Shown: positions 1 to 9,831 of the stretch, piece by piece
Position numbering within the stretch: the stretch's first letter is position 1
How the letters are laid out: every line of letters begins with the position of its first letter
Virus record (IMG/VR): IMGVR_UViG_2602041644_000006
Location: 1-9,831 of that record
DNA from: a virus
Lineage: Duplodnaviria; Heunggongvirae; Uroviricota; Caudoviricetes
Direction: 5' to 3' (one strand)
Length of the DNA stretch: 9,831 nucleotides
Made by a program: the position numbers and the translations under genes
The notes under the pieces: generated by a model
Database searches by the model: none
What the model saw: the letters and a program-made list of their open reading frames with translations, nothing else
What the model was told of the DNA's origin: nothing

Positions 1-1314
1 CTAACCTACTGATTTTAATAAGTCTCTTGTGTCACTTTGGTGACCATGGGACATCATTGGGACATAATCTGCCAGCTTCTGATTCAGCATTGCGATCTGT
101 TCTGCATTACTGTCAGTCATCCATGCTCCGTATACATTGAATACCATCTGGGCACTTGCATGGCCCATCTGGCTGGCAATAAAGCTTGGGTTTGCTCCGG
201 CAGATAATGACCAGCACGCATAAGTGTGTCGTGACTGGTATGCTTTCCGGTGCCTGATGCCCGCACGCTTAACGGCTGTTTCCCATGAGTCGCCAATAGA
301 ATCTACCTTGTAGATAAAACCGACCTGTTTGCTTTTTCTAACCACCTGGGGGTTAAATACGAAAGTACATTCATGATTCACTGAGCGCCCATATTCACGT
401 AGTTGAACCTTGATGTGGTGCTGCTTACCCAGTCTTGTCATTTCAGCCTGATTTTTCAGGACACTGATAGCGGGCTGGATAAGATGCACAACCCTGTTTG
501 TACTTGCTTCAGTTTTAGGTAGAGTGAACTCACTGAGTTTCGTATAATTGCGCCTGATAGTAATAGTTCCTGCTTTCAGATCGATATCTTCCCAGGCCAG
601 GGAGACCAGTTCACCGTGACGCATTCCTGTGTACACAGCCAATGACCACAGGTTTTTCGTCTGCTGATGTCGGCAAGCATCTATCAGGCGAATAAATTCG
701 TCACGAGTTAGCGGATCTGGCTCTGCCCTGGCTCTTTTAAGAGGCTTAATTCCCTGGAAGGGATTTGCTTCTAAGTAACCGTGATCTGCAGCAAACTGAA
801 ACATTCCAGCGATAGTTGTCATGTAATAATTTACAGTAACGACGCTCCGTCCTTTTGCTGCTGCTTTGTTTTTCGTTGAATTCTGATACCCGGTCAGTAA
901 ATCTTTCCTGATATACAGCAATTCCTCTTTGGTTACCGATGACACCAGTCTGCTGCCTCCAATTTTCGGAACCATCGTTCTTGCAACGGATTCATAGCGA
1001 TTGAATGCATTTGCAGAGATTTCCATTCGTTTCAGATCCAGCCACTTTTCTTCAAGTTCCTTCACCGTAATTTCTTTTTTACTTACCCCAAAAGCCTGAA
1101 GGTTGGGGGAGTCAGGGAACTGTGCGGCATAATCAAAGCTTCCTGTGCGGATGGCAAAACATACCGATGTCCGCAGTTCCCCGGCGATCTTCCTGTTCTT
1201 GGCAGTGTCAGGGACACCAAGATTTTCCCTGACACGTTTACCTTTAAAATTAAACCAGATGCGTAATGTGCCGCCGTGGTTTTCGACGCCTGTTGGATAT
1301 TTGACTTTATCCAT
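1..1314 (-). CDS. int: Phage tyrosine integrase (site-specific recombinase), 437 aa
   Basis: Complete ORF: ATG at 1312-1314 preceded by a GGAGGT Shine-Dalgarno, stop (TAG) at 1-3 on the window edge. C-terminal half has the R...HxxR...Y layout of tyrosine recombinases (TGMRHGEL, RHTYACWSLSAG, FNVYGAW). Terminal position next to an excisionase-like gene fits a prophage integration module. Confidence 0.9.
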   Translation of the reverse strand: MDKVKYPTGVENHGGTLRIWFNFKGKRVRENLGVPDTAKNRKIAGELRTSVCFAIRTGSFDYAAQFPDSPNLQAFGVSKKEITVKELEEKWLDLKRMEISANAFNRYESVARTMVPKIGGSRLVSSVTKEELLYIRKDLLTGYQNSTKNKAAAKGRSVVTVNYYMTTIAGMFQFAADHGYLEANPFQGIKPLKRARAEPDPLTRDEFIRLIDACRHQQTKNLWSLAVYTGMRHGELVSLAWEDIDLKAGTITIRRNYTKLSEFTLPKTEASTNRVVHLIQPAISVLKNQAEMTRLGKQHHIKVQLREYGRSVNHECTFVFNPQVVRKSKQVGFIYKVDSIGDSWETAVKRAGIRHRKAYQSRHTYACWSLSAGANPSFIASQMGHASAQMVFNVYGAWMTDSNAEQIAMLNQKLADYVPMMSHGHQSDTRDLLKSVG

Positions 1315-1369
1315 TGATACCTCCAGACGCCCAAGAGCGATACGAGCTTACATACTTCATGGCATTAAA

Positions 1370-1606
1370 TCACCCAGGTTGTTTGTTTTTCATTGAAGCG
1401 ACCCAGGCATCTATTGCTTTTCTGTTATACATACATTCACTGGAAGGCTTTGGATTACCGTCTGGTGATACGTGAATATACTCTCTTCCAACCATCCAGC
1501 ATTCTTTCCGGGCCCGAAGAATTGTGCCTGGTTTGAGCCCGGTAATTGCGATTAGAACGCTTTCACAAACCCATTCATTGGGAGCCAGTTGAATCACATT
1601 GCCCAT
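1370..1606 (-). CDS. xis: Excisionase-like small DNA-binding protein (Xis/TorI-like), 78 aa
   Basis: Small basic ORF immediately upstream of int on the same strand. ATG at 1604-1606 has a GAGGT Shine-Dalgarno that overlaps the stop of the preceding gene. The motif WMVGREYIHV resembles the winged-helix core of lambda-type Xis. Confidence 0.55.
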   Translation of the reverse strand: MGNVIQLAPNEWVCESVLIAITGLKPGTILRARKECWMVGREYIHVSPDGNPKPSSECMYNRKAIDAWVASMKNKQPG

Positions 1607-1614
1607 GCATTACC

Positions 1615-1761
1615 TCACACAACACTCAGCCCACGGCAGTGGCACCACACTTCAAACATTCGTTTCACAATTTCACGACAGTAGAAACCGTCAACATCTC
1701 GTGTCAGGTCATAGCGATTGCCGTAACGCTGGTGGACCCATCGTTCAAATGCTTTATTCAT
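1615..1761 (-). CDS. Hypothetical small protein, 48 aa (MNKAFERWVHQRYGNRYDLTRDVDGFYCREIVKRMFEVWCHCRGLSVV)
   Basis: Not in the supplied ORF track; found by hand translation. ATG at 1759-1761 with an AGGAAG Shine-Dalgarno 6 nt upstream; TGA stop at 1615-1617 sits inside the xis ribosome-binding site, fitting translational coupling. Confidence 0.3.
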   Translation of the reverse strand: MNKAFERWVHQRYGNRYDLTRDVDGFYCREIVKRMFEVWCHCRGLSVV

Positions 1762-1764
1762 TCT

Positions 1765-2007
1765 TTACTTCCTTTTCATGGCCCGTAATTTTTTCAGATG
1801 AGCTTCCTGCTCTGTTTCTGCCAGAATTTTGCGGTACTCCTGGTGGTCAATATGTTCGAACAGGCAGTTTAACTCACCAATGCGTACCCGCCCGGATCGT
1901 CCGTCCATCCGTCGAAAGAACACTGAGTGCTCAGTGATGCGAGTAATCACCACGGGGTATCCGGCTCTGTCCGTGTATATCTGACTGCGTTGAATCAAAG
2001 CGAACAT
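1765..2007 (-). CDS. Hypothetical phage early protein, 80 aa
   Basis: The track ORF 1765..2043 starts on TTG; the internal ATG at 2005-2007 (MFALIQRSQIY...) lies 4 nt after the stop of the upstream micro-ORF and is the more likely start. Packed in the same co-directional chain. Confidence 0.4.
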   Translation of the reverse strand: MFALIQRSQIYTDRAGYPVVITRITEHSVFFRRMDGRSGRVRIGELNCLFEHIDHQEYRKILAETEQEAHLKKLRAMKRK

Positions 2008-2011
2008 GTGG

Positions 2012-2095
2012 TTATCCCCATCGACAAATCGAGAACACAACAAACGCTGCTGCGAATACCACCCCCAGAGTTACGATTGCATCACGCCAGCTCAT
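2012..2095 (-). CDS. Candidate 27-aa hydrophobic micro-protein (MSWRDAIVTLGVVFAAAFVVFSICRWG)
   Basis: Hand translation. ATG at 2093-2095 overlaps the TGA stop of the DUF551-like gene (ATGA) and uses its GGAGGTG sequence as a ribosome-binding site. The product is essentially one transmembrane helix. TAA stop at 2012-2014. Confidence 0.25.
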   Translation of the reverse strand: MSWRDAIVTLGVVFAAAFVVFSICRWG

Positions 2096-3018
2096 TGATT
2101 CACCTCCTGCGGCGGTTCTGGCAGCGGCATCCAGTGGGTTACCTCCTTGAGATACAGGTCTTCGCCACCACCGTCATCCCAAGTGGGCTTGCCATCATTA
2201 AACCAGTCGCCATATACGCCGACCTGAGTGTTGGGGATGCTTGGTGGGTAGTTGTTTTTAAAGTCAGCAGCTAACACATAGCATTGTCGCTCTCCCATTT
2301 CTGGCATTCGCTCACTACAGCTTATCCAACCATCCGGAGTTACCGGAACTTGTGGAATGGCTGTCTGCTCTCGAACGTCATTAGGCGCTATAGGTTCTGC
2401 TGCCAACTGACTGGCATATTTGTTAATGGTAACGATAAGCTCTTGCTCAGCCTCATCCAGACAATCACCGATACCTCGCCTGTCACCGTCAAAATCATCG
2501 AAATCGGCACGAATCCTGGCAACCTTCAGGATTGCGGACAACACCTCACTAGGAATTGCCGGATAGTTGGTTGACGTTTCCGCGATTTCCCGAAAATTAT
2601 TGGTTGACGAATTCTTGTTTTCCCGAAAGTTTCCGGACTGAAGCATGGCGGCGCGGCAGGCGTTCCATATTTCGGCAGCAATATCGCGCTCGCTATCGGT
2701 TAATTTGTACGTTGAAACATAGCCAGAGAGCATTTCTACGTTTTCCGGAGTTGCTTCTTCAGGCACTACCGGTGCTGGAGGGGCGGCGTAAATGCCCTCT
2801 ATCACTAAATGTTTGCGCTCAAAATCATCTGGCTCTCGATGATATACGTAACTCCAATCACCAAGGTTATCATTGCGCCTGCAACGGAAACCTATCGGCT
2901 CTGCTTCCAGCGATGCCAGAGCAATTCGTGCCAGTTCCATTTGTTCGCCACGGGTAAGTCCGTTATCAAGCGGATTTTTAATGAATAATTCGATACGTTC
3001 TTTGGTAATAGTGGTCAT
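2092..3018 (-). CDS. Phage accessory protein with a DUF551-like C-terminal domain, 308 aa
   Basis: ATG at 3016-3018 preceded by AAGGTGA. The C-terminus (GDWFNDGKPTWDDGGGEDLYLKEVTHWMPLPEPP) matches the W/P-rich signature I recall for DUF551 domains found on lambdoid early-region proteins. The N-terminal two thirds are acidic and unassigned. Confidence 0.6.
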   Translation of the reverse strand: MTTITKERIELFIKNPLDNGLTRGEQMELARIALASLEAEPIGFRCRRNDNLGDWSYVYHREPDDFERKHLVIEGIYAAPPAPVVPEEATPENVEMLSGYVSTYKLTDSERDIAAEIWNACRAAMLQSGNFRENKNSSTNNFREIAETSTNYPAIPSEVLSAILKVARIRADFDDFDGDRRGIGDCLDEAEQELIVTINKYASQLAAEPIAPNDVREQTAIPQVPVTPDGWISCSERMPEMGERQCYVLAADFKNNYPPSIPNTQVGVYGDWFNDGKPTWDDGGGEDLYLKEVTHWMPLPEPPQEVNQ

Positions 3019-3020
3019 AG

Positions 3021-3212
3021 CTATTTCACCTTAATCTCAACATTTCGCAGCTTTAGCTCTACTGGCAGGTCTGACTTTCCTGTTAATGATAATGCGAGAT
3101 TTTCTGGAGTAATGAGAGCAGTTATTGTTTTCCCCCTCGCCAGACGAATAATCATTCGTATCTCGCGATCGTCACATGCTCCCGGTCGAACAATTGATAT
3201 TTGTCCGTCCAT
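3021..3212 (-). CDS. Hypothetical small protein, 63 aa
   Basis: ATG at 3210-3212 with an AAGGAGAG Shine-Dalgarno; separated by 1 nt from the upstream stop, and its own stop is 2 nt before the next start. Confidence 0.45.
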   Translation of the reverse strand: MDGQISIVRPGACDDREIRMIIRLARGKTITALITPENLALSLTGKSDLPVELKLRNVEIKVK

Positions 3213-3213
3213 C

Positions 3214-3708
3214 TCACTCTCCTTTGATGCGAATGCCAGCGACGCGTAATGCGTGTTCTAGGTCAATCAGGTAAAGCCAACTGCCATTTTCTTTAGGTAT
3301 CATGACATGTCGCTCATCTGCATTTATCGGGTGTCCATATCGAAGGTCGTAGCGAGTCGGTAATTGAACTTCCCGCGCTTCCAGTTCAGCAATACGCTTG
3401 CACCCATCAGAGATAACTCCCTCGTAATACTCGCGCTGCTCGTTGAGTTTTGATTTTGTCTCCTCAAGCTCAACGCGCAGCTTCCCTACCGTTAGCGCAA
3501 TATCCTCGTTCTCCTGGTCGCGGCGTTTGATGTATTGCTGGTTTCTTTCCCGTTCATCCAACAATGCCAGCGCGATATCTGGCGAAAAGTGCTTCATAAA
3601 ATCGTTAAGCGCATTAATTCGCTGATCGAAAGGCATTACAGGTGCTTCACCAGCAATTTTTGTTTTTTCAGCGATTTCACGAAGCTTTTGATAATCAATC
3701 TTGCTCAC
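3214..3708 (-). CDS. Ead/Ea22-like coiled-coil phage early protein, 164 aa
   Basis: GTG start at 3706-3708 overlaps the upstream TGA (GTGA) behind an AAGGAGG Shine-Dalgarno. N-terminus MSKIDYQKLREIAEK and a long charged helical middle resemble Ea22-family proteins of lambdoid phages. Confidence 0.5.
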   Translation of the reverse strand: MSKIDYQKLREIAEKTKIAGEAPVMPFDQRINALNDFMKHFSPDIALALLDERERNQQYIKRRDQENEDIALTVGKLRVELEETKSKLNEQREYYEGVISDGCKRIAELEAREVQLPTRYDLRYGHPINADERHVMIPKENGSWLYLIDLEHALRVAGIRIKGE

Positions 3709-4118
3709 TGGTTGCCTCCTTCGCGAAGCTGTTCAGCAATACTTACGCATATCTCTGCGCCTCTAATCAGCCCCGGAACGTTCTTGTTTGGCCCAACTTC
3801 ACCATCAACAAAATCAATCATCGCGTTACGAGCCATATCCACCCCCTGCGCACGTACTTCAGCCAGGAGAGCGTCGGTAGCTGGGGTTTCCGTGAAGTTG
3901 TCCTCCCAACCGTAGTACTCCTGACGACAGAAGTTATTAAATTCCTTCTCCGACTGTTTAAGCGCCGCATTCTCCGCTGCCAGCGCCGCGCACCTGGCCT
4001 CAAGAGCGGCAACCACTTCCTGATGGTCTTTGTACTTAACGTATGAGCCGGAGATGTCATCACCTTCGGTGTTTAGCCATGCGTCATTGCAATTCACTGC
4101 GTAGGTTCTGATGCTCAT
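3705..4118 (-). CDS. Hypothetical coiled-coil phage protein, 138 aa (start at MSIRTY)
   Basis: The track ORF 3705..4238 has a junk-like N-terminal extension. The internal ATG at 4116-4118 overlaps the stop of the upstream 60-aa ORF (ATGA) and follows GGGAGAG. Contains a helical segment ALEARCAALAAENAALKQ. Confidence 0.45.
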   Translation of the reverse strand: MSIRTYAVNCNDAWLNTEGDDISGSYVKYKDHQEVVAALEARCAALAAENAALKQSEKEFNNFCRQEYYGWEDNFTETPATDALLAEVRAQGVDMARNAMIDFVDGEVGPNKNVPGLIRGAEICVSIAEQLREGGNQ

Positions 4119-4297
4119 GCTGATGCTCTCCCGCCCCTGACAGACGCCAGGCCAGTCAATAAAGTATCCGCAATGCCTACCCTCAGACGTGCGCGCAGGA
4201 TAAATGCCGTTATGACCGGCAAAATATATGCTACCCATTCATCTTGCGTTGCCTGTTCCGCCGCCTCGCGCAGTTCTTGATAGTTAATGTTGCTCAC
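4115..4297 (-). CDS. Small ORF (60 aa) with an Ea22-like N-terminus; possible truncated or frameshifted paralogue
   Basis: GTG start at 4295-4297 behind AAGGAGG, in a junction module nearly identical to the one at 3696..3720. The first ~21 residues (MSNINYQELREAAEQATQDEW) parallel the start of the 164-aa Ea22-like protein; the remainder is low-complexity. Confidence 0.3.
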   Translation of the reverse strand: MSNINYQELREAAEQATQDEWVAYILPVITAFILRARLRVGIADTLLTGLASVRGGRASA

Positions 4298-4533
4298 TGG
4301 TTGCCTCCTTTACGGATCTGCGCTGCGATGCACGAAAAAAAAGACTTTCGCGTATGACTGTTAAGAGCTGGCGCGAACGCCGCGTTAAGAACGGCGGCAT
4401 CACAGCCGTCATCGATATAGAGCGCAATTTTTTTCTCCAGGCGTGCTTTGGCTTCCTGCAACTGCATATCCCGGCACGCACGCGGGATATACTCAGCAAT
4501 TTGAGCGATAGATTTTTCGTTCTGTTTAAACAT
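4294..4533 (-). CDS. Hypothetical phage early protein, 79 aa
   Basis: ATG at 4531-4533 lies inside the end of the upstream gene (AAGCATGTTTAA) after GAGGTG. C-terminus ...QIRKGGNQ is paralogous to the end of the 138-aa protein (...QLREGGNQ). Confidence 0.45.
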   Translation of the reverse strand: MFKQNEKSIAQIAEYIPRACRDMQLQEAKARLEKKIALYIDDGCDAAVLNAAFAPALNSHTRKSFFSCIAAQIRKGGNQ

Positions 4534-4729
4534 GCTTCACCTCGATAGGCTTGATGGTATCGATCAGCAGTCGGCGGCGAGTATTTTCTGCAAAGTGGCG
4601 GCGTCCGGTTTCTTTGTGGTAAAACTCGTTTTTTCCGACGACCCACATCCGCTTTGTCTGGTGCAGTTTTTTTACCTGCGGACCGTCTCGGGTGATAACA
4701 ATTCCTGTATGAGTTTTTATCACGCTCAT
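4526..4729 (-). CDS. Hypothetical basic small protein, 67 aa
   Basis: ATG at 4727-4729 overlaps the TGA stop of the upstream gene (ATGA). Basic composition. Confidence 0.45.
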   Translation of the reverse strand: MSVIKTHTGIVITRDGPQVKKLHQTKRMWVVGKNEFYHKETGRRHFAENTRRRLLIDTIKPIEVKHV

Positions 4730-5088
4730 TTTTTATTCTTCGGTGCTTTCGGCATTACTGCCCAGTGAGTGATATTGACGTTTTCAAGGTCCCCGACCTG
4801 AAATGTCCACAGCCATTCTCCGGTTTCTTTTTGTCCCCAGGTGTACCAGAGAGAACGCCAGCCAATTAGCCAGCCTTCTCCGTTAGCATCAAATAACAGA
4901 ACACTTTCATTTGCTGGCGGCAGTTCAGCTGACACTGGTATTATTTTGTTTTCCAGTGCCGCGCATTTAGCTTCAAGCGCATCGAATTTACGTACCAGGT
5001 ACTCAGCATTTGTTTCATTCACTTTCAGATCTCGTGGTACACATTTCCCGCGAAGAAACCCTTCCATTTCGAAAACATTCATGCGCAT
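4726..5088 (-). CDS. yfdS: YfdS-like prophage protein, 120 aa
   Basis: ATG at 5086-5088 with GGAG 8 nt upstream. Length and position directly after a YfdR-like gene match my recollection of the K-12 CPS-53 yfdP-yfdQ-yfdR-yfdS order. The symbol is assigned from memory, not from an alignment. Confidence 0.55.
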   Translation of the reverse strand: MRMNVFEMEGFLRGKCVPRDLKVNETNAEYLVRKFDALEAKCAALENKIIPVSAELPPANESVLLFDANGEGWLIGWRSLWYTWGQKETGEWLWTFQVGDLENVNITHWAVMPKAPKNKK

Positions 5089-5615
5089 TTGCGTAACTCC
5101 GATAACTCGTTAAAACGTTCCATAAACATCCCGTAGGCATGGCCTGGTGACAGTGGAATAACTTTGAACATCTCTGTCGCCGGGATACCTTCCAGTACAG
5201 GCCAGAAAGAGCCATCATCAAGCCCGAGATCGCGACGTTCGGTTGCCAGCATAATGAGATCGGCATATTTCACTGGCGTGCTCATAACAGGAGGTAACCC
5301 GTATTTCTCACGGATTACGGCGTCTATTTTTTCTTCCATCCGTTTATAGTCAGGAAGAAGGCGTTTCAGTGGAGCTGGGATGTCCTGGCAATACGCTTCT
5401 GTTGCATCATGCATTAACGCTTCAAAAGCAAATTCCTGCGGCACCAGCTGGCTGCAAAGCACCGCATGTTGGGCGACGCTGTAGAAGTGAGAAAGATGAC
5501 CGGCAAAGCGACAGATATTTGAAAGGGAAACCGCGATATCGTTAATAACGATGTCATCTTTATTTATCTTGTCATAATAAAAATGCTTCCCGGAAAAAGT
5601 TTTAATAAATGACAT
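5079..5615 (-). CDS. yfdR: HD-domain phosphohydrolase, YfdR-like (5'-deoxynucleotidase family), 178 aa
   Basis: The track ORF starts on GTG at 5642; the ATG at 5613-5615 (MSFIKTF...) has a GGAGAA Shine-Dalgarno 5 nt upstream. H...HD signature is visible (AQHAVL ... LMHDATEAY). Size and neighbours fit CPS-53 YfdR. Confidence 0.7.
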   Translation of the reverse strand: MSFIKTFSGKHFYYDKINKDDIVINDIAVSLSNICRFAGHLSHFYSVAQHAVLCSQLVPQEFAFEALMHDATEAYCQDIPAPLKRLLPDYKRMEEKIDAVIREKYGLPPVMSTPVKYADLIMLATERRDLGLDDGSFWPVLEGIPATEMFKVIPLSPGHAYGMFMERFNELSELRKCA

Positions 5616-5708
5616 TTTGTTCTCCACGTATATGCGCTGCACCGCGCTGAATTTGGGTAAAAGGAAGCCCTCACCATCCGGTGATTATTGAGTTAATTAC
5701 GTTTCCAT

Positions 5709-5730
5709 AAATGCCCCCGCAGGGGCATTT
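5709..5730. other. Perfect intercistronic hairpin (9-bp stem AAATGCCCC / GGGGCATTT, 4-nt loop) between yfdQ and yfdR
   Basis: Read directly from the sequence. It sits in the 127-nt gap after the yfdQ stop, which is the only sizeable gap in the minus-strand chain. No adjacent U-tract on either strand, so it is probably not an intrinsic terminator. Confidence 0.4.
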
Positions 5731-5742
5731 GCAGTAATGAAA

Positions 5743-6567
5743 TCAGGCGGTGAAAGTACCAATAAAGGTTTCTACTTTGCTGTCTTTGAATTTCTCAACA
5801 AGCAGATCACGAAATTCGTTAGCCATATCTTCCTGCACCGCTTCCAGCTGAATAATGCGCAGAACCAGTACAGGACGATCGCCAGTGATAATGCTGAGGC
5901 GTAATTTAAACGGACGTTCTTTCAGACCTTCAAACGGAACGCATTTAAATTCAAATGCCACTGGCATAATGTCTTTGGTCTTCGCTTCGACAGATTCCAT
6001 CAGGGAGCGTTTGCCGCTGAAGTCATTATCTTCAAAATCAGCGGTCTGGTTTGCTTCAATCGTGATTTTACGGATTGCCGCAGCCGCTTTTGTTGCCTGA
6101 ATGGCGTCACCATTAGCATCAAAGCCCACAAGGTAGTCGGCCCAGTCTTCAATCCATTCTGCCAGTGATTTCTGGGAGTTACGCTCGCCGTTAACAGACA
6201 ACAGGGCAGAGAACGGTGCTGTCTTTTTCAGTTTGAGAGTGGCGGTGTTATCTGCGTGACCTGGTTCATCAATAGTACCCAGGTTAAGCACACTGACGGC
6301 ACGCATATTATCAGCATCGATAAAGCAGCGGGTGCCTTCATCTGCAAGATCTTTAGAATAACGGGTAAAGTCATCGATGCTGGCAGTGGAAAGCGCACCA
6401 CGGAAACGGAAGCGATTTAAATTAAATTTTTCCAGATCATGAATGCGGAAATTCTCAGGCAATGCCACAGCATCGGCACCAATCTTACTGATAATTTCAT
6501 TAACACCCTGAGCAGAAATAAGGGCATGGATTTGATTAATTGCGGTTGCGTCTAAGTTCTGAGACAT
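5743..6567 (-). CDS. yfdQ: YfdQ-like prophage protein (DUF2303-type), 274 aa
   Basis: ATG at 6565-6567 with a GTGAGGA Shine-Dalgarno. Length and position between YfdP-like and YfdR-like genes match CPS-53 yfdQ as I recall it. Confidence 0.7.
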
Positions 6568-6632
6568 AATAAGTCCTCACTATATTAAGATATTCAGTGA
6601 TGAGATAAATAATCAGTTAATTAAGAACGATA

Positions 6633-6995
6633 TTAATGACCTGCTGCGCGGAGTTTTCCGTCAGGTTCACCGGCAAGAGTCAGTAATTGTCCCTGGTCTT
6701 CCTGCAGAATAGTCAGGCGACCACCGCGATTGACATACATCGGCGTTTCGGTGGTGTCTTCTTCAGAAATTTTCCCGCGGTTAGTCGGGCGAACATATGA
6801 GAGTTTGTGTTTGATTTTCACACGGTTCTCATCAAACGGTTCGATTTCCAGGTTGAGCGAGACCTTACCTTTGGTTTTCGTGTTCATCACACCGGAAGCG
6901 ACTTCACTGAGAACTGCGCCGATTTTGGTTTCAAATACGCCGCCGTCCAGCTCCCCGATAAATGCCTGCACATCAGTACTGCGTTCGCTAGCCAT
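6633..6995 (-). CDS. yfdP: YfdP-like prophage protein, 120 aa (start at MASERSTDV)
   Basis: The track ORF 6633..7313 carries a junk-like in-frame extension across the GC-rich leader. The ATG at 6993-6995 has an AGGAGCAG Shine-Dalgarno and gives a 120-aa product. Confidence 0.6.
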   Translation of the reverse strand: MASERSTDVQAFIGELDGGVFETKIGAVLSEVASGVMNTKTKGKVSLNLEIEPFDENRVKIKHKLSYVRPTNRGKISEEDTTETPMYVNRGGRLTILQEDQGQLLTLAGEPDGKLRAAGH

Positions 6996-7043
6996 TTTGC
7001 TGCTCCTCATCATATCGACCCTGCAAGGTCGGTTAGTTTCTCC

Positions 7044-7132
7044 ACAAAACAGAGAAGAACACCTGCGGTGACTGCCGCCCGGATGGATTGGGTTATGAGC
7101 CCGTCGTCCGGTGATGCTCTTCTCTGTTTTGT
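7044..7132. repeat. 15-bp perfect inverted repeat (ACAAAACAGAGAAGA ... TCTTCTCTGTTTTGT) enclosing a 59-nt GC-rich insert with nested short stems
   Basis: Arms at 7044-7058 and 7118-7132 are exact reverse complements. The insert contains further complementary pairs (CCGGA/TCCGG, GCGG/CCGC). Confidence 0.6.
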
Positions 7133-7140
7133 AAAAAGGA

Positions 7141-7177
7141 CGGTACCAGCCGGAAGCAAGGGTACAAGCTGGTACCG
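7141..7177. repeat. 10-bp perfect inverted repeat (CGGTACCAGC ... GCTGGTACCG) with a 17-nt loop
   Basis: Arms at 7141-7150 and 7168-7177 are exact reverse complements, immediately next to the 15-bp inverted repeat. Confidence 0.6.
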
Positions 7178-7396
7178 CCAGGACTACACACAGCATAAAG
7201 TTGTGGTGCCGGGTGCCTCCCGGTGCCTGGCGAAGGTTGCACACCAGGCGGGTGGGTATCCACAGAAGGTCGACTGTCAGCCTCAACCTTAACCCGCGTG
7301 CGCTGAGCCGCATTCACCACAACGCTAAGGATTCTCTCTGGTTGAAAATACTTAGCTGTTATGTGCCTGCTTTTAGCCACATCAGGCGAGGTGGAC

Positions 7397-7448
7397 CTGG
7401 TTATTCCCCAACAACAAGGATTCGGTTAATCTGGTTATCCCCAACAAC
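7397..7448 (+). repeat. Two direct repeats CTGGTTAT(T)CCCCAACAAC, 34 bp apart, just upstream of the 7464 start
   Basis: Copies at 7397-7415 and 7431-7448 differ by one inserted T. A third partial CTGGTT occurs at 7338-7343. The sequence after each core diverges. Confidence 0.55.
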
Positions 7449-7463
7449 GCAAAAGGAAAAGAA

Positions 7464-7898
7464 ATGTCCGGTAATATCTACACGCTATACAAATCCCACT
7501 GTGAAAATGTTGGAAAGTATCGGGGCATTGAAATCAGTGGGGTAGTGTCATCAGTCGAAATAAGCAAAGTTGAATCAAGGGCAACATTACTTACTCTTTT
7601 GGACCTTGTCTTACATGAGCACCGGAAGAAATTCGGCACTCCCTATAATCAGTTGAATGGGAAAAAGGCTCTGGTTCACCTTATTCTGATGAAGCATCAC
7701 TGGATGCCAAAACAGATTAATGAGATGAAATTTGATGAACTTCTTCTTTCAATTCAGGATGAACTCACACTTGATAAAATAAGCGTAACCGCCCAGAAAT
7801 TTTTAGATTATCGAGACTGGAGATCACAAATTCATCACTTTGATGATTTTGACGAAAATGAATGGGATCCTAATTTGTCTGCACAATATCTAAAGTAA
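7464..7898 (+). CDS. AT-rich opposite-strand gene, 144 aa, unknown function (possible moron)
   Basis: ATG at 7464 preceded by AAAGGAAAAGAA. It is the only plus-strand gene left of cro, visibly more AT-rich than the adjacent leader, and its last 29 nt overlap the 3' end of the convergent 68-aa gene. I recognise no family for the product. Confidence 0.6.
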   Translation: MSGNIYTLYKSHCENVGKYRGIEISGVVSSVEISKVESRATLLTLLDLVLHEHRKKFGTPYNQLNGKKALVHLILMKHHWMPKQINEMKFDELLLSIQDELTLDKISVTAQKFLDYRDWRSQIHHFDDFDENEWDPNLSAQYLK

Positions 7899-8076
7899 CA
7901 TCCTGTGATAAAACCGTGATTTCCTGATCCAGTTTTTTTAAGGAGTCTATTGTTTCCTGTCGATAAGACAGCACTTCACGAAGCTGGTTTATAGCTGCCA
8001 GCTTCTTTGTCATCCACTCATAAATTTCCTCATCTGTGTAGCCAGGCGCGACGATTTTGGGTTCTGTTTTGTGCAT
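7870..8076 (-). CDS. First gene of the leftward early operon, 68 aa, unknown function
   Basis: The track ORF starts on TTG at 8091; the ATG at 8074-8076 has a GAGGAG Shine-Dalgarno 8 nt upstream. It lies downstream of the predicted PL and the boxA-like element. The N-terminus is not arginine-rich, so it is not obviously N-like. Confidence 0.5.
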   Translation of the reverse strand: MHKTEPKIVAPGYTDEEIYEWMTKKLAAINQLREVLSYRQETIDSLKKLDQEITVLSQDVTLDIVQTN

Positions 8077-8120
8077 TTCACATCTCCTCAAGTTATCAGT
8101 TACTTGTTGATGGGGACCAG

Positions 8121-8133
8121 ATTGTTAAAGAGC
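8121..8133 (-). promoter_or_regulatory. rrn-type boxA match (GCTCTTTAACAAT on the minus strand) in the PL leader
   Basis: Matches 13 consecutive bases of the E. coli rrn leader boxA (TGCTCTTTAACAATTTA) as I recall it. It sits directly 3' of a hairpin, in the boxB-then-boxA order of rrn leaders, about 45 nt upstream of the 68-aa gene start. Confidence 0.5.
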
Positions 8134-8134
8134 T

Positions 8135-8160
8135 AAGCGTCCTGTAGGGCGCTTTTTTGT
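8135..8160 (+). terminator. Intrinsic terminator on the plus strand (8-bp stem, UGUA loop, U6 tract); on the minus strand the same hairpin is weaker and has no U-tract
   Basis: AAGCGTCC-TGTA-GGGCGCTT followed by TTTTTTGTT. On the plus strand the stem includes one G-U pair; on the minus strand that position is a C-A mismatch. Positioned to stop plus-strand transcripts from the 144-aa gene before PL and cI. Confidence 0.6.
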
Positions 8161-8241
8161 TGCTAACGAATCATCCTGGACTTCATATGCCCCAGGCGGC
8201 TACTTCGTGGGCGTCCTGCCTGTTCGTTATCTTTGATATAA

Positions 8242-8270
8242 AATCTAACTTAACTTAGTTATTATGGCAA
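8242..8270 (-). promoter_or_regulatory. Candidate PL promoter (-35 TTGCCA, 17-nt spacer, -10 TAGATT) overlapped by an operator
   Basis: Read on the minus strand: TTGCCA (8265-8270), 17 nt, TAGATT (8242-8247). The operator 8245-8258 spans the spacer and -10. It lies directly downstream of the cI stop, the expected position for OL/PL. Confidence 0.4.
8245..8258. promoter_or_regulatory. OL-type operator CTAACTTAACTTAG (CTAA-N6-TTAG family)
   Basis: Same 14-bp dyad pattern as the two sites between cI and cro. Extra CTTAG half-site-like motifs occur at 8281-8294 and 8303-8311. Confidence 0.5.
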
Positions 8271-8323
8271 GAGAAAACACCAAACTTTTCTTAGTTCGGT
8301 GCCTTAGTTAGAGAAGAGAGGTC

Positions 8324-8950
8324 TTAGAGTTCGTATTGAACTCCTTTGACTACACCAATGATAAGGCAATTACCATTGATAGGGATGTTGGGATACCGAG
8401 GATTTAATGGCACTAAAAACTTTTGAGGGCCATCGATGACTAATTTTTTTACTGTAGCTTCGTTTGTTCCATCAAGTCGAGCGATGACTATTTTTCCATG
8501 ACGAGGTTCTGCATCTGGATCTACAATCACTGTTGCGCCTTCTGGTATTGTTGGGAGGCCATTAGGGTTAGTCATGGAGTCACCTTTAACCTCTAATGCA
8601 AATGAGTTATCACCAATCTTTAATGATGTATCTACCCACTTGTCCACTTCACTAAACACTTCTGCTGCCCTGCACTCAGTAAACTGCCCAGCCTGAACCC
8701 ACGATATTACAGGAACTCTGCGCATGTTTGTGACGAGTTTGCCTTCAAACTCAGCACCATAAAGAATGTAATCTATTGACGTATTGAAGAACTTCGCTAA
8801 TTTCGAAAGTGCCTCCCCACCAGGGGTATTGATGTCTTTCTCCCAGTACCCCACAGCAACGTCGCTTACTCCACAAAATTTACCCAATTCTTTCTGGGAC
8901 GTTCCGGTAACTCTTCTCAGAGCTTTTATACGCTGACCAACCGTTTCCAT
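8324..8950 (-). CDS. cI: CI-type prophage repressor (HTH plus LexA-like S24 autopeptidase domain), 208 aa
   Basis: N-terminal helix-turn-helix (QKELGKFCGVSDVAVGYWEKD), an Ala-Gly cleavage-site candidate (VQAGQF), and the Ser/Lys dyad context (GDSMTNP ... TVKKLV). Divergent from a cro-like gene across an operator-rich 97-bp spacer. Confidence 0.9.
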   Translation of the reverse strand: METVGQRIKALRRVTGTSQKELGKFCGVSDVAVGYWEKDINTPGGEALSKLAKFFNTSIDYILYGAEFEGKLVTNMRRVPVISWVQAGQFTECRAAEVFSEVDKWVDTSLKIGDNSFALEVKGDSMTNPNGLPTIPEGATVIVDPDAEPRHGKIVIARLDGTNEATVKKLVIDGPQKFLVPLNPRYPNIPINGNCLIIGVVKGVQYEL

Positions 8951-8972
8951 AGGAGCACCATTTCTTGAATTG

Positions 8973-8986
8973 CTAAGTAATCTTAG
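8973..8986. promoter_or_regulatory. OR-type operator CTAAGTAATCTTAG (perfect CTAAG/CTTAG dyad)
   Basis: 14-bp palindrome in the cI-cro spacer, just upstream of the predicted PR -35. Confidence 0.55.
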
Positions 8987-8992
8987 TTTTTA

Positions 8993-9021
8993 TTGACCAA
9001 AGATAGATTTGTAATTAGCAT
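8993..9021 (+). promoter_or_regulatory. Candidate PR promoter (-35 TTGACC, 17-nt spacer, -10 TAGCAT)
   Basis: TTGACC at 8993-8998 and TAGCAT at 9016-9021, flanked by operators, about 27 nt upstream of the cro start. Confidence 0.45.
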
Positions 9022-9035
9022 CTAACAAAACTTAG
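9022..9035. promoter_or_regulatory. OR-type operator CTAACAAAACTTAG
   Basis: Second CTAA-N6-TTAG site, centred 49 bp from the first and directly after the PR -10, where bound repressor would block PR. Confidence 0.55.
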
Positions 9036-9047
9036 TTTGGAGGGCGT

Positions 9048-9248
9048 ATGACAACTGACGATATCGAAAGCTACTTCGGCAGTATTGAGAAAGTTGCTGC
9101 TTTTTTCGGCATAACAACTGAAGCCGTTTATCAGTGGCGAAACCGTCCGGGCCAGTTAATTCCAAAAGGACGTGCAGCAGAAGCTGCATATAGAACTTGC
9201 GGACGGTTGCCATTTAAACCTGAGCTTTATGAAAAATCTAATGGATAA
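9048..9248 (+). CDS. cro: Cro-like small HTH regulator, 66 aa
   Basis: ATG at 9048 with a GGAGGG Shine-Dalgarno. Divergent from cI, with a helix-turn-helix-like segment (IEKVAAFFGITTEAVYQWRNR). Confidence 0.75.
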   Translation: MTTDDIESYFGSIEKVAAFFGITTEAVYQWRNRPGQLIPKGRAAEAAYRTCGRLPFKPELYEKSNG

Positions 9249-9831
9249 ATCGATTAACAGAAACCACAGAACGATGAGGCTAACCGTGGGTAAGCATCAC
9301 TGGAAAGTAGAAAAACAGCCTGAGTGGTACGTGAAAGCTGTCAGAAAAACTATCGCAGCGTTGCCGGGTGGTTACGCTGAAGCAGCTGACTGGCTGGATG
9401 TAACAGAAAACGCATTATTTAACCGCCTTCGTGCCGATGGCGATCAGATTTTCCCGCTGGGATGGGCAATGATTTTGCAACGTGCTGGTGGAACTCACTT
9501 CATTGCTGACGCTGTGGCGCAGTCTGCAAATGGCGTCTTTGTGTCTCTTCCTGACGTCGAGGATGTGGACAACGCCGATATTAACCAGCGCCTGCTGGAA
9601 GTCATTGAACAGATTGGCAGTTATTCCAGACAGATTCGTTCGGCAATCGAAGACGGTGTGGTGGAACCGCATGAGAAGACAGCAATTAACGAAAAAATGG
9701 TGGAAAGTACGTGTCGAACGTGTAGGTATCCCGATGTTAACAGCCATCCCCCTACTGACATTGCCGCAATTTATTATGCTGCAATACGTCAAAGGGAAAG
9801 CGGAAAGTTGGCCTGGACTGTCATTGTATGA
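9241..9831 (+). CDS. CII-like / YdaT-like regulatory protein downstream of cro (start uncertain)
   Basis: Long ORF right after cro ending in TGA at 9829-9831. In-frame starts are possible at 9172 (inside cro), 9229, 9241 (ATG overlapping the cro stop) and GTG 9286 (with GAGG upstream). Family assignment is by position and general character only. Confidence 0.55.

Follow-up and report, generated by a model that had tools for sequence, protein, structure and literature searches.

Escherichia coli K-12 carries the yfdP-yfdQ-yfdR-yfdS-yfdT cluster in the CPS-53 (KpLE1) prophage, and it is for these genes that a function has been described. YfdR binds domain I of DnaA via Phe46 (Noguchi and Katayama 2016, PMC4776307; K-12), and acts as a moderate competitor of DiaA and DnaB (PMC4776307). 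Extra copies of yfdQ and yfdR, in combination with either yfdS or yfdT, reduce initiation at oriC, with yfdP being dispensable; a yfdQRST deletion in K-12 has no replication phenotype, the effect on DnaA requiring over-supply (PMC4776307). The requirement for yfdQ is based on a deletion rather than a frameshift, such that a cis effect is possible (PMC4776307). Phosphatase activity has been reported for K-12 YfdR, with nucleotide affinities much below those of YfbR (as cited in PMC4776307). The block is also common in lambdoid early-left operons (PMC12315714, 2025). Published work thus already covers the block, the phage setting in which it occurs and the link between YfdR and DnaA. Few prophage segments in E. 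coli are as common, and the finding as first stated in an earlier note on this DNA adds nothing new. The only fresh point concerns the hairpin between yfdQ and yfdR, which forms stem 1 of a conserved leader that has three stems and is listed by no RNA database.

The window (the whole 9,831-nucleotide stretch of viral DNA that was analysed) encodes on its minus strand yfdP (6633..6995, 120 amino acids), yfdQ (5743..6567, 274 amino acids, DUF2303), yfdR (5079..5615, 178 amino acids, phrog_318) and yfdS (4726..5088, 120 amino acids, DUF551-like, phrog_583), the start of the last overlapping the yfdR stop by 10 nt. The assignment of a yfdP-yfdQ-yfdR-yfdS block to 6995-4726 was borne out by the comparison with the K-12 proteins that had been called for: all four are of the same length and in the same gene order as in MG1655, and in global alignments 119/120 residues are identical for YfdP (99.2%), 274/274 for YfdQ (100%), 175/178 for YfdR (98.3%) and 115/120 for YfdS (95.8%). 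This high full-length identity, between 95.8 and 100%, identifies the four predicted products as the K-12 Yfd proteins. The three substitutions in YfdR are all C-terminal, and the differences in YfdS cluster at a C-terminal mosaic joint. Relatives of yfdR use the ATG at 5615 rather than the upstream GTG at 5642. YfdQ matches DUF2303 (PF10065) over residues 7-272 with a Pfam score of 311.9 bits, against a cut-off of 26.6, and YfdS scores 21.0 bits (E 6e-4) against DUF551 (PF04448), for which the gathering cut-off is 22. No informative structural relatives were found with the models of YfdP and YfdQ. The window lacks yfdT, and a 67-amino acid ORF (4729-4526) takes its place. The proposal that over-expression of the cluster interferes with DnaA-dependent initiation agrees with the inhibition caused by multicopy yfd genes (PMC4776307), except that yfdP is not needed and the active set is yfdQ, yfdR and one of yfdS or yfdT; the minimal inhibiting set of yfdQ, yfdR and yfdS is present in full in the window.

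YfdR was also correctly recognised as an HD-domain protein, and is annotated as a 5'-deoxynucleotidase, as had been stated. Its relatives include the HD protein 2GZ4 (E 2e-13), and it has the HD phosphohydrolase fold and motif region in common with YfbR, the HD 5'-deoxynucleotidase of E. coli (PF12917). However, it falls below the curated cut-offs for YfbR-like proteins, both for PF12917 (24.2 against 25.9 bits, E 3e-5) and for NCBIfam NF003009 (19.9 against 122 bits), and DnaA binding is a property of YfdR that is not reported for YfbR. Judged by these profiles, it is an HD-domain phosphohydrolase but not a YfbR equivalog. Given the 98.3% identity to K-12 YfdR, the window protein is predicted to share its metal-dependent dNMP phosphatase activity, and would also bind DnaA.

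The block is flanked on one side by an integrase (1-1314) and an excisionase gene (1370-1606), and on the other by genes for an S24/LexA-type repressor with a GDSM motif (8324-8950) and a Cro-like protein (9048-9248). A candidate PL promoter (TTGCCA-17-TAGATT, 8242..8270, minus strand), a match from a consensus scan only, lies directly downstream of the repressor gene. It is followed by a nutL-like site (8122..8154, minus strand), likewise a consensus match only, in which a hairpin precedes the boxA-like sequence AGCUCUUUAACAA; this sequence (8122-8134) matches rrn boxA at 12/13 positions and is the sole such match in the window. No N-like protein was recognised in the window. Between this site and yfdP, an sRNA resembling the Rfam STnc100 / PasD prophage sRNAs is predicted at 7130-7353, matching the full length of the STnc100 model (RF02076) with 42.4 bits against a threshold of 47 (E 1e-6). 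An intact and native early-operon context, as opposed to the degraded one of K-12, had been suggested for the block. The integrase, excisionase, repressor and cro-like genes are indeed found, with the block between the repressor and PL on one side and xis-int on the other, over the 9.8 kb of prophage that the window covers; in K-12 such a context is lost from 18 bp upstream of yfdP, but that of the window is not new, as it is found in mEp460 and Stx2c phages.

CPS-53 resembles the window in its genes and their order, with a protein identity of 96-100% and only 1/127 nt different in the yfdQ-yfdR gap. The differences lie to either side. CPS-53 has lost everything upstream of yfdP, where a truncated replication gene lies 18 bp away, whereas the window keeps the PL-proximal region; downstream, CPS-53 has yfdT and torI, in contrast to the 67-amino acid ORF and different integrase of the window. 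Phages mEp460 (gp32-gp35) and 1720a-02 and the Stx2c-converting phages are 97-98.5% identical to the window in DNA sequence across the entire block, which likewise lies between the repressor and xis/int. They differ from the window in their immunity region and integrase, and in the accessory genes to either side. The same two small ORFs lie downstream in mEp460 as in the window, and the mEp460 annotation cites homologues in SfV (orf29-32).

The block is present in 3025/5426 complete E. coli genomes and in 49 phage records, which include the viable mEp460 and Stx2c phages, at the same early-left position; at best, a complete E. coli genome covers no more than 73% of the window. In 30 loci of other genera the order yfdP-yfdQ-yfdR is kept at identities down to 55%, with yfdS mostly absent. 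The sequences thus define a core of yfdP, yfdQ and yfdR that is conserved across Enterobacterales, with yfdS outside it, and the idea of a four-gene unit stands for the first three genes and not for the fourth. The region is a widespread yfdP-yfdQ-yfdR(-yfdS) accessory module of the lambdoid leftward early operon, located between repressor/PL and xis-int. As no recognisable recombinase gene is found between PL and xis in the window, and the module is in the middle of the early-left operon, yfdP-yfdQ(-yfdR) might be taken for an unrecognised homologous-recombination module in the exo-bet-gam/erf slot. This is very improbable: phage ArgO145 carries the cluster alongside a full Rec module, and the authors of that work deem a role in recombination unlikely (PMC12315714), mEp460 also has an exonuclease gene, and the models of YfdQ and YfdP are unlike Rad52, RecT, Erf and SSB folds.

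The gap between the yfdQ stop and the yfdR ATG is exactly 127 nt long (5616-5742), with one base different from K-12. Both this length and the perfect hairpin within it are as they had been described: 5709-5730 reads AAATGCCCC-NNNN-GGGGCATTT, a 9-bp stem with a 4-nt loop (UGCG in the minus-strand RNA), terminator-like in form and termed H1 here. H1 folds with -16.5 kcal/mol (z = -3.2), a stability reached by 1/200 shuffles, and has a mean of -15.9 kcal/mol over 93 relatives. It is kept with compensatory changes in relatives in which YfdQ is only 55-75% identical, and is more than a chance palindrome. The view of H1 as a lone feature of the yfdQ-yfdR junction fails, in that it is the first of three stems in an element that is also found where no yfdQ lies upstream.

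This leader begins on the minus strand at the stop codon of yfdQ and ends at the ATG of yfdR (5613..5745), and matches the covariance model built for it (R1) with 115 bits. H1 (5709..5730, minus strand) has three pairs changed on both sides among the relatives. H2 (5671..5684, minus strand) is a 5-bp stem, UCACC/GGUGA, whose loop varies and which is always followed by GGG; it is paired in 99.8% of alignment cells and has two pairs changed on both sides. H3 (5634..5647, minus strand) is a short GC stem, in which 5/5 modelled pairs have changed on both sides, around the near-invariant loop GUGCAG. The Shine-Dalgarno sequence of yfdR, GGAGAA (5620..5625, minus strand), comes next, and almost all of the aligned relatives have it in the same position. 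Among 93 distinct sequences 96.6% of cells in the leader are paired, compared with 85.6% after shuffling and 37-60% in slid controls. Changes on both sides are seen for 10/19 pairs in the same sequences, with a covariation score reached by 0/500 shuffles; as the alignment is fitted to the model and many of the sequences are close relatives, these counts do not represent independent events. RNAalifold recovers the same three stems. The H3 loop is GTGCAG in 86/93 sequences, while the loops of H1 and H2 vary, and the gap keeps a length of 127-144 nt in 221/235 loci. The covariance-model alignment was used because MAFFT alignments of the gap misplaced H2 and H3, and an alignment containing reverse-strand matches was left out. 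A scan of viral contigs with the E. coli YfdQ gave only loci of 99-100% identity, so diverged YfdQ queries were used for the covariation. A cmscan against Rfam 15 gave no match to the gap element at E<=1 in the window, and only spurious ones at E ~5 with a 181-nt stretch. Compensatory change of this kind identifies the gap as a conserved structured RNA.

Several other readings of the gap were tried and rejected. An antisense-strand element is disfavoured by the internal G.U pairs, of which there are 25 against 4 A.C mismatches in favour of the coding-strand RNA, and minus-strand matches to the model reflect the H1 palindrome only. A pseudoknot between UGCA in the H3 loop and an upstream GUGCAA fails because the E. 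coli and Klebsiella types lack the upstream copy. The small ORF ATG-GAA-ACG-TAA within the gap was seen by eye to be restricted to the E. coli type, with a different frame in other lineages. As to a promoter within the gap, the minus strand offered no sigma-70-like match, and the Serratia-type gaps of 81-86 nt, which keep H1, are too short to hold one separately.

The strong form of the earlier suggestion that the hairpin sets the relative expression of yfdQ and yfdR would make H1 an efficient intrinsic terminator, ending the yfdPQ transcript and giving a low yfdR:yfdQ ratio unless antitermination occurs. H1 has the GC-rich 9-bp stem-loop of such a terminator, at about -16 kcal/mol, the stem is found in every relative including those with short Serratia-type gaps, and the boxA-type nutL-like site in the operon makes control by read-through plausible. 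Of the eight nucleotides that follow the GC core, five are U in 63/93 sequences, four in 20 and three in 10. The window itself falls short of a U-rich tract (at least five U in eight), with four U in eight after the GC core (tail AUUUAUGG; after the full stem, AUGGAAAC), and a terminator scan of the window did not call H1. Furthermore, the A-U base of the stem covaries, the U on its 3' side being replaced by A in 19-20 sequences, which a U-tract should not tolerate. In K-12, the arabinose-driven pBAD-yfdQRST construct with its native gap, one nucleotide different from that of the window, yields prominent bands for YfdQ, YfdR, YfdS and YfdT without phage factors (PMC4776307). Because all four proteins are produced, a strong ratio-setting terminator is unlikely, and H1 is probably a leaky attenuator or a stability hairpin rather than a tight terminator.

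The leader is also found apart from the block. One locus (L240) has the element without yfdPQ, and about 24 viral loci have it without yfdQ or yfdR, some 490 nt downstream of a PL-like promoter; since a DNA pattern scan can match by chance, those loci in which yfdQ or yfdR was absent from the flanks were examined again using the covariance model. In prophages lacking yfdPQ the STnc100-like RNA is directly upstream of the three-stem element. The first genes that follow the element are unrelated, being yfdR, a phrog_14171 gene or a gene for a 175-amino acid repeat protein. The leader hence goes with the downstream gene block and not with yfdQ. By contrast, yfdP and yfdQ together behave like an inserted cassette, located ahead of the leader and delimited by H1 and by a similar hairpin, H0 (7014..7033, minus strand), which lies just upstream of yfdP at the left boundary. 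A hybrid H0/H1 hairpin is present at the joint in E. coli BS74R-D, which lacks yfdPQ, and many E. coli genomes have homology breakpoints at window positions ~5695-5726. These boundaries would suit hairpins that act at the DNA level in cassette exchange, with conservation reflecting a history of recombination rather than RNA function. This is quite unlikely: H2 and H3 are not at the observed breakpoints, and the compensatory pairing in all three stems, together with the excess of G.U pairs over A.C mismatches on the transcribed strand, argues for selection on the folded RNA.

What such an RNA would do is suggested by where it lies. In the absence of yfdPQ, the element is between the PL-like promoter and sRNA terminator and the first early-left gene, in the position of nutL or putL. 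With this position, the unrelated first genes downstream, and a loop fixed in 86/93 sequences on a stem in which every modelled pair covaries, H1-H2-H3 may be a dedicated cis-regulatory RNA, which a specific protein or RNA would recognise via GUGCAG; it could modify polymerase in the manner of nut/put sites, direct processing or act as a translational operator. This remains doubtful, as the HK022 early region gave no match with filters off, no boxA lies beside H3, no Rfam family covers the element, the H1 and H2 loops vary and no candidate binding protein was found. The broader statement is offered tentatively, with the chances somewhat against it: the gap would be a copy of an undescribed RNA motif of ~130 nt in lambdoid prophages of Enterobacterales, with three covarying stems and an invariant GUGCAG, which marks the head of the early-left block whatever its first gene, acts in cis (for instance as a loading or recognition site for a putative antitermination, processing or translation factor), and takes the insertion of the yfdPQ cassette at its first hairpin.

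The best explanation overall, to which a probability of about 0.7 is given, joins an accessory module in the PL operon, a conserved RNA leader and restraint of DnaA by YfdR. After induction or infection, the module would be transcribed from PL by RNA polymerase made resistant to terminators, the boxA-containing nutL-like site being just downstream of the PL-like promoter. H1 may then act as a leaky attenuator, as an end-protecting hairpin after RNA processing, or as both, and the invariant GUGCAG loop of H3 could be a sequence-specific contact for a putative partner. The products of the module would damp initiation on the host chromosome, and perhaps trim dNMP pools, during phage replication. 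The full upstream context, with its PL-like promoter, nutL-like boxA site and STnc100-like sRNA, is a natural setting in which to ask whether YfdR restrains host initiation as the phage develops, a question on which earlier work relied on multicopy artefacts in K-12. The covarying leader is carried by ~3000 sequenced E. coli genomes, K-12 included. Should it prove regulatory, it would be a control element of the early-left operons in lambdoid phages that is simple to test, and it may also account for the way in which accessory cassettes like yfdPQ fit into these operons.

Compared with known elements of such operons, the leader is not readily placed. A relationship to HK022 put was rejected, as model R1 with filters off scored at best 9.7 bits (E 0.23) in the HK022 early region, where Rfam likewise gave nothing. 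A lambda-type nut reading of H3 was also set aside, with no boxA within ~10-20 nt and the only boxA-like site ~2.5 kb upstream. The STnc100-like RNA (7130-7353) is distinct from the yfdQ-yfdR element, despite being its neighbour in the same leader region. H3 resembles boxB in being a short GC stem whose loop is fixed, but this loop is the hexaloop GUGCAG and not a GNRA-like pentaloop, and the leader has three stems where nut and put sites have two. What it has in common with tL1-tL3 of lambda, nutL of lambda and P22 and putL of HK022 is to be a structured RNA within a PL operon or at its head, with a terminator-like first stem.

The yfd block of this prophage, correctly recognised in the earlier note, is real but already known and very common. 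The sole point that goes beyond the literature searched concerns the hairpin between yfdQ and yfdR (H1): it forms stem one of a conserved RNA leader that has three stems and no entry in Rfam. All genes of the yfd region are encoded on the minus strand, and comparison with the proteins of E. coli K-12 MG1655 finds 119/120 identical residues for YfdP (6995-6633), 274/274 for YfdQ (6567-5743), 175/178 for YfdR (5615-5079) and 115/120 for YfdS (5088-4726), the five differences in YfdS being concentrated at its C-terminus, where the K-12 homology stops. A 67-aa ORF occupies the position of K-12 yfdT. YfdR is an HD protein, matching phrog_318 and, at E 2e-13, 2GZ4; its scores for the YfbR families fall short of their curated cut-offs. 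The 127-nt gap and its perfect hairpin at 5709-5730 (minus strand), both described previously, are confirmed: the stem is 9 bp, the loop 4 nt and the predicted fold -16.5 kcal/mol (z = -3.2). Over these 127 nt the gap differs from that of K-12 by a single base.

Among 235 loci with both yfdQ and yfdR (130 distinct sequences), the gap measures 127-144 nt in 221, 81-86 nt in 10 and is much longer in two. By inspection, the long-form gap contains three hairpins followed by GGAGAA and ATG: after H1 come H2 (UCGCC-loop-GGCGA, with GGG always next) and H3, a GC stem enclosing GUGCAG. The short Serratia-type gaps retain H1 only. A covariance model was built from 11 sequences, and 93 distinct full-length matches were aligned with it. 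Standard pairs make up 96.6% of the cells in this alignment, compared with 85.6% in column shuffles and 37-60% when the partner is slid by 1-3 columns; both-side changes are found in 10 of 19 pairs, across all three helices, and the covariation score is reached by none of 500 shuffles. These counts are not independent events, since the sequences are related, and the alignment itself was fitted to the model. RNAalifold, which was not given the model's structure, recovers the same three helices. When the coding strand is read, the helices contain 25 G.U-type pairs against 4 A.C-type mismatches, a bias that favours an RNA of the same sense as the yfd genes. No family in Rfam 15 matches the element, including at permissive thresholds on a 181-nt stretch. 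K-12 itself carries the leader, as do approximately 3000 E. coli genomes. That the leader is a cis-regulatory RNA, hitherto undescribed, in the early-left operons of lambdoid phages is a tentative reading, to which we assign a probability of about 0.35.

The earlier note suggested that the hairpin sets the relative expression of yfdQ and yfdR, and in its strongest form this would make H1 a tight terminator. The stem is indeed GC-rich (mean -15.9 kcal/mol), and the 8 nt past its GC core contain five U in 63 of the 93 sequences, but H1 is not called by a terminator scan, and the A-U base of its stem covaries, with loss of U on the 3' side in about 20 sequences. Tight termination is further opposed by the short-gap lineages, which leave no space for a separate yfdR promoter, and by the plasmid pBAD18-yfdQRST, which includes the K-12 gap and yields all four proteins as prominent bands in a host that lacks phage factors. 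Hence attenuation by H1 would be leaky at most, and the hairpin may also protect the transcript end after processing; a putative tuning of the yfdQ:yfdR ratio is plausible only as a weak effect. All five pairs of the H3 stem covary, yet its loop reads GTGCAG in 86 of 93 sequences, an invariance suggesting that the loop has a specific partner. A nut-type identity for H3 was rejected, as boxA was not found beside it, and a relation of the element to HK022 was rejected for want of similarity to the HK022 early region.

The element is not tied to yfdQ. Approximately 29 further loci, found by a DNA pattern scan of viral contigs and each re-checked with the covariance model, carry the full element (65-92 bits) with no YfdQ match upstream. 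In four to five of these yfdR comes next, while most of the others have an unrelated protein of 119-160 aa (phrog_14171 for the one tested). In one such phage, L266, the gene for this protein is followed by a ParB-like gene. Here some 490 nt separate the element from a PL-like promoter upstream, and the first early-left gene comes directly after the element; in the stretch from promoter to leader (6668-7544 of that contig), repeated TTGGTAC operator-like motifs surround the promoter. In prophages of Symbiopectobacterium (L009, 4947-5474) and Serratia marcescens, the three-stem leader and yfdR are separated by an inserted gene for a 175-aa protein, and the H3 loop is altered to GUGGAG. This protein has ITSLPEGL repeats, and its stop codon overlaps the yfdR start. 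As the element occurs without yfdQ upstream and before differing first genes, it is a leader for whichever gene block follows in the early-left operon.

The prophage of E. coli BS74R-D has yfdR and yfdS without yfdPQ, and there the sequence that the window has ahead of yfdP passes straight into H1-H2-H3. An H1-like hairpin, H0 (7014-7033, minus strand), lies just upstream of yfdP, and the hairpin at the BS74R-D joint (3985-4010) is an H0/H1 hybrid, with which homology breakpoints in other E. coli genomes coincide in position. On the basis of this joint and the matching breakpoints, yfdPQ behaves as a cassette with H0 and H1 as its borders; given the hybrid in a yfdPQ-less prophage, it looks to have been gained or lost through exchange at these hairpins. 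Just upstream of H0, GGAGAAACUAACC is the ribosome-binding region of the first gene in yfdPQ-less phages.

Several features further upstream may affect expression of the block. A promoter scan places a PL-like promoter (8270-8242, minus strand) next to, and after, the repressor gene. About 90 nt downstream is a hairpin (8154-8135, minus strand), directly followed by AGCUCUUUAACAA, a 12/13 match to the rrn boxA and the sole such site in the window. With the hairpin before boxA, as in rrn, the site (8122-8154, minus strand) looks like a nutL-type element, and since such a site is present the downstream hairpins would probably be read through in lytic growth. No N-like protein is recognised in the window, and the first early-left ORF (73 aa, 8091-7870, minus strand), between this site and yfdP, is without an arginine-rich N-terminus. 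Converging on it, with a 29-bp overlap, is a plus-strand ECs1072-family phage gene (7464-7898) with its own terminator-like hairpin (7980-8005, plus strand); this gene is a moron-like insert within the PL operon, where polymerases transcribing it would run into those coming from PL. Next is a full-length match (7353-7130, minus strand; 42.4 bits against a gathering score of 47, E 1e-6) to Rfam STnc100, of the prophage sRNA family STnc100/PasD that a 2026 preprint discusses. It ends in a strong terminator hairpin (7141-7177) and a U-run, and the same RNA lies ahead of the leader in BS74R-D (43.1 bits). The RNA preceding the element in L266 resembles it in its 3'/terminator region and gives no STnc100 call by cmscan at E<0.001. 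Between the sRNA terminator and yfdP, an inverted repeat (7044-7132, minus strand) with 25-nt arms, 84% complementary and enclosing 39 nt, is also conserved in BS74R-D; the 151-nt RNA 7140-6990 folds at -61.9 kcal/mol (z = -6.0). Long duplexes of this type are the kind cut by RNase III.

The link between the cluster and DnaA was given correctly in the earlier note, although the gene set was not: Noguchi and Katayama found the K-12 yfd cluster as a multicopy suppressor of hda-185, an effect for which yfdP is not needed (PMC4776307). In that study yfd plasmids lowered initiation in wild-type, dnaAcos, seqA, DARS and diaA backgrounds, DnaA pulled down YfdR alone among the Yfd proteins, via domains I-II and Phe46, and deletion of yfdQRST had no phenotype (PMC4776307). 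The requirement for yfdQ in replication inhibition was drawn from an HpaI-BamHI deletion; for yfdR and yfdS the mutations were frameshifts (PMC4776307). Because yfdQ was deleted, a cis role of the yfdQ region on yfdR expression is possible, through loss of a promoter or of some transcript sequence preceding the leader.

Of 5426 complete E. coli genomes, 3025 contain the 2270-bp block (at least 95% identity). So do 49 phage records, among them mEp460, phage 1720a-02, many Stx2c-converting phages and Shigella phages. With YfdQ as bait, 32 loci were collected from other species; the order yfdP-yfdQ-yfdR is retained in loci ranging from Buttiauxella, with 75% YfdQ identity, to Serratia, Erwinia and Klebsiella, with 55-58%. 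Only the two E. coli genomes have a YfdS homologue beside yfdR, three other loci giving scattered partial matches, and the conserved core module is P-Q-R. In complete E. coli genomes, coverage of the window in one place reaches 73% at most, and some match of 96-100% identity exists for each segment; the prophage is thus a new mosaic of known parts. In strain cS91a, which is 100% identical over the yfd block, the matching integrase adjoins yecE. The window's 2092-4238 stretch (minus strand), annotated partly as pseudogenes in cS91a, holds several ead/Ea22-like and DUF551-type ORFs sharing N- or C-terminal segments, and phrog_614 matches both YfdS and a 177-aa ORF here; modules are evidently being actively shuffled in this stretch.

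The native early-left context proposed for the block is borne out by its position between a LexA/S24-type repressor gene (8324-8950) upstream and xis (1370-1606) and int (1-1314) downstream, all on the minus strand. This context has been visible for years in sequenced phages. In mEp460, where the annotation refers to SfV orf29-32, the block likewise lies between an S24-type repressor and excisionase/integrase, with the same two small ORFs next as in the window. The K-12 copy, by contrast, is decapitated: 18 bp separate yfdP from the start of a truncated replication gene upstream, and the integrase is at the element's far end.

Follow-up and report, generated by a model that had tools for sequence, protein, structure and literature searches.

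What is the role of the two closely spaced direct repeats that lie immediately in front of a 144-aa gene in this phage DNA? They were found in a stretch of 9,831 nucleotides, referred to here as a whole as the window. A preliminary description had noted two copies with a spacing of 34 bp, the second ending 15 nt before the start codon, and a third partial copy, CTGGTT, further upstream; it had suggested binding sites for a regulator or, more speculatively, the RNA antitoxin of a type III toxin–antitoxin system. We find that the repeats do sit in the control region of the 144-aa gene, where they overlap the most conserved non-coding block of the surrounding cassette, while the toxin–antitoxin part of that description does not stand. 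Rather than an RNA antitoxin, the repeats most likely represent part of a prophage accessory gene's promoter and leader that has been duplicated.

The coordinates of the two repeats, their 34 bp spacing and the 15 nt distance to the start codon agreed with the preliminary description, and a shuffle test confirmed the duplication. The elements of the duplication are:

7397–7415, plus strand: repeat 1, CTGGTTATTCCCCAACAAC, read from the sequence; its 3′ part contains the putative −35 element
7431–7448, plus strand: repeat 2, CTGGTTATCCCCAACAAC, the predicted start-site region and CA-rich leader
7390–7460, plus strand: the full imperfect tandem duplication, with unit 1 at 7390–7423 and unit 2 at 7424–7460, read from the sequence and from the significance of the self-alignment
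7453–7457, plus strand: AAGGA, the Shine–Dalgarno sequence of the 144-aa gene; this is the second AAGGA and lies inside unit 2

Repeats 1 and 2 are identical at 18 of 18 positions, with one extra T in repeat 1; their starts are 34 bp apart, and the ATG at 7464 follows the end of repeat 2 after 15 nt. When the region 7338–7463 was aligned with itself, the best gapped off-diagonal alignment scored 32, compared with 13.1 ± 2.2 and a maximum of 22 for 300 dinucleotide shuffles (z about 8.8), and the duplication is therefore not due to chance. The duplicated units are longer than the preliminary description had given. They lie head to tail, unit 1 (7390–7423) consisting of GGTGGACCTGGTTATTCCCCAACAAC, a four-position alignment gap and AAGGATTC, and unit 2 (7424–7460) of GGTTAATCTGGTTAT, a one-position gap and CCCCAACAACGCAAAAGGAAAAG. 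Both units are closed by AAGGA, the copy at 7416–7420 having no start codon after it and the copy at 7453–7457 serving the 144-aa gene. Over their full length the units match at only about 27 of 37 positions, with two indels, and the earlier caveat that about 19 nt of each unit are conserved was correct. TRF called no array on the repeats, as the units are too diverged and gapped, and an ungapped repeat search gave only 79% identity over 19 nt. The proposed third copy has to be dropped. CTGGTT is indeed present at 7338–7343, but the hexamer occurs 15 times in the window, and this occurrence lies beyond the mosaic junction at 7394/7395, within an STnc100-like RNA gene module that is also found in phages without the repeats.

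The window comes from an SfIV/SfV/mEp460/e14-like lambdoid prophage of E. coli and Shigella and covers its immunity and early-left region. Its minus strand carries int, xis, the DUF4222 and DUF551 genes, ead/Ea22, yfdR, yfdQ and yfdP; the order after yfdP is the STnc100-like RNA, the repeats, the 144-aa gene, a 68-aa gene, a LexA-like cI, cro and ymfL. At least 80% of positions 7300–7900 of the window, which include the repeats and the gene, was found in 419 of 5,426 complete E. coli genomes. The features surrounding the repeats are:

7130–7353, minus strand: STnc100/PasD-like structured sRNA gene with its own terminator, outside the cassette (Rfam match and fold)
7395–8164, no strand assigned: mosaic cassette of 770 bp; homology to sister phages with other genes at this site ends at 7394 and resumes at 8165
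7464–7898, plus strand: 144-aa gene of the ECs1072 family, with an all-alpha orphan fold (NF033230, phrog_5286 and predicted structure)
7870–8076, minus strand: convergent 68-aa gene, phrog_1744, sharing 29 nt with the 3′ end of the 144-aa gene
8135–8160, plus strand: hairpin and T-tract, the intrinsic terminator for the 144-aa transcript (terminator scan)
8133–8122, minus strand: boxA-like GCTCTTTAACAA, following the 8135–8160 hairpin on the minus strand

Many phage and plasmid matches to the window end exactly at 7394. Phage vB_EcoM-720R4 (L013) and a Salmonella plasmid-borne prophage (L014) are both 97% identical to the window up to the GGTGG at 7394 and then continue with different plus-strand small ORFs; from 8165, L014 is again 100% identical to the window. 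Since homology to these two stops at 7394 and other ORFs lie beyond, a mobile cassette begins with the repeats; after them it contains the 144-aa gene, the 68-aa gene that converges on and overlaps it, and the hairpin terminator. Phage morons are cassettes of promoter, gene and terminator that are inserted between conserved lambdoid genes and expressed from the prophage, with lambda bor and lom and HK97 gp15 as examples. The cassette at 7395–8164 has the anatomy of such a moron, inserted antisense into the early-left (pL) operon: it is a discrete insert, with borders at 7394/7395 and 8164/8165 relative to L013 and L014, and it has its own terminator at 8135–8160.

The RNA gene on the other side of the junction matched STnc100 (RF02076) over its full length at 7130–7353, with a score of 42.4 bits that is below the gathering threshold of 47 (E = 1.2e-6). 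Its predicted folding energy of −97.2 kcal/mol compares with −77.0 ± 4.8 kcal/mol for shuffles (z = −4.2), and it has a putative minus-strand promoter, CTGATG-17-CATAAC. STnc100 and PasD have been described as prophage-borne, Hfq-associated sRNAs. The RNA beside the cassette resembles them in being structured, ∼220 nt long, encoded on the minus strand and closed by a terminator; its place in the pL operon differs from the usual one of known members, close to Q and the lysis genes. Because the sRNA module ends at the 7394 junction and also occurs without the cassette, we treated it as a separate neighbour. The possibility that the repeats are activator sites for the divergent sRNA promoter was rejected, as phages without the repeats carry the same sRNA promoter.

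Residues 4–144 of the 144-aa protein matched the NCBIfam model NF033230 with 157.8 bits (cut-off 70), and the protein also matched phrog_5286, a phrog without an assigned function, at E = 1.5e-90; searches of Pfam, PADLOC and PDB sequences gave no match. Its family is small, with 65 clusters at 50% identity, and all members found were from Enterobacterales. Residues H72 and W134 are invariant throughout the family, and R39, R54, G66, A69 and W80 are nearly so. The AlphaFold (AF2) model is entirely alpha-helical (pLDDT 93.4, pTM 0.88), and Foldseek returned nothing significant with it (best E = 1.9 in the PDB and 1.6 in BFVD). The sole expression evidence for the family is a microarray signal for one member, ECs1072, in the uninduced O157 Sakai lysogen (PMC2241611).

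The small convergent partner gene encodes 66–93 aa in the different loci, contains the motif PG[YM][TS]xE[EQ][IL]x[ED]W and matches phrog_1744. The gene pair is present in the window, L003, L005, L006, L008, L009, L011 and ST64B; L004 is without the small gene. The pair lies between the antiterminator gene Q and the holin gene in the distant loci, and just downstream of pL and the boxA-like sequence in the window. In every case the small gene is co-directional with lytic transcription and the family gene runs against it. Sequence-profile and fold searches found no DNA-binding domain or fold in either cassette protein.

The comparison of relatives shows where the duplication is found and which part of it is conserved. 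Four loci, the window, L003, L005 and L004, form clade A, with proteins that are 46–72% identical among themselves, and all four have the two-unit layout. Two units are confined to this clade, and just three independent lineages have them; L006, L100, L009, L008 and L011 contain a single unit or none at all. The sequence upstream of the gene in L003 is ∼99% identical to the window, compared with 72% for the protein, which indicates that the leader serves as a recombination linker; part of the conservation of the repeat region could stem from recent recombination rather than from selection. Among 84 near-identical relatives, which are too similar to each other to reveal any selection signal, CTAG replaces the CTGG of repeat 1 in 33. 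A scan of viral sequences yielded 80 loci, all with an identical protein, and a scan of genome contigs only three. An alignment of 37 sequences contained no stretch conserved enough to serve as a search query, and scans with P0011, P0012 and P0015 were empty or gave distant matches.

The window and L005 are only 65.5% identical in DNA overall and 52% in protein, and the following elements stand out in the comparison of the two:

7402–7432, plus strand: 31-nt block, TATTCCCCAACAACAAGGATTCGGTTAATCT, 100% identical in L005 and the longest identical run in the whole cassette
7404–7409, plus strand: putative −35 element TTCCCC, from a PWM scan; L004 keeps TTCCTC
7427–7432, plus strand: putative −10 element TAATCT, 17 bp past the −35 and at the unit junction; L004 keeps TACTCT

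The next longest identical runs shared with L005 are those of the boxA and terminator hairpin at the opposite end of the cassette. L004 has a protein 56% identical to that of the window and an unrelated phage context; it is homologous to the window from 7402 onward, two bases ahead of the −35. Its hexamers read TTCCTC-17-TACTCT, and the spacer is free of indels despite a 7-nt insertion immediately before this stretch and altered lengths after it. All three clade-A lineages also retain the ACAAGGA in the spacer. Conservation is unusual for a promoter spacer, and this could point to a second function of the spacer, as a protein site or, if transcription starts further upstream, an RNA site. The spacing of the CTGGnTAT halves varies by lineage, being 33, 34 and 42 bp.

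We take the 31-nt block to be a putative promoter. In both the window and L005, TTCCCC-17-TAATCT is the best plus-strand sigma-70 candidate in the PWM scan, with a score of 6.6 bits that is not rare by chance. It is a weak candidate, with 7 of 12 positions of the consensus hexamers, although T−12, A−11 and T−7 are kept, and a consensus scan with a threshold of 9/12 did not list it. Both the hexamers and the 17-bp geometry are retained in diverged relatives, being identical over the 31 nt in L005 and free of spacer indels in L004. All the other lineages and sister cassettes have a −10 candidate of the form TA...T located 33–47 nt before the ATG, the one in the window being at −37; examples are TGG-TATCCT, TGG-TATCTT, TGA-TATCGT and TGA-TATTGT, several of them with an extended TG. 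Two other assignments were tried and rejected. Taking TGGTTAT as the −10, by analogy with the TGG-TATCCT of sister cassettes, puts the register off by one, loses T−7 and leaves the shared −35 22–23 bp away; the sigma-32 consensus and those of other sigma factors did not fit. We found no transcription start-site data in the searchable literature.

These observations are best accommodated if the duplication forms the promoter and leader of a moron expressed in the lysogen, to which we assign a probability of about 0.5. A weak sigma-70 promoter would span the duplication, with the CCCC tract of repeat 1 giving the −35, the unit junction supplying the −10, and repeat 2 providing the start site and leader. 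Transcription would begin inside repeat 2, at about 7437–7441, leaving the remainder of repeat 2 (CCCCAACAAC) as a brief leader, rich in CA and poor in structure, that precedes the AAGGA and the start codon at 7464. The hairpin at 8135–8160 would terminate the transcript. As the 144-aa gene faces pL, it would rely on its own promoter in the lysogen, and after induction convergent pL transcription would be expected to oppose it. The leader RNA is predicted to be less structured than shuffles (−8.2 versus −14.7 ± 2.8 kcal/mol, z = +2.3). A structure-poor leader is not a family trait, however: the leaders of the window and L005 are poorly structured, but those of L006 and L100 fold better than shuffles. 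In L006 and ST64B, a repeat-2-like element follows the −10, the L006 copy being GTTATCGCCAAACAAC. The presence of this element behind the −10 in distant homologues suggests that repeat 2 is the ancestral start site and leader, with repeat 1 as the extra copy.

The other explanations differ in whether the repeats act as RNA, as DNA or not at all. For the repeats to be a type III antitoxin, their transcript would have to be processed into RNAs one unit long, and these would neutralise an endoribonuclease toxin, the 144-aa protein. The resemblance to ToxIN, AbiQ/AntiQ, CptIN and TenpIN lies in short direct repeats of similar period placed directly upstream of a phage-associated ORF, here within a prophage accessory cassette, and the unit of ∼34 nt is within the range of the ToxI, AntiQ and CptI antitoxin repeats. 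This reading is extremely unlikely: protein, terminator, RNA structure, Rfam search and phylogenetic distribution all speak against it. The 144-aa protein is unrelated to the known toxins, with no ToxN_toxin match in Pfam and nothing ToxN/AbiQ-like by sequence in Pfam, PADLOC or the PDB or by fold in Foldseek searches of the PDB and BFVD; the structural comparison proposed in the preliminary description set an all-alpha model (pLDDT 93.4) against the mixed alpha/beta ToxN/AbiQ fold and gave no fold match. There is no plus-strand terminator-like site in 7338–7464 that could act as an attenuator, as the preliminary description had itself pointed out for the interval between the repeats and the ORF. 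The repeats had no Rfam match, ToxI-like families included, even at E ≤ 10, and their RNA is less structured than shuffles (z = +2.3). There are only two diverged units, the second being the gene's own ribosome-binding leader with its Shine–Dalgarno sequence, and repeat 1 would remain untranscribed if the predicted promoter is right. Nor are the repeats found family-wide: clade-B homologues carry a single unit, and in distant homologues the repeats do not co-occur with the family. Operator sites are a less remote but still unlikely explanation, in which a repressor or activator, either the 144-aa or the 68-aa cassette protein acting on its own gene region or a protein supplied by the host, binds both repeats over the −35 and +1 and controls the 144-aa gene. 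The direct-repeat operators of the P2 C repressor have a spacing of about 22 bp, and those of the related W-phi about 34 bp; similarly, the window has two near-identical sites of 18–19 nt, about 34 bp apart, that bracket the putative core promoter elements. In the window, L005 and L004 alike, the CCCCAACAAC halves are about 33 bp apart, and the conserved two-gene cassette is reminiscent of autoregulated toxin–antitoxin-like modules. The 12-mer TGGTTATCCCCA recurs at 2009–2020 and TGGGTATCCACA is found at 7253–7264, making four matches with up to two mismatches where 0.64 are expected. Repeat 2, the 2009 site and repeat 2 of L004 (ATATCCACA) match the DnaA box consensus, TTATCCACA, at 8 of 9 positions. 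A regulator could not be assigned, and the sequence-profile and fold searches showed no DNA-binding domain or fold in either cassette protein; in contrast to the P2-type systems, no cognate repressor was found and the cassette moves among phages that differ in their immunity regions. Identity with the resident cI/Cro operators was rejected, these being of the CTAAGT/ACTTAG type and unrelated to the repeats; the L013 operator shares TGGTTATCC but not the palindrome arms. A spacing of 34 bp corresponds to 3.2 helical turns, so that the two sites would not lie on the same face of the helix. The CTGGnTAT halves vary, both in spacing (33, 34 or 42 bp) and in the CTAG found in repeat 1 of 33 of the 84 close relatives, and distant family members have only a single unit. 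The DnaA-box reading was likewise set aside; the 8/9 match of several copies is lost in L005.

Control at the RNA level would require transcription to start upstream of repeat 1, in which case the duplicated leader could be a platform for a CsrA dimer, for Hfq (through AAC/AAG triplets) or for the divergent STnc100-like sRNA. We regard this as unlikely. CsrA-repressed leaders such as those of glgC and pgaA have at least two GGA motifs 10–63 nt apart, one of them at the Shine–Dalgarno sequence and typically in hairpin loops, and the CsrA SELEX consensus is RUACARGGAUGU. Like these leaders, the window has two A(N)GGA motifs (ACAAGGA and AAAAGGA) 37 nt apart in a leader predicted to be single-stranded, the second being the Shine–Dalgarno sequence; ACAAGGAU fits the 8-nt core of the consensus, and the two-GGA layout is conserved in L005 and L004. 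However, any Shine–Dalgarno sequence contains GGA, the upstream GGA of the window lies outside predicted hairpin loops and may be untranscribed, and upstream of repeat 1 the cassette has no promoter candidate, the −10 of sister cassettes being replaced by ACCTGG in the window. As for the sRNA, its segment 7334–7311 is complementary to repeat 1 (−20.6 kcal/mol) and to repeat 2 with the Shine–Dalgarno sequence (−18.8 kcal/mol) as a result of a third, inverted copy of CCaCAACgcTAAGGATTC at 7312–7334, and STnc100/PasD sRNAs are Hfq-associated according to the literature. Duplexes of this strength can be expected by chance (−17.7 ± 2.5 kcal/mol with shuffled sRNA, p about 0.18), the complementary segment is buried in the stem of a 5′ hairpin and the same sRNA module is present in phages without the repeats, so we kept sRNA–leader pairing only as a minor rival. 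It is also unlikely that the duplication is neutral, the second copy being a scar of slippage or recombination at the mosaic junction and the gene working equally well with one unit. The recombination junction three bases before the repeats makes such a scar plausible, and it would also fit the single unit in a deep branch of the family, the common G>A polymorphism tolerated in repeat 1, the 7-nt insertion in L004 and the L003 leader as a recombination linker (upstream ∼99%, protein 72%). Nevertheless, three lineages have retained two units while their proteins drifted apart to 46–56% identity, and nothing in the cassette is better conserved than the 31-nt block across the duplication; this persistence and conservation argue for some function and against a neutral scar.

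Returning to the proposed promoter and leader of a moron, we compare the cassette with known prophage-expressed genes. Like other morons, the 770-bp unit is self-contained, with sharp mosaic borders and with other genes at the same site in sister phages, and it has a putative promoter and a plus-strand intrinsic terminator in an orientation independent of the operon. It differs from them in having two convergent overlapping genes, a weak candidate promoter and an internally duplicated promoter region. The sieB-type genes of lambda and P22 are expressed in the lysogen and lie inside the pL operon. The 144-aa gene is similarly situated between the repressor gene and the early-left genes, against pL, and expression in the lysogen would be expected; however, no sequence or fold relation to the sieB-type genes was detected and the 144-aa protein has no membrane segments. 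We know of no exclusion phenotype for the ECs1072 family.

The duplication is most likely an ordinary, though previously undescribed, promoter and leader duplication of a prophage moron. As such, the repeats mark where yet another accessory gene of a very common prophage starts, which in itself matters little. Their analysis removes a tempting but wrong toxin–antitoxin annotation and offers a neat case in which a short tandem duplication at a mosaic junction appears to have built a promoter. The convergent gene pair, with its orphan fold, is a more promising lead than the repeats. Very speculatively, and with little likelihood, the pair could be a hitherto undescribed two-gene prophage conflict module, consisting of an exclusion or abortive-infection effector expressed in the lysogen and a partner made only during the phage's own lytic growth, with the repeats as an autoregulatory operator or a site of RNA-level control. 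In many Enterobacterales prophages the pair lies directly after an antitermination site (nutL-like or Q), which makes this position a reasonable place to look for new exclusion and defence functions.

On its repeat-proximal side, the cassette that carries the 144-aa ECs1072-family gene is flanked by a structured RNA gene on the minus strand. The features on this side are as follows:

7130–7353, minus strand: STnc100/PasD-like structured sRNA gene (RF02076 match)
7141–7177: terminator stem of the STnc100-like RNA
7385–7357: putative own promoter of this RNA, CTGATG-17-CATAAC
7044–7132: large inverted repeat between the sRNA terminator and yfdP
6633–7313, minus strand, and 7201–7545, plus strand: long ORFs

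The RF02076 score was 42.4 bits, slightly under the gathering score of 47, and the fold z-score was −4.2. The STnc100-like RNA of the window lies in the pL operon, whereas known STnc100/PasD members are usually found near Q and the lysis genes. In L005, another locus with an ECs1072-family homologue, its place is taken by a shorter minus-strand element (360–420) that ends in a terminator and contains a tandem ACGGGAAACAA repeat. The arms of the inverted repeat are 25 nt long and 84% complementary, separated by a loop of 39 nt; despite the replacement of the STnc100-like RNA, the loop motif GGATTGGGTTATGAGCCCGTC is also found in L005.

In the SfIV annotation, one long ORF is gp34 and the overlapping plus-strand ORF is gp35. 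PHROG matches are confined to the C-terminal yfdP part of the long ORF, yfdP is 363 nt in the RefSeq annotation, and there is a structured RNA in this region. The long ORFs spanning 7000–7313 are probably not genes.

We noted that motifs resembling the direct repeats upstream of the ECs1072-family gene recur within the window. The 12-mer TGGTTATCCCCA of the second repeat has an exact second copy at 2009–2020, antisense to the Shine-Dalgarno sequence and start of the DUF4222 gene, and TGGGTATCCACA occurs within the sRNA gene (7253–7264). Allowing up to two mismatches, there were 4 matches to the 12-mer against 0.64 expected. Several copies agree with a DnaA box at 8 of 9 positions. The whole window contains 15 copies of the hexamer CTGGTT, most of them on the plus strand, against an expectation of 4.7 ± 2.1; the excess is probably a codon effect arising from AAC-CAG in minus-strand genes.

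Two minus-strand features lie at the far end of the cassette:

8154–8135 and 8133–8122, minus strand: hairpin followed directly by the boxA-like sequence GCTCTTTAACAA
8270–8242: predicted pL, TTGCCA-17-TAGATT

Along the minus strand, the predicted pL comes first, then the hairpin and boxA-like site, and then the 68-aa gene; the hairpin doubles as the plus-strand terminator. In rrn operons a hairpin precedes boxA, and the order in the window is the same; it is conserved in L005.

An unannotated ECs1072-family ORF of 144 aa was found in Salmonella phage ST64B (NC_004313), a prophage of S. Typhimurium SL1344:

L100 2345–2779: ECs1072-family ORF, between Q/sb49 and holin

The annotation of sb50, which overlaps this ORF, seems too long. 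The ECs1072-family gene and the phrog_1744 gene (66–93 aa) form a convergent, 3′-overlapping pair that is conserved across Enterobacterales prophages (window 7464–8076 and homologous loci L003, L005, L006, L008, L009, L011 and L100). The pair is always directly past an antitermination site (nutL-like or Q), and in all these loci the small phrog_1744 gene has the same direction as lytic transcription. In distant loci, the gene overlap spans conserved residues of both proteins. The pair may constitute a two-component conflict module.

Follow-up and report, generated by a model that had tools for sequence, protein, structure and literature searches.

Why should a temperate phage carry a small gene that runs against the transcription of its own early lytic operon, and what could the product of such a gene do? 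The question is raised by a reading frame, here termed gene A, in a 9,831-nt stretch of phage DNA (the window) that corresponds to the integrase-to-cII segment of an Escherichia coli lambdoid prophage of the e14/SfV/SfIV type. Several E. coli chromosomes and phage vB_EcoM-689R6 match the window at 100% identity, and Shigella phage SfIV does so at 98.5%. Read from right to left, its genes are cro, cI, the A/B region, yfdP-, yfdQ-, and yfdR-like genes, xis, and int (Table 1). A previous inspection of the letters and open reading frames alone (the sequence-only reading) had singled out gene A as a possible moron or defence gene, placed it in a slot between the PL operon and cI, and compared that slot with the sites at which lambdoid phages carry rexAB or sieB.

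Table 1. Features of the A/B region and its surroundings, in window coordinates
Feature	Position	Strand	Remarks
STnc100-like structured RNA ending in a leftward terminator	7130..7353	-	
Shared leader upstream of all plus-strand cargo genes of the phage group	7354..7427	+	backbone motif GTGCCTG...CAGGCGAGGTGG (7364-7396)
Left arm of cassette-flanking inverted repeat	7428..7447	.	AATCTGGTTATCCCCAACAA; just upstream of the gene A Shine–Dalgarno
Gene A	7464..7898	+	ATG start, 144 aa, ECs1072 family; antisense to PL operon
Gene B	7870..8076	-	68 aa, acidic coiled coil, YdfC family (phrog_1744); first ORF downstream of PL
Right arm of cassette-flanking inverted repeat	8104..8123	.	TTGTTGATGGGGACCAGATT; between gene B start and plus-strand terminator
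Plus-strand intrinsic terminator for rightward cargo transcripts	8135..8160	+	stem 8135-8154, then TTTTTGTT (T-run)
Probable OL/PL	8235..8300	-	two CTAA-N6-TTAG operators and a leftward promoter-like site
cI, S24/LexA-type	8324-8950	-	window map
cro	9048-9248	+	window map

Gene A and its setting

Gene A is a true gene under strong purifying selection. Across 76 loci, which contribute 47 distinct alleles, 20 synonymous differences stand against 2 non-synonymous ones, and 17 of the 21 variable sites fall at codon position 3. The sequence-only reading could assign the product to no family; it does in fact belong to a named family, which is function-unannotated and is represented by two models. 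The first is NCBIfam NF033230 ("ECs1072 family phage-associated protein"), a whole-protein HMM with a curated cut-off of 70 bits, on which the gene A product scores 157.8 bits (E 1.7e-46; profile positions 2-142 of 142), and whose cut-off is also passed by members from Sakai, ST64B, Klebsiella, and Pantoea. The second is phrog_5286, which matches the product end to end (302 bits; 1-144 of 144). It is the ratio of changes and these two scores that establish gene A as real. In an exhaustive HMMER scan, the A family falls into 76 clusters when grouped at 50% identity, and almost all of these are 145-155 aa in length. Members are found in Shigella serotype-converting phages, Salmonella ST64B, and prophages of Klebsiella, Yersinia, Pectobacterium, Proteus, Serratia, Morganella, and Pantoea. 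Of 5,426 complete E. coli genomes, 406 (~7.5%) contain at least 80% of a 1,031-nt query that spans both A and B (window 7300-8330). A chance or decaying frame without function, to which the missing functional annotation and the lack of a detectable promoter might otherwise point, is refuted by the predominance of synonymous change, the number of clusters, the confidence of the structural model described below, the NCBIfam pass, and the spread through E. coli genomes, and is hardly credible.

Several features noted in the sequence-only reading are upheld. Gene A is the sole plus-strand coding sequence left of cro, a point on which RefSeq agrees for an identical E. coli locus, and it is more AT-rich than its surroundings: GC makes up 37.9% of the gene, compared with 46.6% of the window and a fraction of 0.50-0.53 in the sequence adjoining on the left, and just 0.8% of all 435-nt windows have a lower GC content. 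It also possesses its own ribosome-binding site, a Shine–Dalgarno AAGGA located 8-12 nt upstream of the ATG. No plus-strand sigma-70 consensus match was found at 6900-9100, and hence none upstream of gene A; one weak promoter candidate precedes the A-family gene of Klebsiella phage KPP5665-2. ECs1072, a distant member of the family, gave a significant growth-phase-dependent microarray signal in Sakai cultures that had not been induced (PMC2241611); this indirect evidence fits with expression in lysogens. A literature search on WP_000016389 and PhiR29 returned nothing useful.

The position of gene A with respect to PL differs from that first supposed. CTAA-N6-TTAG repeats at 8245-8260 and 8281-8296 are the same as the OR copies at 8973-8988 and 9022-9037 in the cI–cro intergenic region, and they are overlapped by a leftward promoter-like site that runs from 8270 to 8242. 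Because OR-type operator repeats and a leftward promoter-like site are both located there, OL/PL probably adjoins cI directly, which would place gene A inside the PL unit, antisense to it, and not between PL and cI. The rexAB genes lie between cI and PL and are co-transcribed with cI; this layout differs from that of gene A, and the comparison with them must be given up.

The comparison with sieB, the superinfection exclusion B gene of lambda that has counterparts in P22 and Rac, is on the other hand apt as far as position is concerned. In lambda, sieB is a plus-strand gene inside the PL operon, convergent with N, the stop codons of the two abutting (J02459), and so shares both the position and the orientation of A; it is likewise an accessory gene of similar size. 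The convergent first gene of PL is N in lambda and B in the window, with the difference that N is an essential antiterminator, whereas B is cassette-borne. Protein A itself is not a SieB: lambda SieB is a membrane protein that matches Pfam PF14163 (103.5 bits in the same test), whereas A has neither a PF14163 match nor N-terminal hydrophobic helices, and the likeness is therefore positional only.

To the left, the cargo slot is bounded by the STnc100-like element, which matches RF02076 over its full length at 42.4 bits (E 1.2e-6), short of the 47 bits that Rfam sets as gathering score. In KPP5665-2, the family member has a bona fide STnc100 (108 bits) beside it in the equivalent place. The element in the window would stop leftward transcripts that have crossed B and antisense-A. 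STnc100 is not an obligatory part of the module, as none was detected at the Pantoea, Morganella, Yersinia, Pectobacterium, Proteus, or Serratia loci. A conserved 60-nt block at 8167-8228 was also considered as a put- or nut-like RNA, and was rejected because the fold of the leftward RNA is no better than that of shuffles (z -0.84).

A cargo slot with exchangeable cassettes

The sequence-only reading had assigned gene A a dedicated terminator at 8135-8160. A plus-strand terminator is present there; its dedication to gene A does not stand. In the window it sits 237 nt beyond the gene A stop codon, with gene B lying between, and in sister phages the plus-strand cargo gene ends ~40 nt before the same terminator with nothing between. 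Since it directly follows the cargo of sister phages as well, the terminator is a conserved part of the phage backbone, common to all cassette classes, and serves any plus-strand cargo present. Its exact sequence occurs 124 times among the loci compared, and 106 of these 124 occurrences have an STnc100-like core upstream.

Measured from the STnc100-like core to the plus-strand terminator, these 106 loci have a few discrete lengths, which define five cassette classes, all of them carrying a plus-strand gene of 144-167 aa. The A/B pair constitutes the 930-nt class (76 loci). The 814-nt class (21 loci) encodes a 163-aa coiled-coil protein with two CxxC pairs, of which the 823-nt class (4 loci) encodes a 165-aa variant; the 941-nt class (4 loci) encodes a 167-aa unknown protein; and the 1017-nt class, represented by one locus (L015), encodes a 164-aa protein with two hydrophobic helices. 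No family match was obtained for any of these alternative cargo proteins, and the two-TM protein of L015, which was considered as a SieB, is not detectably one. Cargo genes of the slot other than the A/B pair come without B, and the content of the slot differs again in SfV/SfII and mEp460. The leader up to ~7427 and the sequence from ~8120 onward are common to all classes.

A survey of related prophages for different cargo at this position had been proposed alongside the moron interpretation, and it revealed at least four other plus-strand cargo genes between identical flanks in sister phages, which identifies the slot as a moron cassette site. The description of gene A as a moron is borne out by these five interchangeable classes, by its deviant GC content, and by the plus-strand terminator.

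An imperfect inverted repeat of ~20 nt brackets every cassette class, each class having its own matching pair of arms. The arms of the L015 class differ from those of the A/B class and are yet mutually complementary (GTAACCCTC and GAGGGTTAC). As an RNA duplex, the arms flanking the A/B cassette reach -25.9 kcal/mol, compared with -11.8 +/- 3.1 kcal/mol for shuffles, and a direct-repeat copy of the left arm is found at 7397-7416, within the shared leader. Absence of the flanking inverted repeat at distant loci means that it is not a general trait of the A family.

The convergent partner and the orientation rule

The convergent gene B had been missed in the sequence-only reading. It is annotated in RefSeq as a 207-nt CDS, is preceded by a GAGGAG Shine–Dalgarno 7 nt upstream of its ATG at 8076, and converges on gene A, with an overlap of 29 nt at the 3′ end of the latter. 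The product scores 119.6 bits on phrog_1744 and shares 41% identity with annotated ydfC genes over 66 of its 68 residues (1-66; E 2e-9). By sequence, it belongs with YdfC of the Qin prophage and Sb50 of ST64B (PHROG 1744). The B-family motif, M..EP.(I/F)..PG.T.EE...W(L/M), is N-terminal, is followed by a coiled coil, and is common to Sb50-like proteins. Within E. coli, constraint on gene B is relaxed (10 synonymous to 12 non-synonymous differences). An N-like antiterminator is not a tenable identity for B, an acidic protein that lacks any arginine-rich motif and is missing from the sister phages.

A B-family HMM built from seven B sequences was applied to 12 contexts, and in 11 of them A is immediately followed by a convergent B homologue. 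B lies next to A in Serratia, Yersinia, Pectobacterium, Proteus, ST64B (as Sb50), KPP5665-2, Pantoea, Morganella, and Sakai; the Pantoea and Morganella loci were not among the seeds of the HMM and were recovered at E 4e-7 to 3e-3. At loci other than the window, the overlap between the two genes ranges from 29 to 314 nt, and in most contexts the overlap of the 3′ ends measures 29-224 nt. Given this convergent, overlapping geometry, each transcript contains the antisense of the other gene. An intact A without B is known from a single locus, L139. Conversely, Salmonella phage 118970_sal3 retains B with a 3′ remnant of A beside it (A-HMM E 9e-7), and therefore the pair is ancestral in that phage and A has been lost secondarily. 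Survival of B without A, with A standing without B only once, is the pattern expected if an antidote is indispensable and its effector is not.

The orientation of the pair obeys a rule: in every setting examined, A lies antisense to a lytic operon, whereas B shares the direction of that operon. Four operon types are represented. In the window and in Yersinia, Pectobacterium, Proteus, Serratia, and Morganella, the pair occupies the PL operon next to cI. In Sakai Sp4, it lies in the PR operon between cII and O, and the A gene there is ECs1072 itself, after which the family is named. ST64B and the Klebsiella phages carry it in the late operon between Q and holin, where A is unannotated, and in Pantoea it lies between cox and a replication gene in a P2-like early operon. 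The sequence-only reading had stated that conservation of the gene at a fixed position in all related phages would speak against a moron or defence role; what is kept across genera is the orientation rule, whereas close relatives swap the cargo. The existing description of NF033230 and PHROG 5286 includes neither the partner gene nor the orientation rule nor the four operon contexts.

The constancy of the partnership bears on the possibility that A is a solo lysogenic-conversion moron, altering host fitness, stress responses, or virulence, with B an unrelated backbone early gene of the YdfC family that is a frequent moron neighbour. Chance insertion is a poor explanation for a B that follows A convergently in 11 of 12 contexts, in four operons and in both lambdoid and P2-like phages, and the remnant in 118970_sal3 demonstrates an ancestral pair in that phage. 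What lends this alternative weight is the wide occurrence of B-family genes without A: YdfC and Sb50-like genes are common in phages with no detectable A, such as Evi, PPompW, and SKA5, and B may therefore have a backbone role of its own, with A inserting alongside. The slot also houses unrelated cargo without B, the AT-rich composition of A is typical of morons, A has no defence-family match in PADLOC, and the expression of ECs1072 in Sakai changes with growth phase. On this evidence, a solo moron appears rather unlikely.

The same geometry could instead constitute a developmental switch of the phage, in which the overlapping convergent units, possibly with A acting on transcription, would damp leaky lytic expression and stabilise lysogeny, or would time early and late expression. 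A is always antisense within a lytic operon and directly follows a promoter or antiterminator, the overlap is framed by terminators on both strands, and the flanking inverted repeats make long-range RNA stems possible. However, close relatives manage without A/B, their slot being filled by other cargo, so the pair is not a core regulator; the purifying selection acts strongly on the protein sequence of A and thus goes beyond transcription; and neither an HTH nor any other DNA-binding family was detected in A. A switch of this kind is accordingly an improbable account of the pair.

Protein A and the proposed module

The fold check that had been suggested for protein A yielded a confident model and no relative. 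Based on a 48-sequence alignment, the AlphaFold2 model (pLDDT 94.1, pTM 0.88) is compact and all-alpha, and neither PDB nor BFVD holds a relative of the fold (the best Foldseek E value against BFVD being 0.66). Pfam gave no match at E <= 0.1 for A or among 48 family members, a profile search of PDB sequences with A gave none, and with the PADLOC-DB v2 HMMs neither A nor B matched any family (0 each) at E <= 0.1. A resembles no known defence, toxin, antitoxin, or exclusion protein in sequence or fold. The protein is soluble and slightly acidic and has no TM segment, its maximum Kyte–Doolittle 19-residue mean being 0.84 and that of the family not exceeding 1.57. Conserved positions are L50, R54, L64, G66, A69, H72, and W134, and a conserved surface comprises R54, H72, W80, and W134. 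An identity as a HEPN nuclease, as in Tha and HepS, was considered and rejected, since the Rx4-6H motif is not conserved and the fold also speaks against it.

Two prophage systems established by experiment offer a model for a gene so placed. The tha gene of Staphylococcus aureus phage 80alpha is a defence gene accompanied by a small, overlapping antisense inhibitor gene, ith; the two transcription states exclude each other, one going with lysogeny and the other with lysis, and the arrangement has been described as a "noncontiguous operon" (PMC11087260). In E. coli phage phi80, the immune gene taiEcA is set in reverse inside the late operon, which depends on Q and includes the counter-defence gene atiEcA, and Tai/Ati are present in several moron hotspots (PMC11364771). 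Phage mutants without the inhibitor gene (phi80 delta-ati and 80alpha delta-ith) gave lower titres upon induction, and their escapers had lesions in the defence gene. In a noncontiguous operon, a gene of opposite orientation is embedded in an operon and overlaps an operon gene, and the geometry of A/B agrees with this. The ECs1072-family members of ST64B and the Klebsiella phages, moreover, occupy the Q-to-lysis region, as does Tai/Ati.

The proteins themselves are unrelated. Comparison of TaiEcA (phi80 orf63, 204 aa) with the 48-sequence A profile gave an hhalign probability of 0.4% (E 0.16), and AtiEcA (phi80 orf64) is unrelated to B by BLASTP comparison. Furthermore, tai and ati are divergent and overlap at their 5′ ends, whereas A and B are convergent and overlap at their 3′ ends; the resemblance is therefore architectural and not familial. 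A defence function of A is plausible on these architectural grounds, namely an antisense-embedded pair of the kind seen in Tha/Ith and Tai/Ati.

By analogy with these systems, the reading preferred here, at a probability of roughly 40%, is that A would be an exclusion or abortive-infection effector expressed in lysogens, which B, made from the lytic operon, and antisense transcription would switch off. A and B would together form one accessory module set backwards in the lytic operon, that is, a noncontiguous operon. In a lysogen, cI would close PL, leaving rightward transcription unopposed. A weak promoter within the shared leader would drive A, and the resulting transcript would cross B in antisense and end at the plus-strand terminator. 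The protein may then act in the cytoplasm against incoming phages, by superinfection exclusion or abortive infection. Upon induction, or upon infection by a phage of the same type, PL would fire and B would be the first protein produced. The PL transcript would pass antisense through A as far as the STnc100-like terminator, and polymerase collision and RNA duplex formation would block new synthesis of A. B would meanwhile neutralise the A already present, and the phage would thus escape its own weapon.

Three parts of this proposal, namely expression of A in lysogens, its role in defence, and antagonism of A by B, we infer. The proposal is favoured because of the orientation rule, the conservation of the partner, the asymmetric loss, the layout shared with Tha/Ith and Tai/Ati, and the sieB-like position, and the exchange of cargo between near-identical phages also counts towards it, as defence hotspots behave in the same way. 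Yersinia locus L009 adds to the positional argument, a Pfam SieB gene being located immediately behind the A/B pair there, on the same strand as A, and the ECs1072 signal in Sakai likewise favours the proposal. Counting against it are the absence of functional homology, the absence of a plus-strand promoter match, the occurrence of B without A, the relaxed constraint on B, the solitary A of L139, and the indirect nature of the microarray signal, which stems from a distant member of the family.

An addiction module resembling a toxin–antitoxin pair, with A as the toxin and B as a labile antitoxin that together stabilise the prophage, is very unlikely. A small two-gene unit with an acidic partner (the B partners have a pI of 4.5-5.2) would suit it, as would the fact that orphan B is common and orphan A rare, and a classical stabilisation gene lies nearby in Sp4. 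Convergence, however, would leave B silent precisely when A is expressed, in lysogeny, such that a constitutively toxic A would kill its lysogen. In addition, A resembles no toxin or antitoxin family, and type II toxin–antitoxin pairs are co-transcribed, unlike A/B.

A wider form of the defence reading extends it to the whole family. The ECs1072 family would then be the effector of an anti-phage system so far unrecognised, its fold lacking relatives in PDB and BFVD, and a YdfC-family protein of the lytic operon would hold autoimmunity in check; the module would have moved as a unit into four lytic operons in lambdoid and P2-like phages of Enterobacterales. In a variant, the YdfC-like early proteins of incoming phages would act as the trigger, the resident copy being a non-triggering or neutralising allele. 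This extension is conceivable if doubtful.

Were a defence and self-protection pair to be confirmed, A/B would represent a third, unrelated "noncontiguous operon" answer to prophage autoimmunity, and the first with a convergent overlap of 3′ ends. It would also give the orphan YdfC family of K-12 a function and add a new fold to those of immune effectors. Should A/B prove merely a moron, the annotations of SfIV, SfV, ST64B, and the Klebsiella phages would still be corrected. The slot, with its shared leader, cassette-specific inverted repeats, and common terminator, is a hunting ground in its own right, offering at least four further uncharacterised plus-strand cargo genes.

Cassettes of the cargo slot and their inverted repeats

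Every cargo cassette found in the slot, the stretch between the STnc100-like element and the plus-strand terminator, is framed by an imperfect inverted repeat of its own, around 20 nt in length. The arms covary from one cassette class to another and form duplexes of −18.5 to −30 kcal/mol, compared with approximately −11.5 kcal/mol for shuffled sequences. The left arm recurs once more, in direct orientation, at 7397-7416, within the leader shared by the cargo genes. The repeat could pair the ends of the mRNA, mark the PL transcript for RNase III, or act as a recombination signal.

Besides the pair formed in the window by A (the 144-aa ECs1072-family gene) and B (the convergent 68-aa YdfC-family gene), the slot houses four further uncharacterised plus-strand cargo proteins, found at L004, L022, L053, and L015 (classes 814, 823, 941, and 1017, named by slot length in nt); none of these four matches a Pfam or NCBIfam family. 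In GenBank, the 242-aa CDS of PhiR29_1 probably begins too far upstream, so that it runs through the leader. In SfV, an 81-aa ORF stands behind the same type of leader; it is convergent with the annotated orf33 and overlaps it, so the SfV slot may, like that of the window, contain a convergent pair.

Features of the slot, its flanks, and related loci
Feature	Location	Strand	Details
STnc100 (RF02076, prophage sRNA) match	window 7130-7353	-	full-length, sub-threshold: 42.4 bits against gathering score 47; E 1.2e-6
Backbone motif GTGCCTG-(loop)-CA(C/T)CTCAGGCGG-N-GGTGG(T)ATC	window 7364-7396		also upstream of family gene (A homologue) in L008, L009, L012, L014
Cassette-flanking inverted repeat, imperfect arms, ~20 nt	window 7428-7447 and 8104-8123		also at L004, L015, L022, L053
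60-nt non-coding block, PL to cargo slot	window 8167-8228		86-95% identity to other phages
219-aa ORF, reaching window end	window 9172-9831	+	listed ORF
Coiled-coil cargo protein, 163/165 aa	cargo slot	+	two CxxC pairs
Helical cargo protein, 167 aa	cargo slot	+	
Cargo protein, 164 aa	cargo slot	+	two hydrophobic helices
81-aa ORF, SfV	L003 3134-3379	+	unannotated; hairpin, AAGGA, ATG
ECs1072-family gene, ST64B	L134 3281-3715	+	unannotated; between Q and holin
ECs1072-family gene, Klebsiella phage KPP5665-2	L135 3345-3791	+	unannotated; between Q and holin
A/B pair, then Pfam SieB gene, Yersinia prophage	L009 6001-7321	SieB on A's strand	before cI
Sb50-like B site, A deleted, Salmonella phage 118970_sal3	L144 1991-2188	-	also L143 (SKA5)

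A and B at other positions

Annotation is missing for the ECs1072-family genes between Q and holin in ST64B and Klebsiella phages. In 118970_sal3 and SKA5, from which A is deleted, Q and holin directly flank the Sb50-like B genes, and 118970_sal3 retains a 66-codon remnant of the 3′ end of A. The sb50 CDS of ST64B itself, annotated at 119 aa, appears too long by comparison with the conserved B-type protein of 85 aa. One Yersinia prophage has two opposite-strand accessory genes stacked in a single slot, the SieB gene coming directly after the A/B pair.

Conserved non-coding elements

The backbone motif contains a GCCTG/CAGGC hairpin and is kept in the PL context across Escherichia, Serratia, Yersinia, Pectobacterium, and Proteus. 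It is also present in SfV and mEp460, both of which lack the family gene, and is absent where the family gene occupies a late-operon context. The 60-nt block is conserved in Salmonella (ST64B), Citrobacter, Yersinia, and Pantoea phages within an otherwise divergent region; its leftward RNA folds no better than shuffled sequences, and the block could act as an antitermination or operator-distal control element.

The STnc100-like match, between yfdP and the cargo slot, is closed by a leftward terminator. The SfIV annotation places a 226-aa ORF, SfIV_34, over this stretch, which RefSeq labels "frameshifted hypothetical protein"; these two annotations are probably erroneous calls over the RNA element.

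At the right end of the window, the 219-aa ORF is a fusion of a cro overlap and a CII/CP76-type regulator (YmfL-like), and its C-terminal stretch has only a faint match, to the ABC-3C CTD9 domain (E 0.036).

Follow-up and report, generated by a model that had tools for sequence, protein, structure and literature searches.

A convergent, 3'-overlapping gene pair behind the candidate pL promoter of a lambdoid prophage and its recurrence as a probable portable module

Gene order and transcription signals

The window, i.e. the whole 9.8-kb stretch of DNA that was analysed, belongs to a lambdoid prophage of the SfIV/SfV/e14-like type and comprises its left arm and immunity region. Over the 1 kb around the gene pair considered here, identity is 100% to both Escherichia phage vB_EcoM-689R6 and E. 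coli S1-JOR-02-A and amounts to 98.5% for Shigella phage SfIV. As outlined in Table 1, a leftward gene of 68 codons and a rightward gene of 144 codons face each other between the repressor gene and yfdP, with which the conserved backbone of the early-left operon begins past this cassette. From right to left yfdP is followed by yfdQ (DUF2303), yfdR, yfdS, further early genes, xis and int, the yfd genes being read leftward. Upstream of the 144-aa gene there is no plus-strand gene inside the prophage. The smaller ORF runs from the ATG at 8076 to the stop codon TAG at 7872-7870, and since a GAGGAG ribosome-binding site is found 7 nt upstream of this ATG, an alternative 73-aa version with a TTG start is less likely. 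On sequence grounds, both ORFs are genuine genes and not chance frames.

Table 1 Features of the convergent gene pair and its surroundings, from right to left (window coordinates)
Feature	Position	Strand	Details
cro	9048-9248	+	
CI-type repressor gene (cI)	8324-8950	-	HTH_3 and Peptidase_S24; "LexA family protein" in the annotation of the matching record
Intergenic region, cI to 68-aa gene			232 bp
Candidate pL	8242-8296	-	sigma-70-like; -35 TTGCCA 8270-8265, 17-nt spacer, -10 TAGATT 8247-8242
Putative OL operator copies	8245-8260 and 8281-8296		motif CTAAN5CTTAGTT; the first lies over the pL -10
Structured leader of the pL transcript	8165-8228	-	candidate antitermination (nut/put-like) element
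Intrinsic terminator, plus strand	8135-8160	+	8-bp stem with a G.U pair, then TTTTTTG
Inverted copy of the CTGGTTATyCCCAACAAC motif	8101-8125		right cargo edge; pairs with 7426-7449, bracketing the exchangeable segment
68-aa gene	7870-8076	-	YdfC-like small coiled-coil protein; first ORF after pL
Hairpin inside the 68-aa coding region	7980-8012	+	-15.6 kcal/mol, z = -4.2; weak U-run after it
Coding overlap with degenerate palindrome	7863-7898		palindrome TGGGATCCTA at 7863-7872
144-aa gene	7464-7898	+	ECs1072-family phage-associated protein; ATG start, stop TAA 7896-7898
Upstream region/5' leader of the 144-aa gene	7395-7463	+	two direct CTGGTTATyCCCAACAAC copies; -10-like TAATCT 7427-7432
Non-coding DNA, 144-aa gene to yfdP			~470 bp
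STnc100-like structured RNA	7130-7353	-	between cassette and yfdP; ends in a strong minus-strand terminator
yfdP	6633-6995	-	annotation of the identical E. coli locus; phrog_204

The promoter scan yielded one good leftward promoter, the pL candidate running from 8270 to 8242 between cI and the 68-aa gene. The 16-bp motif CTAAN5CTTAGTT was matched four times in the window (0.14 matches expected), twice near pL and twice between cI and cro, and four copies were reached in none of 200 shuffles. The enrichment was specific for the 5-nt spacer, the corresponding pattern with a 6-nt spacer showing none. The four copies are read as the putative OL and OR operators, and their placement puts pL upstream of the 68-aa gene, which is the first ORF of the early-left transcript because pL lies between it and cI. 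This agrees with the first-pass annotation of the locus, which had placed the 68-aa gene at the head of the early-left operon. With pL and its operators upstream of the 68-aa gene, its further statement that leftward early transcription crosses the whole 144-aa gene in antisense to reach yfdP-QRS holds as well. Before yfdP the pL transcripts must pass not only the antisense 144-aa gene but also an intrinsic minus-strand terminator with a 13-bp stem (7179-7137) followed by UCCUUUUU (-23 kcal/mol, z = -3.6).

This terminator closes an element that was compared with Rfam. The minus-strand segment 7130-7353 matched RF02076 (STnc100) over the full model length with 42.4 bits (E 1.2e-6), which is below the gathering score of 47, so that the element is best described as apparently related to STnc100 but sub-threshold. 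The leader of the pL transcript, conserved in phages of seven genera, had no match in Rfam. Folded as a single sequence it was no better than its shuffles (z = 0.0), the covariation appearing only in the comparative fold, where RNAalifold gave a hairpin with compensatory changes at two of five pairs.

For the rightward unit the promoter scan upstream of the 144-aa gene revealed no sigma-70 consensus, and only a weak TTCCCC-17-TAATCT could be read. Two sister loci carry TATAAT at the position of TAATCT. The region 7395-7463 is kept when the cargo is swapped and accompanies the 144-aa gene in unrelated backbones; it is the candidate site of a putative promoter of this gene. At the other end, the terminator at 8135-8160 is common to all plus-oriented cargo variants (seven loci), with the T-run on the plus strand only. 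Due to the G.U pair in its stem the hairpin gains about 4 kcal/mol in stability as plus compared with minus RNA, in 7 of 7 loci. Furthermore, the hairpin inside the 68-aa coding region begins 82 nt beyond the stop codon of the 144-aa gene and may act as a partial first terminator at which some of the plus transcripts stop.

The first-pass annotation had described a convergent 3' overlap of 29 bp between the two genes, and the ORF listing together with the sequence confirms it, with a coding overlap of 7870-7898. At the transcript level the overlap far exceeds 29 bp, since the only strong plus-strand terminator lies past the start of the 68-aa gene; consequently, the plus mRNA would be antisense to the entire 68-aa gene and its ribosome-binding site.

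Protein families and the exchangeable slot

The 144-aa protein matched NCBIfam NF033230, the ECs1072 family, over residues 4-144 with 157.8 bits (E 1.7e-46), well above the curated cut-off of 70 bits, and phrog_5286 end to end (residues 1-144, E 1.5e-90). Its AF2 model is confident (pLDDT 82) and predicts an all-helical, soluble protein, for which zero relatives were obtained in Pfam, PADLOC, PDB and BFVD. At 50% identity the family amounts to about 65 clusters in a set of 1.8 billion representatives, and all members with an identifiable source genome are from enterobacterial phages or prophages. Across 32 members W134 is invariant.

The 68-aa protein matched phrog_1744 over all of its residues (1-68 of 68, E 6e-35) and is 39-41% identical, over 97% of its length, to the products of annotated ydfC genes of Qin-type phages. 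Pfam and NCBIfam hits to NICE-3 and CheZ scored far below threshold and were discarded. For both proteins the search of PADLOC-DB 2.0 (5027 models) gave 0 families at E <= 0.1. A profile HMM built from 11 sb50-like partners, the small genes found opposite other ECs1072-family members (see below), aligned to residues 2-60 of the 68-aa protein with 19.7 bits (E 3.6e-8 as a single comparison) and recovered Qin YdfC in a six-frame search (E 4e-5). Pairwise BLASTP (E 1e-4) and a thin profile-profile comparison (17% probability) were too weak to establish homology among the partners. Judged from the HMM alignments, the YdfC and sb50-type small partners form one superfamily.

Between pL and yfdP the DNA forms a slot of exchangeable content. 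Related phages and prophages retain the flanks, some of them sharing cI and pL and others the yfdP side, while the middle is replaced by unrelated genes; six sister loci with such unrelated cargo were found. Where the replacement cargo is rightward, homology breaks at 7448 and resumes at 8108/8117, and the inserted proteins of 242, 171, 159 and 141 aa belong to two unrelated PHROGs. Where it is leftward, homology breaks at 7394 and resumes at 8165, the replacements being SfV orf33 and the HTH protein of mEp460. A scan of the cargo proteins in the sister loci for a known exclusion gene gave none, the sole recognisable one being the HTH_17 protein of mEp460. The upstream 70 nt and the terminator at 8135-8160 are common to every rightward cargo, and the slot can thus be regarded as a ready-made "expression socket" facing pL. 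Its edges are marked by the inverted motif copies: the predicted duplex between 7426-7449 and 8101-8125 amounts to -25.2 kcal/mol, compared with -9.5 +/- 3.2 in control windows, and a strong edge-repeat duplex was also found in five of six other plus-cargo loci tested, the exception being locus L006.

Evidently, the 144-aa gene is cargo in a swappable slot between pL and yfdP. It had been taken for a prophage-maintenance gene, an assignment that is not borne out, given that sister phages carry unrelated genes at the same place. The 144-aa/68-aa cassette shares with morons the insertion between backbone genes, the exchangeability and a terminator of its own.

Recurrence of the pair and expression of the ST64B homologue

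The two genes move as a pair: out of 5426 complete E. coli genomes, 420 contain DNA of the 144-aa gene and 424 contain DNA of the 68-aa gene (~8%). The pairing itself was surveyed at 169 fetched loci, which are highly redundant and represent 38 distinct family proteins, and at five further loci that were looked up separately. Almost every ECs1072-family gene surveyed carries a small opposite-strand partner over its 3' end, with overlaps of 29-95 bp, and paired genes occur in Escherichia, Salmonella, Klebsiella, Serratia, Hafnia, Izhakiella and Shimwellia. Locus L006, whose family protein is 52% identical, has a convergent partner with a 44-bp overlap. In ST64B the family ORF (29% identity, E 5e-16, with a phrog_5286 match) is unannotated, encodes 144 aa and faces sb50 with a 71-bp overlap. 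A Serratia quinivorans pair overlaps by 74 bp and Klebsiella-type phage pairs overlap by 83 and 95 bp; according to the gene calls of the sources the values are 92 bp for E. coli M056, 71 bp for Izhakiella, 74 bp for Serratia fonticola, 71 bp for Hafnia and 53 bp for Shimwellia. Convergent pairing persists down to about 25-35% identity. Beside the module in Shimwellia a HicAB toxin-antitoxin pair was noticed, and the slot after pL is occupied in Pantoea AH07 and Yersinia YeP1 by other pairs of small convergent genes that overlap little or not at all.

The sequence at the overlap may account for part of this variation. In the 144-aa gene TGG-GAT-CCT codes for the invariant W134-D-P. In ST64B the corresponding palindrome TGGGATCCCA is perfect and W-D-P is encoded on both strands. 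The C-terminal WDP of the partner thus mirrors the WDP of the large gene because of the palindrome TGGGATCC(C/T)A. In the window the stop codon TAG of the partner stands at the TGG position of the sb50-type partners; we infer that the two positions are equivalent, and the replacement of TGG by TAG would explain why the overlap of the window is the shortest.

The module was found in three contexts with the same polarity: after pL, as in the window, between a cII-like gene and O, as for the namesake ECs1072 in Sakai prophage Sp4, and between the antiterminator gene Q and the holin gene, where most copies are located. In all of them the small gene is promoter-proximal and read in the direction of the lytic operon, and the large gene is read against it. 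The overlap had been regarded as a feature of the early-left operon; since the pair mostly sits between Q and the lysis genes, it is not an early-left adaptation but belongs to a module that moves. Pairing is frequent, not obligatory, because locus L004 has an ECs1072-family gene without partner, the partner is frameshifted in locus L005 and nonsense-truncated in several Klebsiella-type loci, and Qin-type phages contain YdfC without any ECs1072 gene.

Expression data are available for the ST64B pair. Owen et al. (2020; PMC7067206) drew attention to STMMW_20121 of ST64B as a candidate accessory locus (moron) with its own promoter, transcribed antisense to the lytic genes. STMMW_20121 measures 435 bp and is located between the holin gene and a 360-bp gene, which it overlaps by 71 bp; its size and coordinates identify it as the ECs1072-family ORF of ST64B. 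The small partner of STMMW_20121 is STMMW_20131, i.e. sb50. According to the published table (PMC7067206), STMMW_20121 reaches 70-270 TPM in 16 of 17 conditions (median 113), and STMMW_20131 has a median of 93 TPM over the 17 conditions, compared with median values of about 4 TPM for the holin gene and the upstream STMMW_20141.

The first-pass annotation had proposed interference or antisense control, to be judged by whether the two transcripts are mutually exclusive, and had named independent expression without anticorrelation as evidence against it. The ST64B copy shows the latter pattern: both genes are expressed at about 100 TPM in lysogens and are not anticorrelated (Spearman +0.37, p=0.14, n=17; bulk, strand-resolved RNA-seq), in a promoter context that differs from that of the window and with population-level RNA, which is compatible with exclusivity within single ST64B cells. 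STMMW_20131 tracks holin expression (Spearman 0.59, p=0.012) and STMMW_20121 does not. The small gene of ST64B may be read from a constitutive late promoter and not from a CI-repressed pL. Since it is expressed in lysogens, a scheme in which the small gene is on only after induction may not generalise.

Interpretation of the convergent pair

The convergent layout is already familiar in lambda-like prophages, as the N/sieB pair of lambda and the ydaF/sieB pair of Rac match it. In lambda, N (35037-35438, minus strand) abuts the convergent sieB (34482-35036, plus strand) just past pL/nutL. In the Rac prophage of K-12, racR, ydaG and ydaF (minus strand) are followed by sieB (plus strand), which overlaps ydaF by 4 bp, and then by the sRNA gene kilS (minus strand) and kilR. 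The window repeats this plan of repressor, pL, small leftward gene, rightward accessory gene, structured RNA and early genes: a small leftward gene of the pL operon converges on a rightward, autonomous accessory gene, and a leftward-strand RNA follows, kilS in Rac and the STnc100-like element here. The proteins differ. The 144-aa protein gave no Pfam or PHROG match to SieB, so that only the genomic position is equivalent, and it is predicted from sequence and model to be soluble and helical and not a membrane protein, unlike SieB; the 68-aa protein is neither N nor YdaF. Furthermore, unlike the lambda and Rac genes, those of the window form a conserved pair, which moves into other operons as well.

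The head of the Qin dicBF operon (ydfA-ydfB-ydfC-dicF-dicB) is similar in that a YdfC homologue is promoter-proximal in a repressor-controlled operon of early-left type, ydfC being followed by an untranslated region that holds the sRNA DicF; unlike the window, Qin-type loci have no ECs1072-family gene. Face-to-face transcription units with overlapping RNAs, as in the convergent-promoter interference at pR/pL of coliphage 186 and in the 3'-overlapping type I toxin-antitoxin pairs txpA/RatA and bsrG/SR4 of Bacillus prophages, are known to give reciprocal repression or RNase III-dependent decay. The window shares with the toxin-antitoxin pairs the convergent 3' overlap only: both of its partners (68 and 144 aa) are conserved genes that code for proteins, and a short hydrophobic toxin is not among them. 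Unlike interference of the coliphage 186 type, the ST64B data set gives no reciprocal expression. A further close counterpart is the ST64B pair STMMW_20121/STMMW_20131, homologous, convergent and overlapping (71 bp there), which unlike the pair of the window sits between Q and the holin gene and not after pL. The published account covers STMMW_20121 alone, as a candidate moron, and describes neither the paired overlapping architecture nor the family (PMC7067206). The architecture as such is thus already known, and what is new is the gene-family pair and its portability. The striking overlap turns out to be ordinary lambdoid design, a counter-oriented passenger gene after pL, which tempers the regulatory claim; as a by-product a defined and widespread two-gene module emerges, which about 8% of complete E. 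coli genomes carry and which extends over at least seven genera of enterobacteria.

We favour, with a probability of roughly 0.6, the reading that the pair is a portable two-gene accessory module of the moron type, expressed from the prophage, to which mutual antisense is intrinsic. It would consist of an ECs1072-family gene and a small gene of the YdfC/sb50 superfamily, placed head-on with overlapping 3' ends, and in the window it would fill the cargo slot directly after pL, placed and oriented as sieB is with respect to lambda N and Rac ydaF. The 144-aa gene would be an autonomous rightward transcription unit with the conserved upstream region and the terminator at 8135-8160, and the analogy with the ST64B homologue makes its expression in the lysogen most likely. 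The 68-aa gene, which points in the direction of the lytic operon, would be read from pL and repressed by CI at OL. Upon induction pL would read the 68-aa gene, then the 144-aa gene in antisense, the terminator at 7179-7137 and finally yfdP-S, the leader at 8165-8228 presumably rendering this transcription resistant to termination. Mutual antisense and polymerase collision would be built into the module and probably reduce the output of the 144-aa gene when the lytic promoter becomes active, as a property of the cassette and not as a lysis-lysogeny switch. Transcriptional interference at the locus of the window is in any case physically plausible, and the module would be well suited for testing whether head-on transcription is of consequence in accessory loci of prophages. 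Being widespread and constant in its polarity, and with one homologue that is highly expressed in lysogens, it is also a concrete candidate for a function in exclusion, defence or host modification that is expressed in the lysogen.

A dedicated switch by transcriptional interference or antisense, in which transcription of the 144-aa gene blocks the early-left operon in the lysogen, pL silences the 144-aa gene and the transcripts exclude each other, appears unlikely to us. The geometry would permit it, as pL and the plus-strand unit face each other over ~800 bp and the plus mRNA covers the ribosome-binding site and coding region of the 68-aa gene in antisense. However, the pair is mostly found far from pL, between Q and holin, and sister phages that share pL, leader and backbone with the window either lack it or contain different cargo, part of which is read in the direction of pL. 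Furthermore, CI at OL already explains the silence of pL in the lysogen, and in ST64B lysogens, which express both genes, no anticorrelation is seen (Spearman +0.37, p=0.14).

The location of the module in the sieB slot leads to a different proposal, a defence or exclusion module with self-immunity, in which the large protein is an anti-phage or abortive factor expressed in the lysogen and the small protein its antagonist under a lytic promoter (pL, pR or pR') of the prophage itself, while expression of the large gene would drop through convergent transcription. The insertion sites are recognised moron hotspots, with the small gene promoter-proximal and co-oriented with the lytic operon in 3 of 3 contexts, the ST64B homologue has its own promoter and is active in lysogens, its small partner and not the large gene follows the holin (Spearman 0.59, p=0.012), and the HicAB pair beside the Shimwellia module fits as well. 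We nevertheless consider the proposal doubtful, as none of the 5027 PADLOC models matched, the 144-aa protein has no fold relative, the partner is already on in uninduced ST64B lysogens, and copies without a partner or with a truncated one exist without obvious decay of the large gene. A more specific variant is comparably speculative: the pair may be an undescribed module that senses the lytic promoters of the resident phage, the large protein acting in the lysogen on the cell or on incoming phages until firing of pL, pR or pR' supplies the small antagonist and silences the large gene by head-on transcription together with dsRNA. If true, the inducing prophage would gain self-immunity.

It is very unlikely, in our view, that the pair is a neutral by-product, i.e. 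unrelated small genes packed into a moron slot with the overlap kept by the W-D-P palindrome only. Such an origin would be in line with the variable overlap length of 29 to 95 bp, with the palindrome TGGGATCC(C/T)A, which accounts for the mirrored WDP motifs, and with the other convergent small-gene pairs in the same slot of Pantoea AH07 and Yersinia YeP1. Against it, homologous pairing survives at ~25-35% identity, in at least three insertion contexts and in seven genera, which is hard to sustain without a functional link. For the namesake of the family, the microarray study of Bergholz et al. (2007) lists ECs1072 only among the genes with a significant expression change at a growth transition.

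RNA elements along the early-left transcript

The leader that directly follows pL, the candidate early-left promoter, was found to be kept across phages of Escherichia, Shigella, Salmonella (ST64B), Citrobacter, Pantoea, Yersinia and Klebsiella, independent of which gene comes next downstream. The comparative fold unveiled an outer stem, GCGAA/UUCGC, and a CCNGG-loop-CCNGG hairpin, in which two of the five pairs carry compensatory changes. No Rfam family was matched by this stretch. The leader RNA is a candidate for a nut/put-like antitermination element.

Further downstream, the STnc100-like RNA scored 42.4 bits (E 1.2e-6) against its Rfam model, which is below the gathering score of 47. Its position corresponds to that of kilS in Rac and of DicF in Qin. 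RefSeq labels the stretch as 'frameshifted hypothetical protein', and the homologous stretch in K-12 e14 is named ymfH. The RNA is overlapped by the upstream extension of yfdP, which results if the 226-aa ORF (6633-7313, minus strand) is read as this gene. This extension was rejected as artefactual, as only the 120-aa form (6633-6995) is backed by family profiles and RefSeq.

Features of the window and of the comparison loci (prefix L, own coordinates)
Feature	Position	Strand	Basis or remark
Conserved leader, ~70 nt, directly 3' of pL	8165-8228	- (RNA)	sequence conservation and comparative fold
Inverted repeats flanking the exchangeable cargo	7426-7449 and 8101-8125		coincide exactly with homology breakpoints
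STnc100-like structured RNA	7130-7353	-	RF02076 match; 3' end is strong terminator 7179-7137
17/20 copy of motif ATCTGGTTATCCCCAACAAC	2006-2025	+	motif match; none expected by chance
Namesake ECs1072 locus, E. coli O157:H7 Sakai prophage Sp4	L183 19117-19852
Post-pL slot, Pantoea phage AH07	L185 749-1164		small leftward against small rightward gene, gap 30 bp
Post-pL slot, Yersinia phage YeP1	L186 683-1173		small leftward against small rightward gene, overlap 4 bp
HicA/HicB toxin-antitoxin pair, Shimwellia blattae prophage	L192 1779-2414
ECs1072-family ORF, Salmonella phage ST64B	L017 1936-2370 = NC_004313 36435-36869	-

Possible pairing of the cargo mRNA

For the inverted repeats around the cargo, the exchangeable segment between pL and yfdP, a duplex of -23 to -28 kcal/mol was predicted in five locus types, compared to about -9 for the controls. 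The repeats could join the 5' end of the cargo mRNA to its 3' end by base-pairing; alternatively, they could exclude the cargo from the pL transcript as a loop, or they could mark a recombination boundary. Furthermore, the copy of ATCTGGTTATCCCCAACAAC at 2006-2025 is antisense to the start region and ribosome binding site of a leftward gene whose end lies at 1765. In principle, base-pairing could therefore occur between the mRNA of this gene and the leader at the 5' end of the cargo mRNA.

Facing genes and relatives in other phages

The slot directly downstream of pL is likewise filled by facing small genes in AH07 and YeP1, both distant relatives, and a head-on gene pair seems to be a recurring solution at this site. 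In Sp4, ECs1072 (current name ECs_5703) is situated within the pR operon in counter-orientation, flanked by a cII-like gene on one side and O on the other. It is overlapped over 317 bp by an unannotated plus-strand ORF encoding a full-length phrog_8304 protein, whose N-terminus resembles the YdfC family (hhalign 61%, E 8e-5). The strand called as the gene differs between the phage annotation and the genome annotation. In Shimwellia, HicA/HicB lies directly 5' of the ECs1072-family gene and is co-oriented with it, with lysis genes on one side and the Q region on the other, forming together with this gene a small accessory island. The ST64B ORF, left without annotation in the reference phage record, corresponds to STMMW_20121, which was highly expressed in Owen et al. 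2020 (PMC7067206).

Follow-up and report, generated by a model that had tools for sequence, protein, structure and literature searches.

The question raised by this locus is what a hairpin and an rRNA-type boxA are doing downstream of the predicted early leftward promoter (PL) of a lambdoid prophage. The window analysed here is the whole stretch of 9831 nucleotides (positions 1 to 9,831 of IMG/VR record IMGVR_UViG_2602041644_000006), and all coordinates refer to it. The original prediction assigned both elements to the PL leader, with the hairpin possibly both terminating plus-strand transcription and serving as a nut-like signal. The promoter region was described by the following features.

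8242-8270, minus strand: PL-like sigma-70 promoter (TTGCCA-17-TAGATT), overlapped by operator-like AACTAAG repeats.
8254-8309, minus strand: OL, three AACTAAG operator-like repeats.
8982-9037: OR, two AACTAAG operator-like repeats.

The five AACTAAG repeats are confined to two intergenic regions that flank a cI-type repressor gene, and a count of five was reached in none of 200 shuffles. Phages of other immunity types share conserved sequence with the window from about 8228-8236 onwards, just 3' of the promoter; from this onset the start of PL transcription was placed, as probable, near 8235, which would put boxA about 100 nt into the transcript.

8121-8133, minus strand: boxA of the rrn consensus, GCUCUUUAACAAU in the PL-sense RNA, fitting GYTCTTTAANA and separated from the preceding hairpin by 1 nt.

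A motif search of both strands of the window located GCTCTTTAACAAT as a single exact copy (8121-8133, minus strand), where approximately 3e-4 exact occurrences of the 13-mer were estimated to arise by chance in 2 x 9831 nt. All 13 bases agree with the boxA of the Escherichia coli rrnB leader, as had been predicted. The core GCUCUUUAACA (8123-8133, minus strand), 3' of PL, conforms to the gamma-proteobacterial consensus GYUCUUUAANA (GYTCTTTAANA as DNA; PMC5725501), and this is the only exact PL-sense consensus match in the whole 43-kb phage. The boxA of lambda nutL reads CGCTCTTAAAAA and violates the consensus, so that the window boxA is indeed nearer to the rrn type than nutL is. NusB:NusE affinities of 5-8 nM for rrn boxA and 80-90 nM for lambda nut boxA have been reported, and the rrnG/rrnB boxA that is bound at 5-8 nM has the same core sequence as the window boxA (PMC2800207).

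The identity extends beyond the core. Together with the next five bases, boxA forms the 18-mer GCTCTTTAACAATCTGGT, identical at 18 of 18 positions to the T7 early leader, and the A10 variant GCTCTTTAAAAATCTGGAT is identical at 19 of 19 positions to the boxA region of the rrnB 16S-23S spacer, where boxA is likewise preceded by a hairpin with a gap of 1-2 nt. This extended identity of 18-19 nt supports the window boxA as a real NusB/S10 site, and binding of NusB/S10 to boxA in the module (the hairpin, boxA and what travels with them) is probable; the RNA that carries the candidate NusB:NusE-binding boxA is GCUCUUUAACAAUCUGGUC. In the predicted minimum free energy (MFE) and centroid folds of a 766-nt PL-sense RNA boxA is unpaired. 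A literature search with the exact module sequences returned the T7 fragment as the sole match. In a set retrieved by the leader alone, all ten unique hairpin contexts keep the boxA consensus, and what varies is the loop sequence, the linker base and position 10 of boxA, which corresponds to the N of GYTCTTTAANA; a few relatives have a decayed boxA (GATCTTTAACAA in L284, CACTTTTGAAC in L290 and L301). Conservation of boxA alone is no proof of selection on boxA, because the whole module is highly conserved, including the Nus-independent hairpin arms.

The hairpin was analysed together with the genes on either strand.

8135-8160, plus strand: intrinsic terminator of rightward transcription, with an 8-bp stem including a G.U pair, a UGUA loop and a U6 tail.
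7464-7898, plus strand: convergent accessory ORF of 144 aa (RefSeq 'ECs1072 family phage-associated protein'; phrog_5286).
7870-8076, minus strand: ORF of 68 aa, the first PL-sense ORF (phrog_1744), with a 29-nt overlap at the convergent ORF's 3' end.

On the plus strand the element reads AAGCGTCC-TGTA-GGGCGCTT followed by TTTTTTG, with the stem-loop part at 8135-8154. Folding of the plus-strand RNA gave -12.1 kcal/mol with eight continuous pairs and a U-run, whereas the minus-strand RNA gave -7.5 kcal/mol, with a C.A mismatch, no U-run and an A-tract before the hairpin. Five of the eight pairs are GC, the tail is TTTTTTG and the element lies 3' of the ORF at 7464-7898, as expected of an intrinsic terminator. 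By these folds the hairpin is a predicted terminator in the plus direction only, as originally proposed, and the strand asymmetry is real. The second half of the dual role, a nut-type boxB signal, did not survive comparison: the loop varies freely across copies (TACA, TATA, ATA, CGTA, ATC and others), and the identical stem recurs, as a generic terminator with no boxA beside it, in 56 unrelated contexts in phages. The hairpin was rejected as a specific boxB-like protein site on these grounds.

The same data bear on a reading in which an unrecognized antiterminator of the phage would bind the hairpin as a boxB analogue and act together with boxA and the Nus factors, on the pattern of lambda, P22 or mEp021. 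The hairpin does adjoin boxA in a lambdoid early leader, and lambda nut also lies in the early leader just after PL, with a boxA that recruits NusB/S10 (in the window, predicted to do so). In the window, however, the hairpin comes before boxA, which is the rrn order and the reverse of nut, and the locus falls outside the N-nut systems; nut requires N on a conserved boxB loop, whereas here the loop is variable, and the nutL boxA (CGCUCUUAAAAA) deviates from the consensus and is bound about tenfold more weakly (PMC2800207). No conserved phage protein or ORF travels with the hairpin-boxA module. The 68-aa protein has two arginines and no arginine-rich motif, in agreement with the original description of the first encoded protein, and no arginine-rich or N-like protein was found among the scanned ORFs of the early left and right operons. 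Any function of boxA must therefore be N-independent, which upholds that part of the original prediction. We consider a boxB-type role of the hairpin extremely improbable. The 'Nus-dependent' mEpimmI phage was considered as a match and rejected, as its system is a different, N-like one (Gp17; PMC11893012).

A second structured element lies between the promoter and the hairpin.

8165-8228, minus strand: structured leader RNA, with helix P1 (8228-8223 with 8170-8165), hairpin GGC-AGGAC-GCC (8220-8210) and helix P2 (8196-8192 with 8179-8175).

This element, which makes up the initial ~65 nt of the RNA transcribed from PL, covaries strongly. In an alignment of 40 diverse copies, for which RNAalifold gives the same fold, 96.6% of the cells are paired and ten of the 14 pairs show compensatory changes (0 of 500 shuffles). 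The GGC-AGGAC-GCC hairpin is invariant, and the RNA as a whole comprises an invariant 22-nt core plus covarying stems. With 130 hits, 85 of them unique, the leader RNA is far commoner than the module and occurs at the 5' ends of PL transcripts of many immunity types; as judged from these alignments, what these PL leaders truly have in common is this RNA. Its conserved structure had not been mentioned in the original prediction. An Rfam scan found no family covering either the leader RNA or the module, and the lambda PL leader shares with it only a 9-mer (GCAGGACGC), the match to the covariance model being not significant.

The leader RNA resembles the put sites of HK022 and HK639 in its length (~65-70 nt), its location at the 5' end of the PL transcript, the N-less lambdoid setting and the presence of two stem-loops. 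However, the leader covariance model (R1) gave no hit at E <= 10 in HK022 putL or putR or in the annotated HK639 putL (Rfam holds no put family), and searches of the 18-kb prophage locus and of the 43-kb phage gave neither a second boxA nor a second leader copy on the PR side as an analogue of nutR or putR. AGGAUGA, which both RNAs share, is part of a hairpin loop in putL but falls in a junction in the leader RNA (putL numbering as in PMC9378689). Assignment of the leader or the boxA region to the HK022-type put family was rejected since R1 misses the HK022 and HK639 sites, and the CAGGAUGA resemblance was ascribed to positional coincidence.

The wide occurrence of the leader RNA at PL 5' ends, with its invariant core and covarying stems, is what would be expected if this RNA were the real processive antiterminator, acting put-like on RNA polymerase, with boxA aiding helix folding or RNase III processing or being redundant for readthrough. 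Complexes of the rrn type are known to be poor against intrinsic terminators, which also counts against the proposal favoured below; the PL operon contains such a terminator, which a boxA complex alone should not overcome, and boxA adjoins RNase III-processed helices in both T7 and rrn. On the other hand, a put-like role is putative for an RNA that is not of the put family and is not duplicated in the PR operon, and 16 of the 34 module loci follow other leader types without an R1 hit, so that boxA is independent of the R1 leader. We regard this division of roles as unlikely. The leader RNA, which had not been annotated, nevertheless bears on terminator readthrough in SfV-, e14-, ST64B- and Gifsy-type phages, which lack both N and put.

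If boxA does not go with the leader, with what does it go? Viral contigs carry 60 unique variants of the module, which also occurs in 23 Enterobacterales species representatives and in ~15% of the complete E. coli genomes (804 of 5426). All 36 unique loci that combine leader and module have a convergent ORF of 75 aa or more whose end lies no further than 250 nt from boxA, compared with 26% of 90 leader-only loci; a convergent ORF is likewise present at 23 of 23 genome loci, and every module copy examined has one. The ORFs (78-255 aa) are very different from one another and lie between the same flanks, which are near-identical across hosts and take in a 5' UTR that the convergent genes share. 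A natural control is provided by mEp460_4F5, whose immunity region, PL and leader are the same; its ORF is co-directional, and hairpin, boxA and arms are absent. The hairpin and boxA thus do not belong to the PL leader as such, contrary to the original prediction; by this comparison they are one end of a conserved, never-annotated cassette boundary, the promoter-proximal boundary of a convergent accessory-gene cassette. Two loci (L124 and L098) have convergent cassettes directly after the leader without any boxA, so boxA is not indispensable for crossing a convergent gene.

In the window the cassette gene is the 144-aa ORF, which lies between the two arms described below and has its own-strand terminator downstream at 8135-8160. 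The 68-aa ORF is confined to cassettes of the window type and is absent from most other module loci. Searches of the 68-aa and 144-aa ORFs and one 171-aa cassette ORF against Pfam, PHROGs and PADLOC returned only function-unknown PHROGs (for the 68-aa ORF, no match in Pfam or PADLOC), and nothing informative was found in the literature on ECs1072.

The boundary continues past boxA into an inverted repeat.

8103-8123, minus strand: near arm AAUCUGGUCCCCAUCAACAAG of a long-range inverted repeat (repeats I1 and I2), starting inside the last boxA bases.
7405-7447, minus strand: far arm, in two tandem copies (7428-7447 and 7405-7418), just past the start codon of the convergent ORF.

The arm that starts within boxA had been overlooked in the original prediction. 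The near arm is complementary to the far arm ~650 nt downstream, and this helix closes the 766-nt RNA in its MFE and centroid folds alike. In other loci the far arm has the consensus UUGUUGGGGAUAUCCAGAUUAA and lies 300-800 nt after boxA. Arm variants are compensatory across loci (GGAUGACU with AGUCAUCC, AAUCAGUUUGGUGA with UCACCAAAUUGAUU and GGAUACCCC with GGGGUAUCC); 92% of the cells pair and ten of 14 pairs show double changes, statistics that are inflated because the far arms were located by a complementarity search. In the PL-sense helix G.U exceeds A.C by 26 to 4, an excess that perhaps corresponds to 11 versus 4 independent events, and the PL-sense duplex is the more stable strand version in 32 of 42 arm pairs. 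The G.U:A.C ratio and the duplex-energy bias indicate selection on the PL-sense RNA and not on the DNA.

The strand bias is relevant to an explanation at the DNA level, in which the hairpin is simply the terminator of the cassette, and boxA, without any RNA function in the PL transcript, belongs with the arms either to conserved flanks through which phages exchange accessory genes by homologous recombination or to the terminal inverted repeats of a mobile cassette. The two arms do form an inverted repeat in the DNA, and the dissimilar ORFs between near-identical flanks, the decayed boxA of some copies and the existence of cassettes without the module all fit such a linker. Yet a linker would have no need of an 18-19-nt match to the rrn spacer and T7 boxA regions, nor of keeping all the consensus positions constant when the N position, the loop and the linker base drift, and the bias described above points to the PL-sense RNA. 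No target-site duplication consistent across the loci compared was evident at the arm ends. A hitch-hiking origin of boxA is, in our assessment, unlikely.

We favour the proposal that the boundary module recruits host rrn antitermination factors so that PL transcription can cross the convergent gene, and we rate its chances as even. According to this proposal, hairpin, boxA and near arm would form the promoter-proximal boundary of an accessory cassette that an N-less lambdoid prophage of the SfV/e14 type carries, inserted the opposite way round, in its early leftward (PL) operon. For rightward transcription, the hairpin and U-tract would end the cassette's own transcript and keep it out of PL/OL and the repressor gene. 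Leftward transcription from PL would pass the hairpin, because G.U becomes C.A on the other strand and no U-tract is present there. The boxA exposed past the hairpin would then bind host NusB-S10 and nucleate an rrn-type Nus complex (NusA, NusG and SuhB) with no phage N, and the modified polymerase would be Rho-resistant over ~0.4-0.9 kb of untranslated RNA antisense to the cassette. In that antisense region the longest PL-sense ORF has no more than 54 codons. The RNA is only mildly C-rich, and C-richness was set aside as a rut signature. With boxA tethered to the polymerase, the near arm would be kept ready for pairing with the far arm; a helix of the leader-trailer type may then loop out the antisense RNA, and RNase III may cut it.

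In rrn operons boxA alone is necessary and sufficient for assembly of the rrn transcription antitermination complex (rrnTAC), and boxA-anchored looping promotes the leader-trailer helix (PMC10250234). The phage unit has the same order of hairpin (8154-8135), short gap (1 nt, compared with 1-2 nt in the rrnB leader and spacer) and boxA, with the 13-base core of the rrn leader and, in the A10 variant, the 19-nt identity to the spacer; in both systems a long untranslated RNA is enclosed by a long-range helix, one strand of which starts no more than ~3 nt from boxA, and both helices contain AAUCUG/CAGAUU. The two differ in that the phage loop spans ~0.3-0.8 kb and encloses the antisense of a protein-coding accessory gene instead of an rRNA/tRNA operon, and in that the phage hairpin doubles as a terminator of the opposite strand. 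A GU-rich boxC (UGUGUGGG) is absent 3' of the phage boxA, only AAUCUG being common to the rrn boxC region. By this comparison the phage unit is a mimic, not a member, of the rrn-type antiterminator and processing leaders, because the RNA that it encloses is the antisense of a protein-coding ORF.

The T7 early leader carries the 18-mer between promoter A3 and RNase III site R0.3, and its boxA has presumably been noted before in T7 annotation. In T7, too, the early operon of a phage without N is transcribed by the host RNA polymerase, and an RNase III-type helix follows boxA closely; T7 differs in being virulent, in having neither a repressor/PL context nor a convergent gene, and in that its downstream helix is local, not long-range. 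Stand-alone consensus boxA elements that work without phage proteins are found upstream of CRISPR arrays and in the suhB 5' UTR. At the former, boxA shields the long untranslated transcript from Rho (PMC7665894), which is the mechanism proposed for the module. Both differ in being host chromosomal loci without an opposite-strand terminator or a flanking inverted repeat, and the suhB boxA represses rather than protects (PMC5725501).

The suhB precedent suggests an opposite outcome, in which NusB/S10 on boxA, which lies 45 nt ahead of the 68-aa ORF, would block translation of this ORF and thereby expose the transcript to Rho, attenuating PL. The window arrangement agrees with this, as a boxA within 50 nt of a start codon is what was used to find suhB-like targets (PMC5725501) and the 68-aa ORF has a strong Shine-Dalgarno sequence near the near arm. 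Most module variants, however, have no co-directional ORF after boxA, and in many the stop codon of the convergent ORF lies 9-25 nt after it. Repression of this type cannot explain conservation of the module, because most variants have no such ORF, and we consider it very unlikely.

A fuller version of the favoured proposal is more tentative, and its prospects seem to us less than even. In this version the cassettes carry a portable copy of the rRNA leader (a hairpin in the boxB position, boxA and a leader-trailer helix) that recruits the host rrn antitermination and RNA-chaperone complex; the antisense RNA would be transcribed in a Rho-resistant manner, looped out and perhaps excised by RNase III, leaving the operon unbroken, and the unit would work alongside the leader RNA, which may represent a new class of polymerase-directed antiterminator. 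Few targets of boxA/Nus control are known outside rRNA operons and N-dependent phages (suhB and CRISPR arrays). If the proposal is true, N-independent use of the rrn antitermination complex would be phage-borne and widespread (~15% of complete E. coli genomes and many Enterobacterales), the locus would show how mosaic prophages tolerate opposed accessory or defence-type genes inside an essential operon, and the module would offer a small natural system for the boxA-anchored looping model, with a leader-trailer helix on a non-ribosomal RNA.

Further along the PL transcript, before yfdP, lies one more RNA feature.

7130-7353, minus strand: prophage sRNA region of STnc100/PasD-like type, with an intrinsic terminator at its end.

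Compared with the Rfam family RF02076 (STnc100), this region scores 42.4 bits, below the gathering threshold of 47, with an E value of 1.2e-6 and a full-length alignment, and it is best described as an STnc100/PasD-like relative. It is conserved in SfV, ST64B, e14 and mEp460.

All of the features reported in the original prediction are present in the window. The boxA GCTCTTTAACAAT occurs exactly once, at 8121–8133 (−), and is the same as that of the rrnB leader; as had been proposed, its fit to the rrn type is better than that of lambda nutL, whose boxA (CGCTCTTAAAAA) is off the consensus GYTCTTTAANA (PMC5725501). The hairpin had been described as a full terminator on the plus strand only, and this asymmetry was borne out (−12.1 kcal/mol on the + strand versus −7.5 kcal/mol on the − strand). 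On the + strand, 8135–8154 forms eight continuous pairs (one G.U) followed by a U-run, whereas the − strand carries a C.A mismatch and lacks the U-run. The PL-like promoter was found at 8270–8242 (−). The window is the integrase-to-immunity portion of an SfV/e14/ST64B-type lambdoid prophage, and Escherichia phage vB_EcoM-689R6 and prophages adjoining icd in E. coli are 100% identical to it.

Features of the window in map order.
1–1314, −, int
between int and the yfdR/yfdQ/yfdP homologues, xis
after xis, yfdR, yfdQ and yfdP homologues
7130–7353, −, STnc100/PasD-like RNA
7464–7898, +, 144-aa ORF of the 'ECs1072 family'
7870–8076, −, 68-aa ORF
8270–8242, −, PL-like promoter TTGCCA-17-TAGATT
8324–8950, −, LexA-type cI gene
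9048–9248, +, cro, with a CII-family gene next

The operator-like heptamer AACTAAG/CTTAGTT is present in five copies, three at 8254–8309 and two at 8982–9037, confined to the two intergenic regions around cI. This is the distribution that OL and OR would predict, and the repeats are probably the operator half-sites (OL and OR) used by this type of immunity. Unlike SfV and e14, the window has no terminator-like hairpin in the stretch from the cI stop codon (8324) to PL. The late genes are served by a Q-family protein, and no N-like protein was found among the ORFs scanned in the early left and right operons. A reversed nut site serving some unrecognised protein is highly improbable. The STnc100/PasD-like prophage sRNA region scores 42.4 bits, short of the gathering score of 47, and ends with a strong intrinsic terminator within the PL operon; part of it is labelled in RefSeq as a hypothetical CDS with a frameshift. 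A mechanical ORF of 226 aa (6633–7313) crosses it and, in the portion preceding the yfdP start, is probably spurious.

The hairpin and boxA are an autonomous module, separate from the structured leader RNA at the start of the PL transcript. The module is found in just one fifth or so of the leader-containing loci and is absent from SfV, ST64B, e14 and mEp460, and 16 of 34 diverse module loci (e.g. Citrobacter locus L330) have a PL leader without the RNA described by the covariance model R1. A scan for the 3′ stem arm and boxA gave 122 copies in 60 variants, all built alike: an A-tract, AAGCGCCC-loop-GGACGCUU, 0–1 nt, GCUCUUUAA(C/A/U)AAU and then usually CUGGAUAUCC. The module is carried, unannotated, by 804 of 5426 complete E. 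coli genomes. It was also found in species representatives, 23 in all, among them Citrobacter, Enterobacter, Kosakonia, Buttiauxella, Raoultella, Symbiopectobacterium and Sodalis. When loci were ascertained through the leader, which introduces no bias as to boxA, all ten distinct hairpin contexts had the boxA consensus, and variation fell at boxA position 10, at the linker base and in the hairpin loop; a few relatives have a degenerate boxA. The hairpin stem, which recurs without boxA in 56 unrelated contexts, is a generic terminator. The same stem, AAAAGCGCCC-N4-GGACGCTT (one strand), was also seen at five sites in an unrelated viral contig (L283) and in numerous further phages; as a terminator it is generic and unidirectional, with the G.U/C.A asymmetry built in.

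In the rrnB leader, the boxB hairpin is followed by AC and UGCUCUUUAACAAU; the leader strand of the 16S leader–trailer helix starts no more than 3 nt later, and its partner lies beyond 16S. The rrn 16S–23S spacer has the order hairpin, U, UGCUCUUUAAAAAUCUGGAUCAAGC, the last being a 19-nt identity with module variants having A at position 10. In the T7 early leader, GCTCTTTAACAATCTGGT is identical to the window across 18 nt and stands a few bases ahead of the RNase III hairpin R0.3. Judged from these matches, the module copies the layout of rrn together with a boxA sequence extended beyond the 12-nt core, and a functional boxA element longer than the usual 11–12 nt consensus is suggested. AAUCUGG(U/A) follows boxA in T7 (reference L334, 413–430), the E. 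coli rrnB spacer (reference L333, ~163–181) and the phage module. Stand-alone boxA function and the rrn leader architecture are both already known. BoxA is necessary and sufficient to assemble the rrn antitermination complex, and its anchoring is thought to favour leader–trailer pairing (PMC10250234); long untranslated CRISPR transcripts are shielded from Rho by boxA (PMC7665894), and the affinity of NusB:NusE for rrn boxA is about tenfold that for lambda nut boxA (PMC2800207). The new element would be the setting: an rrn-leader mimic, N-independent and carried by a cassette, within the early operons of temperate phages; no description of this setting or of the leader RNA was found in the searchable, incomplete literature.

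A long-range inverted repeat begins inside boxA. Its near arm, 8103–8123 (AAUCUGGUCCCCAUCAACAAG), is complementary to 7428–7447 and better to 7405–7418, both just past the start codon of the convergent ORF. The far arm (7405–7447) is a tandem duplicate, UUGUUGGGGAUAACCAGAUU and UUGUUGUUGGGGAAUAACCAGGU, of which the distal copy is used in the MFE fold. In the predicted MFE and centroid folds of the 766-nt PL-sense RNA the helix is closed, the hairpin is formed and boxA is unpaired (z = −2.0). At other loci the far arm (consensus UUGUUGGGGAUAUCCAGAUUAA) lies at the ORF start, 300–800 nt downstream, and arm variants change in concert across loci. An alignment of 36 arm sequences has 92% of its cells paired and double changes at 10 of 14 pairs, statistics that are partly circular because the far arms were found by complementarity. 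Chance cannot, however, account for the 13–14 contiguous pairs seen in arm families that diverge. Non-Watson–Crick positions in the PL-sense RNA are G.U in 26 cases versus A.C in four, and the duplex is more stable in the PL sense than in the opposite sense for 32 of 42 arm pairs. Both point, on a small number of independent events, to selection on the leftward RNA and not on DNA or the cassette mRNA.

Phages differing in immunity region and downstream genes have in common the opening ~65 nt of the PL transcript (8228–8165, −); they include SfV, SfII, SfIV, PhiR29, ST64B, 118970_sal3, ZF40, YeP1, AH07, SPN3UB, mEp237 and E. coli K-12 e14 (upstream of ymfJ). Many lambdoid Enterobacterales phages that lack N conserve this stretch. 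The invariant 22-mer was found in 130 copies (85 distinct sequences) in a scan of viral contigs. In the fold supported by 40 diverse copies, stem P1 closes the structure around a small invariant hairpin and a second stem, P2, with 96.6% of cells paired and double changes in 10 of 14 pairs; none of 500 shuffles reached these values, slid controls collapse and RNAalifold returned the same fold. No Rfam family matches it, R1 has no match to HK022 putL/putR, the annotated HK639 putL-like RNA or lambda, and no second copy was found with R1 in the PR operon; 8165–8228 is therefore treated as an undescribed leader RNA. The likeness to HK022-type put is in position only, and a put RNA was ruled out on the HK022 and HK639 comparisons. 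Antitermination by this RNA, with boxA used for folding or processing only, would draw on its conservation and has to be set beside the module loci without R1 RNA; we consider it distinctly unlikely. The lambda PL leader (L309, 571–579) has a 9-mer, GCAGGACGC, in common with the invariant hairpin, and a small hairpin whose loop is AUGAAG is likewise present in its transcript; this likeness may be chance, because the model match is not significant. In viral contig L098 a convergent membrane-protein-like ORF sits inside an R1-type leader (about 0–700 nt past the leader), the 3′ half of which is duplicated beyond the inserted ORF.

An ORF of 75 aa or longer, on the opposite strand and ending within 250 nt past boxA, was found at 36 of 36 unique leader-plus-module loci; in leader-only loci the figure is 26% (n = 90), many of these being mechanical ORFs. 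A convergent ORF is likewise present at 69 of 69 unique module loci and 23 of 23 genome loci, with very different sequences and lengths. In mEp460_4F5 the repressor, operators, PL and leader are as in the window, the leader leads directly into a co-directional ORF, and hairpin, boxA and arms are all missing. On this evidence, the most fitting role for the hairpin is that of terminator to the cassette itself. Convergent ORFs lacking the module also occur (L124 and L098); the module is one solution among others.

We regard a two-direction mechanism as an even call. Rightward, the accessory-gene transcript would end at the hairpin, shielding PL, OL and cI. Leftward, polymerase would pass the weakened hairpin, and boxA would then load NusB/S10 and other Nus factors, with N not needed. 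Polymerase would thereby become Rho-resistant over the untranslated antisense RNA, a 406-nt stretch with no PL-sense ORF above 54 codons, and the arms would make a leader–trailer-type helix, possibly processed; NusB/S10 binding, Rho resistance and processing are steps that we infer. That the 68-aa ORF (7870–8076, −) is repressed in a suhB-like manner is improbable.

Payload ORFs seem to be swapped while the flanks stay fixed, as in an accessory-gene hotspot. A conserved linker for recombination or mobility, in which boxA has no function, would suit such exchange; set beside the boxA consensus and the strand preference of the arms, it is unlikely. At L004, L311, L330 and other loci, the convergent ORFs are unrelated but have in common, on the strand that encodes them, a conserved start region and 5′ UTR, with TTAATCTGGATATCCCCAACAACAA..AGAGTAYTCAA.GTG just before the ORFs (+ strand).
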